Source: a virus. From it: DNA of 64,000 bases. The notes beneath the pieces are model-generated. The model was given only the letters and a program-made list of their open reading frames with translations, searched no databases and was not told the DNA's origin. Position numbers and translations under genes: made by a program. Shown here piece after piece: positions 1-64,000 of the stretch. Position 1 is the stretch's first letter; every line of letters starts with the position of its first letter. Location: IMG/VR virus record IMGVR_UViG_3300026136_000008; one strand, written 5' to 3'.

Positions 1-41
1 TATCGTTTATATTATAACATACTTTTGCAAAAAGTACATGC

Positions 42-620
42 TTATTTAAAGATATCAACAATAATTCGTTTAAACTTATTATCATCAAACTTTAAGAAAG
101 CCTGATATTTCGATATCTTTCTAAACAAATCAGGCCATAGAATAGTTTCTGTGATCTGTTTGTTTGCTCTATCAATAAAACCCGTAAGTCTATTGATAAT
201 GCACACCGTCTCTAACGACACTGTGCCTTCGAGATGAAGCTGGATAATTCTTGGATATGTTTCTTCTATTTCCAAAAGATCATCAAACTTTACATCTGAA
301 ATCTGTTCTAATTCATTCCTAAATACATAAGACATACTATCTATAACTTTTAGGAACTTGGTATAAGTCTCTTCGTCTCTGATCATATCACCACTATACT
401 TATTACCTGCTACTTGATGTGCAGCAAAATATAATATGATATCATCTTTACTCTTAAATCTTTTACCAATCTTTGTTAACTGAAATTTGTCTGGCCTTTT
501 CCAATAAGTTTTTTCAGTTACATTAGTTTTAAAATTATACTTAAAGCAATCGTAAGATCCATTAAAGTGGAGGTTAATTGCGTTATGTAATGTAAAGGCC
601 TCATATCCTGTCATTCTCAT
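42..620 (-). CDS. gp59: Loader of gp41 helicase (T4 gp59-like)
   Basis: N-terminal 'AINLHF..SYDCFKY' and C-terminal 'SLETV.I' resemble gp59; downstream of gp33 as in T4-like phages. Confidence 0.85.
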   Translation of the reverse strand: MRMTGYEAFTLHNAINLHFNGSYDCFKYNFKTNVTEKTYWKRPDKFQLTKIGKRFKSKDDIILYFAAHQVAGNKYSGDMIRDEETYTKFLKVIDSMSYVFRNELEQISDVKFDDLLEIEETYPRIIQLHLEGTVSLETVCIINRLTGFIDRANKQITETILWPDLFRKISKYQAFLKFDDNKFKRIIVDIFK

Positions 621-850
621 ATAGGTAACACGTAAGTTGGGTTACCCCCTTGTAGTAAGTTAAGTTCTTTTGCTTCAAACTCAACATGTTCTATGATCTC
701 CTTTGATATAAGTTTTTTACTGTCACGAAGATCAATCTCATTGTCCTCACATACTGTTATAATAGCATCAATGTATGGACAACCTTTGTGAGTTCGGACA
801 TAAGTCTCAACTAAATTTGAGAATGCTTTCTTATTTAGATCCTCGCTCAT
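617..850 (-). CDS. gp33: Late transcription coactivator gp33
   Basis: 77 aa; 'F...VE....YIDAI...CE.N.ID......IS......EA..LNLL' pattern; adjacent to gp59. Confidence 0.85.
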   Translation of the reverse strand: MSEDLNKKAFSNLVETYVRTHKGCPYIDAIITVCEDNEIDLRDSKKLISKEIIEHVEFEAKELNLLQGGNPTYVLPI

Positions 851-1233
851 TTTTGAATACCATTTTTGTCATAGGCTGGAACAAGAGTTGCCCAAAACAC
901 TGGCTTCTCTTCATCTTCTCCATAAAAATCTAATGACCATACTCCTTCTCTTAGATATGTTTGACAATGGTTTTTGTATACTCTTGCCGCTTCATACTTG
1001 GCAATTGCACCTCTCTCACCAGCTTGGATACCACGTCTATATGCTGCCATCTTTTCTGTGGTTGCTTTGATATATCTCTTCACGTTAACTAAAGATAAAC
1101 CGTGGTCGTCATCTAATGCAACAACATTAGCTGCGATACTTTTATATGCAGCAGGTTTTTTTGCTGCTCTTGCTTTTGCTAGATTAGCCGCTGCGGCTGC
1201 TCGTTGTGCTTCTGTCATCTTACGTTTTGCCAT
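847..1233 (-). CDS. Hypothetical phage protein with basic Ala-rich N-terminus
   Basis: ORF downstream of a GTATGTAC-class promoter; stop overlaps gp33 start. Confidence 0.7.
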   Translation of the reverse strand: MAKRKMTEAQRAAAAANLAKARAAKKPAAYKSIAANVVALDDDHGLSLVNVKRYIKATTEKMAAYRRGIQAGERGAIAKYEAARVYKNHCQTYLREGVWSLDFYGEDEEKPVFWATLVPAYDKNGIQK

Positions 1234-1295
1234 AATGTAAATCCTATTTAGTGTGTGTTAAGTATATTATAACATGTTTTTACAGTTTGTACATA

Positions 1296-1544
1296 CTAAC
1301 CTTTATAAATTTTATAGATGTGATCTTCAAATGCTTCTACCTTCTCAACGCGATTAGGCCATTTAATCATTTCTTTCTCCGGATTAGCCTTTAAGTTATT
1401 GAGCAAAGGTGTAATAGCATTATATAGATTGTCTAATCTGTCTTGTGTTGTTTCTGCTGCTGCCGCTGAGGCTGTTGCTGTTTGTGCAACTTCTAATTCA
1501 TCCTCATCAACCAGCGTGAAACCAAAATCAAATACGTCTGCCAT
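1296..1544 (-). CDS. Hypothetical phage protein
   Basis: 82 aa ORF in the co-oriented gene array. Confidence 0.7.
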   Translation of the reverse strand: MADVFDFGFTLVDEDELEVAQTATASAAAAETTQDRLDNLYNAITPLLNNLKANPEKEMIKWPNRVEKVEAFEDHIYKIYKG

Positions 1545-1545
1545 A

Positions 1546-1779
1546 TTACCCCTTTAATAATTTGATACCCTTACACCAGTTTTCTGCTGCATCTTCCACA
1601 TAATTTAAAGCTTTGTATGGAAAATCTTCTTGCATAATACGATTACCAGCTGGGTCTTTGTATGTTATTGAAAAGAACGAATGTTCTCCATCCATTCCTG
1701 TTACTACTTGATAAATCTTTGCGACACTACCATCATCTTTATAGTGTTCGCTCATAAGTTTTGTATTGTTATATTCCAT
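1546..1779 (-). CDS. Hypothetical phage protein
   Basis: 77 aa ORF with GGAG Shine-Dalgarno (SD). Confidence 0.7.
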   Translation of the reverse strand: MEYNNTKLMSEHYKDDGSVAKIYQVVTGMDGEHSFFSITYKDPAGNRIMQEDFPYKALNYVEDAAENWCKGIKLLKG

Positions 1780-1802
1780 GACTTCTCCATTATTTAAAGA
1801 TG

Positions 1803-1828
1803 GGGGACCTAATAAGGAAAGTCCCCCG
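1803..1828 (-). terminator. GC-rich hairpin downstream of porin gene (terminator or stabiliser)
   Basis: GGGGAC-N12-GTCCCC inverted repeat; weak U-tail. Confidence 0.45.
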
Positions 1829-1853
1829 AGTTACTTAGAGTACCATATCTAAG

Positions 1854-2612
1854 TTAGAACGATAGTTTTGCCTCAAGCTTAACTGTAGCGTCTGCGCTAT
1901 CAACTTGTGACCACGAACCTGTCCAAATACCACGAGTTAACTCGACAGTTTTTGTAGTAACAGGAGTCGCTGCATCTGTCTTGTTCCAAGTACCTTTAAC
2001 AGTACCTAGAGTACCAATGGCACGAGAGACCGATACTTCGTTGTCATTTGTTGCTCCAGCATTTCTATCATGAACTACTTCAAGACCTAAGCCAGCAACA
2101 GTTGTACCAACTGTAACTTCAGCGTTATGTCCTGCTGTGACTTTATTGTGTACCACTTTAGCTGATACACCACCAGATGTAATTGAAGCAGTAGTTTCTC
2201 TTGCTTCATTTGTGATGTTAGTCATTGCTAATGCAATACCACCAATTGTTCCACTTGCATCTACCTCAGTAGAACCACCACTTACTTGGCTAAGACCAAC
2301 TGTGTATGCACCTAGTGTAGTGCTTACACCAATCTTTGTTACATCAGGATCATCTCCTGACCAGTCACCAATTTTAAGAGTAAGAACACCAGCTGTGCTC
2401 TCTACATACATATCATCTACGTTGAAATCTTTATCAAGAACAACAGTTACGCTTGACGCGCCTGCAGTTCCCTTCATCGTAGTATGAATGTCTTGAGAGT
2501 ATGTACCATGTGAATCTAGTGTACCCTCATACAAACCCGAAAGACTAATACCAGCAAACGTAGTTGCAGATACTGCCATTGCCGCCGTCGCGACTAGTAG
2601 TTTTTTAAACAT
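1854..2612 (-). CDS. Outer-membrane beta-barrel / porin-like protein
   Basis: Sec signal peptide (MFKKLLVATAAMAVSATTFA), alternating amphipathic beta-strands, C-terminal Phe (KLEAKLSF) typical of a BAM signal. Confidence 0.75.
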   Translation of the reverse strand: MFKKLLVATAAMAVSATTFAGISLSGLYEGTLDSHGTYSQDIHTTMKGTAGASSVTVVLDKDFNVDDMYVESTAGVLTLKIGDWSGDDPDVTKIGVSTTLGAYTVGLSQVSGGSTEVDASGTIGGIALAMTNITNEARETTASITSGGVSAKVVHNKVTAGHNAEVTVGTTVAGLGLEVVHDRNAGATNDNEVSVSRAIGTLGTVKGTWNKTDAATPVTTKTVELTRGIWTGSWSQVDSADATVKLEAKLSF

Positions 2613-2663
2613 ATACTTTCCTTTTTATTTAAACAAAAAAATCCTTTTTTGAGTAGGGACTAA

Positions 2664-2972
2664 CTACTGAGAGTTATTTATATATTTTTTATACAACGTA
2701 CTCTCTTTTTCGTAAGCTTCATTTTCATCAAGCTCGCGATTTTCGTGAAGTTGTTGGACATGTACCATCTCGTGGCACAAGGTTAAGATAGTTTCTTTGA
2801 AACTAAGACCTGTATCAATCTCAATATCATACTCATCATCTTCTGCAGAATCAGTGGTCCAACCTTTAACATTATCTTCTGATATATCTTCAACCTCTAC
2901 AGATACTAAAATCTCTTGAGGTATACTCAATTCTTTCTTACAAAAATTAACTATATCTTCCAGTAACGCCAT
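2664..2972 (-). CDS. Small HEXXH zinc-metallopeptidase-like protein
   Basis: 'LCHEMVHVQQ' plus downstream 'E.EAY'. Confidence 0.65.
   Translation of the reverse strand: MALLEDIVNFCKKELSIPQEILVSVEVEDISEDNVKGWTTDSAEDDEYDIEIDTGLSFKETILTLCHEMVHVQQLHENRELDENEAYEKESTLYKKYINNSQ
2675..2682 (-). promoter_or_regulatory. T4-type late promoter TATAAATA upstream of porin gene
   Basis: Exact gp55 consensus about 60 nt upstream of the start codon. Confidence 0.65.
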
Positions 2973-3181
2973 GGTTACCTCCCATTCATTTTCTACTCAT
3001 ACCACACGGTGGATCCAATTCCTTCTTTAATTCTTTAATAATTTTCTTTGATTTTTCAGCAGCTTCAGATATGTCATACCTTTGATACCACTGTCCCATC
3101 ATACCCATACGCTTGACGTTATCTTCAAGCGCCTCAAACAATTGTGTCGTCGACATTAAATTATCCTATGTGATATAGCTT

Positions 3182-3189
3182 TATTTATA
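3182..3189 (-). promoter_or_regulatory. T4-type late promoter TATAAATA
   Basis: Exact consensus about 25 nt upstream of a small ORF (MSTTQLFEALED..., start near 3156). Confidence 0.55.
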
Positions 3190-3400
3190 CAATATCTGCA
3201 CTCAAACATTCAATATTCGCAACGCAATCTCCATATCCAGCAATGTAATCTTGATATTGCTTGACAACAACAGGGTTATCCCTACAAGACTCAGGTAAAG
3301 ATTGTGGTAGTTCACATTGTTCATTCGCTACCCAACCAGCTACATAAAATTTATTTTGTGATCTGAAGTATTCTTCTCTATTTTCAGCTGTTACTACCAT
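3185..3400 (-). CDS. Hypothetical protein
   Basis: 71 aa ORF coupled to the upstream gene. Confidence 0.6.
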   Translation of the reverse strand: MVVTAENREEYFRSQNKFYVAGWVANEQCELPQSLPESCRDNPVVVKQYQDYIAGYGDCVANIECLSADIV

Positions 3401-3993
3401 TATAAATCTCCTTCAATTATTTTGTAAACATCTTTCCAAGTTCTTGCACGAGCACAAACATATTCATTGTCTCTGTTCCATGCATGATCGATTAAGATAC
3501 TGTTTAGTCCAGCATCGTTACCCATTTTAATGTTCGCTGATTTGTCTTCTATCCACCAGCATTCTGATCCACCCCAATCTTTGAGTAAGACTTCATCTTT
3601 GTCTTGACCAGTGTTGAGTATAGTAAAACCTTCGAACACATCTCCGAATACATTGCGCAAGTTCTCTTTACGATACTCTTGTGCAAGTTTGCAATTAGTT
3701 TGAGAAGTAATGACATGGAAAATATACCCATGCTCCTCATGAAGCTTGCGGACATATTTAATAGCATCACGAAGTGGTGATAGCCTTTTCATTTCTTCTG
3801 ATCTGTTAAACAAGTTAACATACCTTGAACCAGTTTTCTGTGTGACACCAACTGCTTTTGCAACGTTGTAGTCATCACTTAATCTGTGTAGACCTTCAGT
3901 CTTTTCTAACCAACGATAAAAATGAAATTCCCAATCTAATAGAACTCCATCGCAGTCAGTTAATATAACTTTGTCTTTTATCTCACGTGGCAT
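3400..3993 (-). CDS. HAD-superfamily 5'(3')-deoxyribonucleotidase-like protein
   Basis: DxDGV motif I ('TDCDGVLLDW') and 'WIEDK' motif IV. Confidence 0.8.
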   Translation of the reverse strand: MPREIKDKVILTDCDGVLLDWEFHFYRWLEKTEGLHRLSDDYNVAKAVGVTQKTGSRYVNLFNRSEEMKRLSPLRDAIKYVRKLHEEHGYIFHVITSQTNCKLAQEYRKENLRNVFGDVFEGFTILNTGQDKDEVLLKDWGGSECWWIEDKSANIKMGNDAGLNSILIDHAWNRDNEYVCARARTWKDVYKIIEGDL

Positions 3994-4222
3994 ATATACT
4001 CCCTTTGGCTAATGCTTCATCATATCTGTCCATAGTATCCCATGCTTCCTTTGGAAGATCGGCATATGCACATCCCATAGACTTTTGTAAGTCAGGTTTA
4101 GTTAGATCATCCTGATCTAGGAAAGGATGGAATCCATCTTTGTCTAACCATAGTCTAGCTGATCGTAAACGAATACCATCTAAATTATCAATAGTCTTAC
4201 GCTTTGATTCTTTAACCCACAT
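3983..4222 (-). CDS. Hypothetical protein
   Basis: 79 aa ORF in the early gene array. Confidence 0.6.
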   Translation of the reverse strand: MWVKESKRKTIDNLDGIRLRSARLWLDKDGFHPFLDQDDLTKPDLQKSMGCAYADLPKEAWDTMDRYDEALAKGSIYAT

Positions 4223-4513
4223 TATAGCATCATCCCAATTTCAATTCCAATCCAAAGAATCATACAACCCATGATAGAGTAACCACTCTTCATAATGCTG
4301 TCGTAAGATGATCTAATTGATTCCATATTTTCGTTATGCTCTTTAATATTCATGATGATTTTCCTTTCTTCTTAGATGGACCCATTACTGATTGTCCTTT
4401 AAAATAACCGCCGCTTTGCTTTTTCAAAGTCTTAGCAGTCTCCTCTGGTGATACAACCCTGAATTTATCAGGGTTAGCATCGATAAAATCTTGTAGTTCT
4501 TTTGAACGTCCCA

Positions 4514-4759
4514 TTATAAACTCCTTTCGTAAATTGCAAAAGTATCTGCATGAGCTTTAGGGCACCAAGCCTGTGGTCTTTTAAAACCAGGCTTAGACTT
4601 ACCTCTAAACACCCATCTAAAACCTTTAACACCATCTAAGCTATCATAATATAGCAATGATGATTGCATAAGTTTAAGATATTTCATTGGGATACCTTTA
4701 GCGAAAGAAGCTTCGCTTGAAGGTGATGCGTATTTTTCTAGTATTTGTCCTGATGTCAT
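4514..4759 (-). CDS. Hypothetical early protein
   Basis: AGGAG SD; sigma70-like promoter at about 4790-4822. Confidence 0.65.
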   Translation of the reverse strand: MTSGQILEKYASPSSEASFAKGIPMKYLKLMQSSLLYYDSLDGVKGFRWVFRGKSKPGFKRPQAWCPKAHADTFAIYERSL

Positions 4760-5116
4760 ATTTGACTCCTTTATTATTTAATATAGTAATATTATACCAC
4801 AGTTTTGATCGCTTGTGTGACTATTTTTGAAAATAGTAATATTTTTATACAAAAGCGGCTTTTCATAGAATATTTTTCTTTAAAACCTAGGGGCAAATCT
4901 CGCAGCACCAACTTTTCTGTTAGCAACAACAAGATCTGCTTTTAAACTAGCGTTTTCTTTTTCAAGTTCACTAACTCTAGAAACTAACTTCTCAAAACGA
5001 GCTTGCATTCTTTGTTCTCTATTACCGATTTTTGATCTATTTCCTACTTTCATTGTCTATCCTTATTGTTTAATATAGTTATATTATATCATAAAAACGA
5101 GGGCTTGTGTAAAAAG

Positions 5117-5150
5117 TTACTGGTCCAGATGCGGCGAATTGGTGTGCCAG
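5117..5150. repeat. 34-bp intergenic element, copy 1
   Basis: TTACTGGTCCAGATGCGGCGAATTGGTGTGCCAG; near-identical copies at 46231 and 47484. Confidence 0.95.
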
Positions 5151-5151
5151 T

Positions 5152-5799
5152 TTAAGTGTACTGGTGTATGACCTGCACGAGTTCCTTATCCCAGTTGTCA
5201 CGATGTTCAATGAATACTTGCGGTTCTGCGTCATCCACAGAGATAATTGTTACTAATTGTGTGATAGGAATACCAGTTCTCTCTTCCCATGCAATAGCAT
5301 AAAAGCATTCTTGCATGAAATAAGAATGGATCCATTCCTTTTTCTTTGTCTTACGACTTGTCTTATAGTCTATAATAGACAGTTTACCATCGAATTCTGC
5401 TACACAGTCAACTCGACCTGCAACTCCTAAATGATCAGAATACAATGGCAATTCCTGTCCGTATACTGTACCTATTCTTGTGTCTAATATATTCTTAATT
5501 CTCTTAAAGTCATGCAAGATATTAGGCATTAAATCTTTGTCATAATCAGGTTTATTGTTCACATAATCTTCACAGACTTGGTGAACTGCTGTACCTCTAC
5601 CGGCAGCTTGCCTAGATATACGATTGGCTTCTTCTTCACCTACACGTTCTCTCCATTCCATAATAGCTTTCTTACTTAGGTTACCAAGTATAGTTGTTAT
5701 AGAAGGGTAATCACCATTCGGTGTTTGATATTTTCTACCACCTTTGTTTGTAGTAGTTAGGTCATTATAACCTAAATCAATGGGTTCATGTTTAAACAT
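5152..5799 (-). CDS. PD-(D/E)xK exonuclease (Cas4-like phage exonuclease)
   Basis: 'YPSITTIL', 'RGTAVH', 'AGRVDC...IIDYKTS', 'Q...YA' motifs. Confidence 0.85.
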   Translation of the reverse strand: MFKHEPIDLGYNDLTTTNKGGRKYQTPNGDYPSITTILGNLSKKAIMEWRERVGEEEANRISRQAAGRGTAVHQVCEDYVNNKPDYDKDLMPNILHDFKRIKNILDTRIGTVYGQELPLYSDHLGVAGRVDCVAEFDGKLSIIDYKTSRKTKKKEWIHSYFMQECFYAIAWEERTGIPITQLVTIISVDDAEPQVFIEHRDNWDKELVQVIHQYT

Positions 5800-6041
5800 T
5801 ATCTATCGTAGTCGGTTTGTTTTAAACCCATTTTTCCTGCATTTTTCTCAATCTCTTTCATACGATCTTTGAAACCATCGTCTGTCTGTGACCATAAGGA
5901 TTTAACACCAGATATTGTAGTAGGTACTCCAATTACAATAGAACAATTATTTTCTTTTTTATAATCATCTAATTCAGAAATTCTCATTTCCTTTTCCCAC
6001 TCAACTCCAGTTGTTTTATTTTTAAATCTATATGTCGGCAT
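5799..6041 (-). CDS. FmdB-like small regulatory protein
   Basis: 'MPTYRFKN..TG' start typical of T4-like FmdB-family proteins. Confidence 0.6.
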   Translation of the reverse strand: MPTYRFKNKTTGVEWEKEMRISELDDYKKENNCSIVIGVPTTISGVKSLWSQTDDGFKDRMKEIEKNAGKMGLKQTDYDR

Positions 6042-6167
6042 CTTCTCTATTCCTTAATGTAATACTCTTCCACCATCTATATAACCACATTACTTTAAGA
6101 GGATGATGCTCTGGATCAGGCAACTCATCTTTAAAATACTCCATGAATTGTCTTAGTTCGTCTTCGC

Positions 6168-7025
6168 TCAAAACTCTGATGCATTATCAATAAGCATTTT
6201 CATGCGGTGTTCTATTAAGTACGTGAGTATATTACCACGTGGTGGATATGTGTAATTCTCGTACATATTTATAGCTGCTTCACGAATACCATCTGGAGTA
6301 TTAGTCAAGTCAATCATTTGTACATTACGCATAAAGTTACGATAGACATTAGGCTTCATAATCATTTCAAGATCATCACGATTATCCCAGTATTTGTCTA
6401 TCTGTTTTTGTGTCATAGGTGTTTGTCTTGAACCTGTAGTAAATACATTATCGTGAGAATTAGCATTTGGCACACCATCACCAGAATCACCTTTAAGTAA
6501 GTGTTCGAATAAGTATTTACGAGGATTGTCATCTTTAACCATTTTATTAAATAGTGGTGACCATTGTTCTACCACATTACCGTATTGTTGTAACTGAATA
6601 AAGTCTTTATCAGCAGATATAATAACTACATCCTCACCACCAAAATCAGATTTATGTACAGTTAATGCACCAATAATATCATCAGCCTCTGCACTATCAA
6701 TCTTGATAACAGCATAAGGGAAGTTCTCACGTAAGTCATCGAGAGTAGACTCAATCAAATTAAAGATCTCTGTCCAATCGTGTTTATCTGATTCACGATT
6801 AGCTTTACGTGTAGCCTTATACTCCGGGAATACATCCTTACGCCAAGAGTAACTATCACATGCGATCACCATTTTACCATGATCTGCTTCTTTGTATTTG
6901 TTACGATATATCCTGAGGTTATTCAGAATGATGTGTTTAACTAAGTTTTCACTGAGTTCTTCGCCACGATTTAACTGACCCATGATGGACCCGATTGCTA
7001 AACCATTAAAGTCTACTAGTACCAT
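6168..7025 (-). CDS. rnh: RNase H / 5'-3' exonuclease (T4 Rnh)
   Basis: 'SWRK..FPEYKA.R', 'EADDII', 'SADKDF.QL', 'GDSGDGVPN' FEN-family motifs. Confidence 0.93.
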   Translation of the reverse strand: MVLVDFNGLAIGSIMGQLNRGEELSENLVKHIILNNLRIYRNKYKEADHGKMVIACDSYSWRKDVFPEYKATRKANRESDKHDWTEIFNLIESTLDDLRENFPYAVIKIDSAEADDIIGALTVHKSDFGGEDVVIISADKDFIQLQQYGNVVEQWSPLFNKMVKDDNPRKYLFEHLLKGDSGDGVPNANSHDNVFTTGSRQTPMTQKQIDKYWDNRDDLEMIMKPNVYRNFMRNVQMIDLTNTPDGIREAAINMYENYTYPPRGNILTYLIEHRMKMLIDNASEF

Positions 7026-7055
7026 AATTTACCTATATTCATTATTTAAAGTATA

Positions 7056-7508
7056 TTATAACATGTTTTTATTGCTTTGTACATAGTCTTCAGCTAAATT
7101 TTTTACTGATCCTACACCAATCTTTACAGCAATAATACCGTTATAATTATTCTCATTCAATAACACATTCTCATCGAATTGTATCTTTGCTTCCATATAG
7201 TTTGTATCACCTCGAGTCTTACACAAACAAATGATCTCACGTTTAAAGTTCTCTTTACCTAACTTTTCTATATCTTCGTTAAGCCTATTACTTGAACCCC
7301 AATAATCTTGCCAATCTGTTTCTTTTGAGACCTTACGTTTTCTTTTAAATCCCGCAAGAGGCTTGAGCTTCCTTACGGTTTTAAAATACTTTCTCCCAAT
7401 ATAGTCCATCCCATTAGTGAGATTAGTGATACGATAAACAAACCCGTACCAATCGCCAATGTCAGCAGTCGTAAATCTTTGTCCATTATAAGTCCAATCG
7501 TTCTTCAT
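7056..7508 (-). CDS. GIY-YIG family endonuclease (DenA/Seg-like)
   Basis: 'GFVYRITN....DYIGRK' and 'YWGSS'; likely start MKNDW at 7508. Confidence 0.75.
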   Translation of the reverse strand: MKNDWTYNGQRFTTADIGDWYGFVYRITNLTNGMDYIGRKYFKTVRKLKPLAGFKRKRKVSKETDWQDYWGSSNRLNEDIEKLGKENFKREIICLCKTRGDTNYMEAKIQFDENVLLNENNYNGIIAVKIGVGSVKNLAEDYVQSNKNML

Positions 7509-7680
7509 CGTTATCGTATTCTGATGCATCATATCCTCCACGTTGGGCCCATTCTAAATTAGCACCGCAAAAAGGGCAGTGCGTCACTTCCAATCCAAGA
7601 TCAATAGGATCATTGTCATAACCTAATTCTTCTTTAACAGTAACGTCAAAGTCTGGACTATTGCATTCATGGCATATCAT
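7486..7680 (-). CDS. Small zinc-ribbon protein
   Basis: CxxC...CPFCG. Confidence 0.65.
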   Translation of the reverse strand: MICHECNSPDFDVTVKEELGYDNDPIDLGLEVTHCPFCGANLEWAQRGGYDASEYDNDEERLDL

Positions 7681-7922
7681 AAACTTAATTCTCCCATAGA
7701 AACATGTGCCATCATCTTATCATATCCACCAACAAACTTGCCATCAATAAAGATTTGTGGAAATGATCTTGCTCCTGGAACTGCTTCCTGCAATTCTCTC
7801 ATTGACCATTCACCTGATTCAACATTTCTCTCTTCTACATTAATTCCTTTTTTATTTAAAAAGTCTTTTGCTTTTGTGCAATATACACAACCGTCTTTAC
7901 TCCATACTACTGCTATACTCAT
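7677..7922 (-). CDS. nrdC: Glutaredoxin
   Basis: CVYC active site, 'RSFPQIFIDGKFVGGY'; follows nrdB. Confidence 0.92.
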   Translation of the reverse strand: MSIAVVWSKDGCVYCTKAKDFLNKKGINVEERNVESGEWSMRELQEAVPGARSFPQIFIDGKFVGGYDKMMAHVSMGELSL

Positions 7923-8995
7923 AAGCTTAATCCCTCGAATGATTTTTTGTTAACATCATGTGTAACTCCGCCGAGCACATACGATGTAATTTCTGTTTCT
8001 TGTGGAGCAACTTGCACTGCTCCGCCACTGATCCACTTCTCTGTCCATGGAAGTGGGTTATGCTGATGTACTGAAAATGGTACATGATAGTTTAAAGATT
8101 TAATCCTCTTTGCACCAATCCAACGTACATATTCTTTCAAAAGGTCAGCGTTTAATCCAATCATTGAACCATTGCCAAATAGATAATCACACCATTCCTC
8201 TTCTTGTACTAATGCATCTTCAAATAGTTGATGAACTTGACCATCAGTTTCTTCTTTAATCTTCACATAGTCCTCATCTTCTTTTAAGAGAGTACGTATA
8301 ATATTTAACGAAGCTGCAAGATGTAAGTTCTCATCTCTTGCAATTAACTTAATAATCTTTGCATTACCTTCCATTTGCTTAAGCTCTGCGAAAGCCCATG
8401 AACATGCAAAGCTCACATAAAATCTTATACCTTCTAATATGTATATAGAAACCAAACATAGATATAATAGTTTTTTATGCTTATAGCTACCGTGAGGGCC
8501 CTTATAATTGATCAGGTTGTCATAATGTTCTGAGATTGCATTACCACACTCGGATATCGCTGGTATGGAAGTGATCTCATCAAATACCTTTGAGGGGTTA
8601 GGATACACGTTTCTGATCACGTGAGTATATGACCTTGAATGAATAGTCTCAAAAAATGCCCATGTCTCAATGAGTAACTCAAGTTCAGGATTACTTGCAA
8701 GTGGCAATAAAGCCAAGTCAGGTGATCTACCCTGTACCGAGTCTAATAAGATTTGTCTTTTGAGATTGGATGTAAATATGTGTTGCTCATTCTTTGTTAG
8801 CTTACTAAAATCAATCTTGTCTTTTGTGACATCGATCTCATCAGGGGTCCAATAAAATGATAACATCTTTTCATATAGTTTTTGTAAAGACGAGTATTTA
8901 ACTACGTCATATCTTGCAATGTCGACACCTTCATCAAAGAATAGATCTTTATCCATGTGCCCTTTTGTGTTTATTTTAAATACGCTTTTTTTCAT
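7919..8995 (-). CDS. nrdB: Class Ia ribonucleotide reductase beta subunit
   Basis: 'ETIHSRSYT', 'LEGIRFYVSFAC', 'RDENLH', 'VAPQETE'; likely start at 8995. Confidence 0.97.
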   Translation of the reverse strand: MKKSVFKINTKGHMDKDLFFDEGVDIARYDVVKYSSLQKLYEKMLSFYWTPDEIDVTKDKIDFSKLTKNEQHIFTSNLKRQILLDSVQGRSPDLALLPLASNPELELLIETWAFFETIHSRSYTHVIRNVYPNPSKVFDEITSIPAISECGNAISEHYDNLINYKGPHGSYKHKKLLYLCLVSIYILEGIRFYVSFACSWAFAELKQMEGNAKIIKLIARDENLHLAASLNIIRTLLKEDEDYVKIKEETDGQVHQLFEDALVQEEEWCDYLFGNGSMIGLNADLLKEYVRWIGAKRIKSLNYHVPFSVHQHNPLPWTEKWISGGAVQVAPQETEITSYVLGGVTHDVNKKSFEGLSL

Positions 8996-9516
8996 ACAGT
9001 ATACCAGCTTGGTGTAACCGTCTTCCATGCTGCGATATGTTGCTTATACTTCTTATAGTAATTTCTATAGGCAGTAATGCTATCACTATGCTTGACATCG
9101 TCAGGCATGGCTTGTGTCGGTTGTGTAAATGGACTATCACCACAATTACGCGGTGGGTTCTTTAAAACATCTTTGAGTTTTACGAATGACATATGATCTT
9201 TGCCATAGCGTATAACAAATTCATCGTGTAGATGGCACCACATCTCATAGAGGAATGCGTAATTATTTATACTTTGTCGAAGCCACACATTACTCGGATG
9301 ATTAACATGTGAAGCTTTATATAGTGCATCTTCCTCATGCCTCCAGCGTTTGATCTTTCTACCTATTTTATTTTTGTCATAATACTCTGTACCGTCAAGA
9401 ACACGGTGAGCTGTAGACATAAGCTGTGCGTATTCCACTAGCATCTTACTACAATGTTTGTCAAGGTGCATCTCTGCACTGGTCTTTGCATCTTTATCTA
9501 AATAAAATATATTCAT
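8992..9516 (-). CDS. Pyrimidine-dimer DNA glycosylase (DenV-like) family protein
   Basis: 'MNIFYLD...H.DKH..KM..E.AQLMST.H' and 'H.NHPS..W'. Confidence 0.75.
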   Translation of the reverse strand: MNIFYLDKDAKTSAEMHLDKHCSKMLVEYAQLMSTAHRVLDGTEYYDKNKIGRKIKRWRHEEDALYKASHVNHPSNVWLRQSINNYAFLYEMWCHLHDEFVIRYGKDHMSFVKLKDVLKNPPRNCGDSPFTQPTQAMPDDVKHSDSITAYRNYYKKYKQHIAAWKTVTPSWYTV

Positions 9517-9824
9517 ACTGTAAATGATTCTCCACAGCCACATCTGGCTTTTTCTTTAGGGTTATAAAATTCAAATCCTTCATTTAGACCTTCGTACTTA
9601 TAGTCTATCTCACATCCGTCAACATATGCAAGAGACTTAGGATCTACAACAACTGGAATACCATTTGGATAAAATGCATAGTCATCTGCTTCTATTTTAT
9701 CTGCAAATTCTAAATGGTAGGCTAGGCCTGAACAGCCTGTAGTTTTTACTAATACCCTAAGCTTTCGATCTTGTAGTGCTAAAGTCAATTTTTCAGTAGC
9801 TAACGGTGTTAAACTTATGCTCAT
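9513..9824 (-). CDS. iscA: A-type Fe-S carrier IscA
   Basis: 'TTGCSGLAY' and C-terminal 'CGCGESF'. Confidence 0.9.
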   Translation of the reverse strand: MSISLTPLATEKLTLALQDRKLRVLVKTTGCSGLAYHLEFADKIEADDYAFYPNGIPVVVDPKSLAYVDGCEIDYKYEGLNEGFEFYNPKEKARCGCGESFTV

Positions 9825-9844
9825 GGTATTATGTATATAAAAGA

Positions 9845-10115
9845 AAGACCGGAGTATTTGGTGATAAGGAACTCCGGAGAAAACCTCAACTAGCTATCAA
9901 GCAGCTAGTAAATAATCGTTCTGATTGCCGATTAAATTTGATTTTAAAGTCTTTCTTGACTGACGAGTCTCAAGCGGCTCTGCTACCTAATCGATGCCTT
10001 GTCTCCCCCATTAAATAATACTACCTGAATATTATTTGGTGGAGGAGGTGGGAATTGAACCCACGTCTTAAGTGCTCCTACTTTTACCTTTACGTCGTTA
10101 TCTAGCTCACTTCAT
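9845..10115 (-). ncRNA. ssrA: Circularly permuted two-piece tmRNA
   Basis: Acceptor piece ends ...GTGGGTTCAATTCCCAC-CTCCTCC-A-CCA (3' end 10037); 27-nt intervening hairpin; coding piece starts GGGGGAG at 10009, giving a 7-bp stem with G3:U70; tag GNQNDYLLAA* at 9929-9897. Outer boundaries approximate. Confidence 0.92.
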
Positions 10116-10131
10116 TATTGAATGAATGTTA

Positions 10132-10359
10132 TTAAGCATCATCATGAGTTAGTAGTTTCCACAAAACCGCTGCAGAAATCAAACCAACTAAACCAGCGTC
10201 TCCTAGCTGTTGGACTATACCAATGATCGTACCAATGACGTCGCCGCCAAGGAAAGGTACTGCTCCACCAAATACGATTTGCAATAAGATTGCTAAACCA
10301 ATTAGTGACATTGCAATAGCCGATGCAGCACTAACGCCGCTTGTGATTTTATCTAACAT
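10132..10359 (-). CDS. Small hydrophobic membrane protein
   Basis: Two hydrophobic Gly-rich helices; AGGAG SD. Confidence 0.75.
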   Translation of the reverse strand: MLDKITSGVSAASAIAMSLIGLAILLQIVFGGAVPFLGGDVIGTIIGIVQQLGDAGLVGLISAAVLWKLLTHDDA

Positions 10360-10691
10360 ATATTCTCCTATGTCGTTTTATAAAAAGTAGTTTAGCCTTG
10401 TCTCGAAGGGTTCTCATCCTTAAACTTTTCATTTAGCTCATCATTCAGTTCAAGGAAAATTGGGAAGATAGCCCAGGATAATAATCCTGTGGCCCCGAGG
10501 GTAAGAATAACCCCTAATAGTAAGTAATTTAATAAATCCATAATTATTTATACCAAACCTAATCTTGATAACATGGAACTATTATAACATAATTTATATA
10601 CTTTGTACATACTAAACGCAACTATTTTGCGGTATTAGTTAAAAAAGATAAAATTTTTCTACAAAAGCTAGATTCTGTAGAATATTTTTCT

Positions 10692-12995
10692 CTATAATAC
10701 ACAACTCTCACAATAGTCATCATACTCCTGTTGTGTCGCAAAATCCTCACGAGTCTTATCAAGCTCAGTTGATTCATCCTCGTTAGTTAGATCATTCGTA
10801 TTAAAGTAATATAATTGCTTACCTCCGTATTTGTAGAATGTGACAAGATCCTTCATCATTTCTGACATAGGAACTTTATTGTCTTCGTATTGAGCTGGAT
10901 TATAACTTGTATTTACAGATATACCCTGGTCAACATACTTTTGAATGATTGCCATGATCTTTAAGTAACCTTCGGGTCCTTGCTGATCCCATAGCAAATC
11001 GTATTTGTTTTTAAGATTGTGTATTTGTGGTACAACCTGTGCCATGACTCCGTCCTTCGATTGCTTATATGATACAAGTGCACGAGGTGGTTCTACACCA
11101 TTTGTAGCATTACCAATCTGGGCAGATGTTTCAGCTGGCATAATAGCCATTAATGTACTATTACGTATACCAGATTTTTGTAACTGTTTTCTTAATGATT
11201 GCCATGGCATTCTTTCTTTATGCTTGACTAGTTCGTCAACCTCTTTTTTATATGTGTCTATTGGCAAGATACCATGTCCGTATTTACTCTCTAAGACCTT
11301 ATAGCAAGTTCCCTTCTCTTTTGCAAGATCTGCACTTGCCTTAATAAGATAATATGACCATGCTTCTGCGTATTCATCAACTGTAGAAAGAGCATCATCA
11401 TTATATTTTAAACCTCTCTTTGCTAAGAAATATGCAAAGTTAATGATACCTACACCTAACGGTCTTCTGTTCATTGTTGATCTTTGCGCTGCAATAATAG
11501 GATAGTTTTGATAATCAAGTAAAGCATCAAGAGAACGTACAGCTAATTCACAATACTTTTCGAAATCTTTCGGATCATTAATTAATCCCCAATTAATTGC
11601 AGATAATGTACATAAACTGATTTCACCTTTTTCTGCATCATCATATGATTCTAAACCATGTGAAGGTAAATCAATTTCACAACACAAATTCGATTGGTGT
11701 ATCGGGGCCTGCTTCTCGATGAATGCACCATGTGTATTTGCATGATCTACATTTTGTAAATAGATTCGTCCTGTCTCTTTACGTTCTGTTAGGAATTGAG
11801 AGAATACTTCAAGAGCTGGTAAAGATTTCTTACGAATCTTACGGGACCTCTCATACTTTTCATATAACTCTTGGAATAATTCTTGATCCTCAAAGAAGGC
11901 ATCATATAATCCAGGTACATCATCAGGTGAGAAGAAAGTAATGTTCCCACCAGTTAATAATCTCTCATACATAAGCTTATTAAATTGGAAGGCATAATCC
12001 ATGTTACGTACACGAGTCTCTTCTGTACCACGGTTATTCTTTAATACAACAAGATCTTCAAACTCATAATGCCACACTGGCAAATAAACTGTTGCTGCAC
12101 CACCTCTTACTCCGCCTTGTGAACAAGACTTTACACTTGCTTGAAACAATTTAAGAAATGGTATAAGACCAGTATGTACAACCGAACCATCACCAATATG
12201 TGAACCTACGGCTCTGATCTTACCAGCATTAATACCTAAGCCAGCTTTCTTTGAAATATATTTAACGATTGATGTTGATGTTGCATTAATTGAGTCAAGA
12301 GAATCATTTGATTCTAATACAACACATGAACTGAATTGTCTTGTTGGAGTTCTCACACCAGCCATAATAGGTGTTGGTAATGAGATATAAAATTGTGATA
12401 TAGCATTATAGAAGTCTCTTACAAATTTCATACGTCTTCCATTATACCTACCGAATAATGTCATAGCAATCATAATATAAAGCACTTGAGGTGTTTCATA
12501 TATTGTGCCATCCGTTCGATTCTGTACAAGATACTTTGATCTCATTTGCTCCATACCAGCATATGTAAAGTCATCATCTCTTGAATGATCTATTATATGA
12601 TTATTAATATAATCTATTTCAGCTTCAGAATACATGTTTAATATGTCAGGATCATAGACTCCAGCATCAATATTATGTTCAATAATATCTTTGAGTGGCC
12701 ATGGATCCTTGTCACCATAAACAATTTTCTTGAGTTTGTAATTAATTAATCTTGCTGCAACAGTTTGATAGTTAGGTGTAGCTTCAGTAATAAGCTCTGC
12801 TGTTGATTTGATTAAGAGATCATGAATAGATGTCGAACGCATCTTATCATATAATTGAACATTGGCTCTCATCTCTATTTCAGAGACTGATACACCTACT
12901 AAGTCTTGACAAGCCCATTCAAGCACTCGGTGAATTTTATCAATGTTAAATTGCTCAGTTTCACCACTGCGCTTGGTCACGTTAATAGACGTCAT
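10692..12995 (-). CDS. nrdA: Class Ia ribonucleotide reductase alpha subunit
   Basis: N-terminal ATP cone (VTKRSG), 'QFSSC', 'QSNLCCEI', C-terminal CESC. Confidence 0.98.
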   Translation of the reverse strand: MTSINVTKRSGETEQFNIDKIHRVLEWACQDLVGVSVSEIEMRANVQLYDKMRSTSIHDLLIKSTAELITEATPNYQTVAARLINYKLKKIVYGDKDPWPLKDIIEHNIDAGVYDPDILNMYSEAEIDYINNHIIDHSRDDDFTYAGMEQMRSKYLVQNRTDGTIYETPQVLYIMIAMTLFGRYNGRRMKFVRDFYNAISQFYISLPTPIMAGVRTPTRQFSSCVVLESNDSLDSINATSTSIVKYISKKAGLGINAGKIRAVGSHIGDGSVVHTGLIPFLKLFQASVKSCSQGGVRGGAATVYLPVWHYEFEDLVVLKNNRGTEETRVRNMDYAFQFNKLMYERLLTGGNITFFSPDDVPGLYDAFFEDQELFQELYEKYERSRKIRKKSLPALEVFSQFLTERKETGRIYLQNVDHANTHGAFIEKQAPIHQSNLCCEIDLPSHGLESYDDAEKGEISLCTLSAINWGLINDPKDFEKYCELAVRSLDALLDYQNYPIIAAQRSTMNRRPLGVGIINFAYFLAKRGLKYNDDALSTVDEYAEAWSYYLIKASADLAKEKGTCYKVLESKYGHGILPIDTYKKEVDELVKHKERMPWQSLRKQLQKSGIRNSTLMAIMPAETSAQIGNATNGVEPPRALVSYKQSKDGVMAQVVPQIHNLKNKYDLLWDQQGPEGYLKIMAIIQKYVDQGISVNTSYNPAQYEDNKVPMSEMMKDLVTFYKYGGKQLYYFNTNDLTNEDESTELDKTREDFATQQEYDDYCESCVL

Positions 12996-13048
12996 GTCAC
13001 TCCAATTAAATTAATATATTATATCACACTAAGTGTGAAAGTACATAC

Positions 13049-13579
13049 TTATAATATATTGTTTACTGATAAATAAATGTTTTCTTTTGTTTTATATATA
13101 GGAACTCCAGCGAATTGTCCAACTGGTTCTATACTATCTAAATGCACGATTGTTCCTTTCTTGCTTTCTTGCAAATCATGATTTAGTATATGTTGACCCT
13201 CATGAAGTTCTTTAAAGTCTTCATTTAAATCAAGTGAAGTATCGTGACCCAAATCCTCAAGCGCCTTGAGGATATCTGCTTCTTCCATGCCTGTCTCTTC
13301 TTTAAGTAGAAACAACGCAGCGGCATAAGACGCAATTTTAGATTTACCGAATGGTACTTTCTCTAAAATTCTTTTTATATTAAAGACTAACCTATGAAAA
13401 ACAGTATAAGTTTTCTCTTGAGCATTTGTTTGATCTTTTACTTTTACTAATAGCTTACCTTTATCGTCAATTACACCTGCAGTAAATGCATCTGTTTTTT
13501 TCCATGGTGTAACAAGTAAACGAATAAACTTATACGTTAAGAATAAATCTACAGCTGACTCTTTTATATACTGGCTCAT
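13049..13579 (-). CDS. Conserved T4-like hypothetical protein
   Basis: ORF at the end of the late array; several L/I-x-E sites. Confidence 0.7.
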   Translation of the reverse strand: MSQYIKESAVDLFLTYKFIRLLVTPWKKTDAFTAGVIDDKGKLLVKVKDQTNAQEKTYTVFHRLVFNIKRILEKVPFGKSKIASYAAALFLLKEETGMEEADILKALEDLGHDTSLDLNEDFKELHEGQHILNHDLQESKKGTIVHLDSIEPVGQFAGVPIYKTKENIYLSVNNIL

Positions 13580-13932
13580 AACTTCCTTAATACGTCTATA
13601 ATCGTTGCATCCAATGGGACTTCAACATAATCATCTTCTGGCAAATAATTTAAATATACCAAGAAGGTTTTTACAATACTTTGTAGGGTATTGTGTGTCT
13701 TTGACATTAAGATCTCAGCGCATATATCTGGACCTAACACATTACCTAATATAATAATATGGTTTAATATTAATCGTTCTTTCAAATCATCATCACGATA
13801 ATACCTATTAACTAATCTATTAATATATTTAAACCGAGACATGTCTTCCTTAAAATCGTCGTCAGTACTCCACTTATCCCTTTGATAATGCTTTGCTGCA
13901 TACAACTCAAAGTTGTTTTTAGTTAATTCCAT
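13576..13932 (-). CDS. Conserved T4-like hypothetical protein
   Basis: 'NF.LYA.KHY' and 'ERLILNHIIIL.NV' pattern recalled from marine T4-like phages. Confidence 0.75.
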   Translation of the reverse strand: MELTKNNFELYAAKHYQRDKWSTDDDFKEDMSRFKYINRLVNRYYRDDDLKERLILNHIIILGNVLGPDICAEILMSKTHNTLQSIVKTFLVYLNYLPEDDYVEVPLDATIIDVLRKL

Positions 13933-13955
13933 AATATATATTTATTGAAGTTTTT

Positions 13956-14282
13956 TTACTTCATTGCTTTTTTTAATTGGCTCCATAAAGATTTTTTAGA
14001 CTTACGTCTATCTAACTCAATACCAACCTCACGGCCTGCTGCCTCCATCTCTTCTTTTGTGGATTTTGCTGTTACCCTTTTAGGTTTTTTTGGACTAGCG
14101 CTACTGGTAGCCGAAGCGCCAGTCGCTGGTAAGTCCGAGCTTGTACCATTCCATGAGTCAACTTCTTCTTGAGTGAATTCAACACCCAATAAAACTTCAC
14201 CGTTTGGACCTTTGAAACCGTCTAAATGTGCTGTGGTTCCTTCAGGGTACATATCTTTTGTTACACCTGCCATATTTGACAT
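13956..14282 (-). CDS. Hypothetical protein with basic C-terminal helical motif
   Basis: 'TKEEMEAAGREVGIELDRRKSK' (Rho-N/HeH-like); AGGAG SD. Confidence 0.65.
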   Translation of the reverse strand: MSNMAGVTKDMYPEGTTAHLDGFKGPNGEVLLGVEFTQEEVDSWNGTSSDLPATGASATSSASPKKPKRVTAKSTKEEMEAAGREVGIELDRRKSKKSLWSQLKKAMK

Positions 14283-14292
14283 AATATATCTC

Positions 14293-15117
14293 CTAATTAT
14301 TTAAACATAAATCTTGGAGCCAGAAAGTTTTAAACTGTCCATCTCCTTTCAATTTTACTTTAACGTGGTTAGCTCCTAATGTATCTATAACTCCTTCTTG
14401 ACCGTCATTTGATTTTACAGGATCATTCACATTAAATAATTTACCAGCAACAAACTTCTCACGAAGATTTGATGCCTTCTTTAATTTTATATCTTGTCTA
14501 AAAGATTTTTCTTCTTTTAAACCCATGCCTTTACGTACATCATTCATTAATGCTTCAGCATCTTTAAATCTTCTTGGTAGACCTTTAGTAAATGATATAA
14601 GATCGTTGTCGGCTGCCGCAGCTCTCATCTTCGAGGCTGACATACCTTCTGCACCTTCAGCATCAGGATCTCTTTCGCCAGCGTTCATAATTTTAATAGA
14701 TGCAAAGTTATAGAAACCATGTCTACCCTTTACACCATTATACTTATTTACAAGCTTCTCAAATTCAGGTACTCTATCCGAACCAACAACTAATTCTAAA
14801 TTCTTAAAGCCATCATCGTATGCTATAGTTAGAACATCAAATAATGTTTTAGCTTTTTTATCCATAAGAATAGAACGTGCGTGTTTAGGAAACACCTTAC
14901 GCATGTACTTTATTTTAGTCTTCCAATCTAGGGGATTCTTTTTGTTATCTTCTGATTGTGTTGCATAAATTCTATGAACACCTGTGCCTTTAGATTTAGT
15001 TACATCTAAAAGTTTTTCATGACCAATAGTTGGAGGATTAAACCTACCCCAGTTTAGGGTAACTGTTTCAGCCGCAGCCTCTTCAAGATAGTGTTCTTTA
15101 AAACTATGCAGTGACAT
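14293..15117 (-). CDS. Cytidylyltransferase-like (HIGH-superfamily) nucleotidyltransferase
   Basis: 'GRFNPPTIGHEKL', 'VVGSDR', 'MSASKMR'. Confidence 0.85.
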   Translation of the reverse strand: MSLHSFKEHYLEEAAAETVTLNWGRFNPPTIGHEKLLDVTKSKGTGVHRIYATQSEDNKKNPLDWKTKIKYMRKVFPKHARSILMDKKAKTLFDVLTIAYDDGFKNLELVVGSDRVPEFEKLVNKYNGVKGRHGFYNFASIKIMNAGERDPDAEGAEGMSASKMRAAAADNDLISFTKGLPRRFKDAEALMNDVRKGMGLKEEKSFRQDIKLKKASNLREKFVAGKLFNVNDPVKSNDGQEGVIDTLGANHVKVKLKGDGQFKTFWLQDLCLNN

Positions 15118-15659
15118 TACTTAATTTTTTTAACCTTTGCCATTGCAGCTTTAAGCTGGTCTCCATCAGCAAAATCAAGGTATACAGCAACGTGATCTTT
15201 ACGTTTCATCATACGGAATTTACCAGTACCTTTCACAGCTGCTTGAATTTCTTTAGCTGAGTTAACATCTGTTTTAATTATTACTCTTGGGTTATCAAGC
15301 TTTACAGCTTTATTGCCAAGAACACCTTTCATTTCTGTAGGAAGTTTGGCATTAAATTTACCAACCTTTACTTCACCAGCAGCAGGTTTTACATTCTTTG
15401 CGATCCAGCTTTGTACTGCTTTTTTCATATCAGCAACGGATGTATTGTCTTTCATTCTTAATACGGTTTTATCACCTACTACTAATTCGTCATCATCCAT
15501 ATATGGTTTACCTGGATCTCTGCCTAATTCTTTTTTAAAGTCTTTATAAATGAAATTCATAGTAGCTAATTCATCATTGGCATTCCACCTATGATTATCT
15601 TTTACTCTTGCTTCATCTATGCGTGTATATGATTGTACTAATCTATCTATTAATTTCAT
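15117..15659 (-). CDS. Hypothetical, putative internal head protein
   Basis: Likely start MKLIDRL at 15659; 'RIDEA' cleavage-like site. Confidence 0.65.
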   Translation of the reverse strand: MKLIDRLVQSYTRIDEARVKDNHRWNANDELATMNFIYKDFKKELGRDPGKPYMDDDELVVGDKTVLRMKDNTSVADMKKAVQSWIAKNVKPAAGEVKVGKFNAKLPTEMKGVLGNKAVKLDNPRVIIKTDVNSAKEIQAAVKGTGKFRMMKRKDHVAVYLDFADGDQLKAAMAKVKKIK

Positions 15660-16885
15660 CGTGATTCGGACTCCCATCCCTTGATTATGTCTTTGCTAAA
15701 GTTGTTGTAAGAAAATTCCATTCTATCCACAATTTTAACTGCGCCGTTTGTTAAATGATCTATAGCAACATATCCCTCGGCGCCTGTTACTCTAAACCCG
15801 TCTTTAGTCTTTACAAATGTATTTATACTATCCATGCTGTCCAGATGCTTTAATAGCTTTATCTTAGCAGATACTAGCTCGTTTTGCATATCAAGCATAC
15901 TTATAAGACCACTTTTGTTCTCATCTGAGAAGAATTCTAAGGCTGCCAGCTTCGCTTGTTCCTTCCTATCCTTCCCAGCATCGCTTTTAAGCCTTTCTTT
16001 TTCGGTGTTATAACGATTCTCGATCCATCCGATAAGTTCTTCAACGTAGGCTTTGGAGTCTGTAACTTCCTCTTGCGCTCTAACCTTCGTATTGCGAAAG
16101 GTATTGATAAAGAGGTTAATATCTTTATTTGAAGCCACGTCATTAAGCGTCGTAGCGGCGATTTTTTGAAAGAGCTTTCCTGCGTTCGAGATATGTTTGG
16201 TAATTTCATCTGTTTCCTTTTTGGTTAATGTGGCTAAACCAGATATGTCTGGTAGGTTGGCGGACTTCTGCCATACCGTTCGGACATTTTTAAACGCTGC
16301 TGTGGATACACCAAATGAAGCATTCATTGTTTCAAAGGTTGAGCCTGAGTAATAAGTATGCCACACTACTCCAATTTTAGCTCTCATAATCTCTTGCGCT
16401 GCTTCAACGGGTACTGCATATACTATAGTATTTGGGTGGAAGGTTACATACTTCTTCCCATCAATTGTTGCTTTCTTTAAGTCTTGTTTTGTGAACATAA
16501 TGTCACCTTGGTAGACTCCTTTCTTTATACCAAGTTTACTTAATTCTTGAAATGCTACTATAAGCTTCTTTGATAAATCACCAGATGTATCAGCTTTTAC
16601 ATCCTTTACTGATTTATATACTTTAGGATTCTTATTAAATATTCCTTTCTTTGCTACAAAGAACTTACCATCAGATGGATCAATACCAGCAAATACCGCC
16701 GGTGCACCATCCCATTTAACTGTGACTGCTTTAGTATCATTCGAATGACCAGCCAACATATCTCTTAAATCTCTTAATGCAAAGATAGCTGACCTTGCTC
16801 CATTTACTCCACCGTCAATCACCATGTCCTCAATATGAGTCATGTGAGTATTTTTTGCTTCTGTTATGTGTTGTTTAAACTTCAT
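15656..16885 (-). CDS. Conserved T4-like protein with ATP-dependent ligase-like motifs
   Basis: KWDG (motif I), 'YQGDIMF' (III), 'EGYV' (IV), 'VKIVDR' (V). Confidence 0.65.
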   Translation of the reverse strand: MKFKQHITEAKNTHMTHIEDMVIDGGVNGARSAIFALRDLRDMLAGHSNDTKAVTVKWDGAPAVFAGIDPSDGKFFVAKKGIFNKNPKVYKSVKDVKADTSGDLSKKLIVAFQELSKLGIKKGVYQGDIMFTKQDLKKATIDGKKYVTFHPNTIVYAVPVEAAQEIMRAKIGVVWHTYYSGSTFETMNASFGVSTAAFKNVRTVWQKSANLPDISGLATLTKKETDEITKHISNAGKLFQKIAATTLNDVASNKDINLFINTFRNTKVRAQEEVTDSKAYVEELIGWIENRYNTEKERLKSDAGKDRKEQAKLAALEFFSDENKSGLISMLDMQNELVSAKIKLLKHLDSMDSINTFVKTKDGFRVTGAEGYVAIDHLTNGAVKIVDRMEFSYNNFSKDIIKGWESESR

Positions 16886-18747
16886 TGAAATTCCGTTATT
16901 TTATTTTCTGGAACAGTTCCAGTACCTTCAATATTATAATTGAATGAACTTGCTCCACTCTTTTTAAATGCTATCTTATGGTATTTAGCTACATCATCAA
17001 CAGTCTCTGCAAAGATCCACATGTTTACTACATAGTATTGTTTAAATGGCAGAACAGCAACTTTTAAAACACTAATCGGCTTACCATCTCTCTTTGGTGC
17101 AGCCTGTTTAATTGTACCAACTGTAATAACTTTATAATCTGCTTTATTAGGATTACCAAAGACCTTTACAACTGGAAGGTTTGTGTCACCCATAGCCATA
17201 CTTTGATTTAAATCATTAATAACATTAATGCCATTCTTCTTTACATCTTTAATAATATCGTTTACAAGCTGAAATGATATAACATTACCTACTAAGAAGT
17301 TTACTGTTGTCTCATTAATTTGTAAATTATTCTGTTTCTCTACACGTATCTCTACAACATCATTACTCTTTGTATCGATTTTCTTACGGTAGTTCTCAAT
17401 TGTTTTTGCGTATGATGAATTTAATCTCTTATCTTTTACAATAGCATTAAGCATTGCGCCTTGACTCATCTCTGTTAGATATTTACTACGCTTTGTAAGA
17501 CGCTCAAGTTCTTTTTCAGTACTCTTTTCATATTTCTTTCCTAGCATAGATATCTTTTTAAATAATTGTTTACCGAAATTAAGAACATTTTTTGCTGCTT
17601 GTTGAAATCTTTTTACTGCATCTTTACCATAATCTCTTATCTTATCTATAGTATCACCAAAGAATCCTTCTTGCAAATATTGTTCAGCAAGTTCAGGAAA
17701 TTGGTCACGCACCTTTGCAAGATCCATATTATCTACATCGGGTTGATACTTACCTTTCATAAGCGTTGTGATTTTACCAAGCTTTGCTTGTCCATCAGCT
17801 TTCTTTAAAGATATTTGATACCATTCAACACCATCACATTTTATTAGACCAGTATCATCATCTGTTATAATTGGTTTTTTACTTTTTAATGCAGCATATA
17901 ATTCATTGGGTGTACCGTTAATAAGAACACAGTCCGCTGTATTTGGTTTTACACTACCTTCAATACCTTCTTTATTTTTTAAAGCAGCATAGTACTCTGT
18001 AATACCAGTCCAAATTACATATGGTTTAGTGAATCCAATTTCTTTTTTTCTGTAGTAATATGAACCATTCACTAACATGATTACATCTTTACCTAATGAT
18101 TTATCTGCATCAACATACGCAACAAACTTTTTCCAGTCTTTAATGTAATCTCTTATTTTAAAATCACCGCCAACAAATAATTGCTCTAATGATTTCTTAA
18201 AGTTACTCTCGTCTAAAGGTACTCCTATGAATAAGCCAACACACTGAAAAAATTCTAAGAAGTCAGTGGCAGTAGCAATACCAAAATCTTGTAAGTCAAC
18301 AGCTTTTCCTTTACCAACAGATCCTTTGCCAAACTTGTATGTAGTTGCTCTACCATCTATATCAACTGATCCTTGCAAGTCTGTGTGAACCTTTACTACT
18401 TTGTTTTTACCAGTATCAAAGATTAAAGGAGTATCATGCTTATTTTTTAATTGTTTATATAGATCAGCTATATCAGCTAGTTGCTCATCAGAGTATCCTA
18501 TATGTTTAATATCTGCTGGCTTCGTATAAGCAATAGTATATGCTTCTTGTATATACTCTTCTACCCAACCTGAATCATCTTCTTGTGGTGCTGGAGTTTT
18601 CTCTTCGTTTTTCTTCTTATTGTATATAGACCAAGCAAGAGCAAATGCCTTATCATCATCCATACCATCGGCTTTAAATCCCTTTACTAGGGCTTTCATG
18701 CCAGGAGGGGCTTTTTCTTCTAGTTGTTTGTTTTTAAATGAAAGCAT
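16882..18747 (-). CDS. Large hypothetical, putative internal head protein with possible PD-(D/E)xK-like domain
   Basis: 'PNTADCVL...QISLKK'; repeated Y-L/I-x-E sites. Confidence 0.6.
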   Translation of the reverse strand: MLSFKNKQLEEKAPPGMKALVKGFKADGMDDDKAFALAWSIYNKKKNEEKTPAPQEDDSGWVEEYIQEAYTIAYTKPADIKHIGYSDEQLADIADLYKQLKNKHDTPLIFDTGKNKVVKVHTDLQGSVDIDGRATTYKFGKGSVGKGKAVDLQDFGIATATDFLEFFQCVGLFIGVPLDESNFKKSLEQLFVGGDFKIRDYIKDWKKFVAYVDADKSLGKDVIMLVNGSYYYRKKEIGFTKPYVIWTGITEYYAALKNKEGIEGSVKPNTADCVLINGTPNELYAALKSKKPIITDDDTGLIKCDGVEWYQISLKKADGQAKLGKITTLMKGKYQPDVDNMDLAKVRDQFPELAEQYLQEGFFGDTIDKIRDYGKDAVKRFQQAAKNVLNFGKQLFKKISMLGKKYEKSTEKELERLTKRSKYLTEMSQGAMLNAIVKDKRLNSSYAKTIENYRKKIDTKSNDVVEIRVEKQNNLQINETTVNFLVGNVISFQLVNDIIKDVKKNGINVINDLNQSMAMGDTNLPVVKVFGNPNKADYKVITVGTIKQAAPKRDGKPISVLKVAVLPFKQYYVVNMWIFAETVDDVAKYHKIAFKKSGASSFNYNIEGTGTVPENKITEFQ

Positions 18748-19091
18748 TAATTATCTACCTTTGCTCCAGCTCTCCATTGATAACATGACCAATATCCCGC
18801 TTTAGTTTTATCTTTTTTCTGATCACAATTATGTCTTGCACGAAATGCTTTACGTCTTGCAGGATCATCTCTTTTAATTTCCATATTAGGATCACCGAAG
18901 TTAACCTTTACAACATTACCTTTACTGTTCTTTACATATACGTGAAACTTAGATGCGGAACCTTTAGGTGATCGTTGAGGGTTATTTAATGAAACGGTTT
19001 TACCTTGATACTCTGCTTCGCTTATTACCTCATCTTGGTATTGTTGCTCACATATGTGATCTATTGCTTCTACTTGTTTATATGTTTTCAT
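18747..19091 (-). CDS. Conserved phage hypothetical protein
   Basis: 'KVNFGDP....RRKAFRARHNC....AGYWSC' motif. Confidence 0.75.
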   Translation of the reverse strand: MKTYKQVEAIDHICEQQYQDEVISEAEYQGKTVSLNNPQRSPKGSASKFHVYVKNSKGNVVKVNFGDPNMEIKRDDPARRKAFRARHNCDQKKDKTKAGYWSCYQWRAGAKVDN

Positions 19092-19331
19092 TTATCCTCC
19101 GAACTCGTGTCCTGCCACTCTCTTCATTTGCTTTTTAAACTCAGCAAAATCTGGCTTAGACTTGTATAGTTTAATGGAGATCTCATTACGGTCTTTACCT
19201 TTAATTCTCCAATTATATCCTTTTTCTTTATGCTCAGGCTTTGTGGTCTTTACGACTCTTCTCTTATAACCATCTTCCCATGGTTCACTTTTACTGCCTG
19301 GACCTTCTAAAATCTGTTTTAGTGTTTTCAT
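19092..19331 (-). CDS. Basic hypothetical protein
   Basis: Starts MKTLKQILE. Confidence 0.7.
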   Translation of the reverse strand: MKTLKQILEGPGSKSEPWEDGYKRRVVKTTKPEHKEKGYNWRIKGKDRNEISIKLYKSKPDFAEFKKQMKRVAGHEFGG

Positions 19332-19987
19332 TAGTTATTCTTTAACCATTCTTGTGCAATTTTATTCTTTGGCATAGTCTTAGACCATTTAGCTATTTTA
19401 CCATATAATGGACGTGTAATAGACGGCGTCTTTTCCCAGTTTGAATTATCTACTTCGAAAAACAATTTACCAAACATTTTTTTGTATCTATCTTTATTTT
19501 TTGTAACACTTTTATGCATTGACGTTACCATATCGGCACCAAGACTTCTTGTTCTTTGTTTATCAGCTGCAATTGCAGAATATACATCTGTTGAAACATA
19601 TATCATAGCAACTTCATAACCCTTTGCTTCTAGCTCTTTCTTTTGAGTTCCAATTTTACCAACGTTTTTAGCAGTTCCATCAATAAGAAGGCCTAATCTG
19701 CCAATCTCAGCATGTCTTTGTTTAGAAGCAACATGTCTTTTTGCAACAGCTCTTGTTACATTTCTTTGAAATTCTTGTTTTTTATTGAATTCTAAATCTA
19801 AAAAAGCATCTTTCATATACTTTTCAAATTGAGTATCTGAATTAATTTCTTTATAGCCTAAAGTATTTAATACTAACAGTTCTGAAACTTTAGTCTTACC
19901 TGCTCCTGGAGAGCCAGCCATAAATATTGCGTGGAATATTGAGGGATCATTTCTTCCCTCTGATAGATAACCTTTAAGTGACTGCAT
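19331..19987 (-). CDS. P-loop kinase (zeta-toxin / AAA_33 / PNK-like)
   Basis: Walker A 'MAGSPGAGKT', 'INSD', 'LLIDGT'. Confidence 0.8.
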   Translation of the reverse strand: MQSLKGYLSEGRNDPSIFHAIFMAGSPGAGKTKVSELLVLNTLGYKEINSDTQFEKYMKDAFLDLEFNKKQEFQRNVTRAVAKRHVASKQRHAEIGRLGLLIDGTAKNVGKIGTQKKELEAKGYEVAMIYVSTDVYSAIAADKQRTRSLGADMVTSMHKSVTKNKDRYKKMFGKLFFEVDNSNWEKTPSITRPLYGKIAKWSKTMPKNKIAQEWLKNN

Positions 19988-20017
19988 TAAAACCCTTATA
20001 TAAATTCGATATAAAGG

Positions 20018-20025
20018 TATTTATA
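20018..20025 (-). promoter_or_regulatory. T4-type late promoter TATAAATA heading the 13049-19987 array
   Basis: Exact consensus in the intergenic gap, 30 nt upstream of the start. Confidence 0.8.
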
Positions 20026-20029
20026 ATAA

Positions 20030-20302
20030 TTACAAATTCTTTATAATTTTATTTAAATTCTTAATTTTGCTGTACTTCTTAAGTTTTTTTAACTTTGGTT
20101 CTACATTCTTCGTGATATTTTCTGTTGAAACATAGCCATAATAATCAAGTACGAGTATCATGGCCATTATATCACCGAGTTCCTGTTCTAATTCAGCCAC
20201 ATTATCTTCATCATATGGGCCAAATCTAATTAATTTTGAGTTAGCTTGTATTACTTCTGCACATTCTTCTGAGAGAATGGTCAGTGTTTCTTTTACGTTC
20301 AT
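20030..20302 (-). CDS. MazG-like nucleotide pyrophosphohydrolase
   Basis: 'EECAEVIQ....K' and 'ELGD'. Confidence 0.7.
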   Translation of the reverse strand: MNVKETLTILSEECAEVIQANSKLIRFGPYDEDNVAELEQELGDIMAMILVLDYYGYVSTENITKNVEPKLKKLKKYSKIKNLNKIIKNL

Positions 20303-20610
20303 TACTTTTTACCGAGTACATAGTCTTGCTTTGCCATCGCATCATCTAATATACTTTTGAGAATATCGCCAGCCGCTTCGTTAAACTCTTTCTCACCATG
20401 TGGATCATCACCCGGATAATCAACTATTTCATAATCAAAGTTTATCGACTGTGTTGTCTCGTTTAATTTAATTTCCATGTAGCGATATATAACACCATGG
20501 AATTTTCCACCTTCTAATCGTATATACCAATGGTCATCGTCTCTACCATGTTGGTCTACAAATGACCATCGATTAAATGGTATTTCTGTACCGTCTCTTC
20601 TTTTAGTCAT
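20302..20610 (-). CDS. Conserved hypothetical, possibly gp40-like head vertex assembly chaperone
   Basis: 'IRLEGGKFHGVIYRY...FDYEI' pattern; near gp41. Confidence 0.45.
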   Translation of the reverse strand: MTKRRDGTEIPFNRWSFVDQHGRDDDHWYIRLEGGKFHGVIYRYMEIKLNETTQSINFDYEIVDYPGDDPHGEKEFNEAAGDILKSILDDAMAKQDYVLGKK

Positions 20611-21053
20611 TATCTCTTAATAAAGTCAAGTTCGTACAAGTTACCTTCATACTCAAATCTAATAACTGAGTGTGAGTATTCATTCACAGTAGTAGACTTC
20701 TTACGTGTCTCAGTCTTACATACCATTGCTGTCGTAGTGCTATTCTTCTCAGCCTCATTTGCACCAATAGCTGCACCGATTACTGCACCAGGAACTTTAC
20801 CATTGTCTTCATCAATTACATCACCAACAACTGCACCAAAGATTGCTCCCCAAAATGCATTATTAATTAAGTCATCTTGGTTAGTTACTCTTTGTTGCTC
20901 ACATACTTCAACCGTATATGGTTCTAAATATACAACCTCATGATAATGATCTTTTATATTTGGTCTATCTGCAAAAGCAGTTGTAGCAAAAAGTACACCG
21001 ACTATTAAACTTATCCAAATTATTATTATTTTATTTTTCATGTTTTCCTTCAA
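20610..21053 (-). CDS. Exported glycine-zipper protein
   Basis: Signal peptide; 'GAIFGAVVG...GAVIGAAIG'. Confidence 0.75.
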   Translation of the reverse strand: MKENMKNKIIIIWISLIVGVLFATTAFADRPNIKDHYHEVVYLEPYTVEVCEQQRVTNQDDLINNAFWGAIFGAVVGDVIDEDNGKVPGAVIGAAIGANEAEKNSTTTAMVCKTETRKKSTTVNEYSHSVIRFEYEGNLYELDFIKR

Positions 21054-21315
21054 CTTTGTATGGGATAGTTTGTTTTTTATCTAAGTTTTGATAGATACCA
21101 ACTCTTGAATTTCTTTCCCAGCATTCAATAATATCATCACGAATATACTCTAATGGGGTTCCCGTAGGATATTCATGTTTCCAATTATGTGCCATTTTCA
21201 TAGCATTGTCACGGATAGTTTGAATTCTACGCTTCTCGTAGTATTCTTTTCTTCTAAATTCTATTCGATCCATGAACTTCTTCGAATAGCCTTGATTAAA
21301 TAACGTTTTAAGCAT
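21031..21315 (-). CDS. Hypothetical protein
   Basis: Likely start MLKTLF at 21315 with GAGG SD. Confidence 0.6.
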   Translation of the reverse strand: MLKTLFNQGYSKKFMDRIEFRRKEYYEKRRIQTIRDNAMKMAHNWKHEYPTGTPLEYIRDDIIECWERNSRVGIYQNLDKKQTIPYKVEGKHEK

Positions 21316-21442
21316 TTTGACACCTCTTACTGTTTGGATGACGTTTACATCTGAATGTGCCATGACTCATATGTTTCTTTGAAACTCTGTTTTTATTTGC
21401 ATCCCTACGCACTTTTACATGCGGTATTGCTGTCTTGCTCAT
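21308..21442 (-). CDS. Small basic protein (44 aa, not in ORF track)
   Basis: MSKTAIPHVKVRRDANKNRVSKKHMSHGTFRCKRHPNSKRCQNA; GGAGG SD; ATGA overlap with dCMP deaminase stop. Confidence 0.6.
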   Translation of the reverse strand: MSKTAIPHVKVRRDANKNRVSKKHMSHGTFRCKRHPNSKRCQNA

Positions 21443-21921
21443 TCTTCCTCCACGTCAATTAAATACATTACTTCAGCTTCTCTAAATAAAGCTTCAGCAG
21501 CCTTTGTTGATTTATCCCAATCAGAATTATATATCTTAGGTCTCGTAGCAACAACCTTTTTAATTCCGCATTGAATAATGCCTTTAGCGCATTCATTACA
21601 AATGGGTAAACCATATACATATAATGTTGCTCCATTTAAAGATACACCAGAAAGGCTAGCATTATATATAGCATTCATCTCTGCATGAACAACTAATTCA
21701 TACTTTTTTTCTTTATTAACCCATCTTTCTTCTGTATCACGTACTCTTCTCGGAAATCCATTATATCCTTGTGATAATACTTGACCATCTCTACCAATAA
21801 CTACTGCACCAACTTGAGTACTTGGGTCTTTAGACCATGTAGATATTTCCTTTGCTAATTTTGTATATCTATTTCCCCATTTTTGTGGTGAAATAGAATT
21901 TACATTTTGATAATTACTCAT
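21439..21921 (-). CDS. cd: dCMP deaminase
   Basis: 'SKDPSTQVGA', 'GYNG', 'HAEMNA', 'PICNEC'. Confidence 0.93.
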   Translation of the reverse strand: MSNYQNVNSISPQKWGNRYTKLAKEISTWSKDPSTQVGAVVIGRDGQVLSQGYNGFPRRVRDTEERWVNKEKKYELVVHAEMNAIYNASLSGVSLNGATLYVYGLPICNECAKGIIQCGIKKVVATRPKIYNSDWDKSTKAAEALFREAEVMYLIDVEEE

Positions 21922-23266
21922 AATTAAAATCCTCAAATTGATTTACTCTTTTAGGTGGCTCATCCCTTACATTTAGAGTTTGTGCTGTATCTTCTACATC
22001 GTATAGTCTCATCTTGGCTCTGTCAATTCCAAGTACAAACTTCTTGTTTCCACCTGTAGGATCATTATACCTATTCTTTAATTGTTTAACCATTATTTGG
22101 TTAAGATTCTCTAACTCTTCTGTAGATATAAGTGCAAACATAAGATCTGCCGTAGCAGGTAAACCAAATGATTCACTTGTATCTTCTAAGCCAACATCAG
22201 ATGATGCATAGCCTGAACGAGTAGTTTGTGTGGCCGTAACAATAGGTAAGTTATACTCTACTGCTAAGCCACGCAATTCTTCTGCAATTGCTTTGACCAT
22301 AATATATGAATTGATTGCACCACCCATAGATTTCATTCTTGATGAGGCACATATATTTAGATAGTCTATACAAATAAGATCAGGCGTGAAGTCACGTTTG
22401 ATCTTTAATTCTTTTAGTAATGCCCTAAAGTGAATAGAACTTGCAGCTCCTGTAGGATACTCTTTCACAATAAGTTTACCAATACCTTTGTCAGTAAGCT
22501 TATGCATCTTCTTATCAAACATATCCTTACTTAGATTCTCTAACTGGTCAATAGGCACATTCATAAGGTTAGCATCTATACGTTCTGCTATCCTTTCTTC
22601 TGCCATCTCCATAGTTATATATAACACATTTTTCATTTGTGTTAGGGCACCAGCTGCAACATGACACATGAATAAAGACTTACCTACACCTGTACCAGCC
22701 AAAGCAACATTAAGAGATTTCTTGACGAGACCACCTTTGGTGATTGTGTTAAACTTTTCTAAGTCAAATGGTAAGTGTTCCTCTTGCCTATGATAGAAAT
22801 CAAAACGATTATCAGAGTCATCAACATAATCGTGACCAACTCTCATATCAAAGTTTACACCTAATGCTTCACTCAATACAGATGGTAATGCATTCTTATC
22901 TAATGTATCATGTTTACCTTCAATAATATTAATTGAATCCATAATTGCTAAATAGATTGCTCGGTCTTGACACCATTTCTCTGTCTTTTCAACTAACCAT
23001 TCTTGAGTTCCTTCAGATTCTAGCTTACTAATTTCAGGTATAAGTGCAAGTGATTCATCAGTGATCCTTGGATTATTTTTTAATTCAATCGATAGTGCAT
23101 CAGCTGATGGTAGTTTATTAAACTTATTAACGAATGTAACAATCTCATTGAATACAGATCTGTATGGATCTTCAAAGTATACAGTTTTTAAATGAGGAAT
23201 AACCGTTCTGGTATAATCCTCATTCAACATTAAGTTACGAAGAATTAATGTTTCAATCTGCATCAT
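21914..23266 (-). CDS. gp41: Replicative DNA helicase gp41
   Basis: 'AGTGVGKS', 'IDYLNIC', 'SESFGLPATAD', 'KQLKNRY'. Confidence 0.97.
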   Translation of the reverse strand: MMQIETLILRNLMLNEDYTRTVIPHLKTVYFEDPYRSVFNEIVTFVNKFNKLPSADALSIELKNNPRITDESLALIPEISKLESEGTQEWLVEKTEKWCQDRAIYLAIMDSINIIEGKHDTLDKNALPSVLSEALGVNFDMRVGHDYVDDSDNRFDFYHRQEEHLPFDLEKFNTITKGGLVKKSLNVALAGTGVGKSLFMCHVAAGALTQMKNVLYITMEMAEERIAERIDANLMNVPIDQLENLSKDMFDKKMHKLTDKGIGKLIVKEYPTGAASSIHFRALLKELKIKRDFTPDLICIDYLNICASSRMKSMGGAINSYIMVKAIAEELRGLAVEYNLPIVTATQTTRSGYASSDVGLEDTSESFGLPATADLMFALISTEELENLNQIMVKQLKNRYNDPTGGNKKFVLGIDRAKMRLYDVEDTAQTLNVRDEPPKRVNQFEDFNYE

Positions 23267-24314
23267 CCCACCCTTCTTCTAGGTGTGACGTTTTAATCAT
23301 ATCGGCATGACCGACTTCATACTTACGTTTAAGATAATCTTTAAAATCTGTCTTTGCAAAAATAGCTGTCCAAAAAGATTCTTTAAGTGTTTCAGCAATA
23401 CGAACCTTTTTATCTTCTACTTCGCCAGTAGATCTGTCAACCTTTGAGTACCAACCATTAGATGGTTTAACTACATATCCACCTTCTATTGCTACATCTA
23501 ATAAGCCTGAATAAGATTCAATACCACCTTCCCATGTAACTGAAATAGGGATCTTAGACTTCTCACGGACAAACCTTGACTTTTCTACATTAATGACAAA
23601 GTTATATCCTGTAATTTCTGTTCCTTTCTTTTCCTGCTGGCGGCCAATGATCCAGATATTATCTGAGGAGTAGTAAATACCTGTACCACCTGATACGACC
23701 GCCTTCGGAAATAAGCCTATTTCTTGATATGTGTGGTTGACTGCTATCAATGGGATGTCTCTCATTGTTAGGTAGGGTGTTGTCATTCTAAATAGACCTT
23801 TGAGGGCTTTCGCTCTCGACATATCTGCTACTGACTTTTCATTCATAGCATCTTCAAGCTCCTTTTTCGAAGCTAGGTTGCCGACAGAGTCAATCATAAT
23901 AATGACTTTGTCATCGCGTTCGATATTCTCGAGCTGAGAAATTAGGTCAAACTTCAGCTCTTCTACATTAGTAATGGGACTATGTAGTACGCGGGAAGTA
24001 TCAATACCGAACGACTTAAAATATTGTTGCGGGCTACCAAACTCTGAATCATAGAATAACAAAACAGCATCTTCATACTTATCTAAGTATGCTGCAGCCA
24101 TGAGTAGTCCAAAACTAGTTTTGAAATGCTTACTTGGTCCTGCCAGTACTGTTAGTCCAGAACTCAGACCTCCGTCTGGGTCACCTGATAACGCAACATT
24201 AATCATAGGAACAGGTGTAGTCACCATATCCTTATTACTAAACAATTTACTTTTGTCAAGTTGAGAAGACTCTTTGATACGAGAGTTCTTCTGTAATTTA
24301 TCCATTATTCCCAT
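23253..24314 (-). CDS. uvsX: RecA-like recombinase UvsX
   Basis: 'AGPSKHFKT', 'YDSEFG', 'SGGTGIYYS'. Confidence 0.97.
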   Translation of the reverse strand: MGIMDKLQKNSRIKESSQLDKSKLFSNKDMVTTPVPMINVALSGDPDGGLSSGLTVLAGPSKHFKTSFGLLMAAAYLDKYEDAVLLFYDSEFGSPQQYFKSFGIDTSRVLHSPITNVEELKFDLISQLENIERDDKVIIMIDSVGNLASKKELEDAMNEKSVADMSRAKALKGLFRMTTPYLTMRDIPLIAVNHTYQEIGLFPKAVVSGGTGIYYSSDNIWIIGRQQEKKGTEITGYNFVINVEKSRFVREKSKIPISVTWEGGIESYSGLLDVAIEGGYVVKPSNGWYSKVDRSTGEVEDKKVRIAETLKESFWTAIFAKTDFKDYLKRKYEVGHADMIKTSHLEEGWDDAD

Positions 24315-24355
24315 TTATACTCCTTTGTTAATTTGATAGGTATATTATATCACAG

Positions 24356-25288
24356 TTATATTGGAAGTACATACTCTTGACCGAAATCTTTTCGCCTATA
24401 TACTTCTGGTGATATATGAACTGATGACATATTTTCCATCTTTTCTTTTGCAAATACTTCTGGATCCATGGTTAACCATTCTTCTGGATATGCGACCCTA
24501 GGTGTATCAGTTTTTTCAAATGTTTCAATTACACGTTCTAACTGAATAACTCTATCTTCACGACTACCCCAAAATGGTTTACCTTTATAATAACCAGTCT
24601 TTGGTAATCTTCTTCCTTCAAATTCTATCGGCCATGGAGTTGAATACTCTACCTCAAAAGGTAAGCTATCTCCAAATCTAAACCAGTCTATCCACATATC
24701 TCTTGGATCTATATTTAATCTGCAAAGATGATGTCTTATATCAATATTACCAAATGACATTGTGATACCTTTTAGATTATTGCATTTCCATATATGGTCT
24801 TTTATATATTGAAAATTAGATCTAAGTTGACCATTAAGTGTAAGACCATCTGTTTTAATCACCATGCTTCCTGGTGGGGCAAATGCTGCTGTATGAGAAT
24901 CACCAATTGTCAACCAAGTAGTGTCAAGATCTGTGGATAATAATGTTTTTGCAGACCAACATTTAGCTTGAACACGTCTACACCATTCTTTATCCTCAAC
25001 ATCTTTTCTCTTGGCTAGCATATTACCATACTCTGGCATATCCATGTCAAGTGAATAAACTTCATCAGCTGCTAAGAAATTATCTATACGTTGTTTAAGT
25101 TCTTCATTAAATCCACCGAATAGATTAAGACCACCACCAAAGTTTACTCCATGATCTACATAAATTACTTCAGCTGGGTTACCTTCGTGGTTAATACCTA
25201 CATTTAGATTCTCTGCCCATGTACGAGCCCAGCCATATCCATGGCTATTCTTTTTCTTCGGTATCTTATTAAATGTTCCTGTAATCAT
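24356..25288 (-). CDS. Hypothetical with SGNH/GDSL-like motifs in DNA modification cluster
   Basis: 'TIGDSH', 'FGNIDIRHH', C-terminal 'SVHISP'. Confidence 0.55.
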   Translation of the reverse strand: MITGTFNKIPKKKNSHGYGWARTWAENLNVGINHEGNPAEVIYVDHGVNFGGGLNLFGGFNEELKQRIDNFLAADEVYSLDMDMPEYGNMLAKRKDVEDKEWCRRVQAKCWSAKTLLSTDLDTTWLTIGDSHTAAFAPPGSMVIKTDGLTLNGQLRSNFQYIKDHIWKCNNLKGITMSFGNIDIRHHLCRLNIDPRDMWIDWFRFGDSLPFEVEYSTPWPIEFEGRRLPKTGYYKGKPFWGSREDRVIQLERVIETFEKTDTPRVAYPEEWLTMDPEVFAKEKMENMSSVHISPEVYRRKDFGQEYVLPI

Positions 25289-26169
25289 AAATCTTTATCC
25301 CATTTTCTATAGCTATCAGTTGTTTCATATAGTGTTTCATCTTGTAATACTGGTTCTTTACCTACATTCCAAAATAATATATCTTTATCAGAATTCTTAG
25401 GAATATATTTCCATACCTTACCATCGTAAGTATCTATGTTTGGAAATGGTGGTAAGTTCTCTTTACTCTCATGAGCCGTGAAAGCACGTGGCTCAGATAT
25501 AACCTTTGCTCTACCTAATTCACCAGCCTTCATATTTCTACTTACAGCCACAGAAACAAACTCTGCATTTGGCCAAGCTATCTGTAATCCACGAGTCAAT
25601 ACACCAGTTGATGTAGCAACCCATACTTGCTCAGGTTCTTTTATTTGACTTGCAACCTTTACAATTCCTGCTGTAACCATTCTATGCTTTAATCCTAATG
25701 GTACAAAAAATGCATTCTCTCTCTGATCTGCCCATTCCTTTGCTATCTTATTTAGATTAGGCATGGCAGCAATTCTATGAAAGCTAACCTCTGCACCTTG
25801 CTCTATACAACAAGCTTGGTGATGTGAGATCTTTTTAGATGATGGCATAAATAATCTTACAGATTTATTATGTCTCTTTGCTACATCTAATATACTTACA
25901 CCTGCCAAACCAGTTCTTGGCTGAACATAAACTATAGTGTCAATATGACGTGGAAGAGAACTAATAAGACAATCTCCACCTCGGACCTTCGATCCAACTA
26001 AATCATCATCTCTTACAACTCGAATACCTTCATGCTCAACAATACGTGGAGCTGGATTAGGATCAGTCCAAAACTGTGCAAGATCTAAGTAATATTCCTT
26101 TGCTTCCTCAGGTTGCATCATACCGATATCGATATTGAATCCGTCTTCTACATGTTTATTGTGTGGCAT
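25285..26169 (-). CDS. PLP-dependent enzyme, fold type II (ACC deaminase / TrpB-like)
   Basis: 'VVRDD..GSKVR' Schiff-base Lys, 'STGVL' phosphate loop, 'YDGKVW', 'LFWNVG'. Confidence 0.75.
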   Translation of the reverse strand: MPHNKHVEDGFNIDIGMMQPEEAKEYYLDLAQFWTDPNPAPRIVEHEGIRVVRDDDLVGSKVRGGDCLISSLPRHIDTIVYVQPRTGLAGVSILDVAKRHNKSVRLFMPSSKKISHHQACCIEQGAEVSFHRIAAMPNLNKIAKEWADQRENAFFVPLGLKHRMVTAGIVKVASQIKEPEQVWVATSTGVLTRGLQIAWPNAEFVSVAVSRNMKAGELGRAKVISEPRAFTAHESKENLPPFPNIDTYDGKVWKYIPKNSDKDILFWNVGKEPVLQDETLYETTDSYRKWDKDL

Positions 26170-27206
26170 TATATTGGTAGTGTATTAGTATTTGGTGGTG
26201 TACCTTGTCTTTGCTTCCAACCAGATACCCATCCGCTGTTATTAGTTATAGTACTAGGAATATGGTCAAATGTGCCGTTACCTCTTGGTACATAATTCTG
26301 ACCAAATCTTACAAAGTCACACATAACATCTTCAAGATCTTTTGGTCTACCGCCTGTACGTTCTCTTAATATATCCATAAACTCATCTGGCTTATATCCT
26401 GATGATAGCTTCTGCATACAACGAACAGCGTTGTTACCTAAGTAAGTGTGTGAATCTGGATCTACTGCTGTAGGAAAATAATCTGAACAGTCCATAGAGA
26501 ATGCTGCATATTGAAAATTAAACTTTCTATGTCCTGCTGATTTATTATATTCATTTAAATAATCAACAATTTGTTTGTGTGTCTTCATTTCTTTACCGTC
26601 TATCTTTTCATACAATAACCAATCAACAAATTTAAATATTAATGGTGGTAATTCTTTTGTCATGAAGTCTACATTTGTTGTGCCCTTCTTTGGAGCAGGT
26701 GGCTGGTTACCAATAGAAGTAAAGATTGGTCCTTCTTCTTTACGCTTTATTAGATCTTCACACATTTCTTTTATGCCATCCTTAGCAAACTGTGTACCCC
26801 AATATTGTATAATATTATTACGATATCCATGGTCATTCTCAAATGATGCACCAGAACCTGTAATACGATGACACATCATAACAAAAAACTGTGCAGATAA
26901 ACCCCATGTGATCTGATCATTCCATGTGTTAATCTCTCTACGTCTTTCGTTTTGCCATCTCCATTTAGGAGTCTTTGAACCAAGAAATAAATCTTGTAAT
27001 ACATTTGAAAAGCCAGCAGCATTTCTTGTATAACAATCATAGATGTCAATCTTCTGCATAAGAGGATCATTAATTTCTTTATTGGCTTCTGGTCCTTCGT
27101 AATCTAATGGACCCCAATTGACATTATCCTGAAGCCATTTAGCTCTTGGATAATAATAATTAACTAGCACATCAAGTGCTTCCTCATTTAACCACTGTTT
27201 AGGCAT
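26169..27206 (-). CDS. aGPT-Pplase-like / HhH-glycosylase-fold DNA base hypermodification protein
   Basis: C-terminal 'F.Y....D...DP.S..Y.G.NA' and 'DLEDVMCDFVRF' resemble the aGPT-Pplase 'E..LCE..KY' motif; cluster context. Confidence 0.6.
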   Translation of the reverse strand: MPKQWLNEEALDVLVNYYYPRAKWLQDNVNWGPLDYEGPEANKEINDPLMQKIDIYDCYTRNAAGFSNVLQDLFLGSKTPKWRWQNERRREINTWNDQITWGLSAQFFVMMCHRITGSGASFENDHGYRNNIIQYWGTQFAKDGIKEMCEDLIKRKEEGPIFTSIGNQPPAPKKGTTNVDFMTKELPPLIFKFVDWLLYEKIDGKEMKTHKQIVDYLNEYNKSAGHRKFNFQYAAFSMDCSDYFPTAVDPDSHTYLGNNAVRCMQKLSSGYKPDEFMDILRERTGGRPKDLEDVMCDFVRFGQNYVPRGNGTFDHIPSTITNNSGWVSGWKQRQGTPPNTNTLPI

Positions 27207-27888
27207 AATTTTTTGGTTTAATTAAATCAAAATGCTTTTCATAAACATGCAAGTTTTGCACTTGCCATATCATATTACCTACTTCTAAATCTAAATCATC
27301 TGCTAACTTATGCAGTACATACTGTTGCCATGCATAATCATTCTTATATCCGTATACTACATCATTAGATCTCATAGAAACTGAGCAATCTAATCTGCCA
27401 TGGCGGATATAATATGCAACTGAATTAGTACATATAAAATCGGAACAGCCATCTAAATCGTACTCATCCCATATAGATGGTCTTTGATAAATCATAAGAG
27501 CTCTACGACTAGTTGGATTTTCTTGTAATTCTTTTAAAACTTTATCATATTGATTGCCATTATCTTTATGCCAAATAAGATAGCCGTAGTTAGAATGTAT
27601 AAAGCCACCTTTAGATGCTGCATATTGCCATGCCGCTGGTGGAGCTTTACCGAATCCATATATGTCATTAATGTTTAAAGACATAGATTCATACCAGTCA
27701 ATTTCTTTTTTAATGTATTCTATATTAGGTGTACCAAATATGGCAGGTTCATCTGCTAAGAATGATGCACCGATTAATTCAATACATTTTACGCCAGTCT
27801 TATCTATAGTCTGACCGTAACCACCACCTTGCTTGGCACCAATGAAGTAGTCACGAACGTCAGTGACTTTATACGGACGTATCAACAT
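27199..27888 (-). CDS. gp42: dCMP hydroxymethylase (T4 gp42-like thymidylate synthase fold)
   Basis: 'DFICTN' catalytic Cys; 'MRSNDVVYGYKNDYAWQ' with Asp at the T4 D179 cytosine-specificity position; 'NLHVYEKHF'. Confidence 0.85.
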   Translation of the reverse strand: MLIRPYKVTDVRDYFIGAKQGGGYGQTIDKTGVKCIELIGASFLADEPAIFGTPNIEYIKKEIDWYESMSLNINDIYGFGKAPPAAWQYAASKGGFIHSNYGYLIWHKDNGNQYDKVLKELQENPTSRRALMIYQRPSIWDEYDLDGCSDFICTNSVAYYIRHGRLDCSVSMRSNDVVYGYKNDYAWQQYVLHKLADDLDLEVGNMIWQVQNLHVYEKHFDLIKPKNYA

Positions 27889-28216
27889 CGACTGTATTTG
27901 TTTTAGGATTATTGAGATAATCTAGGTTTGGATCTTGACCTTCCATCTTGCCACGAATATAAGCTACAGCAAATGATGCATAGTTAATAAGATCTTTGTA
28001 TGTGTCTTCGAGTGATTCAAAGTTATTGGCTTGACCGGATTCAAGTAAAGACTGAGCACGAAGCATTTTGCCATGCATAGTATCATGAATAGAATCTACA
28101 CCACGACGATAATGCATTGCTTGTTTTACTTGTGAATTTGGGTTTTGATAGTCTTCTGACTTTTTAGATTGAAGCTCTGCACATTCTTGCAGAACTATGA
28201 TTGATTCTTTTTGCAT
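27869..28216 (-). CDS. Nucleotide-modification-associated domain protein (DUF1599/Nmad-like)
   Basis: 'KKSEDY' and 'ESLEDTYKDLINYASF'. Confidence 0.7.
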   Translation of the reverse strand: MQKESIIVLQECAELQSKKSEDYQNPNSQVKQAMHYRRGVDSIHDTMHGKMLRAQSLLESGQANNFESLEDTYKDLINYASFAVAYIRGKMEGQDPNLDYLNNPKTNTVDVDTSV

Positions 28217-28255
28217 GTTTACTCCTCGATTGATATGTGTATATTATAACACAGT

Positions 28256-28738
28256 TTAGTTAGAAAGTACATAGTCTGTACCATTAAAATTATATTCTCT
28301 GCAGAATGTGTAGTCACCTGACTTTGGATCATAGAGATAAAAATAAACTATATCAGCTACATGGTATCCCCATTCTATTTTACGAACTAACAGATCACCT
28401 AACATAAACTTTATATTGTGTTCACCGCGTGTAACCTTTACTTCGATCTCACGTCCTTCTAAATCAAACACATCCATAAATCCATTAGGATTATCTGTGT
28501 ATCCACACTTGTCTATGAGATACAATTCTGCACATTGACCCATCATGCAATCCATTAATATCTGCTCACGAGTTCTATTGTTAGGATTCCAAGTGATCTT
28601 TTCAGATTCAGCTTTGGCCCTAGCGTATAATCTTTTCGGATCGATGTCCGTTTGGTTAAACGTTTCCGTATACAAATTCAATGGCACGATCTGCCTCCTT
28701 GTCAAATGGTCTGGTCTTATACCAGTTTCCGTTTTCAT
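28256..28738 (-). CDS. Putative PD-(D/E)xK nuclease
   Basis: 'G..AE', 'DV....GREIEVK'. Confidence 0.5.
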   Translation of the reverse strand: MKTETGIRPDHLTRRQIVPLNLYTETFNQTDIDPKRLYARAKAESEKITWNPNNRTREQILMDCMMGQCAELYLIDKCGYTDNPNGFMDVFDLEGREIEVKVTRGEHNIKFMLGDLLVRKIEWGYHVADIVYFYLYDPKSGDYTFCREYNFNGTDYVLSN

Positions 28739-29582
28739 AATCTATCTCTTTACATAATGTTGTAATCTCAGCAGCGGTGATCGGATATTTCTTACGTATT
28801 GCGTTACCCGCTATAGAGACCATGATTGCGTACATCTTTACGTACCAACCAGTGTCAGTAATTTGATTATACTCTTTTACTAACTTCTGATTAACAAATG
28901 GGCAATCTCTATAATTGCTCCAAGTGATATTTGTATTTGTCATTTCATTCTTACGATGAGCTAATAATTGTTTACGTATTTCTCGTGGTAGATTATCTAT
29001 TAAAGATCCTGTCTTCTCAACATAGTCGTGCTTAGACATAATCTCATATGGATTCATATCTTCACCACTGAAATTATTAAATATAAAATTGTATGCACCT
29101 TTATATTTTCCAGGTACATAATACATACGTGATAGATCTTTTGTTTGAGGATCACCAATATCACCTAATTCTTTGTTCAGAGCAAACCAAAAATGCTTGA
29201 TCTTTTCTTTTGGTACATGTATTGTTAATGGAAATACTATTCTAAACTTAGGATGCTCTTGAGTTGATGAAGCAGTAGAGTAAACGACATGATTCCATTT
29301 TCCATAACGATCTAATAATTCTTGCTCAAGATTACCATCGAATACATGTTCATCTACATCTACCGCGCACCAACCAGCCCAACCGATTACATTATTATTT
29401 GCACGAGTCGTATTCTCTTTGTATGTCGCAGGAGAAATAAGGGGAGCCGACTTTTTATCTTCACGCTTCTGCTGGGCTAGATCAAATAACAAACGCTCAA
29501 ATTGATGGTACTTATTAAAGTCCATACGCTTTTCAGTTTTGTTATCGAATATACTTTTAAATAGTGTAAGGGAATAATTCAT
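28656..29582 (-). CDS. Primase-polymerase (AEP-like) protein
   Basis: 'AVDVD', 'YSTASS....PKFRIVFPL', 'D.SRMYYVP'; helical C-terminal domain. Confidence 0.7.
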   Translation of the reverse strand: MNYSLTLFKSIFDNKTEKRMDFNKYHQFERLLFDLAQQKREDKKSAPLISPATYKENTTRANNNVIGWAGWCAVDVDEHVFDGNLEQELLDRYGKWNHVVYSTASSTQEHPKFRIVFPLTIHVPKEKIKHFWFALNKELGDIGDPQTKDLSRMYYVPGKYKGAYNFIFNNFSGEDMNPYEIMSKHDYVEKTGSLIDNLPREIRKQLLAHRKNEMTNTNITWSNYRDCPFVNQKLVKEYNQITDTGWYVKMYAIMVSIAGNAIRKKYPITAAEITTLCKEIDYENGNWYKTRPFDKEADRAIEFVYGNV

Positions 29583-29705
29583 ACTTTCTCAATATTACCT
29601 ACCTTCCATGCAGCATACATTTTACTAAACTTAGTATGCTCTTCCAAGGTAATCTTATCAATATCTTTACCTTTATATAAAACTAACCATGTACGGTAGT
29701 TTATT

Positions 29706-30296
29706 TTAGATTTTTGGATCTTCGGGGGTCCCATATAATCTTATATACTCCGAGTCTTTTTCCCAATTAATTTTTGCTTGTGTGCCATCCAATGGCCCTG
29801 GTCCTGGTGTATAATGTAAACCATCATTACCATTTTGACCAATAATATCCATACGCGATGGTTGTGGATGTTCTAAAGCATCTTCTCCTGACCATGCATC
29901 ACCAATAATACCATGATTATTTTCATGGCTTGGTGCTGTCCAACCTTCAGGCTTGATTAGATCTGGTAAGCCTAATGGATTTGGGCGTGATTCTTTTACA
30001 CCAACTTCTTTATTCATGTTGGCTTCATATACTTCATCCCAAGCTTTGTGTACATTTACACCTAATGCATCTAATGTACCAATAGCTACAACACATAAGT
30101 CAATAAGACCATCTACGATCTCTTCACTATCTTCAGTAATTAATGCTTCACGTGTTTCGTCATACTCTTCTTTAATAAAGTTTAAACGAAACTCTAAATA
30201 TTTTTTAAGTTGAAATGGTGTGGCATGTTTTATCCAATCGCGTACACCATATTTTGTTTGCATACGATTTATATCGTTTACCCAATCTGCTGACAT
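29706..30296 (-). CDS. MazG/PRA-PH-like dNTP pyrophosphatase with C-terminal extension
   Basis: 'EEYDE....EEIVDGLIDL', 'ANM.K', 'KPEGW'. Confidence 0.8.
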   Translation of the reverse strand: MSADWVNDINRMQTKYGVRDWIKHATPFQLKKYLEFRLNFIKEEYDETREALITEDSEEIVDGLIDLCVVAIGTLDALGVNVHKAWDEVYEANMNKEVGVKESRPNPLGLPDLIKPEGWTAPSHENNHGIIGDAWSGEDALEHPQPSRMDIIGQNGNDGLHYTPGPGPLDGTQAKINWEKDSEYIRLYGTPEDPKI

Positions 30297-30356
30297 AAGT
30301 CTCCTTTTATAACTGTTATTAATATTATACCATACTTTTGTTCAAAGTACATACTT

Positions 30357-32870
30357 TTATACGAAAAAATCTTCAAGTGATACTTGATGCTCACTGGTCC
30401 ATCCAATTGCTTCTAAAACAGGATCGATAGCACCCAAGAAAGTCTTCTCGAATTGTAGATTATAATCTATATATTTCTCAAGTTTAAATTGACGTGGGAG
30501 ATAATCTACAAATGCAATCACATTCTCTTTGATTGGATTTGGCTTGACAAGATATGTAAACTTGACCTTGTCACCACTAGTTATCTGCTGAATACTTCTA
30601 CCTAATTTTTGTGTAGTAATTAGATTGTTGTGTAGTATTGCACCACGAATATGAATAGGTGTGCCTTTCTTGTAAATGTTTTCCTTGTCAGTCCATTTCT
30701 TTAGATTGTTTACACCACGAGGAAAGCTCACCTCTTCAGCAGACGCTTGTTTAAATGCTGCTTTAAAGTTTGCTATGTCTGCCTGTACGGTTGCCTCATC
30801 TGTTTCCATGATCCTACGGAATATATCTTTTAATGCTTCACGACATATGGCCGGAGTAGATGATTTGATTGCCTCGATGCCCATAATCTTAAGCTTCGGT
30901 GTAGTATAACGAACACCTTCATTATCATGCACATTAAGGATATATCTCTTCTTTGCTGTCCATATACCACGATCAGCAATTACCTCACGTTCCATAACCA
31001 TTTTGTTTTCTATACCACCTAAGGTTTTAAACAAACGATCATAACATTCACTGAGTGCACCTTCTAATGCACCTGAACATACTTGGTCAAGGAAGTCTAC
31101 TGGTTTGGCTGGACCAAGACGTTTGACAAACTCGTTAAGACAAACATAGACAGAGTCTGTATCAATGGCAACTACATAATCTTTCTTGGTTTGTAGAGTT
31201 TTGTTAAGGTAATCATTCAAATTATTCTCTGCCCAACGAATAGTTGCTTGACCAGTAAGTGTAATACCTTCAGCGATTCGCATGTCAAAGTATCTAAACC
31301 ACTTATTACCCATTGCACCATACAAAGAGTTGAGTAGGATTTTTAATGCCATTTGTTGGTTCTTAGCAATAGCAATACGTTTTTCTAATGCATACATCTC
31401 TGATTTAACACCACACAATTCAAGCTCTTGCTCAGCTTTGAGTTGTGCTTGTTTAAATTTTTGACGATCGTTATAGATCTCTTGAATAATTGATGGAATA
31501 ATGCCAGGCTTGTCTGTTCTAAATCGAACACCGTTTACAGCTAATGCCGTGCCTGGTTTAGTATTTTTTATATGACCAGCTAAGACTGATTCTACATTTA
31601 CACCAGGCTCATCATCAAGTAAGATAGTCTCGGGAGACATATTGTATTGCATAATGATTGACGGATATAGAGAAGCCAAGTCAAATGAACATACCCAATC
31701 ATGCATACCAATATGTGGTTCTTTTACATAACCGCCAGGATATGCACCTTTAAATGATTCTTCGTTTTGTGGTACAGCTACACGTTTAGCATGCAAGTCA
31801 CGATAGATCAGTGAATCCCATATAGCCACCGTGCCGAGAACCTGTTCATAGTTCACACCACCTTTGTAAGCCATAGTAAGACATAGACTAATAAGACCAA
31901 GCTTGTCTTCCATACGATCGATTAGCTCTACGTCTTTGATGTTATAGTCAATAAATTTCTGATAGTTTGTATCATGTAATTCGTTAAGGTCAGATGCTTC
32001 ACCGAAGTCAAGCTTCTTCTCACCGAGAACTACATTTGCAATATGATCTAACTTGTATGATTCTTGTGGACCATATGAATAACCAAACTTCTTGAATATT
32101 GCCATGTAATCTAAGATGGCTACACCTTTGATTTCATATTTAACTGCGGTTTGATTATAACCTGTATGAGTCTCACGCTCATCAATCATACGCCAAGGAG
32201 ATAAGAACTTCTCACGACCATTGTCAAAGATACGTCTTATACGGTTAATGAGATATGGTATATCAAAGAATTCACAGTTCCAACCTGTAACGATATCAGG
32301 GGAAGTCTTAGACCAATGATATACAAATTTGTGTAATAGTTCTCTCTCGTCTGCACACTTGACATAGATCACGGAATGGGTTTGCATGATAGAATTATCT
32401 ACATCATACTCGCCACACCCAAATGTGTAGTAAGTATCATCGATGTTATTCTTCATTGTGATTGCTGTAATCTCTTGATCAGCTTCTTTAGGATCAGGGA
32501 AACCATCACCGAACTTTGTCTCAATATCGATTGAGGTAACATTGATTGTGTTACGATCCCATTTGATTACACCAGGGAATTCATCATTAAGATATTGTGA
32601 CACATAGTTGGTATTGCCATAGATTTTAAAGTTAGGTACGTCTGCATAAGACTTAATAAAGTCAGTAGCTTCACCCATAGAACCAAATACTATAGGTTCT
32701 ACTGGCGTACCATCTAAGGCATGCCAATCATGAGGATTGTTTTGTTTGCTTGTAACGAATAGAGTAGGGCGATACGGGACAGTGAAAGAAACTTTCTTGC
32801 CATCCTCGTAACCCAAATACTTGATGACCTTCCCGTGTCGGAAGGCTGACGTGTAAAAAGATTGATTCAT
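30357..32870 (-). CDS. gp43: Family B DNA polymerase gp43
   Basis: ExoI 'DIET', 'FDLASLYPS', 'K..LNSLYG', 'DTDS'; no intein. Confidence 0.98.
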   Translation of the reverse strand: MNQSFYTSAFRHGKVIKYLGYEDGKKVSFTVPYRPTLFVTSKQNNPHDWHALDGTPVEPIVFGSMGEATDFIKSYADVPNFKIYGNTNYVSQYLNDEFPGVIKWDRNTINVTSIDIETKFGDGFPDPKEADQEITAITMKNNIDDTYYTFGCGEYDVDNSIMQTHSVIYVKCADERELLHKFVYHWSKTSPDIVTGWNCEFFDIPYLINRIRRIFDNGREKFLSPWRMIDERETHTGYNQTAVKYEIKGVAILDYMAIFKKFGYSYGPQESYKLDHIANVVLGEKKLDFGEASDLNELHDTNYQKFIDYNIKDVELIDRMEDKLGLISLCLTMAYKGGVNYEQVLGTVAIWDSLIYRDLHAKRVAVPQNEESFKGAYPGGYVKEPHIGMHDWVCSFDLASLYPSIIMQYNMSPETILLDDEPGVNVESVLAGHIKNTKPGTALAVNGVRFRTDKPGIIPSIIQEIYNDRQKFKQAQLKAEQELELCGVKSEMYALEKRIAIAKNQQMALKILLNSLYGAMGNKWFRYFDMRIAEGITLTGQATIRWAENNLNDYLNKTLQTKKDYVVAIDTDSVYVCLNEFVKRLGPAKPVDFLDQVCSGALEGALSECYDRLFKTLGGIENKMVMEREVIADRGIWTAKKRYILNVHDNEGVRYTTPKLKIMGIEAIKSSTPAICREALKDIFRRIMETDEATVQADIANFKAAFKQASAEEVSFPRGVNNLKKWTDKENIYKKGTPIHIRGAILHNNLITTQKLGRSIQQITSGDKVKFTYLVKPNPIKENVIAFVDYLPRQFKLEKYIDYNLQFEKTFLGAIDPVLEAIGWTSEHQVSLEDFFV

Positions 32871-32923
32871 GGGTGTATTATAACACGAATCAAGCTAGAT
32901 GTACATACTTGTTTATTAATAAT

Positions 32924-33565
32924 TTACCAAACCCAACTTACAAAAGAATACCTTAAACCCTTTGTTACTTTACGAACTCGATGAGGGTATAAAAAGTTAC
33001 TAGGGAAAAACATAATCTCTCCTTTCTTAAAATAGTAATCTTTAGTACCCCAAAATCTTAATGCTCCACCTTCGAAGTCATCACCTAAATTGCCAACAAT
33101 AGAAACTGTTGGAATACCTTTACCACCTACAGCATTACCTACATGATCGCAGTGTTCCATCATGTCGTGTGTTTCCTCGTATTTCATAAATTTAGGATCA
33201 GTAAATCCTCTAAAATAATCATACCATTCTATATCTTCTAAATACTCATGAACATAATGCTCTAATCCAGCTTGCATTCTTTCACGCAGCGTGAGCAATA
33301 GATCTTGATTTTGCATATGACATAAACCATAATTACGATCTTGTTCAGGAATATCAGGATCACCTATGAACTGTTCCCAGTCAATACTTAATGTTGAACC
33401 AGCAATGCCATCTTGTTTTCGTGGTGCATCAGGATATGCATTAACTACATCTTTAGGGAATGGTAACCACGTATCTTCTTTATTTAACGTGGTTACTATT
33501 TCATCACAAAGGCTATCATTAATCCATATGTCCTTATGGACATAATGTTCAATGTTAAGATTCAT
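32924..33565 (-). CDS. 2OG-Fe(II) oxygenase (prolyl-hydroxylase-like)
   Basis: 'HCD', 'FEGG', 'FPSNFLYPHRV...G.RYS'. Confidence 0.85.
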   Translation of the reverse strand: MNLNIEHYVHKDIWINDSLCDEIVTTLNKEDTWLPFPKDVVNAYPDAPRKQDGIAGSTLSIDWEQFIGDPDIPEQDRNYGLCHMQNQDLLLTLRERMQAGLEHYVHEYLEDIEWYDYFRGFTDPKFMKYEETHDMMEHCDHVGNAVGGKGIPTVSIVGNLGDDFEGGALRFWGTKDYYFKKGEIMFFPSNFLYPHRVRKVTKGLRYSFVSWVW

Positions 33566-33566
33566 A

Positions 33567-33881
33567 TTAAAGCATTAATTCTGGTTGTGCTTGTATGATT
33601 TCGATTGTACCATCAATCATGTCTTTATATTTTTTCATTAAAGGTTCTTCAGGTTCAACAATAAACATAATGTGCTCTTCTTTAATAACGAGACCATCTG
33701 CTAATTCGCTATAACCTAAGTAAGGCATGAATCCGATTCTGCCAGTTGCGCCTGGCTCTGGAATTAAAAGTACTGGGTTAAATACCGTTGTTGTACTTTC
33801 ATTTTGATCTCCTATACCACATAATATTTCTTCGCCCGATGTTAATCGGATTAATCTATTAATCAATTTACTTTCACTCAT
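33567..33881 (-). CDS. Conserved T4-like hypothetical (Sm-like fold)
   Basis: 'LIRLTSGEEIL...GFMPY' family commonly between hsp20 and gp43. Confidence 0.7.
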   Translation of the reverse strand: MSESKLINRLIRLTSGEEILCGIGDQNESTTTVFNPVLLIPEPGATGRIGFMPYLGYSELADGLVIKEEHIMFIVEPEEPLMKKYKDMIDGTIEIIQAQPELML

Positions 33882-34267
33882 CTATGTTCCCTTGGTTGTT
33901 TATTAATATAGTCTGCAACTGCTGATTTAATAGCATCTTCTGCTAATACGCTACAGTGGATTTTTACTGGAGGCAGATTAAGCTCTTCAACAATTTCAGT
34001 ATTTTTAATTTCTTCTACTTGATGTATTGTTTTACCTTTCACCCATTCTGTTAATAATGAGCTTGAAGCAATTGCTGATCCGCAACCATATGTTTTAAAT
34101 TTTGCATCTGTGACAATACCTTCTTCTATACGTATTTGTAATTTCATAACATCGCCACAAGCAGGAGCACCTACCATACCAGTTCCCACATTTGGGTCTT
34201 TCATATCCATTTTACCCACATTGCGTGGATTATTGTAATGATCTAAAACTTTTTCTGAATATGCCAT
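33878..34267 (-). CDS. iscU: Fe-S cluster scaffold IscU
   Basis: 'MAYSEKVLDHY.NPRNVG', 'APACGD', 'YGCGSAIAS', 'LPPVKIHCS'. Confidence 0.96.
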   Translation of the reverse strand: MAYSEKVLDHYNNPRNVGKMDMKDPNVGTGMVGAPACGDVMKLQIRIEEGIVTDAKFKTYGCGSAIASSSLLTEWVKGKTIHQVEEIKNTEIVEELNLPPVKIHCSVLAEDAIKSAVADYINKQPREHR

Positions 34268-34281
34268 GTGCTCCTTAGTAT

Positions 34282-34740
34282 TTAGCCTAGTAACAACCTT
34301 TTGGCTGATTTCGGCAGGTCACCTAAATTGATAGTTTGAGGCTTGTCTTCTTCTGGAATATTGTTCTCCAAAATAACTACAAGCATTCCATCTACAATAT
34401 CGGCACCAACAACTTTTAGTGTGTCAGCCAAAGTAAATGAACGCTCAAACGCTCTTTGAGAAATACCGCGGTGAGCATACTCTCGTGTATCTGCAGCACC
34501 AGATTTCTTACCGCTAATTGTTAAAACACCTTTCTCAAGTGTTAAATCAATGTCTTCTTTCCTAAATCCTGCAACAGCGATTTCAATTAGAAAGTGACCA
34601 TCATCTCTTTTAATTACATTATACGGGGGATATCCTTGACCACGACCGGCCTCGAATGTAGTATTTTGTAATGTGTTAAAGAGTTGATCGAATCCCAAGA
34701 ATGTATCCCTTGGGAAGTTTGTAAATGCTAAGTTTGTCAT
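34282..34740 (-). CDS. Small heat-shock protein Hsp20 (IbpA-like)
   Basis: 'GFD', 'YPPYN', 'IAVAGF', 'HRGIS.R.F.R.F.L'. Confidence 0.93.
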   Translation of the reverse strand: MTNLAFTNFPRDTFLGFDQLFNTLQNTTFEAGRGQGYPPYNVIKRDDGHFLIEIAVAGFRKEDIDLTLEKGVLTISGKKSGAADTREYAHRGISQRAFERSFTLADTLKVVGADIVDGMLVVILENNIPEEDKPQTINLGDLPKSAKRLLLG

Positions 34741-34742
34741 AT

Positions 34743-34796
34743 TGACCTCCTATATATAGCAAGGTTAAAAAACGAATACCCTTTCGGCATATTCAT
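34743..34796 (-). promoter_or_regulatory. ROSE-like RNA thermometer in hsp20 5' UTR
   Basis: ACCUUGCU-AUAUAU-AGGAGGU: UUGCU pairs with the SD leaving a bulged G; upstream GAAA-loop hairpin. Confidence 0.65.
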
Positions 34797-34798
34797 AC

Positions 34799-35362
34799 TT
34801 ATTTATACACAAAAACCTTTAGGTCTTTATGTTTTTGTGAGCCTAAATTATGATTTTCTTTTACATCATATTTATGAACCCACTGGCGAATAGCTTTATT
34901 CTGATAGTATATATCATGTTTCATCTTAATGTCATCTCTATACCATTCATAACTAGGATAGGTTATATCCCATCCACCAGCTTTCTTCCACCATTCCATA
35001 CAATCATCACAATCACGTACACACGCAATGATCTGACTTTCTGGAAATACTTCCATTATCTCTTCAAGATAATATGCGAAGTGATGAGACATAAGCACCT
35101 TGACCTGATCTTCTGGTCCTGAGAAGCTATTATTAATCTCATCAATCCATTGTTCTTTTGTACCTAATTCTTTATCTAGCCATGTTCCGTTTAACATTCC
35201 AGGGCCATAATAATTTCCTTTGTGACCACTGAATTGCCCATGTTTGTATTCTTTCTCTGCCACATAATCGGTAATATCAGCATGATGATTAAATCTTACT
35301 TCTTGACCGACTCCACTCCACCGTGATCCAGGAGCTCCTGTTATAAAAATCCAATTCTTCAT
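34799..35362 (-). CDS. P-loop / sulfotransferase-like protein
   Basis: 'FITGAPGSRWS' N-terminal loop, 'SH', 'VRD'. Confidence 0.55.
   Translation of the reverse strand: MKNWIFITGAPGSRWSGVGQEVRFNHHADITDYVAEKEYKHGQFSGHKGNYYGPGMLNGTWLDKELGTKEQWIDEINNSFSGPEDQVKVLMSHHFAYYLEEIMEVFPESQIIACVRDCDDCMEWWKKAGGWDITYPSYEWYRDDIKMKHDIYYQNKAIRQWVHKYDVKENHNLGSQKHKDLKVFVYK
34800..34807 (-). promoter_or_regulatory. Late promoter TATAAATA for hsp20
   Basis: Exact consensus directly before the structured UTR. Confidence 0.7.
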
Positions 35363-36039
35363 ATCGAAATTACCTTAGGATTTGCAAGTAATTTATATGT
35401 TTTTTCTGTAGCTATTCCAGTGACCAGTAAATTAGATCTCGGGCTTAATCCAGCATTAGCTGTACAGTGAGGAACATTATACCAATCAAATGTATAAATC
35501 TCTCCTGCTTTATAACCTGTATGCATATAGTTTCCAAACTGTATAAAGTGTCCTGGTTCCCAATCGTTTAACATAATAAAAAATCTAAATACACTATCCG
35601 GATCTTTTGGAGCATATTTATTTAATTTATCTATATGCAAAGACCAGACTTGACCTTGTGTTTGTGTATGTACTCTAGATTGTATTGGACGTTCACCATC
35701 AACTAAATAAAGAGCATCAGCCATTTTCTGGAATACAGGAAGAAGATCATAATTCATATTTCCTATTGGATGATTAGGATCTCCACCAGCTCTTTTAATA
35801 TCATATTCTTCTGATTCAAATTCTTGTTCAGAACGGTTTGAATTTGGATTACGAGTTCGCCATGTAACTTCTGTGCTACTTTCTATTGTTTCTTGTAACT
35901 CTTTACTCCAATCACCATTAAACCTGCCCACATACCGTATGGTATCATGAGCAGGATTATTATCGAATGGGTCAAAATGATACTCTGACCTTTCTTTTAA
36001 ATTGTCAAGATTACTTAACAAGACCTTCTTTATATACAC
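35359..36039 (-). CDS. Cupin / 2OG-Fe(II) dioxygenase-like protein
   Basis: 'HID' ... 'PHCTANAG..PR'. Confidence 0.65.
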   Translation of the reverse strand: MYIKKVLLSNLDNLKERSEYHFDPFDNNPAHDTIRYVGRFNGDWSKELQETIESSTEVTWRTRNPNSNRSEQEFESEEYDIKRAGGDPNHPIGNMNYDLLPVFQKMADALYLVDGERPIQSRVHTQTQGQVWSLHIDKLNKYAPKDPDSVFRFFIMLNDWEPGHFIQFGNYMHTGYKAGEIYTFDWYNVPHCTANAGLSPRSNLLVTGIATEKTYKLLANPKVISI

Positions 36040-37048
36040 TTGCTATACCTAAAGCTTCTGTATTAAACCATACAAGATTCTGTAAAGCTTCGGCAGTAAT
36101 AAATGTCATAAGTGTATCACGATGGTTATTACCAGCTTCTCCGATAAGCCAGTCATATTGACCAACTTTCTTTTGAATAGCTGCAACAGCATCAGGATCT
36201 TGACTCATTTTAGTTAATGCATTTTGTAATTCGAATGCATTTGGATTACCTTTGTTTACCCATAATGCTTTTTGCATACCATCACGAAATGACTTCACAA
36301 GCTTATAGGCATCATAGAATTCTCCAGAAGGTGCCACACCCCATCTCTCTTCAAATAAGATTTCGAATTGAAATCCTGGGTAGTTAGGATCATCGGCATG
36401 ACTTCCGTCTGCTTGAAGTATACCATGATGAAACCACATTTCAGCGTTCTCATCTCCAGCCACGTGTTTCTTATATGCCGCTGGATTCTCTCTTGTACCA
36501 GTTAACTCTCCACGTTTAAACGCAAGTCTGCGTTCTCCGCCAGACATACCGCTTACCCACGTTACATGCTCTTCAAAGCAGGCAGCATATTCTTGCATAG
36601 TCTTGTCTGGACCACATATTAACTGTGTAAATGCCCAAGCTTCTGGTGTTTGACCAGATCCCGAAGCAAATTTAGGGAAATCCATATCAGCACCAATACG
36701 TTTACCGGCAATAATATTTAGATTCATAAGCCCAATTGATTCGTAATCACCATAGTTATAGTCTACATTCTCTTGTAAAAATGATACACCATTACCACCG
36801 TGTGAAACCATAACAACTTTGTCATCGTCTCTCATTTCATTGTGCCATTTGTTAAATCCAGGAATGTCTCTTGCTCCTGGGTGATGTAGTATAACTATCT
36901 TCTCTCCTAAGAAAGGTTCAAGTTGATCAGCAACGATTTGTGTCCATACACTCGTTCCACCGCCAGGTTTCTGTGGCACAACAAATGTGTAGTCGGCAAT
37001 TGCTGTTGTAGTTAATGCCGCTAGGCATAGTGCTAATAATTTCTTCAT
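36011..37048 (-). CDS. tctC: TctC/Bug-like periplasmic substrate-binding protein
   Basis: Signal peptide; 'VVPQKPGGGTS', 'HPGA'; adjacent to tctA. Confidence 0.75.
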   Translation of the reverse strand: MKKLLALCLAALTTTAIADYTFVVPQKPGGGTSVWTQIVADQLEPFLGEKIVILHHPGARDIPGFNKWHNEMRDDDKVVMVSHGGNGVSFLQENVDYNYGDYESIGLMNLNIIAGKRIGADMDFPKFASGSGQTPEAWAFTQLICGPDKTMQEYAACFEEHVTWVSGMSGGERRLAFKRGELTGTRENPAAYKKHVAGDENAEMWFHHGILQADGSHADDPNYPGFQFEILFEERWGVAPSGEFYDAYKLVKSFRDGMQKALWVNKGNPNAFELQNALTKMSQDPDAVAAIQKKVGQYDWLIGEAGNNHRDTLMTFITAEALQNLVWFNTEALGIASVYKEGLVK

Positions 37049-38466
37049 GAATACTCCAATTTATTCTTCTTCAATGATAAACAAAATAATAATACAATAC
37101 ATATTATTAAACCTAAAAATATTGGCCTCGTCATCAAAGTTTCCCAAGTGTATAGAGAACTCATTTGAAGAGTCAACGTTTCGACCTTGTAGCTCAAAAT
37201 GAACGCCATTAACATGGCAGGTCTACTATACTTATACGCTTTTCCAAAGACACCCAGAAAAGAACATATAAGCAAGATTACATAATCTTCCCACCCGCCA
37301 GTGTATTGAGTACAAGCCCATACAATAAAACCTACGAGTAACGGAAAATAATACTTATACGGTACATAAGATATCCTGCAAAGATACTTATTTAAAGCTA
37401 TGCATATAAATGCAACTAATACCGTACCCCACATAAATCCATATGTAAGGCTATCAAAAAATCTTAAATCATAGGCTAAATCAACTGTGCCTAATTCAAA
37501 TCCTAAATACATAAACAAAGCTATGAGTACTGCTGCGAATGAAGCACCAGGAATTCCGAATAAAACTGTTGGAATCATACTTGTTGCTTTTTGAGCATTG
37601 TTAGATCCTTCTGGTCCAATCACTCCACGTATATTTCCTTTACCAAACTCTTCGTTAGGATGTGTAGCTAATGTTGAACCGTATGCCATCCAATCAGCAA
37701 CACCGCCACCAATGCCTGGCAAGAATCCTACAAATGCACCTATTGCTCCACCTCTTAATGCATCCCATTTATATTTCCATGTTGCTTTAATTCCATCCCA
37801 TGTTTGTCCTGATGTGTCGTGTGGTTGTGTTGTAGCTTTACCCTGTTTTAGTCCATCTAATATTTCAGGTATAGCAAATAGACCAGCAACCATCGGCATA
37901 ATCTGAATACCATCTGCTAAGTAATCCCAACCAAATGTCCAACGATCGGCATTTGTAACTGGATCTACTCCTATCATACCTAAAAATAAACCGAGTATTA
38001 TTGCAATTATACTTCTTACCCAAAATCTATTACTAACAAATCCTACACAAGCAAGAGCTAACATAGTAAATGCCCATAGTTCAGGTACCCCAAAGATCAT
38101 CATAAGTTTCATATACCAAGGGAGTAAAGCAAACGTAAGTGTTCCCCATAAGAGACCATTAACAGTACTTGTTGTGATTGCTGCAGTTAAAGCATATGTT
38201 GCTTTGCCTTGTTTAGCTAATGGATAACCATCTACCATTGTAGCAGCGGATGAGTTTGCACCAGGAATTCCTAATAAAACTCCAGTGTATGTATCGCCTG
38301 TAGTAGATGCTGCGACTGCTGCCATACAAAAGACAACACCAAGATAAGGATCTGAGAATAAATGCATGAAGCCAAATAGAATGACAAGACCTGTCGTAGC
38401 TCCAGCAGCGGGTATAATTCCAATAATGAGACCAAAAATGGTCCCTAATAACAAATGTGTAATCAT
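37045..38466 (-). CDS. tctA: Tripartite tricarboxylate transporter permease TctA
   Basis: 'LLGIPG..S.A.T..DGYP.A.QG', 'GFLPGIG', 'PEGSNNA', 'FGIPG'; about 12 TM segments. Confidence 0.9.
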   Translation of the reverse strand: MITHLLLGTIFGLIIGIIPAAGATTGLVILFGFMHLFSDPYLGVVFCMAAVAASTTGDTYTGVLLGIPGANSSAATMVDGYPLAKQGKATYALTAAITTSTVNGLLWGTLTFALLPWYMKLMMIFGVPELWAFTMLALACVGFVSNRFWVRSIIAIILGLFLGMIGVDPVTNADRWTFGWDYLADGIQIMPMVAGLFAIPEILDGLKQGKATTQPHDTSGQTWDGIKATWKYKWDALRGGAIGAFVGFLPGIGGGVADWMAYGSTLATHPNEEFGKGNIRGVIGPEGSNNAQKATSMIPTVLFGIPGASFAAVLIALFMYLGFELGTVDLAYDLRFFDSLTYGFMWGTVLVAFICIALNKYLCRISYVPYKYYFPLLVGFIVWACTQYTGGWEDYVILLICSFLGVFGKAYKYSRPAMLMAFILSYKVETLTLQMSSLYTWETLMTRPIFLGLIICIVLLFCLSLKKNKLEYS

Positions 38467-38469
38467 AAT

Positions 38470-39276
38470 TTAAATTTCAAATTCTAATGGATGATGTCCA
38501 AACGGAACTCCTTCTTGTTCTTTACATATCACTTTAGATATATCTATATTGCTATTTTCTGTAGTTATAATTTTTTGTAAACTTATCCATTCACCACCCT
38601 TTTCTGGTGGTAGTTTAAATGAATCTACATTACTTGCATGATTTATTAAACCTCTAGGTTTTAACATTACATCTTCAGGTAAATAATTATCTTCGAAGTG
38701 TAGATCAGCAACAAGAACAGTATTGTCATCAGTAACTAAATCTAAAACTTCGCATGCTTGACTAAGGTATATATCTCTTGTAATTATTCTTGATGAAATT
38801 GGTAAATTAATTTTCCAAGCTTTGTGTACATTTACACCTAATGTATCTAATATTTCATCTGGGTCCAATTCAGGGTAAGCGTCCGCAAATTTAATTTGTT
38901 GTTCTCGTTCCCATGATCGGATATACTTCCTCAAAGGAATTTCTGGGTCCAATTCAGTTTCATAAGATATACTTGCATTAATTATTTTTATATCTTGATC
39001 AGGTGTTTTTATATAAGTGATTTGATAATTTTTACCTTGGCCAGCATCCATGCCTTCAACAAAGTCGTCAAACTCATATGTTTCTACGGGTGATTCTGAA
39101 CGTGTTTGGATTGTGCAGACTCCGTGCTTCTCATAGCATTCTTGAAAGTTTATACTCTTAACAATATTCATACTGTTTAGAGCTTTAACAAATATCTCTG
39201 GGCATCTTTGCACAAATATATAATCATAGTGTAAATCAATATCTCCGTCGGAGTATTGATACGTCATCATTTTCAT
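38470..39276 (-). CDS. Hypothetical protein
   Basis: 268 aa ORF; carries a 37-nt patch shared with the 29706 gene. Confidence 0.65.
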   Translation of the reverse strand: MKMMTYQYSDGDIDLHYDYIFVQRCPEIFVKALNSMNIVKSINFQECYEKHGVCTIQTRSESPVETYEFDDFVEGMDAGQGKNYQITYIKTPDQDIKIINASISYETELDPEIPLRKYIRSWEREQQIKFADAYPELDPDEILDTLGVNVHKAWKINLPISSRIITRDIYLSQACEVLDLVTDDNTVLVADLHFEDNYLPEDVMLKPRGLINHASNVDSFKLPPEKGGEWISLQKIITTENSNIDISKVICKEQEGVPFGHHPLEFEI

Positions 39277-39686
39277 TATTTTATTCCAATATTATACTTG
39301 GGGCATAATTCCCAATCGCCTTTTTCTTTATGTGATATTATTTTTATTTGATTTAATGGAGCAGTTTCTCCAATAGGTTTAACAGTTTCTAATAATCCCC
39401 AGTCAGACATGAGTGTAACAATTGTATTACGTCTTTGAATGTCATTTTCTGTTAGGTTTGATGGCTTACCATCTAATAAGAATAACTCTTTAAAGTGAGT
39501 TATAAAATACCTACCTTGCTTATGCAAGATATGGCATGATTGAAATAATTGAGAGTCACGCTTGGATGCTACTCCCATGCGTGTTAGTGTTTCTCTGATC
39601 TTTAAAAAATCATCGGGTTCTGCTAGTTTAACTTCTAGCATCATCTCCGGTGACCAATTGACTAAACTATCCTTGTTGTCCGCCAT
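39276..39686 (-). CDS. regA: Translational repressor RegA
   Basis: 'PDDFLKIRETLTRMG', 'QSCHILHKQGRY.I.HFKELF'. Confidence 0.97.
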   Translation of the reverse strand: MADNKDSLVNWSPEMMLEVKLAEPDDFLKIRETLTRMGVASKRDSQLFQSCHILHKQGRYFITHFKELFLLDGKPSNLTENDIQRRNTIVTLMSDWGLLETVKPIGETAPLNQIKIISHKEKGDWELCPKYNIGIK

Positions 39687-40038
39687 GCTGTATTCTTCCT
39701 CTTATAATATTTAAGTGTTCATTACTTAAAAGCGGAAGTATATCACGAGCCTTTTCATTACTATAGCCATAATATTCTTTTACAATTTGTAGCTTCTCAC
39801 TTTCTACATTTTTGTTCCACTTAGAAAAACGATTTCGTTTCCTTACAATATTTATAAGAAAGTCGAACTGGAGGCGGCTATCCAGGTGGTGGAACTTATT
39901 CATTTCATTAGCGTATATGACAGTATCAGGAAAATAAGAAAGACCGCGGTTTACCATAAAGGCATTATAGTCTTTCTCATTCTCAAGTATATCAATCTTT
40001 GAATTTGATATTGATGTTATGAAAGCAAATGGATTCAA
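39667..40038 (-). CDS. gp62: Clamp loader small subunit gp62
   Basis: 'Y..FMVNRGLS...D....ANEMN', 'EYYGYS.EKA'; probable TTG start at 40038. Confidence 0.9.
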   Translation of the reverse strand: MNPFAFITSISNSKIDILENEKDYNAFMVNRGLSYFPDTVIYANEMNKFHHLDSRLQFDFLINIVRKRNRFSKWNKNVESEKLQIVKEYYGYSNEKARDILPLLSNEHLNIIRGRIQHGGQQG

Positions 40039-40637
40039 CGTGATGCTCCAATATGCTTTTTCTTTTTCCATATCCATACTGCTAATTTAGAGTAAGGCGG
40101 TTTAGTCATTGTTTCAATATGCATCTCTACTACATCAAAATAATTCTTAAACCATTCATGTGCACATTTATCTGCAGTGTCTATTGTCCATGGTACATAA
40201 GTTATGCCATCGTGATGTGCTTCTGGTTTTCTGTCAATGTGAACTCTTACTGCACATATTCCGCCAGGTTTTAGCCATTGCATAAAGTAATCAAAATAAT
40301 ATAGATTCTCTTCCATTGTACCGAAGTTACATGATCCTAATGCAAAGACAACATCAGCAAATTCTCTATTAAATATGTGATGCGCTTGATGGAATGTTGC
40401 TTGGAAGTCTGCTTCAGGATATGGTGCTGCATCAAATCCAATAATGTTATCAAACATATTTTTGAATGGATTAATACCACAACCAGCGTCGATAACTAAT
40501 GGGTTAACATTAAGTTTAGTAATCTCTTCAACAACTCTATCGGCCAATACAAATCCAGAGGTTGGATGTCTGGCAAATTTCTCTTGAGAGTATGGTTTAC
40601 CAGTAAAGAAATCTATTACTTTATTTTCATTCGTCAT
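40035..40637 (-). CDS. Class I SAM-dependent methyltransferase
   Basis: 'VIDAGCG.N.FK', 'LGS.NFG', 'LKPGG'. Confidence 0.75.
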   Translation of the reverse strand: MTNENKVIDFFTGKPYSQEKFARHPTSGFVLADRVVEEITKLNVNPLVIDAGCGINPFKNMFDNIIGFDAAPYPEADFQATFHQAHHIFNREFADVVFALGSCNFGTMEENLYYFDYFMQWLKPGGICAVRVHIDRKPEAHHDGITYVPWTIDTADKCAHEWFKNYFDVVEMHIETMTKPPYSKLAVWIWKKKKHIGASR

Positions 40638-40948
40638 AGGTTAGTCTTTATGTATTTAACATTATCAATGAGAAATGATCTCCATCCATTGTTTTCAACA
40701 TCGAATACATTCATATAAGATTTATTCTCTACAGTACCCGATTCATCTTCTAATATTGGTGCATTATAAGCAGGGATATGTTCAGACTTTAGCGTACATA
40801 ACATCTTACGCTCGTCGCCATTCTTTTTAGTAAAGCAAACTTCGATTATTTCATCTAATAAAAAATCTCTTATGTTCTCATAAAGAGTTGGTGATGCAAA
40901 GAAATTATTAGTTTCTCTGTACGGTGTTATGTTTGAATATTTAGTCAT
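40634..40948 (-). CDS. WYL-like / SH3-fold protein
   Basis: 'FTKKNGDER.M.CTL' ... 'VFDVE..GWRSF'. Confidence 0.7.
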   Translation of the reverse strand: MTKYSNITPYRETNNFFASPTLYENIRDFLLDEIIEVCFTKKNGDERKMLCTLKSEHIPAYNAPILEDESGTVENKSYMNVFDVENNGWRSFLIDNVKYIKTNL

Positions 40949-41086
40949 CTTTTATTTGCTCCGATATAACTGCGTTCATAGCTTTAAGTATTGTTGCTGC
41001 TTTTTCCAATTGCCAAACAACATTTACCATTGCTAACATTAAAATAATTGTCGCGTAGTCCGCCAACATTGCTATCATATAAGCTC

Positions 41087-42019
41087 CTATTTAAATTGAA
41101 TTTGTGACATGATCTCAGTCATACATGCCACTACGTTTAATTCATGATCTGCTACAAAGCTATCTTTGTATGAATAATCTGCAAGTATGAGAACCAATTG
41201 AGGAATACTCTGTGGTTGGACATAGCTTGACATATTATCATAAACCATTCTAAATAACTTTGCTGATTCTACGTCAATGTTATCTGTAACCCACTTACGC
41301 ATCTTCTTAAAGTTTTTTGTCTTGAGGTCTTGCATTAATCCAGCAATACTTGACTCAGATAGAGTAACAAGAATGCCGGTATCAATATGACCACTCATAC
41401 CATATCTTTGACACTCATTAATGATGCGTCGCCAATCAGGTATGTATTTCATAATGAGTTCTGCAATCACTGCATTATCATGTATAATATGTTCGGAATC
41501 AAGGATAAACTTTAGCCTAGCCATAAACTGCTCTGCCATTTCAGCCTTGTTACCTATATTGAATTCATATATAGAACATCTCGAATGGAGAGGATCAATA
41601 ATACGATTCTTAAAATTGCAAGTAAGAATAAATCTACAGTTATTACTAAACTCTTCAATGAAACCACGAAGAGCAGGTTGTGTAGATTGCGGATTAAGAT
41701 AATCAGCCTCGTCGAGGATAACTACTTTGAATCCACCTTGTAATGATACAGTACTTGCAAACTGTTTGATCTTACCACGTAACGTATCAATGTTTCCATC
41801 TTCGGAACCATTAATCATCATATAGTCAAGATCTAATTCATTACATAAGGCTTTGGCTACTGTAGTCTTACCTACACCAGCCGAACCGGTAAACATCATG
41901 TTAGGAAGTTCTCCCTTAGCAACTATTTTTTTAAATGTATCTTTTAATGCTTGAGGGAGAATACAATCCTCTATGGTTTTCGGTCTATACTTTTCTACGA
42001 ATAAAAATTCTTCTTTCAC
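41087..42019 (-). CDS. gp44: Clamp loader ATPase gp44
   Basis: 'VEKYRP', 'GSAGVGKTT', 'DEAD', 'SRC'. Confidence 0.97.
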   Translation of the reverse strand: MKEEFLFVEKYRPKTIEDCILPQALKDTFKKIVAKGELPNMMFTGSAGVGKTTVAKALCNELDLDYMMINGSEDGNIDTLRGKIKQFASTVSLQGGFKVVILDEADYLNPQSTQPALRGFIEEFSNNCRFILTCNFKNRIIDPLHSRCSIYEFNIGNKAEMAEQFMARLKFILDSEHIIHDNAVIAELIMKYIPDWRRIINECQRYGMSGHIDTGILVTLSESSIAGLMQDLKTKNFKKMRKWVTDNIDVESAKLFRMVYDNMSSYVQPQSIPQLVLILADYSYKDSFVADHELNVVACMTEIMSQIQFK

Positions 42020-42082
42020 GAATACCTCATAATATAATTTTGTATGGTATTATTATACCACACAAATGTCAAAAGTACATAC

Positions 42083-42322
42083 TTACTCAGCTGGAGTTTC
42101 GTCAGTAACTTCAGCTTGTGCCACTGCTGGAGTAGATGCTGTAATGAATTCTTGAATTCTATTACGTACTGCACCAACATCAGCTAACTCATCTCCATTG
42201 ATTGCACCACGCTTAGTGACTACATCAATGATACGAATTACAGCATTAAGATCACCTAGATTAATAGTGTGAATTGGTTGCTCCGCAGGAGCTTCAACTG
42301 TTTCAGTTTTTTTATCTGCCAT
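42083..42322 (-). CDS. Hypothetical protein
   Basis: 79 aa ORF; 'IIDVVTKRGA..G.EL..VG..R'. Confidence 0.7.
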   Translation of the reverse strand: MADKKTETVEAPAEQPIHTINLGDLNAVIRIIDVVTKRGAINGDELADVGAVRNRIQEFITASTPAVAQAEVTDETPAE

Positions 42323-42324
42323 TA

Positions 42325-43011
42325 TTATTCCTTAAATGTTGTAGTTTTATCAAGAGCAACCCAGTATTGTGTGTTGCCGGCCATTACAGAAGCTATTAAC
42401 TTCTTATCAATACCAAAATCATAAGAGTCAGCATTGATGAATTTAAAATTATTCATGTCTATGACTAAATCAAAGTCTGCAGAAGTATTTATACTGCAAT
42501 TAGATATGTTCATAGAGAATTGATTTGAAGTTGGATTCTGCTTGTCAACAATAATACACTCAATAAATGATGCACTATCATTTTTACGAATGCTTAGTTG
42601 ATTTGTTTTAAGAGTAGCAGAAGCTTTACGCAGCTGGTTTAACTGGTCTAACGTAAGAGTAAATTGAATATCGCTACATGGTAACGCAATATCTTTTGTA
42701 GGGACAGTTAGAATGTCGATATCAGAGAAGTAGTATTTAAATTGTGTAACACCATCTGTGATTGTCACATACTTTTTATCATCATCAAACGATAGAGTAG
42801 GATCATCAAACATATTAAGACAAGCTAGGAATTCACCTAAGTCATAAATGCCAAATGGATATGGTGATTCAAATGCTACATTGGCTTTTGCCATAAGTGT
42901 TTTAGAAGTAGACATTGATCGAATGAATCCGCCTTCTTCACCAAGAGCAATATTACTATTGATCCCTTGAAAGTTACTCAATACATCTTTTATTTCATTA
43001 CTAAGTTTCAT
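42325..43011 (-). CDS. gp45: Sliding clamp gp45
   Basis: 'L.NF..INSNI', 'FGIYDL.EFL', 'YWVAL'. Confidence 0.93.
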   Translation of the reverse strand: MKLSNEIKDVLSNFQGINSNIALGEEGGFIRSMSTSKTLMAKANVAFESPYPFGIYDLGEFLACLNMFDDPTLSFDDDKKYVTITDGVTQFKYYFSDIDILTVPTKDIALPCSDIQFTLTLDQLNQLRKASATLKTNQLSIRKNDSASFIECIIVDKQNPTSNQFSMNISNCSINTSADFDLVIDMNNFKFINADSYDFGIDKKLIASVMAGNTQYWVALDKTTTFKE

Positions 43012-43276
43012 TATTCGACTCCTTTAAGTCATGTTCATTAATTGCTAATAGAGTATAGTGCATGATCTTCATAAGATCTTCACGATTTGCTCCGTTCTTT
43101 TTGCCATATCTTGACGCATACTTTAATACATTGCCAAGACAAAAATCTAATCCTAAGCCAGAAGCAGAGATTAGATCCATACTTTGTACACCATTCGGAG
43201 CAGCATAATGTTTAGAGTAAGTACTCTCAACGTACGCTGTCAATTCCTGGATGTTTTCTAATTCATTAAATTTCAT
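43001..43276 (-). CDS. DUF3310-like protein
   Basis: 'TY..HY', 'FC.GN..KY..RYGKK.G','DL.K..HY'. Confidence 0.75.
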   Translation of the reverse strand: MKFNELENIQELTAYVESTYSKHYAAPNGVQSMDLISASGLGLDFCLGNVLKYASRYGKKNGANREDLMKIMHYTLLAINEHDLKESNNET

Positions 43277-43319
43277 ATAGGTCCTTTTTTATTATGGTAT
43301 TATTATATCACACAAAGGC

Positions 43320-44012
43320 TTAATGTACATACTTAGGTGTAATATTTTTATAAACTAATTTGTGATTTGGTTCATTAGCTGGATACCCACAACAAATATA
43401 TGGACCTATCCAAAATTGATTAGGAAATCTATGAGCGTATGAAGTCTTTCCATACCACTCAAATATAACTTTTCCGTTTAATGCTACTATAACATATCCG
43501 TCATCATTTGGTGATTGTAAAGTTTTAATAACGTAATCATTCCAAACTCCTGCCGGCATATCATAATCAACAGATATTACATTATTATTTCCATGATCAT
43601 TTGAAGTTTTAATATTAACCCAATGAGTGTTTACTGCAATTGTTGGAACAGTATTTGTATGACCACCAAATGGTTTAAGTTCCCAAATCTTCATAGGACT
43701 TCCATGTGACTTCTCTTTTTTGACAGAGAATCTATACATCATTGGCTTACCCATTTTATCGCCATATTTAGATTGGAGTTGACTACGAAGTTTTTTATAA
43801 TAACAATCTCTATGAATGTCTTCAAGACATCTGTCAGTAAGGAAATTAAATGTGACTTGATCTCCGTCTGTTATAATATGTTCAATACCACTGGTGGACT
43901 TGGCAAACCAAGATCCATTCCACCAGTAATTTTCTTGATAGTCAGCTTCTGCCGGCCAGTTAGCAAAAACACCAGCAGCAATAGTTCCTATTAAAAATAA
44001 TTTCATCTTCAT
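43320..44012 (-). CDS. Exported polysaccharide-lyase-like (beta-jelly-roll) protein
   Basis: Signal peptide; 'RSQL', 'GVWND', 'DGYV...NGK....Y.GKT', 'GPY'. Confidence 0.5.
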   Translation of the reverse strand: MKMKLFLIGTIAAGVFANWPAEADYQENYWWNGSWFAKSTSGIEHIITDGDQVTFNFLTDRCLEDIHRDCYYKKLRSQLQSKYGDKMGKPMMYRFSVKKEKSHGSPMKIWELKPFGGHTNTVPTIAVNTHWVNIKTSNDHGNNNVISVDYDMPAGVWNDYVIKTLQSPNDDGYVIVALNGKVIFEWYGKTSYAHRFPNQFWIGPYICCGYPANEPNHKLVYKNITPKYVH

Positions 44013-46165
44013 GCAGCAACCGCATCAGTAATACGTGAAACTAATTGCTTGTTGCCTTTCTTAGTCTTCGCAAACTTCTTGAACTCACGTTTAAGATCAT
44101 TGATTGTGTCAGCTTTTTTAGGCTCAAACACATCAGAGTCAAACCTTGCTGAACGATTGATCTTAATAATGAAATAGTCATCGTAACCTTTAACATTTTT
44201 CCAAGCACCGAAACCAAGTTTTCTCCAAGATTTGATTACATCAGGAAAGTTTTTGTCTTCATCAACATTAACATAACCTTGTCCGAAAGTAGATGCATCA
44301 TACGCAAGGTGGAAACCCATAATAGTTGCACCAGTTATCTCTTTAAGTCTGTGAAGAACAGCCTCATAGATCTTACGACCACCCTGACCACGTATCAGTT
44401 TACCTTCAAAGTTAATCATTGTCTCACGTGAAGTCATAACAGTAGCAGATGAATCACGTTCAACATTTATTCCATCAGGATATCCGTCAGTTAGGAACAT
44501 AATGTTTGTGTTTTGTATTGCATGTTTACGTGTAAATGCCTTAGTCAATTTAGCTGCAAGCATTGCAGTTTGGATAAGAGGAGTTGAACCCATAGCATCA
44601 AGAGCATGAAGATAGTGACCAGATATATGGTAGCTAGTATGCTTGTTATTGTAGCTATGTGCCTTGGCAATAGCAAATGAAACATAAGCAGCTTCGTCAA
44701 AAGTTTTCTTATTCATCTTTGAAGAGAACATCTCAACAACTTTAGTACCGTCAGAATGCAACTCGCCAGCTTTATGTTCCATCTCACGAATACCCTTACC
44801 ACGTTCTCTCCAGTATGAAGTAGAAGTAAAGTTATATGCCTCGAAAGGAATATTAACTTGACGACAGAACATAGCAATAGTAATTGCTTGAGCAGTAACA
44901 TCTTCGATGATCTCACACATTGAACCAGAAAGATCAAGGAACATTACGATACCGTGTGACTTTGCTTGAGCTAACTGAGTAGTAGTCAAGAAAATATCTT
45001 CTGAAGTTTTGTAAGCATGAAGCTTTAAAGGATCAAGTTTACCAGACTTAGCAGTTGTTGCACGAGAATATTCAAATGCAGCTTTCTTACGTTCGAAGTC
45101 TTTCGCCATAAGATTTGCTTGTTGCTTGTAAACTAGTTTAGTCTCATTGTAATCTTCTCTACAAGCTACGTGAGTATAAGCGTTCTCATCACCATAACGA
45201 AGTTTTTCACCCATCAAATCTTCTACATACTCATCACGTAATGATTTAGCATAATCGTAAGAGTAAAGAATCTTTTCGATATTCTCATCGCTCATGCCGC
45301 TTGAGTATTCAGGCTGACCACTTCTTTCGTATTGACGCTCAGGAGATTTTTCAAGTAAATCTTCTTCGCGTTCTCTTTGAGTATCTTCAGTCCAAGTCTC
45401 ATGACCTTCAGGAGCTTTATCATCTGCAACTTCGGCACTAGTAGGCTCTTCGTTAGATTCATCTTCACCATCAGAATCACCATTACCTTCACCAGAGTCA
45501 TTGCTTTCCTCATCACCAGAGATAGGAGTTTCACCTTCGTCCTTAGGAGATTCACCCTCGTCAGCACTTGGCATACCCATTTCAATTTCATCTTTTTCTT
45601 CTTCTTGATCTTTTTGATCTTCGATAAAATCATAAAGCTTTTTGCAAACAGCAACAACGTCATCCCATGTTTCAACTTCCATAGCTTCTTTAACTAATGG
45701 AGATTCTTCATTAGAGAATTCAACTGGAACATAACCGCGGCCTTTTGAAGAAACATTAAGTCTGTCCATAAGTCCAGCCTTGTTGATATCTCTCTCGTTA
45801 GTGCCAAAAAGATCACTATCGAAAAGAACTTTATAACCATTCTTGAAACGACGAACGATACCAGGATATGTTTGCATGATCTTACGTTCAATGCGGATGT
45901 CTTCAACGATATTAAGATATGCACGTGGAATCTTACCAATCTTCTTTTCAGAATCGTGCCATCCATCAGCTGGAGTATAAAGAGCATGGCCAACTTCGTG
46001 ACCAACTAAAAGATCATAAACGTCTTTACCTTTGTCTTTCCAAAGAGGAAGACGAAGTACTCTATTCTCAACATCGAAACTAGCTGTAGAATAGTTGCCA
46101 TGTTGAACCGATAAGTTCTCTTTGGCAAGTAGTTTGGCTAGGTATTCTTGAGCTGATAAATTCAT
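44009..46165 (-). CDS. CobT-like protein: N-terminal HEXXH domain, acidic linker, vWA domain
   Basis: 'HEVGHAL', 'EDIRIE', MIDAS 'DLSGSM', 'LTDG'. Confidence 0.85.
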   Translation of the reverse strand: MNLSAQEYLAKLLAKENLSVQHGNYSTASFDVENRVLRLPLWKDKGKDVYDLLVGHEVGHALYTPADGWHDSEKKIGKIPRAYLNIVEDIRIERKIMQTYPGIVRRFKNGYKVLFDSDLFGTNERDINKAGLMDRLNVSSKGRGYVPVEFSNEESPLVKEAMEVETWDDVVAVCKKLYDFIEDQKDQEEEKDEIEMGMPSADEGESPKDEGETPISGDEESNDSGEGNGDSDGEDESNEEPTSAEVADDKAPEGHETWTEDTQREREEDLLEKSPERQYERSGQPEYSSGMSDENIEKILYSYDYAKSLRDEYVEDLMGEKLRYGDENAYTHVACREDYNETKLVYKQQANLMAKDFERKKAAFEYSRATTAKSGKLDPLKLHAYKTSEDIFLTTTQLAQAKSHGIVMFLDLSGSMCEIIEDVTAQAITIAMFCRQVNIPFEAYNFTSTSYWRERGKGIREMEHKAGELHSDGTKVVEMFSSKMNKKTFDEAAYVSFAIAKAHSYNNKHTSYHISGHYLHALDAMGSTPLIQTAMLAAKLTKAFTRKHAIQNTNIMFLTDGYPDGINVERDSSATVMTSRETMINFEGKLIRGQGGRKIYEAVLHRLKEITGATIMGFHLAYDASTFGQGYVNVDEDKNFPDVIKSWRKLGFGAWKNVKGYDDYFIIKINRSARFDSDVFEPKKADTINDLKREFKKFAKTKKGNKQLVSRITDAVAA

Positions 46166-46230
46166 AATATTTCCTTTTTTAATTCGTTATGTGTACATTA
46201 TATCACGTTTTGGACCAGTTGTACAACTAT

Positions 46231-46264
46231 TTACTGGTCCAGATGCGGCGAGTTGGTGTGCCAG
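46231..46264. repeat. 34-bp intergenic element, copy 2
   Basis: One mismatch to copy 1. Confidence 0.95.
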
Positions 46265-46265
46265 A

Positions 46266-47417
46266 TTATTCATCCTCCCACTCATCAGCGTGATTACTAA
46301 AGAATGAATCTTCGGCTTCATCAGCTGTTAGCTGAGGCTCATTGATAGTAGCATCAACTTTCTCGTAAAGATCTATAAAAGCTTCTTTAGTGTCATCGTC
46401 AAAACGGTTTACACAAAGAGCAATCGCTTTGTCTCTCTTACCGAAGATAGAGAAAGTCTGAACGATGTGGCACAAACGACGAGTTGAAATAACTTCGTCA
46501 ATACCTTCATCATAGAAAGTCTTACGAATAGCATCTGCCCAACCAACAAGTAGCTTAGCAAATTCTTCGTCAACTTTTTCAAACTTTGACATATGCTTCA
46601 TGACAATTTTTTCTTCAGTTGCCATAGTAGGGAAAGTCTGCTCAAGAGTAATAGTGAAACGCTCTAGGAAAGCATCATCAATGATAGTTGCTCCTGAGTA
46701 ACGTCCATCCTCTGAACCTTTACCTTTTGTGTTTGCAGTCGCAATCACGTTGAAACCATCGGCAGGCTCAACAACTTCACCAGTCTTTTTGATCAGAACT
46801 GGTTTGCCTTCAAGCACACCTTGTAAACACATAATTTTGTTTGTTCCACGATCGATCTCGTCAATCATAAGGACAGCACCAGCTTCCATAGCTTTGATGA
46901 CTGGACCTTTTTGGAAAACAGTCTCACCTTTGATCAGACGAAAACCACCGATTAGATCATCTTCGTCTGTTTCAGGAGAAATCTGAACACGTACATATTC
47001 ACGATTAAGTTTAGCACATGCTTGTTCGATCTGGAATGTCTTACCATTACCAGATAAACCAGATACAAAAGTCGGATAAAACATACCTGACTTAAGTACT
47101 TTTACAATTTCAGAGAAGTTACCCCATGGAACAAAAGTAGGATCAAAATCAGGAACAAAGACTTCGTCATTTGAAACTGATTCAACGCCTTTGACCATTT
47201 CAGGAGCAGCTTTGGCTGGTCGAGCAGATTTTGGCATCATAGATTCTAAGTTATATACACCGCGACGTACCGTAGGTGCATTGTTTGTATATCTGATATT
47301 TACATAAGCTGATCTAGGATTCTCACCCACAGCAATAGCAGCTTCTTTAATCATCTTAGCTGTAAATTCAGTCTTTTTTGGAAATTTTGTCATTAATTGT
47401 TCAATCACTTTATTCAT
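46266..47417 (-). CDS. cobS: CobS-like MoxR/AAA+ ATPase
   Basis: 'GLSGNGKT', 'DEID', 'TANTKGKG', 'AFLERF', 'ISTRRL'. Confidence 0.9.
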   Translation of the reverse strand: MNKVIEQLMTKFPKKTEFTAKMIKEAAIAVGENPRSAYVNIRYTNNAPTVRRGVYNLESMMPKSARPAKAAPEMVKGVESVSNDEVFVPDFDPTFVPWGNFSEIVKVLKSGMFYPTFVSGLSGNGKTFQIEQACAKLNREYVRVQISPETDEDDLIGGFRLIKGETVFQKGPVIKAMEAGAVLMIDEIDRGTNKIMCLQGVLEGKPVLIKKTGEVVEPADGFNVIATANTKGKGSEDGRYSGATIIDDAFLERFTITLEQTFPTMATEEKIVMKHMSKFEKVDEEFAKLLVGWADAIRKTFYDEGIDEVISTRRLCHIVQTFSIFGKRDKAIALCVNRFDDDTKEAFIDLYEKVDATINEPQLTADEAEDSFFSNHADEWEDE

Positions 47418-47483
47418 AATTTAGTCCTTTTTTAATTGATTATGTGTACATTATACACTGTTTCACCAGTCTTGTGTGGAAAG

Positions 47484-47517
47484 TTACTGGTCCAGATGCG
47501 GCGAATTGGTGTACCAG
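47484..47517. repeat. 34-bp intergenic element, copy 3
   Basis: One mismatch to copy 1. Confidence 0.95.
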
Positions 47518-47654
47518 AGAATGTATTGATACCATTGACATTACGGGGTGCGGTACCCCGCTGTTGTAATAGTGTATTTCTCAATCTCATAGGTATATTA
47601 TAACATGAATTGAGCCGCTTGTGTAAGTTTATAGTCACAGAAATAGTGTGTTTA

Positions 47655-47831
47655 TTATATTTGAGTTTTAAATTTTTTAAGATTTGACTCGGAAATTTTA
47701 ATAGTTATTGATGGTAATGGTAAATTTGGTTGTTCGTTTAATGATATTAAAGTCGCGGCGAAAAAATTTAAAGTTTTAAATAGTTCAAAAATTGAAATAT
47801 TTGGATCGATATCGGTAGTGTATGTAATCAT
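47655..47831 (-). CDS. Small early protein (58 aa, not in ORF track)
   Basis: MITYTTDIDPNISIFELF...; AAGGA SD; promoter at about 47862-47892. Confidence 0.55.
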   Translation of the reverse strand: MITYTTDIDPNISIFELFKTLNFFAATLISLNEQPNLPLPSITIKISESNLKKFKTQI

Positions 47832-47927
47832 GTATAATGTCCTTTTTTATTTAACAAGGTATATTATAACACGAAACACCAGCTACGTGTAACTATTTTT
47901 CAAACAAATTCATATTATGAAAGTTTT

Positions 47928-49589
47928 TTATAGTATAGTAGAGAAATTGTTCCTCTTAATAAACTGAATCTTTTGATCCATTTTACTTTCTAACACATCA
48001 GGTTTGTGGGATATAATAAACGTGTTTGTACCCTTCTCTAATGTCTTTAAGATCTTCATTAGATTGTCTGTACCTTCATCGTCAAGAGATGAATCAAACG
48101 TTTCGTCAAGAATAAGTAAGTTAGTGTTTGTAGAGTTCTTCATCTTTGCTATTTGTCTCCATGCAAATAACAATGATAAATCAATACGCATCTTCTCACC
48201 TTCAGAGAAGTTAGCATATACGAATTCGTCTCTATGTCTTGATTTGATTGTCTCTTCGAAGTTTTCATTAAGATGAAACGCAACAAAGAAGTCAAGTGTC
48301 TGTAAGTATTTGTTTATAAGAGCATTCATTGCGGGTAAATATTCTCTGATAATTTTCGTTCGAATACCTGTATCCTTGAGCATCTCAGCGGCAATATTGT
48401 TATATAATACCTGATCCTCAGCTTCTGTGAGGTTGTCCTGGATATCGATGAGATCATAGGTCATATCCACAAGCTCTTTGGCAGGTGCATCAATATCAAC
48501 TTCTTTCACTTGTTTATTGACTAGCTTTGTCATATTATCTGTATGTGTTGAGATCTTAGAATTGATATTAGACATTTCAGTAATTTGATCTTGTACTTTT
48601 TCTAATGTTTTGATTGTCTCATCATACTTTGTTTTGTTTAGATCTATATCTTCTTGAGTTTGCTTTGCTTGTGCCTTTACATCTGTAAGCATTGAAGTTT
48701 TTAAATCTGTACTAATCTCTTGAGTACATGTTGGGCAAGCAGTATTTACTTCAAAGAATTTTGCTTTGCCTACAAGCTCTTTCATAGAATGTGTGTGTTT
48801 ACCTTTCTCGGTATTTAGACCTTCTCTGACTTTCCTTAAGGAGTTGAGAGTACCGCGTAAGCCGAGAGGATATTTATCCAAATCAGCTTTTAGAGAATCA
48901 ATCTTATCTTGTGTTTCTTTTATCTCTTCCTTAAATGATTTCTTTGCATCTTCATTAATTTCTTCTAATTGAGTAATATGTTTCTTTTGATACTCTATTT
49001 TATCCTTTTGATTATTTAATGCGATTTGTGAATTCTTTGCCCATTCTTTTGCTTGAGCATTACGTGTTTTTAGTACTGTCTTCATCTTACTAAACACACC
49101 AATGTCTAATAGATCCTCAATAACATCACGTCTATCCCATGCTTTGAGTTGCATAAATGGTATAAATGAACTCGAACCGAGAACGACAATCTGGTGGAAT
49201 GATTTATGATTAAGCTTTAGAATGTTTTGCTCTAAGAATTTTTGATAGTCTCTTACGTTTGATTGTTGGTCTATCATGTTACCATCTTGATAGACTTCAA
49301 ACTTATTTGGCTTAATGCCACGTAATACTTTCCATGTGTGACCAGCCGTATCAAATTCGATTGTAACCTCACAACCTTTACCATTTACTGAATTCACTAG
49401 GCCACCTCTTTTAACATTACGGTGTGGCTTATTAAATAAAGCAAAGGATATGGCATCCAATATAGTAGATTTACCTGTACCATTTGTACCAACAATAAGA
49501 GTTGATCTTGCTTTGTTAAGGTGTATGGTTATTGGGTTGGCGCCGGTTGAGAGAAAGTTTTTGTAAGTAAGTTCTTTGAATAATATCAT
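47928..49589 (-). CDS. gp46: Recombination ATPase gp46 (Rad50/SbcC-like)
   Basis: 'GTNGTGKST', zinc hook CPTC, 'FSEGEK', 'LDE'. Confidence 0.96.
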   Translation of the reverse strand: MILFKELTYKNFLSTGANPITIHLNKARSTLIVGTNGTGKSTILDAISFALFNKPHRNVKRGGLVNSVNGKGCEVTIEFDTAGHTWKVLRGIKPNKFEVYQDGNMIDQQSNVRDYQKFLEQNILKLNHKSFHQIVVLGSSSFIPFMQLKAWDRRDVIEDLLDIGVFSKMKTVLKTRNAQAKEWAKNSQIALNNQKDKIEYQKKHITQLEEINEDAKKSFKEEIKETQDKIDSLKADLDKYPLGLRGTLNSLRKVREGLNTEKGKHTHSMKELVGKAKFFEVNTACPTCTQEISTDLKTSMLTDVKAQAKQTQEDIDLNKTKYDETIKTLEKVQDQITEMSNINSKISTHTDNMTKLVNKQVKEVDIDAPAKELVDMTYDLIDIQDNLTEAEDQVLYNNIAAEMLKDTGIRTKIIREYLPAMNALINKYLQTLDFFVAFHLNENFEETIKSRHRDEFVYANFSEGEKMRIDLSLLFAWRQIAKMKNSTNTNLLILDETFDSSLDDEGTDNLMKILKTLEKGTNTFIISHKPDVLESKMDQKIQFIKRNNFSTIL

Positions 49590-49613
49590 GTGTTATATTA
49601 TACTATATAAATG

Positions 49614-49814
49614 TCATTTGTACATATTTTCTTCTGCTATTTTACCACACTCTTCACTAGCATATTTCTTAAACCAACGTGGAGCAAAAGCATGTATGAA
49701 TACAGCTAGGGTTGCTTTGAATAATCGCCACGATATATTGAGTGCATGTTTTAGATGCTCGTAGCGTGTCATATTCACTTCTTCCAAGTGAAGTTTACAT
49801 TGTTTACTATACAT
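49614..49814 (-). CDS. Small conserved protein (DUF6356-like)
   Basis: 'HL....MTRYEHL..A.......IHAF.P..F...AS'. Confidence 0.6.
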   Translation of the reverse strand: MYSKQCKLHLEEVNMTRYEHLKHALNISWRLFKATLAVFIHAFAPRWFKKYASEECGKIAEENMYK

Positions 49815-50419
49815 TATACCTCTTTATCTTGAATATTATTTATTGCTTCGGGTTGAGGTACTACCCCAGGATCTACGACAAACATCATGTCTAATCCGAT
49901 ACTTTTTACTTGTTGTAAAAAATGGTCACAACTATTATATAGTTGAGCAGCAAATAGCCCTGTTTGGAAACTCATATCCATGTGCATTTCCTCTTCGTCA
50001 ATGACATGTTTCTTTATGGCAAGTTTCATGAAGTATTTGCCTTGTGCAGAAAGATCACCACAATTCATTTTCCAATATTCTATTCCTCCTAAAACCATTA
50101 GGATAAGAGACTTATCTTCAAAGTATTGTCTATACTTGTCTTTGTCTAAATTTTCTGTACCAGTTTCATCAGTCTCAGCCTCAACAATAGTATTTTGCAC
50201 AGCTGTAAGAGTTGCCGATGGTGTTTCTTCTGGTTCAGGTGCTATGTCATATACTATAACCTCAGGCTTAGGGCTGAAATCTGTCCATACTCTTTCGATC
50301 TCTGCCCAAGCCCATATTGGCCATAATATAAAGCCGACTATCATTGCTGATACGGCAAACTGGTAAACTGCCCATAGCAGTCTATTTTCTTCGGGATCTA
50401 TCCCCTTATGTCCTCGCAT
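49814..50419 (-). CDS. Membrane-anchored hypothetical protein
   Basis: N-terminal hydrophobic segment; start uncertain. Confidence 0.55.
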   Translation of the reverse strand: MRGHKGIDPEENRLLWAVYQFAVSAMIVGFILWPIWAWAEIERVWTDFSPKPEVIVYDIAPEPEETPSATLTAVQNTIVEAETDETGTENLDKDKYRQYFEDKSLILMVLGGIEYWKMNCGDLSAQGKYFMKLAIKKHVIDEEEMHMDMSFQTGLFAAQLYNSCDHFLQQVKSIGLDMMFVVDPGVVPQPEAINNIQDKEV

Positions 50420-50580
50420 GCTTCTCCTTCACAAACTGGAACTTCGATTTTGTCTTCTCCCCAAGCATTAAATGGGTTCTGCAACATAGAACATCCAGCT
50501 ACATTAAATATAACAAAAAGACAAACTAGAACAAATACTAGCATTGCCCATCTACTTTTAGAAACTTTTTTCATTTTCAT
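50398..50580 (-). CDS. Small lipoprotein
   Basis: Basic N-terminus, hydrophobic core, lipobox VAGC. Confidence 0.6.
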   Translation of the reverse strand: MKMKKVSKSRWAMLVFVLVCLFVIFNVAGCSMLQNPFNAWGEDKIEVPVCEGEACEDIRG

Positions 50581-51644
50581 TATTGTATCTCCATATCTAT
50601 GGCATCGTTATAGAGACTATTCATTAAGGTCTTGAGCTTTTCCTTATCAAGATCCGTATTCACACCGTCAATATAACTTGCCATTAAGTCTGTTGTATTT
50701 TCTACATCTTCTATATTAGTAAGAACATTCTCACCTAAGAACTCAGAGAAATTTTCAGCTATCTTTAAATCGTGTGTATTCAGCTCTGATATTCGTTCAA
50801 TAAATTTGTCAAACATGAATGGGTTAGACTTATTCCCAACAATTACTTTAACAAATTTGCCTGTAAGTGTATTTATATCATAATTTGCGTAATCTGTGTC
50901 AGTATCATCATAATATATTTTCTCAAATAATGTGAGCGGATTAGGTATTGCTTCCACAGTTTTTGTATCTGTATCGAATACATGGAAATATTTCTGATCT
51001 CCAGCATCTGCCCATGTGAATTCCATTTGGCATCCAAGGTATCTGATGTTGCCTTGTTGAGATGAGGCATGGTAATGTCCAGATAAACATAGGTCAAAGT
51101 GTGCAAAAGGTTCTACACCCATACCATGACCCATAGGTTGCTTAATACCTCTCATCATTTCAAAGCCTTGCAACTCTAAATGACCCATCATAATGCCTTT
51201 ATTACTTGCCAAGAAATTCATTGATTGATCCCAATTCTCTGGATTAATCCATGGCACTAAATGTACATCACAACCATCATAGTTTAATGTTGATGGTTTC
51301 ATAATGATATTGATATTGCTTGTGTAATAACCTAATAGTTCTTTAAGAGAACATAGATCATTTGTGTTCTTATGGAATACATCATGGTTACCTGGAATAA
51401 TATCCATAGTCATACCATTCTGTTTCATAGGCTCAAGGAAATGTCTACGGTTAGCATTCAATGCCTTAAAGTTTACAAACTTCCGATGGTCATAATAATC
51501 ACCTAGATGTATAATATGTTTTATATCATTATCTTTACAAAATGGAAAGAATATTTCAGAATAGAATCTCTCTTGGAAGTCTATGAATATTTCTGAACTA
51601 TTTCTTACACCACAATGTGTATCATTTAATAATGCTATCTTCAT
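50580..51644 (-). CDS. gp47: Recombination nuclease gp47 (Mre11/SbcD-like)
   Basis: 'DTH.G', 'LGD..D', 'GNHD', 'SGHYH'. Confidence 0.96.
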   Translation of the reverse strand: MKIALLNDTHCGVRNSSEIFIDFQERFYSEIFFPFCKDNDIKHIIHLGDYYDHRKFVNFKALNANRRHFLEPMKQNGMTMDIIPGNHDVFHKNTNDLCSLKELLGYYTSNINIIMKPSTLNYDGCDVHLVPWINPENWDQSMNFLASNKGIMMGHLELQGFEMMRGIKQPMGHGMGVEPFAHFDLCLSGHYHASSQQGNIRYLGCQMEFTWADAGDQKYFHVFDTDTKTVEAIPNPLTLFEKIYYDDTDTDYANYDINTLTGKFVKVIVGNKSNPFMFDKFIERISELNTHDLKIAENFSEFLGENVLTNIEDVENTTDLMASYIDGVNTDLDKEKLKTLMNSLYNDAIDMEIQ

Positions 51645-52198
51645 TTAAATGGATCTCCTTTAAACCAAATAACTAAACTATATCTTGTACCTTTTGTCAC
51701 TTTATCTACCTTATGCCAAACATGAGATGGGAATACATTAACAGAACCTTTCGGTCTTCCTAATTTATTTAACATAGGTTTTGTTTGACCATATTCTAAT
51801 TCATTATCAAACCACATATCGCCGCCTTCAAAATCATCATTCAGATTCACAGTAACACTTAGCTTTCTTATCTTACCATCTTTAAATGGTTCTTCAAATG
51901 AATCCCTATGCCAATCGTAATAACCACCTTCGTTATATTCGGTAAATTGAATTGCTTTTACTTCATCGTATTCTAAATTCCAGCCAGCTTTTTCATTAGC
52001 TTCACGTATATATGGATGTACTAAATCCATAATCCATGGATCATATAACCACACAATATCTGACTCTCTATAATTTTCTAAGTTATCCTTTGTAACAGCT
52101 TTCTTTTTCTCTTGGGATAAACCTAATTTTATTATATGGTCACATATTTTTGGATCTATTGCTTTTGGACGTGTCCAAACAAATTGTTTAAATCTCAT
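51641..52198 (-). CDS. 2OG-Fe(II) oxygenase
   Basis: 'YDWHRD', 'RKLS', 'FPS..WHKV..VTKGTRYSLV.W'. Confidence 0.88.
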   Translation of the reverse strand: MRFKQFVWTRPKAIDPKICDHIIKLGLSQEKKKAVTKDNLENYRESDIVWLYDPWIMDLVHPYIREANEKAGWNLEYDEVKAIQFTEYNEGGYYDWHRDSFEEPFKDGKIRKLSVTVNLNDDFEGGDMWFDNELEYGQTKPMLNKLGRPKGSVNVFPSHVWHKVDKVTKGTRYSLVIWFKGDPFK

Positions 52199-52914
52199 TT
52201 AGATACTACTCTATGCTTTGGTGCCCATCCTAATTCTGTTAATTCTTTAATATTGGCGCATGTCTTTACTCGTTCTGTTGTTGGATTATCTGCTCTTATT
52301 TCAGGTGATCTGTATGGCATTAATTTTGCAGCTACTTCTTTTAAATTGATTGATTCACCTGTTCCAATATCAACACATTTACCCACCATTATATCATAGT
52401 TTTCCATCAATGTACATATAGCAGAACATAAATCTTCTATATGAGTCCAATCTCTTTCATGGTATCCATTTATATATTGAACTGTTCCTGGGTTTTCTGT
52501 CATTCTATGATACATCATATCTGTTCTGCCCGGATAAACTGTATGAGGTCTAAAACCTACAAAATCTTTTCCATCCACTTCATTAATCTTTTTAGTTGTA
52601 GCATATGGATTAGTCCACCATTCATGAGCATTTGAACTTGAAGCATACATACATTTTATATTACGTCTCCTACAAAATTCAAATACAGTTCTTGTACCAA
52701 TTACATTTGTTTCAAAATATTCATCAGGCCAATCTAAAGATCTACGAACTCCGGTTAATGCAGCAAGATGAATAACCATATCAAATTTGCCAGTAGCATA
52801 GTCAAACTCAGTAATCTCACCAGTAAAACCAAATACTTTATGTCCTTCATTTTCTAAGTACTTACTTAAATGTTTTCCTATATAACCACGCGATCCAGTT
52901 ATTATTATATCCAT
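52195..52914 (-). CDS. NAD-dependent epimerase/dehydratase
   Basis: 'TGSRGYIG', 'HLAA', 'YASSS', YxxxK. Confidence 0.88.
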   Translation of the reverse strand: MDIIITGSRGYIGKHLSKYLENEGHKVFGFTGEITEFDYATGKFDMVIHLAALTGVRRSLDWPDEYFETNVIGTRTVFEFCRRRNIKCMYASSSNAHEWWTNPYATTKKINEVDGKDFVGFRPHTVYPGRTDMMYHRMTENPGTVQYINGYHERDWTHIEDLCSAICTLMENYDIMVGKCVDIGTGESINLKEVAAKLMPYRSPEIRADNPTTERVKTCANIKELTELGWAPKHRVVSK

Positions 52915-53693
52915 CTTTTATCTTCCTTTATATCTTGATTAATTTTACGCGCCTTCTCTAATAAGGTAAGTTTGCCTTGTCCAGATTTTACAAAGGCACT
53001 TGTATCTTTTGGAAAGCACATACCACCAAATCCATATTTTCCATCTGGTCCAGGAACCATCATATGACTTTTACCAATGCGCTCATCCATAGATACTAAC
53101 TGTGTTAATTCATAAAATCCATTTTGTCCAAACATAGATTTAAGTTCATTAAAGAATATCACTTTTGTGGCAAGAAATGAATTGATTGTGTATTTGGCAT
53201 AAGCCGCTGTTCTTATATCAGTAAATTTTATATGATTTATTTTTATGCCAGCATCTTGAAATACTGTACACCAAAATAAGCATTGGCCTCCACCAAAGAT
53301 AGCAAATTTCTGGTTTAGAAATTCTTTTTCCGAATCTGCTTCTGTTAAAAACTCTGGATTTGTTGTAAGAAAGTTGTCCTCTATGAGTAACTCTGCAAGC
53401 TCAACAGATATAGTTGACTTAATAAGAATAGGAACCTTTGGTGCATGCTTACGAATCTCACGGTGATATTGTTCTACTAGCATATCATCACATTCACCCA
53501 TTGGCCCTTGTGGTGTAGGTAAACATATAATAATACCATCATAAAGATGATAGTGTGGATATATGTAATCTCTTTGAACTAATTCATAACCTGCTGGAGG
53601 ATCTAATATTTCTACAGCATATTTTTGTGATATACCTGCAAATACAGCTTTACCTACTACGCCATAGCCTATGATTAAAAATCTTTTATTCAT
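52905..53693 (-). CDS. UDP-glucose/GDP-mannose 6-dehydrogenase (no C-terminal domain)
   Basis: 'GYGVVG', 'KST', 'NPEFL', 'GFGGMCFPKD'. Confidence 0.88.
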   Translation of the reverse strand: MNKRFLIIGYGVVGKAVFAGISQKYAVEILDPPAGYELVQRDYIYPHYHLYDGIIICLPTPQGPMGECDDMLVEQYHREIRKHAPKVPILIKSTISVELAELLIEDNFLTTNPEFLTEADSEKEFLNQKFAIFGGGQCLFWCTVFQDAGIKINHIKFTDIRTAAYAKYTINSFLATKVIFFNELKSMFGQNGFYELTQLVSMDERIGKSHMMVPGPDGKYGFGGMCFPKDTSAFVKSGQGKLTLLEKARKINQDIKEDKRWI

Positions 53694-54264
53694 CCATTAC
53701 CTTTTCTAATCCTTTCTTTTCTTTTGCCTTTTCTTCCTTCGCAAAATCACTGATCTGAGAATCAACTTCTTTGATCTTAGATATTTTTTCACGAAGAGTA
53801 TCAAGGAACGATTGGTCAATAGGACTATTCATATCAATAGCAGATACAAAGTCTTCTATATTGGCTTGCTCCATAAATTTGAATTTAATATCGGCTTGTT
53901 TCTTTTCTTTTACAATACGTCGTATAAAAGCAAAGTAAGCGATTTGTGTAAAATATGAAAATGCATTAGGCTTACCAGTTCTTGTGCTAGCATCTATTCT
54001 ATAATTGTATATTGCTTTCAAGCAATTCTCAACACCATCCATTACCATCTCATCTCGATATGTGTATCGTACAAAGTTTGGTTTATGAGATAGACCTTCA
54101 CAGATCTTCATAAAGCACATTGCAATATAATCTGGTACTATTGGATTTTTATCTCCCCTTTTCTTCGCAGCATTTGCCTCGGTTACATAGTCAACTACAG
54201 CATATGAAAACTGCCGGTTATTTACGTAATGGGGTTTGTCTCTAGGTTTAATTTTTTCAGTCAT
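53686..54264 (-). CDS. gp55: Late-transcription sigma factor gp55
   Basis: 'HYVNN', 'PNF..YTYRDEM..D..ENC', 'NAFSYFTQI.YFAF.RRI.KEK'. Confidence 0.97.
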   Translation of the reverse strand: MTEKIKPRDKPHYVNNRQFSYAVVDYVTEANAAKKRGDKNPIVPDYIAMCFMKICEGLSHKPNFVRYTYRDEMVMDGVENCLKAIYNYRIDASTRTGKPNAFSYFTQIAYFAFIRRIVKEKKQADIKFKFMEQANIEDFVSAIDMNSPIDQSFLDTLREKISKIKEVDSQISDFAKEEKAKEKKGLEKVMDE

Positions 54265-54316
54265 AATATCTCCATGTGTATAAGCATTATATCACATAAT
54301 GCCTAAATGTACATAC

Positions 54317-54625
54317 TTAAATACTAAAAGATGATCCACAACCGCATGTTGTTTTTGCGTTGGGATTACTTATTTGGAATCTTGCTCCTGTTAAATCTTG
54401 AACATAATCGATCGTTATGCCTTCTAAATATTGATAGCTCATAGGATCAACTCGAACTTGCACATCATTTTTTTCAATAATAAAATCACCATCTATATTT
54501 TTCTCATCTAATTTAAAACCATAGTTAAAGCCTGAGCATCCACCACCAGAAATATAAACACGAAGACTTTCATCTCCGGTAATCATCTCGGATACTTTAC
54601 TTGTGGCATTATCAGTTATTTGCAT
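54317..54625 (-). CDS. erpA: A-type Fe-S carrier ErpA-like
   Basis: '[17 protein letters not shown]', 'DPMS.QYL', '[14 protein letters not shown]'. Confidence 0.88.
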
Positions 54626-54641
54626 ATTTATTTTAACTAAA

Positions 54642-54673
54642 GTATGTACAAAGCCGCTTTTCTATGGTATAAT
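54642..54673 (+). promoter_or_regulatory. GTATGTAC-class promoter in antisense orientation
   Basis: GTATGTAC-N18-TATAAT with extended -10 TG; same motif as 14 minus-strand promoters. Confidence 0.75.
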
Positions 54674-54704
54674 AAGAGAGTACTCTCTGCGGGGGGAGAC
54701 AGTA

Positions 54705-55070
54705 TTAATGGGTAGTGGCGTTTCCCTTCATGAGTTTAGTTTGTTCTATTAAAACATCCTTATCATGTTGGATCTCATCTAAAACAATCTTCATGTAGTG
54801 TGCCTTTATATCATCTTGAAGATCAGTCTGTAATAACACATTAAAATCTTCAATAGTATGTAATGACCCCATAGAGAACGGTAACCAAGGTGTTAAAACA
54901 AAATGGTTATCCGGTTCTGTAATCACTTTCATAGGTTCTTCAACATGGATTAATGAACCATTTGATTCATCATCAATAGTATGAGTATATGCAATGATGT
55001 TTTCACCATTGACTAGTTTATACAACCTTACTGGTAATTGCGATATGTCGTCTGGGAATTTCTTGTCCAT
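54705..55070 (-). CDS. Conserved T4-like hypothetical between uvsW and gp55
   Basis: 'KLVNGENIIA...PW'; late promoter at 55076-55083. Confidence 0.75.
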   Translation of the reverse strand: MDKKFPDDISQLPVRLYKLVNGENIIAYTHTIDDESNGSLIHVEEPMKVITEPDNHFVLTPWLPFSMGSLHTIEDFNVLLQTDLQDDIKAHYMKIVLDEIQHDKDVLIEQTKLMKGNATTH

Positions 55071-55075
55071 ATATG

Positions 55076-55083
55076 TATTTATA
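55076..55083 (-). promoter_or_regulatory. Late promoter TATAAATA
   Basis: Exact consensus overlapping the uvsW stop codon. Confidence 0.65.
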
Positions 55084-56575
55084 ATAATTTCACCTCATGT
55101 ATCTTGAATTTGAACCTTTCTTTTGAATATATTTTTATCCTTTCACCGCTATGATTTAAGGTATAATTCTTATTAGATTTCCAGTGTAGGTCATCCGCTA
55201 AGTCATATATCGTTGTATCTAGCGTACTCTTTCTTAATCCTCTACCAATACTTTGCAATACTCGTATCTGACTCTTACTTGGACTTGCAAATATAATATT
55301 GTGTAGGTTAACTATATTTATACCAGTAGAGAATGTACCATATGAACAGACTAATATAGCATTAGATTCTTGTTCAGTAATAGATCTAATTTCTTCGCGC
55401 GTATCTGCAGGGGTCTTGCCGGATACATAAAACACTTTGCGCTTACTATCTGTTGCACCATCTATTAATCTAAACAGCGGTTCACCATGCTTCTCTACAT
55501 ATTGGAATAATACTAATGTGTTACCTTTTAGATCGACAGCTAAATTCTTTATAAAGTTATTTCTCTTCTGACTCGTAACAATCCAATCTACCTCGTCTTG
55601 GTATTTCATGCCATTCACTAATTTACAATGCTCGTCAGGATGTTTAAGTAATAATACATCAATCGATATATTAGCAAGATCACCACGATCGATAAGCTCT
55701 TTACTTGTTGTGATATTCTTATGTGGTCCAAATAAACCTTCAAGAACTAACTTATGTGTTTGTGTACCATCTAATGTACCTGTTAGTCCATACCTATATC
55801 CAGCTTCTGTGCATTTAGTAAGAATGCTTGTTAATGATTTAGCTTTAAATCCATGTGCTTCATCTCCGATCACCATACCAAATTGTTGGAAATAACCTTT
55901 TTGCATTTTGTATATAGACTGCCAAGTAGATACATATATTCTTTTTGTCTTATGGCCTTTATCTAAACCTGCCATAATCTCATGACATTCATTTGCATCA
56001 AAGTTAGGATCATTCTCAGAGTACTTCGCAAAATCTCCAACCATTTGTTTAACGAGTGATGTAGTAGGTACAATCAATAATACTTTATCAGCCTCTAAAT
56101 CATAACTCATATCTAAGAAATATCTCATCATTAGGTATATAATATATGATTTACCCGAGGCTGTAGGTGATACCATTAATGCTTTTCTATTCTCGAGTGC
56201 ATGCTTCACAGCAGCTAACTGATAATCTCTTGGCGGAAATGGTAATACATATTCGTCGATAAAAGACATATCGACATTTACATGTACATTAGGTAGATTA
56301 TAACCAAGCTTTGCACTTGGTAATACTGTAAGTTTTATATTTCTTTCTGCAGCGAATGCTGCAATATATTTGTATAGACCGGCGTATATAGACTGATCTC
56401 TGAGATTAAGGAGTCTTACTTTACCATCCCACATTTTGTTTCTAAACTGTGGCATGAATTTATATCCAGGAACGAAGAATGTAAAATATTCTGCTAGTTC
56501 TTGTATGATTCCTTTATCGTCACAATCTACATAGATAAAGGCATTATCTTTAGTTTGTACTGTTATTTCTTCCAT
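55079..56575 (-). CDS. uvsW: SF2 helicase UvsW
   Basis: 'SPTASGKS', 'DEAH', 'GLTGT', 'QSIGRGLR'; likely start at 56575. Confidence 0.96.
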   Translation of the reverse strand: MEEITVQTKDNAFIYVDCDDKGIIQELAEYFTFFVPGYKFMPQFRNKMWDGKVRLLNLRDQSIYAGLYKYIAAFAAERNIKLTVLPSAKLGYNLPNVHVNVDMSFIDEYVLPFPPRDYQLAAVKHALENRKALMVSPTASGKSYIIYLMMRYFLDMSYDLEADKVLLIVPTTSLVKQMVGDFAKYSENDPNFDANECHEIMAGLDKGHKTKRIYVSTWQSIYKMQKGYFQQFGMVIGDEAHGFKAKSLTSILTKCTEAGYRYGLTGTLDGTQTHKLVLEGLFGPHKNITTSKELIDRGDLANISIDVLLLKHPDEHCKLVNGMKYQDEVDWIVTSQKRNNFIKNLAVDLKGNTLVLFQYVEKHGEPLFRLIDGATDSKRKVFYVSGKTPADTREEIRSITEQESNAILVCSYGTFSTGINIVNLHNIIFASPSKSQIRVLQSIGRGLRKSTLDTTIYDLADDLHWKSNKNYTLNHSGERIKIYSKERFKFKIHEVKLL

Positions 56576-56774
56576 TTGCTTCGGCCGCCAATTTATGTGC
56601 ATACTCTAATGCGGTCATCCCATTTGGATAGACTACGTCTAACGGTGTAGACTTTAATTTCTCTTCAGTCTCTTTAATTAATTTTTCGAACTTAGATTTT
56701 TCAGAACAAGGCTTTAAACCTTTATTGATATTAGTGTAGTTAATAAGTAATAACTCGAGTGTTTTTCTATTCAT
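56550..56774 (-). CDS. Hypothetical protein
   Basis: 74 aa ORF. Confidence 0.55.
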   Translation of the reverse strand: MNRKTLELLLINYTNINKGLKPCSEKSKFEKLIKETEEKLKSTPLDVVYPNGMTALEYAHKLAAEANGRNNSTN

Positions 56775-57319
56775 CTTTTATTACTGTCAGAACCTTCAAT
56801 AAAATTTGTCATGTATACATGTTCTAGTTGTTGTATTAAAGCCACATTAACATATGATATAGGAATATACTTACTTACAGAAATAGAATCAATATCAATT
56901 AACCTGAGAGTTTCATTTTTAAAATCCCAAATTATATTATCTGGATTAGGATCACCATACCATATAAATTTATTCTCCATAAATTTTACTTCTTTTCTTG
57001 CTACATCATATAATTTTTCAAATATACGGTCCATAGCTATTTTTATTTTAATGATATCATTGTGATATAATTTACCACCATTTTTTAAATACTGATTAAT
57101 TGTCATTCCATTTACATATTCGTATGTAAACCCATCATCATTAATTTCATGTATCTTTGGAAAAAAATCTAAATTATAACGTTCTTGAAGTATTTTTACT
57201 GAATGTATTATTCGTTTTTTTCTATGCCACAGTCTAGGTTTTTTATGTACTACTCCATCAACTAATGTCACTACACTAGACATTCCATCAAAATGGTTTA
57301 GATTAGACTCCTGCTTCAA
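56771..57319 (-). CDS. Protein-kinase-like / APH-family phosphotransferase
   Basis: 'YEYVNG', catalytic loop 'GDPNPDNI', 'LIDID'. Confidence 0.65.
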   Translation of the reverse strand: MKQESNLNHFDGMSSVVTLVDGVVHKKPRLWHRKKRIIHSVKILQERYNLDFFPKIHEINDDGFTYEYVNGMTINQYLKNGGKLYHNDIIKIKIAMDRIFEKLYDVARKEVKFMENKFIWYGDPNPDNIIWDFKNETLRLIDIDSISVSKYIPISYVNVALIQQLEHVYMTNFIEGSDSNKR

Positions 57320-57749
57320 AACTTCTCCATTTTATAATGTTACCAATATTCTGATGTCTCCAACGTATGGTAGACATAATCTCTTCAAGAGTTTCAACTA
57401 AAATCTTTTCTACTTCTAATAATGCTTGTGATCTTTGGATATCAGTATCTGCATCATAATAATAATTCATATCACCTTTTAGTGGTTTATTTAATCCGCC
57501 AAATGGATCGTACTCCCACTTAAATGCATCTATTTGTTCTTTAGACAATTTGCCGTTATAGTAAAGCCACTTATCTTTAAGTAATGTCTTATACTCTAAC
57601 TCACGTTTTTTACGTGTCATCTTCGCAATGGTAAGTAATTCTAAATACTTACTATGGATACGTGCCATCCTAATAGTAGTATCATCTAATTTTAATTCAT
57701 CTATCTGGCCATCTTTCTGCCACATTTGTAGTACTTCAGTTGTAGTCAT
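57303..57749 (-). CDS. uvsY: Recombination mediator UvsY
   Basis: 'W..D..ID', 'HSKYL', 'YY.GK', 'I.N.I.W..F..G'. Confidence 0.9.
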   Translation of the reverse strand: MTTTEVLQMWQKDGQIDELKLDDTTIRMARIHSKYLELLTIAKMTRKKRELEYKTLLKDKWLYYNGKLSKEQIDAFKWEYDPFGGLNKPLKGDMNYYYDADTDIQRSQALLEVEKILVETLEEIMSTIRWRHQNIGNIIKWRSFEAGV

Positions 57750-57784
57750 AATAATCTAGTTATATCTATATTAGGTATATTATA

Positions 57785-59035
57785 TCATAATATAGTGTCA
57801 ATGTACATAGCCTTATATGTTTTTGGTAGCATTGTTTCTACTGATTGCTCTCGCCATTCATCTAATAATTCAGTTGTTCTATAATAGATTCTTTTATCAT
57901 CCTGTTTTGGCTCAGAATGATTATTTAAATATTCAAGAAAAGCTTCTGACATTTCAATAATTTCATCTGTACCATATCTAAAAAACATATTATCTATAAA
58001 TTCTTGAATATCTTTTTTTAATTTGTGTTTATTTTCTTCAGGGAGATTTCCTATTTGGTATTCAGACGGACCATATATATAATTTGTTTTAACCGTTCCG
58101 CATAAATGTGCTTTTTCGCCCACTATTTCATTAATAGTCTCTAACCACCATTCAGCGGTTTCTACAAAATAATTTGCATTCATTAACGACCATGTTGGTG
58201 CCCATGAAACTTGTATATTGCTTATATTTTCCTTCATAAACTGAAGCCATGTTCTAGCAGATTTTTCTACTGTATCCCACTTAGAATTATGTCTCGTATA
58301 TTCTTGTACCGAACCTGTGCCATCTATACTCATGAATATTTGGCAATGTTTAAATTTTTTTAATAAATCTAAGTGTCTCTTTTTAGGAACCCAACTTGCA
58401 TTAGTAAATATAAACATTCTAACATTTGTAGGATCAAATCTATTTGCAAATTTAAACCAATCCGGATGTAGCATTGGTTCTCCGCCAGTAATTTTGAGAT
58501 ATTCTAAATCTTTAAAATCATCATCTTCCCATTCTCTTTCAATATTCAATCTTTTCTTTGTGACACTAACAGCTAATCCTTCATGTACATATTTCTCTAA
58601 TCTTTTATTATCATCTAACCATGAATGAGATAAATCACTATCACAAGTTCTACATGCTAAATTACAATAATTACCAAAGGTTATTTCAACAAAATTTAAT
58701 TTTGGATTTACAATATCCGGCTCTGTCATCCAATCATTTCCATACCATGACTGAAGTTCTTTTGTGCGCATACTATCATATCCATTTTTTTCTGCGTAAT
58801 AACAAGTGGCACACCCTGCAACTTCCTCACCCTTTTTCATCTTTAGTTGTATATCTTTTATATTAGGATGCTGTAGATAATCTGATAATTTATCAAACTC
58901 GTTTATATTTGGAAGTTCCCACCCTTCAGGCATTTTACTCTTATTAAACCCGCAACACACTTGAGCTTTATTTGTTGGGTGAATATATATGTGGTTAAAA
59001 GGTAATGGACAAAATGTTTTAGAAATAGTTTTCAT
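57785..59035 (-). CDS. Radical SAM protein with N-terminal SPASM/twitch-like domain
   Basis: 'CNLACRTC', 'TGGEP', N-terminal 'CPLPF..CC...C..C'. Confidence 0.88.
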   Translation of the reverse strand: MKTISKTFCPLPFNHIYIHPTNKAQVCCGFNKSKMPEGWELPNINEFDKLSDYLQHPNIKDIQLKMKKGEEVAGCATCYYAEKNGYDSMRTKELQSWYGNDWMTEPDIVNPKLNFVEITFGNYCNLACRTCDSDLSHSWLDDNKRLEKYVHEGLAVSVTKKRLNIEREWEDDDFKDLEYLKITGGEPMLHPDWFKFANRFDPTNVRMFIFTNASWVPKKRHLDLLKKFKHCQIFMSIDGTGSVQEYTRHNSKWDTVEKSARTWLQFMKENISNIQVSWAPTWSLMNANYFVETAEWWLETINEIVGEKAHLCGTVKTNYIYGPSEYQIGNLPEENKHKLKKDIQEFIDNMFFRYGTDEIIEMSEAFLEYLNNHSEPKQDDKRIYYRTTELLDEWREQSVETMLPKTYKAMYIDTIL

Positions 59036-59819
59036 CTAGCATTCCTCTATCTAGTAAACGCTGTTTAATTCTGTCGCGTGTCATCATCTCCATCCATTGG
59101 TGATCTTCTATGATAGGTAACTCGTGTTTAATTTGTAACATCTTATCAAATGGTATATTCGTAGAATCTTCTTCTGTTCTTGATAGAGGCAAAGTTGATC
59201 CATCACCAAATACATATGGTTGTTGATTTCTAAAAACACCTATTCCTGTTTCTTTTTTAAGAATAAAAAATTCTCTCTTTAATGCTAGAATATCAAACAT
59301 TACTCTCCATGTTGTACCGCATCTTGGTCTTAATTTATTATCAGGTAAAGGATAAATTGCATGATCTTTTGTAGGAGGAAGCAAGTCATGTATGAATATC
59401 ATACCGCCTTTTCTTAAAAACATTAATGAATTTGAGAAATCTCTTAATACTTGTTTATGCTCGTGATCGCCATCAATAAATATAACATCGAATTTTTCTA
59501 AATTAATTTTAAAAAAATCATCTGAAGTCATACGAAGTGTACCACCAGATTTTGGATCTACACCAACTTTATGCTCTGCTTTAACGTTATCAAAACACTC
59601 ATTATATGCACATCCTATTTCTAAATACGATTTAAATTTATATTGGCTAAGTGCAAAGTTAATTAATTTTACTCTTGATGGTATCATTGTTTTAATATGT
59701 TCTTTATATTCATCATCACCTTCTTGTTTTGCGAAAAAATCATTATTTTGTTTACGTTCCCAGTATGTTTGTGCATTATCTTCACACCATTTTATAAATT
59801 TATTTTTATTGACTATCAT
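59019..59819 (-). CDS. Class I SAM methyltransferase (Methyltransf_24-like)
   Basis: 'YLEIG', 'TSDDFF', 'FIDGDH', 'HD..P'. Confidence 0.8.
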   Translation of the reverse strand: MIVNKNKFIKWCEDNAQTYWERKQNNDFFAKQEGDDEYKEHIKTMIPSRVKLINFALSQYKFKSYLEIGCAYNECFDNVKAEHKVGVDPKSGGTLRMTSDDFFKINLEKFDVIFIDGDHEHKQVLRDFSNSLMFLRKGGMIFIHDLLPPTKDHAIYPLPDNKLRPRCGTTWRVMFDILALKREFFILKKETGIGVFRNQQPYVFGDGSTLPLSRTEEDSTNIPFDKMLQIKHELPIIEDHQWMEMMTRDRIKQRLLDRGMLDENYF

Positions 59820-61021
59820 TTAAAATAATCTTTCATACCGCCTTCTCTATATGTATCTAATGTTAAACAATGCAGACCTCCATCCCAAAAATTCCTATGT
59901 CTAAATCTGCAGTATACTGCTTCAACTCCATGTTGCTTCAATTTGTCATGTACTTCTTTTTGATAGTTTAAAGATAGACTTACATTTTCATTTACCGCAA
60001 GCATATTTACTTCGAACAATGTTTCTTCTGCTTTTCCAACCCATTCACTACACCATCTATCTATAAAGCTTACAAGATCTGGATTCTCTTTAGCTTCTGG
60101 ATGCCACCATCTTCCATTAGTTATTCCTTTTTCTTTTTTCCAATCTACATTATCTTCCCATTTCATATAATTAGGATGTTCTATTCTTAATACATCCCAT
60201 CCAGGCAACGTATCTTTAAAGTGGCCTTTTCCTAACCACGGACCACAAACAACTAAGCCTGGTTTTGGTAAATTCATTGAACCATCATTATGACCACCAA
60301 TTGCTGTATTTGCACCTTCATATTGCGGGTATCTATCTAATAAAAAATCTGCAAGATTAGACCAATCTTCTTGGTCAATAATAAGCCTATTACCTACACG
60401 ATGTACGGCTGGTGCCCAGAATCCCCATGTGTGATTCCTCATCTTTTCGGTACGGCCAGTTGGTTTGAGAGGCCCTAAAGGTTCATTCCATTTTTCAGGA
60501 TCTAATAGCTTACCATTAGAATCTACTTTATATTTATTCTTACGATATTCATGTATAGCATCTTGAAATGGCAAATCAAGTACTGCAGGATTAAATATTC
60601 CACCGTTTACATCTACTTCATCATGCCACATATGATCACAATATACTATCTTATCACCAAGGGTTATAAAATCATCACGCGGTGTAAGACATGGTTTAGG
60701 TATACCTATGACACCTTCTCTTCTTTCATGTTCTACATATTCACCAAAACTTAAATAGTTACCACCTTTTGATCCGAGTGCACTAACACGATTAGGAGGC
60801 ATGCGTACTACATCAACACCCATATCCTCTAATGTCTTTTGAATATTATCTAAATCTTGATGTGTTTCAAATAATATTTTTTGCATGAGATCACGAAGCT
60901 TATGATCACGTATATCTTCAAAAAACTCTGGTGTGAATACATTACCAAGTACAACTTGTTTTAATGGATCCCATCCATTATATGCATTTGCCTTATTTAC
61001 TTTATATTGATTCGAATCCAT
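59816..61021 (-). CDS. Amidinotransferase (glycine/inosamine-phosphate type)
   Basis: 'WDPLKQV.LG', 'PRD', 'HNDG', 'VNML', 'GGLHCLT'. Confidence 0.85.
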   Translation of the reverse strand: MDSNQYKVNKANAYNGWDPLKQVVLGNVFTPEFFEDIRDHKLRDLMQKILFETHQDLDNIQKTLEDMGVDVVRMPPNRVSALGSKGGNYLSFGEYVEHERREGVIGIPKPCLTPRDDFITLGDKIVYCDHMWHDEVDVNGGIFNPAVLDLPFQDAIHEYRKNKYKVDSNGKLLDPEKWNEPLGPLKPTGRTEKMRNHTWGFWAPAVHRVGNRLIIDQEDWSNLADFLLDRYPQYEGANTAIGGHNDGSMNLPKPGLVVCGPWLGKGHFKDTLPGWDVLRIEHPNYMKWEDNVDWKKEKGITNGRWWHPEAKENPDLVSFIDRWCSEWVGKAEETLFEVNMLAVNENVSLSLNYQKEVHDKLKQHGVEAVYCRFRHRNFWDGGLHCLTLDTYREGGMKDYFK

Positions 61022-61472
61022 CTATTGTCCACCTGTCATCTATCCATGCTACTGGATTCATTACCTCAAATCCATCTATTTTTTGTTTATACTCATCAGC
61101 TCCGCCGATATACAAGTATTTATAACCTAATTCTTTATATATTGCACACTCGTTACGTAAGCTCTTTATACCTAAATGTAATTTAGGATTAGCATAGTCC
61201 CAAGCAAATTGATAACACTCAGCGTTATGTTCATCAAATTCAGCTATCATACTAAATGCTACAAGTACATCTCCATCATAATATCCTATTACCGTATTCT
61301 CTTTAAACTCAATATCAAACAAAGGCATAACACTATTGAATTTGTGATAATTACAGTACTTGTAATATATTTCTCTTAGCTGATTAGGGTCTGGATTAAG
61401 TAGTATTTCATGCGAACCTATTTTTTTATACTTTGTTTTTTCTAAATTAATTCTTGCATAGGAGTAACTCAT
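61002..61472 (-). CDS. ATE1/Bpt-like aminoacyl-tRNA transferase (GNAT C-terminal domain)
   Basis: 'YYDG..LVA', 'WDY....LHLG..S', 'G.KYLY.G....YK'. Confidence 0.6.
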   Translation of the reverse strand: MSYSYARINLEKTKYKKIGSHEILLNPDPNQLREIYYKYCNYHKFNSVMPLFDIEFKENTVIGYYDGDVLVAFSMIAEFDEHNAECYQFAWDYANPKLHLGIKSLRNECAIYKELGYKYLYIGGADEYKQKIDGFEVMNPVAWIDDRWTIDGFESI

Positions 61473-61933
61473 CCCACAAATCTCCAAGACACAACATCAT
61501 TTAAATTTTCTACTGACCAGTTAGCATAGTATCCTCTGTCTTTAAGGATATTGCTAGCCTCATTAATTGCACTTAGTCTCTGTACTAGTACTAATATACA
61601 TTTACCAAAATTCATCTTCGCGCCATTAATAATTTCTTCATCATGCGGATGATCTTCTAATGCAACAATATCCATAGCCATTGCGTTATGATTAAATTCT
61701 GTTACAATATCAGATAACTCTTTTGGTGTATAATTTTTAGTGGGGGTATAGAGACATACTACTTGATAATCATCATTAAAATCTGTACTGTAATCCTCAA
61801 GAGACTTGCGGATGTCATTAGTTTTAACATAATTGATTAATGCGTTTCGTGCATATGGACATGGTACAGTGCCAAGTTTTTCGTTATGAACAGATACGAA
61901 TTTATCTATCCATTTTTCGATTGATTTTTGCAT
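61469..61933 (-). CDS. DUF1415-like protein
   Basis: 'W...FV......PCPYA', 'DHP'. Confidence 0.55.
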   Translation of the reverse strand: MQKSIEKWIDKFVSVHNEKLGTVPCPYARNALINYVKTNDIRKSLEDYSTDFNDDYQVVCLYTPTKNYTPKELSDIVTEFNHNAMAMDIVALEDHPHDEEIINGAKMNFGKCILVLVQRLSAINEASNILKDRGYYANWSVENLNDVVSWRFVG

Positions 61934-61948
61934 AATATAAGTGCCTCA

Positions 61949-62401
61949 TTATAAAAATTGGTAATAGGAATATTTGAAATTAACAACAGCCGTAAGATAT
62001 TCTACATCGGTTGTGGTGATATCAAATGGTAGGGACGAAATCATTGTCGGGTAAGCGTCCACAAATTTGATTTGTTTTGTGACATTATTTGCTGAATTCA
62101 TAATAGTAAGCGTCAAGTCACGTGTAGCATTAGTTGAATGATTAGATTCAACATTACTCTTTATCCAATCAAAGATCTCTTTATAGTTTAAAAGATCTTC
62201 GTCAATTAGATATGATATCTCAAATGAACCAAATACTATTTTATCTGATGGTATTCCAGCGTCAATCTGTTTAAATGGTAAAGGAGCGCCGTCCGCAGAT
62301 ACATCCGGAAGGATCATTGTTTGAATCGTAAATTCTGCACCAGAATAGGTTTGACTATCTAATGTTAAAACGAACGATGATGGATTTAAAAAGTTTGGCA
62401 T
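61949..62401 (-). CDS. gp3: Tail tube terminator / tail completion protein gp3
   Basis: 'NFLNP..F', 'F....LIDEDL.NY.EI..W', 'F..AYP','F.YSYY'; late promoter upstream. Confidence 0.85.
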   Translation of the reverse strand: MPNFLNPSSFVLTLDSQTYSGAEFTIQTMILPDVSADGAPLPFKQIDAGIPSDKIVFGSFEISYLIDEDLLNYKEIFDWIKSNVESNHSTNATRDLTLTIMNSANNVTKQIKFVDAYPTMISSLPFDITTTDVEYLTAVVNFKYSYYQFL

Positions 62402-62402
62402 A

Positions 62403-63239
62403 CTATATATTTATAAGGTTCCTATACTCTGTTATTAATTGTTTTTTATTTGGTAATGGATCTTCTTGTATTGCTATTAATAATTTATCGTATTCTTCTT
62501 CATCACCTTCTAATAACTTTCCTATATCTAAATACAGTACTAAGTCTCCTCCTGGCACACCGTATGGTTTAATTTTATCTAAATATGCTGACCATGTTTC
62601 CCACTTCTCTGCCCAATTGTTTCTAGTTAAAGTGTGATTTTTCGGATGCATAAAAGGTGCATTTTTATTATAGTCTAAATATCTCATCCACCTATCTAAA
62701 AGATTATCAAATAATGTACTACGGATAACAGGAAGTATTACTTTTTTAGGATTCATTACTCTCATAACATAATTATATTCGGCCTGATCAATCATAACTT
62801 CATTATAATGAAGTTCGTGATTAGGTAATACCTTTAGAAAGTCTTTTGTGGCATTTTCCCTTTTAGCCAAAACTTTTGGATCTCCAAAAGTAGCTCTACC
62901 CATTGGGGACATTCTTACTTCTATTGTTTCTTCATGATTATACCAATCAGAACCGTAACATCCTACATCTATGCCACCTTCTTTTACATTAATATCATAC
63001 TTAGGAAAACTGTCATGTTGATTGACAAAAAAAGTTAACCATGATCCACATTGCCCAGCCCTATATAAACACAGATAATATTCCATATTTTCACTATAAC
63101 CTTTAAATTTATCTAAATGGTGCTTACGAAACTCTAAATACTGATTTGCACGCAACTTATTTTTTGAGTCTGTATTATCGCGATAATACTTTAAGCTTTC
63201 AGTAGTATGGCCTTCAAATTTATAGTTTTGTTTTTCCAT
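62403..63239 (-). CDS. Hypothetical (possibly sulfotransferase-like P-loop fold)
   Basis: 'YRAGQCGSWL..F.NQH'; own late promoter at 63249-63256. Confidence 0.55.
   Translation of the reverse strand: MEKQNYKFEGHTTESLKYYRDNTDSKNKLRANQYLEFRKHHLDKFKGYSENMEYYLCLYRAGQCGSWLTFFVNQHDSFPKYDINVKEGGIDVGCYGSDWYNHEETIEVRMSPMGRATFGDPKVLAKRENATKDFLKVLPNHELHYNEVMIDQAEYNYVMRVMNPKKVILPVIRSTLFDNLLDRWMRYLDYNKNAPFMHPKNHTLTRNNWAEKWETWSAYLDKIKPYGVPGGDLVLYLDIGKLLEGDEEEYDKLLIAIQEDPLPNKKQLITEYRNLINI
62408..62415 (-). promoter_or_regulatory. Late promoter TATAAATA for gp3
   Basis: Exact consensus 6 nt upstream of ATG. Confidence 0.75.
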
Positions 63240-63257
63240 AATAAAATTTATTTATAA

Positions 63258-63286
63258 TAAAAAAAATCCCCCAATGAAGGGGGATC
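63258..63286 (-). terminator. Rho-independent terminator after gp23
   Basis: ATCCCCC-TTCATT-GGGGGAT followed by a T run. Confidence 0.88.
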
Positions 63287-63305
63287 TTCTTGTGTACCTA
63301 AAAAA

Positions 63306-64000
63306 TTACAGGTTAGTAACCTTACGTTTTCTGTAGTATACGTTGTTACCAGCTCCAGCAGTAACGAACGGATTGTCCGCAATACCGTAACGAGTTTTGA
63401 ATCCGATTCTTGGTTGGAAATCATTCTCACCAATTGTCTTCATCATGCTTAATGGAACATACGGGCAGTAGAACATACCAGCGTCATATGGGTTTGCACC
63501 CTTATAACCAACTGTGAAGTAGTCTACAGCAGCATATGGATCAATGTAAACAGCAATGTTACCGTTTAAAGTACCAGCTCTAAGTGAACCAGTTACATCA
63601 GAATCCATTTGTTGAGCACCTAGTGCACCCATGCCAGTATCCATAACGCCAGCAGCATTTAGAGCCGCAGCAACGTTGTTAGATACCATTACCCAGTTAC
63701 CCTTACCGCGACGAGTGTCAACAGCAATTTTGTTAGCTTCGTGCTCAATTGCTTGAACAAGAGCTTTGTAACGCTCAATTGACCAACGAGCACCACCGTT
63801 ATCAGTAGCGTTAGTTGCATTCCATGTACCAGCAGATGCACCACGAGTAGATGTCTTAGAATTAACGTTTACTAAACGGATAATCTCACGATTCATTTCA
63901 GCCAAGATTTCAGTTGAAAGGATGTTCGCAAGCTCTGTCTCAGCAGAAAGACCGTGAATAGCTTTAAGGTCTTGTGCTAATTCAGTTGTGTACTCAGCTT
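63306..64000 (-). CDS. gp23: Major capsid protein gp23, 3' part (truncated by window edge)
   Basis: 'ELAQDLKAIHG', 'EMNREII', 'TRRGKGN', 'FYCPYVPL', 'FQPRIGFKTRYG'. Confidence 0.98.
   Translation of the reverse strand, partial: AEYTTELAQDLKAIHGLSAETELANILSTEILAEMNREIIRLVNVNSKTSTRGASAGTWNATNATDNGGARWSIERYKALVQAIEHEANKIAVDTRRGKGNWVMVSNNVAAALNAAGVMDTGMGALGAQQMDSDVTGSLRAGTLNGNIAVYIDPYAAVDYFTVGYKGANPYDAGMFYCPYVPLSMMKTIGENDFQPRIGFKTRYGIADNPFVTAGAGNNVYYRKRKVTNL

Follow-up and report, generated by a model that had tools for sequence, protein, structure and literature searches.

A beta-like, circularly permuted two-piece tmRNA gene in an uncultured marine T4-like myovirus

The DNA analysed here, referred to throughout as the window, is a stretch of 64,000 nucleotides from a virus (IMG/VR record IMGVR_UViG_3300026136_000008). 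Its GC content is about 35%, and the long ORFs all lie on the minus strand. The encoded proteins include T4 RNase H, NrdA, NrdB, a gp41-type helicase, and gp43 DNA polymerase, along with gp59, RegA, a clamp-loader subunit, UvsY, gp19, gp23, and a SegE-like GIY-YIG homing endonuclease, the gene of which (7056-7541, minus strand; PF19835, E = 1.6e-39) is found between those of RNase H and nrdB. The gp43 protein shares 50% identity with that of Phage C48C1, 44-45% with those of marine cyanomyoviruses, and 44% with that of OM43 phage Melnitz. Because of the T4-type gene set and these gp43 identities, the carrier is, as judged from its genes, an uncultured marine T4-like myovirus of a Kyanoviridae-like kind.

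The locus of interest lies between nrdA and an IscA-like gene, in the following order on the minus strand:

10692-12995, minus strand: nrdA
10581-10609, minus strand: sigma-70-like promoter match (TGTACA, 17 nt, TATAAT, with TG ahead of the second hexamer), a match to the consensus only
10392-10541, minus strand: 49-aa hydrophobic ORF without a family match, between nrdA and the tmRNA
10132-10359, minus strand: 75-aa ORF, glycine-rich, hydrophobic, and membrane-like, ending 34 nt upstream of the tmRNA
10097-9840, minus strand: permuted tmRNA gene
9513-9824, minus strand: IscA-like Fe-S assembly protein gene (Pfam PF01521, E = 1.3e-15), the downstream neighbour, outside the RNA

The 75-aa ORF had no match in Pfam or PHROG. 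Its last codons (HDDA, stop), which stand beside the tmRNA, are conserved in nearly all aligned relatives, and the ORF and the tmRNA probably form part of one transcription unit. A hairpin after nrdA precedes the promoter match, and both are kept in the nearest relative (promoter site in L001). As read from the sequence, the unit would extend from the promoter match at 10609-10581 to the hairpin and T-run behind the tmRNA. Directly upstream of the tmRNA no convincing promoter was found. The TGCTTAA near the tmRNA was discarded as a promoter because it simply belongs to the final codons (HDDA, stop) of the ORF before it, and an exact TATAAATA at 10552-10545 was not counted since it stands only 3 nt ahead of an ATG. 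Between the stop codon of the 75-aa ORF and the tmRNA there is a 6-bp hairpin (UUCAUU-CAAU-AAUGAA; 10111-10126, minus strand), which most relatives keep with a variable loop and which could act as a signal for processing the acceptor piece at its 5' end. With regard to the downstream neighbour, the same phage also encodes IscU (33878-34267, minus strand; NifU_N, E = 4e-52) and Hsp20 (34282-34740). Along with the IscA-like protein, these look like an Fe-S assembly and chaperone auxiliary set, which perhaps serves the NrdB, radical SAM, and 2OG-Fe enzymes of the phage itself.

ARAGORN, run on the whole 64-kb window, returned a single gene, a permuted tmRNA at 9806-10129 on the minus strand with the tag GNQNDYLLAA. 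The Rfam model tmRNA_permuted (RF04321) aligned over its full length (model positions 1-213) to 10097-9897 with 86.9 bits (E = 2.7e-15), the curated gathering score being 47 bits. The agreement of ARAGORN and RF04321 on a permuted tmRNA far exceeds chance, and along with a reading of the sequence they place the gene at 10097-9840. A sequence-only reading had proposed a phage-encoded circularly permuted tmRNA at this locus, and the proposal is borne out by both programs as well as by the helix covariation and tag selection described below. The parts of the gene are as follows:

10037-10097, minus strand: acceptor piece, delimited by the RF04321 alignment, the sequence, and pair counts; the 5' end is putative
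within 10037-10097, minus strand: 5' strands of the inter-piece helices (GACG, UAAAAG, GG, GCAC-U-UAA)
10064-10048, minus strand: T-arm GTGGG / TTCAATT / CCCAC, read from the sequence
10047-10041, minus strand: 3' acceptor strand CTCCTCC (RNA: CUCCUCC), with A73 next
10039-10037, minus strand: encoded CCA, with the acceptor piece ending at 10037
10036-10010, minus strand: intervening spacer of 27 nt (sequence and fold)
9839-10009, minus strand: coding piece, delimited by the sequence, the RF04321 and beta_tmRNA alignments, and pair counts; the 3' end is putative
10009-10003, minus strand: 5' acceptor strand GGGGGAG, read from the sequence
within the coding piece, minus strand: D-loop-like GGCATCGA after the 5' acceptor strand (DNA reading)
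within 9839-10009, minus strand: D-loop-like GGCAUCGA
within 9839-10009, minus strand: 3' strands of the inter-piece helices and a small hairpin AGUC/GACU
9929-9894, minus strand: tag frame GGC AAT CAG AAC GAT TAT TTA CTA GCT GCT, then TGA TAG (ARAGORN)
9909-9889, minus strand: stop-codon hairpin ACUAGCU / AGCUAGU, with the stops in and beside the loop (pair counts)
9849-9888, minus strand: H-type pseudoknot of the 3' part (pair counts, helices 8 and 9)
9888-9884 with 9869-9865, minus strand: pseudoknot stem S1, UGAGG with CCUUA
9877-9871 with 9855-9849, minus strand: pseudoknot stem S2, CCGGAGU with ACUCCGG

The order of the gene is swapped, with the CCA end at 10037 lying upstream of G1 at 10009 on the minus strand and the spacer in between. 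The tRNA-like domain is found at 10064-10037 plus 10009-10003, its T-loop being of the GTTCRANYC type. The acceptor stem, GGGGGAG/CUCCUCC, reads as 7 bp with G3:U70 and the discriminator A73, and the tag frame gives (A)GNQNDYLLAA. Much of this had been named beforehand: the sequence-only reading had pointed to the T-arm, the CCA at 10037, a 27-nt self-complementary spacer, GGGGGAG at 10009, a 7-bp acceptor stem with G3:U70, the tag with its LAA end inside an ACTAGCT/AGCTAGT hairpin, and a CCGGAGT/ACTCCGG hairpin followed by a T-run. On re-reading, every checkable point was right, the frame being at 9929-9894, the two hairpins at 9909-9889 and 9877-9849, and the T-run reaching 9839. What had been missed is that S1 and S2 are interleaved and so make up an H-type pseudoknot. 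S2 with the U-run at 9848-9839 also resembles an intrinsic terminator. On the 5' side of the tag frame, where the first pseudoknot is usual, just a 4-bp hairpin is seen, with one compensatory pair.

The gene is not confined to the window. A 26-mer from the T-arm and acceptor region is present in at least 26 uncultured viral contigs (IMG/VR), and 26 of 26 contigs pass RF04321 with 65-87 bits. The nearest virus record (G001) carries the same gene in nearly identical form. The base pairing was assessed on an alignment of 19 distinct copies, gathered with the 26-mer from the tRNA-like domain, on which the structure was written out by hand and pairs were counted per cell. Standard pairs occupy 96.4% of the cells, as against 34-49% when the partners are slid by 1-3 columns. 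Five pairs, spread over three helices, have changed on both sides. Three pairs of the stop-codon hairpin (helix 7) show two-sided change, the small hairpin has one such change (U-A to C-G in 8 copies), and in pseudoknot S1 there are 3 copies with a compensatory replacement of U-A by C-G; S2 hardly varies. Six copies pair the inter-piece helix of UAAAAG with CUUGAG better than the window copy does, in which this helix is weak. Nothing varies in the tRNA-like domain, and all its pairs are kept in 19/19 copies. As the copies were fished with a 26-mer from that very domain, its invariance is uninformative and carries no covariation signal.

The tag is likewise conserved. It starts with Gly in all 19 copies (GGC or GGA; GGC here, the Gly start having been noted in the sequence-only reading) and ends with Y(L/A)LAA in 19/19. 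In its last two positions all four Ala codons are in use and the changes are synonymous only, and the tag is 9 or 10 codons long with the indels in frame. Hence, judging from the synonymous changes at the LAA end and the in-frame indels, the tag peptide itself appears to be under selection. This matters for the view that the RNA is a decoy, the tRNA-like domain of which soaks up host SmpB or competes with the host tmRNA and thereby stops host ribosome rescue. Such a role would suit a phage in which no smpB was found, where the RNA must compete for host SmpB, and it has a model in mycobacteriophage DS6A, where a molecule consisting of the tRNA-like domain only has been described as a tmRNA inhibitor (PMC4131195, PMC11915505). 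Unlike DS6A, however, the gene here has kept a full tag frame, and selection for its translation is indicated by the synonymous-only changes in LAA, the in-frame indels, and the covariation in the stop-codon hairpin and the pseudoknot. A decoy role is quite improbable because the tag frame is selected. It is even harder to credit that the gene is a functionless remnant of a dead host ssrA, left by faulty excision or as the relic of an attachment site. It is true that tmRNA genes are common integration sites and that fragments of them occur in prophages (PMC9004378). But the present gene is complete, its carrier has a T4-like genome of the lytic type, and at least 26 contigs conserve it, with compensatory changes and with selection on the tag. 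In two relatives it was confirmed to have the same neighbours, nrdA and iscA.

The 27-nt spacer contains a 9-bp hairpin that begins directly at the CCA, leaving 4 unpaired nt before G1, and it is presumed to be thrown away in maturation. Among nine distinct short-spacer copies the spacer sequence varies, and a hairpin of 9-10 bp directly after the CCA is kept in all; the hairpin is maintained through covariation. The length of the spacer differs among siblings. It is 133 nt instead of 27 in five contigs (L004, 271-403; L011, L017, L018, and L026), whereas L024 and L025 have a different spacer of 63 nt, and L015 and L016 have one of 38 nt. The 133-nt spacers hold an ATG-started ORF of 50 codons with two CxxC pairs, zinc-ribbon-like (MKEIIWHFSCK.C..WW...FCPHCGKPY.YDGG...), which extends about 27 nt past the 5' end of the coding piece and in which, for most pairs of copies, synonymous differences equal or outnumber the non-synonymous ones. 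Similarly, the spacer of the Melnitz tmRNA contains an unannotated ATG-started ORF of 54 codons (MZ577097, about 46096-46257; L167, 1584-1745) reading MFKWLSKTRLVV...VYDGG..., and this ORF crosses the GGGGG 5' end of the coding piece as well.

The subtype of the gene was judged with the three lineage models of Rfam, each scored singly on G001, the gene of which nearly matches that of the window. The curated cut-offs are 50 bits for alpha_tmRNA (RF01849), 84 for beta_tmRNA (RF01850), and 70 for cyano_tmRNA (RF01851). The alpha model scored 38.3 bits over model positions 84-170, which is the tRNA-like part only, and the cyano model 30.0 bits in a local match to model positions 53-123 only, both below their cut-offs. 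The beta model aligned full-length (model positions 1-331) with 70.0 bits on G001 and 69.9 bits on the window, again below its cut-off, while the sibling copy L020 reached 88.9 bits and passed. Because only beta_tmRNA aligns the whole gene and the alpha and cyano models reach no further than the tRNA-like part, the gene is classed from its sequence as beta-like. It is called divergent because the window copy misses the beta cut-off while L020 passes it. ARAGORN and the alpha, beta, and cyano models had been put forward as a check by the sequence-only reading, and they gave a permuted call with only the beta model aligning full-length.

Comparison with cellular genes points the same way. By blastn against fetched tmRNA loci of Rhodocyclaceae and Gallionellaceae, identity was 62-66% over 160-235 nt out of 259, T-arm and tag included; the matches to Azonexus, Dechloromonas, and Sterolibacterium, likewise of 62-66% identity, lie at query positions 33-246. 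In 185,579 species genomes, the permuted order combined with the phage-like pattern GGCWTCGA matches almost only Rhodocyclaceae and Gallionellaceae. Cellular beta-type genes (RF01850) share the gene order, have ARAGORN lengths of 320-335 nt (324 nt in the phage gene), and start their tag at position 198-211 (201 in the phage gene). Their tags have 10 codons, ANDE(R/Q/T/N)(F/Y)A(L/I/M)AA, and end in AA like the phage tag. They also differ from the phage gene. Their resume codon is Ala (consensus GCC) as against Gly GGC; the distance from tag stop to terminal hairpin is about 41 nt in the beta model and 3 nt in the phage gene, which is about 38 nt fewer; and the acceptor stem GGGGGAG/CUCCUCC of the phage gene was found in no cellular permuted gene searched.

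The sequence-only reading had raised an independent viral permutation, in which the swapped order arose in phages from a one-piece tmRNA. The acceptor stem in permuted order was found in no cellular genome searched, the window copy falls under the beta_tmRNA cut-off, and none of the cellular beta-type tags seen shares the Gly start; all three would fit such an origin. It is nevertheless very improbable and is not supported by the comparison: the beta_tmRNA alignment runs end to end and a sibling copy passes the cut-off, the 62-66% identity to beta-lineage genes spans T-arm through tag, the genes agree in length (about 324 nt) and in where the tag starts (about position 201), the GGCWTCGA pattern in permuted order is almost confined to Rhodocyclaceae and Gallionellaceae, and a single base separates the Gly codon GGC from GCC, the beta consensus. 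Rather, the gene most likely descends from the betaproteobacterial two-piece lineage and would then have diverged and been compacted inside phages. Taken as a whole, there is a high probability that the locus holds a working two-piece ssrA gene of an uncultured marine T4-like myovirus, most likely drawn from that lineage. It may further be supposed that the gene belongs to a distinct phage-resident beta-type lineage, long evolving in marine T4-like phages and marked by an acceptor stem of its own, a 3' domain that has been compacted, and a YLLAA tag with a Gly start, with the spacer possibly serving as a slot for small genes; this extension is offered as a speculation that is rather unlikely to hold in full.

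No donor was identified among the cellular genomes. The acceptor stem in permuted order had 0 matches among 185,579 species-representative genomes, and the 26-mer met 5 unrelated loci in the same set, 0 of them permuted. A looser permuted pattern gave, among the matches listed, mostly chance ones behind one-piece tmRNAs. A class-wide search that started from Legionella found beta_tmRNA above its cut-off in 0 of 151 genomes, a count that is uninformative as the taxa were unlabelled. The only near-identical match labelled cellular is L312 (FZLS01000149.1, 5175 bp), binned in the MAG 'Rhodobacteraceae bacterium Water_Bin34', which has 91% identity in the tmRNA match and the tag GNQSDYLLAA. It was rejected as a cellular donor: this 5.2-kb contig is collinear with the window at 5745-10723, with 80-89% identity across that range, and is probably a mis-binned phage fragment. 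As a hint to the host it is very weak at most. We take OM43 to be the obvious marine member of the beta two-piece lineage. As to OM43 and the Methylophilaceae as donor or host, no Methylophilaceae record was present among the matches to the patterns used. Buchholz et al. placed OM43 on the two-piece gammaproteobacterial (formerly beta) branch (PMC9004378). Should the host turn out not to be a member of the beta two-piece lineage, the gene would be the sign of a host shift across classes, mirroring that of Melnitz.

Two-piece tmRNAs are not new to marine phages. Buchholz et al. (2022) described one in the Methylophilales (OM43) phage Melnitz and in pelagimyophage contigs related to it, and found two-piece tmRNAs in 53 of 18,146 phage genomes, 50 of the 53 being marine or aquatic, as well as permuted tmRNAs in 17 of 47 contigs of the Melnitz cluster (PMC9004378). 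In the tmRNA database of 2025, phages account for 79 unique tmRNA sequences (PMC11915505). Since two-piece tmRNAs of marine T4-like phages were published in 2022 (PMC9004378), the gene is of a known kind, and the novelty implied by the sequence-only reading was overstated. The Melnitz gene (MZ577097, 45984-46436) is similar in several ways: it is a permuted ssrA in a marine T4-like myovirus of streamlined heterotrophs, it passes RF04321 (113 bits), and neither phage has a reported smpB of its own. The two differ in that the Melnitz tmRNA was reported as alpha-like and the present one is beta-like. The tag is ANDNYVPVDYALAA in Melnitz and GNQNDYLLAA here, the spacer is 127 nt as against 27 nt, and the Melnitz gene lies next to the gene for the gp33 (late-transcription) coactivator, whereas the present one lies between nrdA and iscA. 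A glutamine riboswitch was reported in the 3' part of the Melnitz gene, while the window has no riboswitch family at the Rfam threshold, and the gp43 proteins of the two phages are only 44% identical. Other phages also carry a rescue RNA. For example, the tmRNAs of the mycobacteriophage Bxz1 group and Bacillus phage G are one-piece and follow the standard order (PMC4131195), and huge phages carry tmRNA plus SmpB, often bringing the latter along (PMC7162821), whereas the gene here is permuted and no SmpB was found. Among 50,697 GenBank phage records the 601-nt region had no blastn match, and Phage C48C1, which comes nearest of the cultured phages in gp43 (50%), has no permuted tmRNA. What is new is a beta-like, compact, Gly-start subtype that is absent from every cultured phage searched.

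The sequence-only reading had noted that no smpB lies in the window, and none was found among 30 window ORFs of SmpB-like size (110-215 aa). Five related viral records, including two of 71 and 94 kb, likewise yielded none. As no phage smpB was found, reliance on host factors (SmpB, AlaRS, and RNase P) is presumed. Beyond the gene, its architecture, its helix conservation, and the selection on its tag, which come from the present comparison, the course of events proposed here follows steps established for tmRNA and for the two-piece tmRNA of Caulobacter (cited in PMC9004378 and PMC11915505). A single precursor would be transcribed, probably starting at the candidate promoter that precedes the two small ORFs for membrane proteins and ending at the hairpin and U-run at 9877-9839. 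Host RNase P would cleave ahead of G10009, the host would trim the first piece from its 3' side until the encoded CCA is exposed, and the spacer of 27 nt with its hairpin would be lost. The two RNAs would be held together by four helices in addition to the 7-bp acceptor stem, charged with alanine by host AlaRS through G3:U70 and A73, and delivered by host SmpB and EF-Tu to ribosomes stalled on broken mRNAs. Translation would then resume at GGC, and the added (A)GNQNDYLLAA would direct the product to ClpXP-type proteolysis through its LAA end. The phage may benefit in that ribosomes stay free during the degradation of host mRNA, as Buchholz et al. proposed for Melnitz (PMC9004378). With regard to protein degradation signals, a 161-aa ORF elsewhere in the window (61002-61487, minus strand) has a weak, sub-threshold match to the C-terminal domain of arginyl-tRNA-protein transferase (PF04377, E = 1.9e-4). 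If the match is true, this would be a second phage gene touching tRNA-dependent degradation signals.

The finding opens no new mechanism and answers no long-standing question. Rather, beside the alpha-like and cyanobacterial-like two-piece tmRNAs already published for marine phages it places a second, beta-like family, which is common in ocean viromes. The finding lends weight to the idea that marine T4-like phages bring ribosome rescue with them as a resource, and for uncultured phages the RNA subtype may serve as a clue to the lineage of the host.
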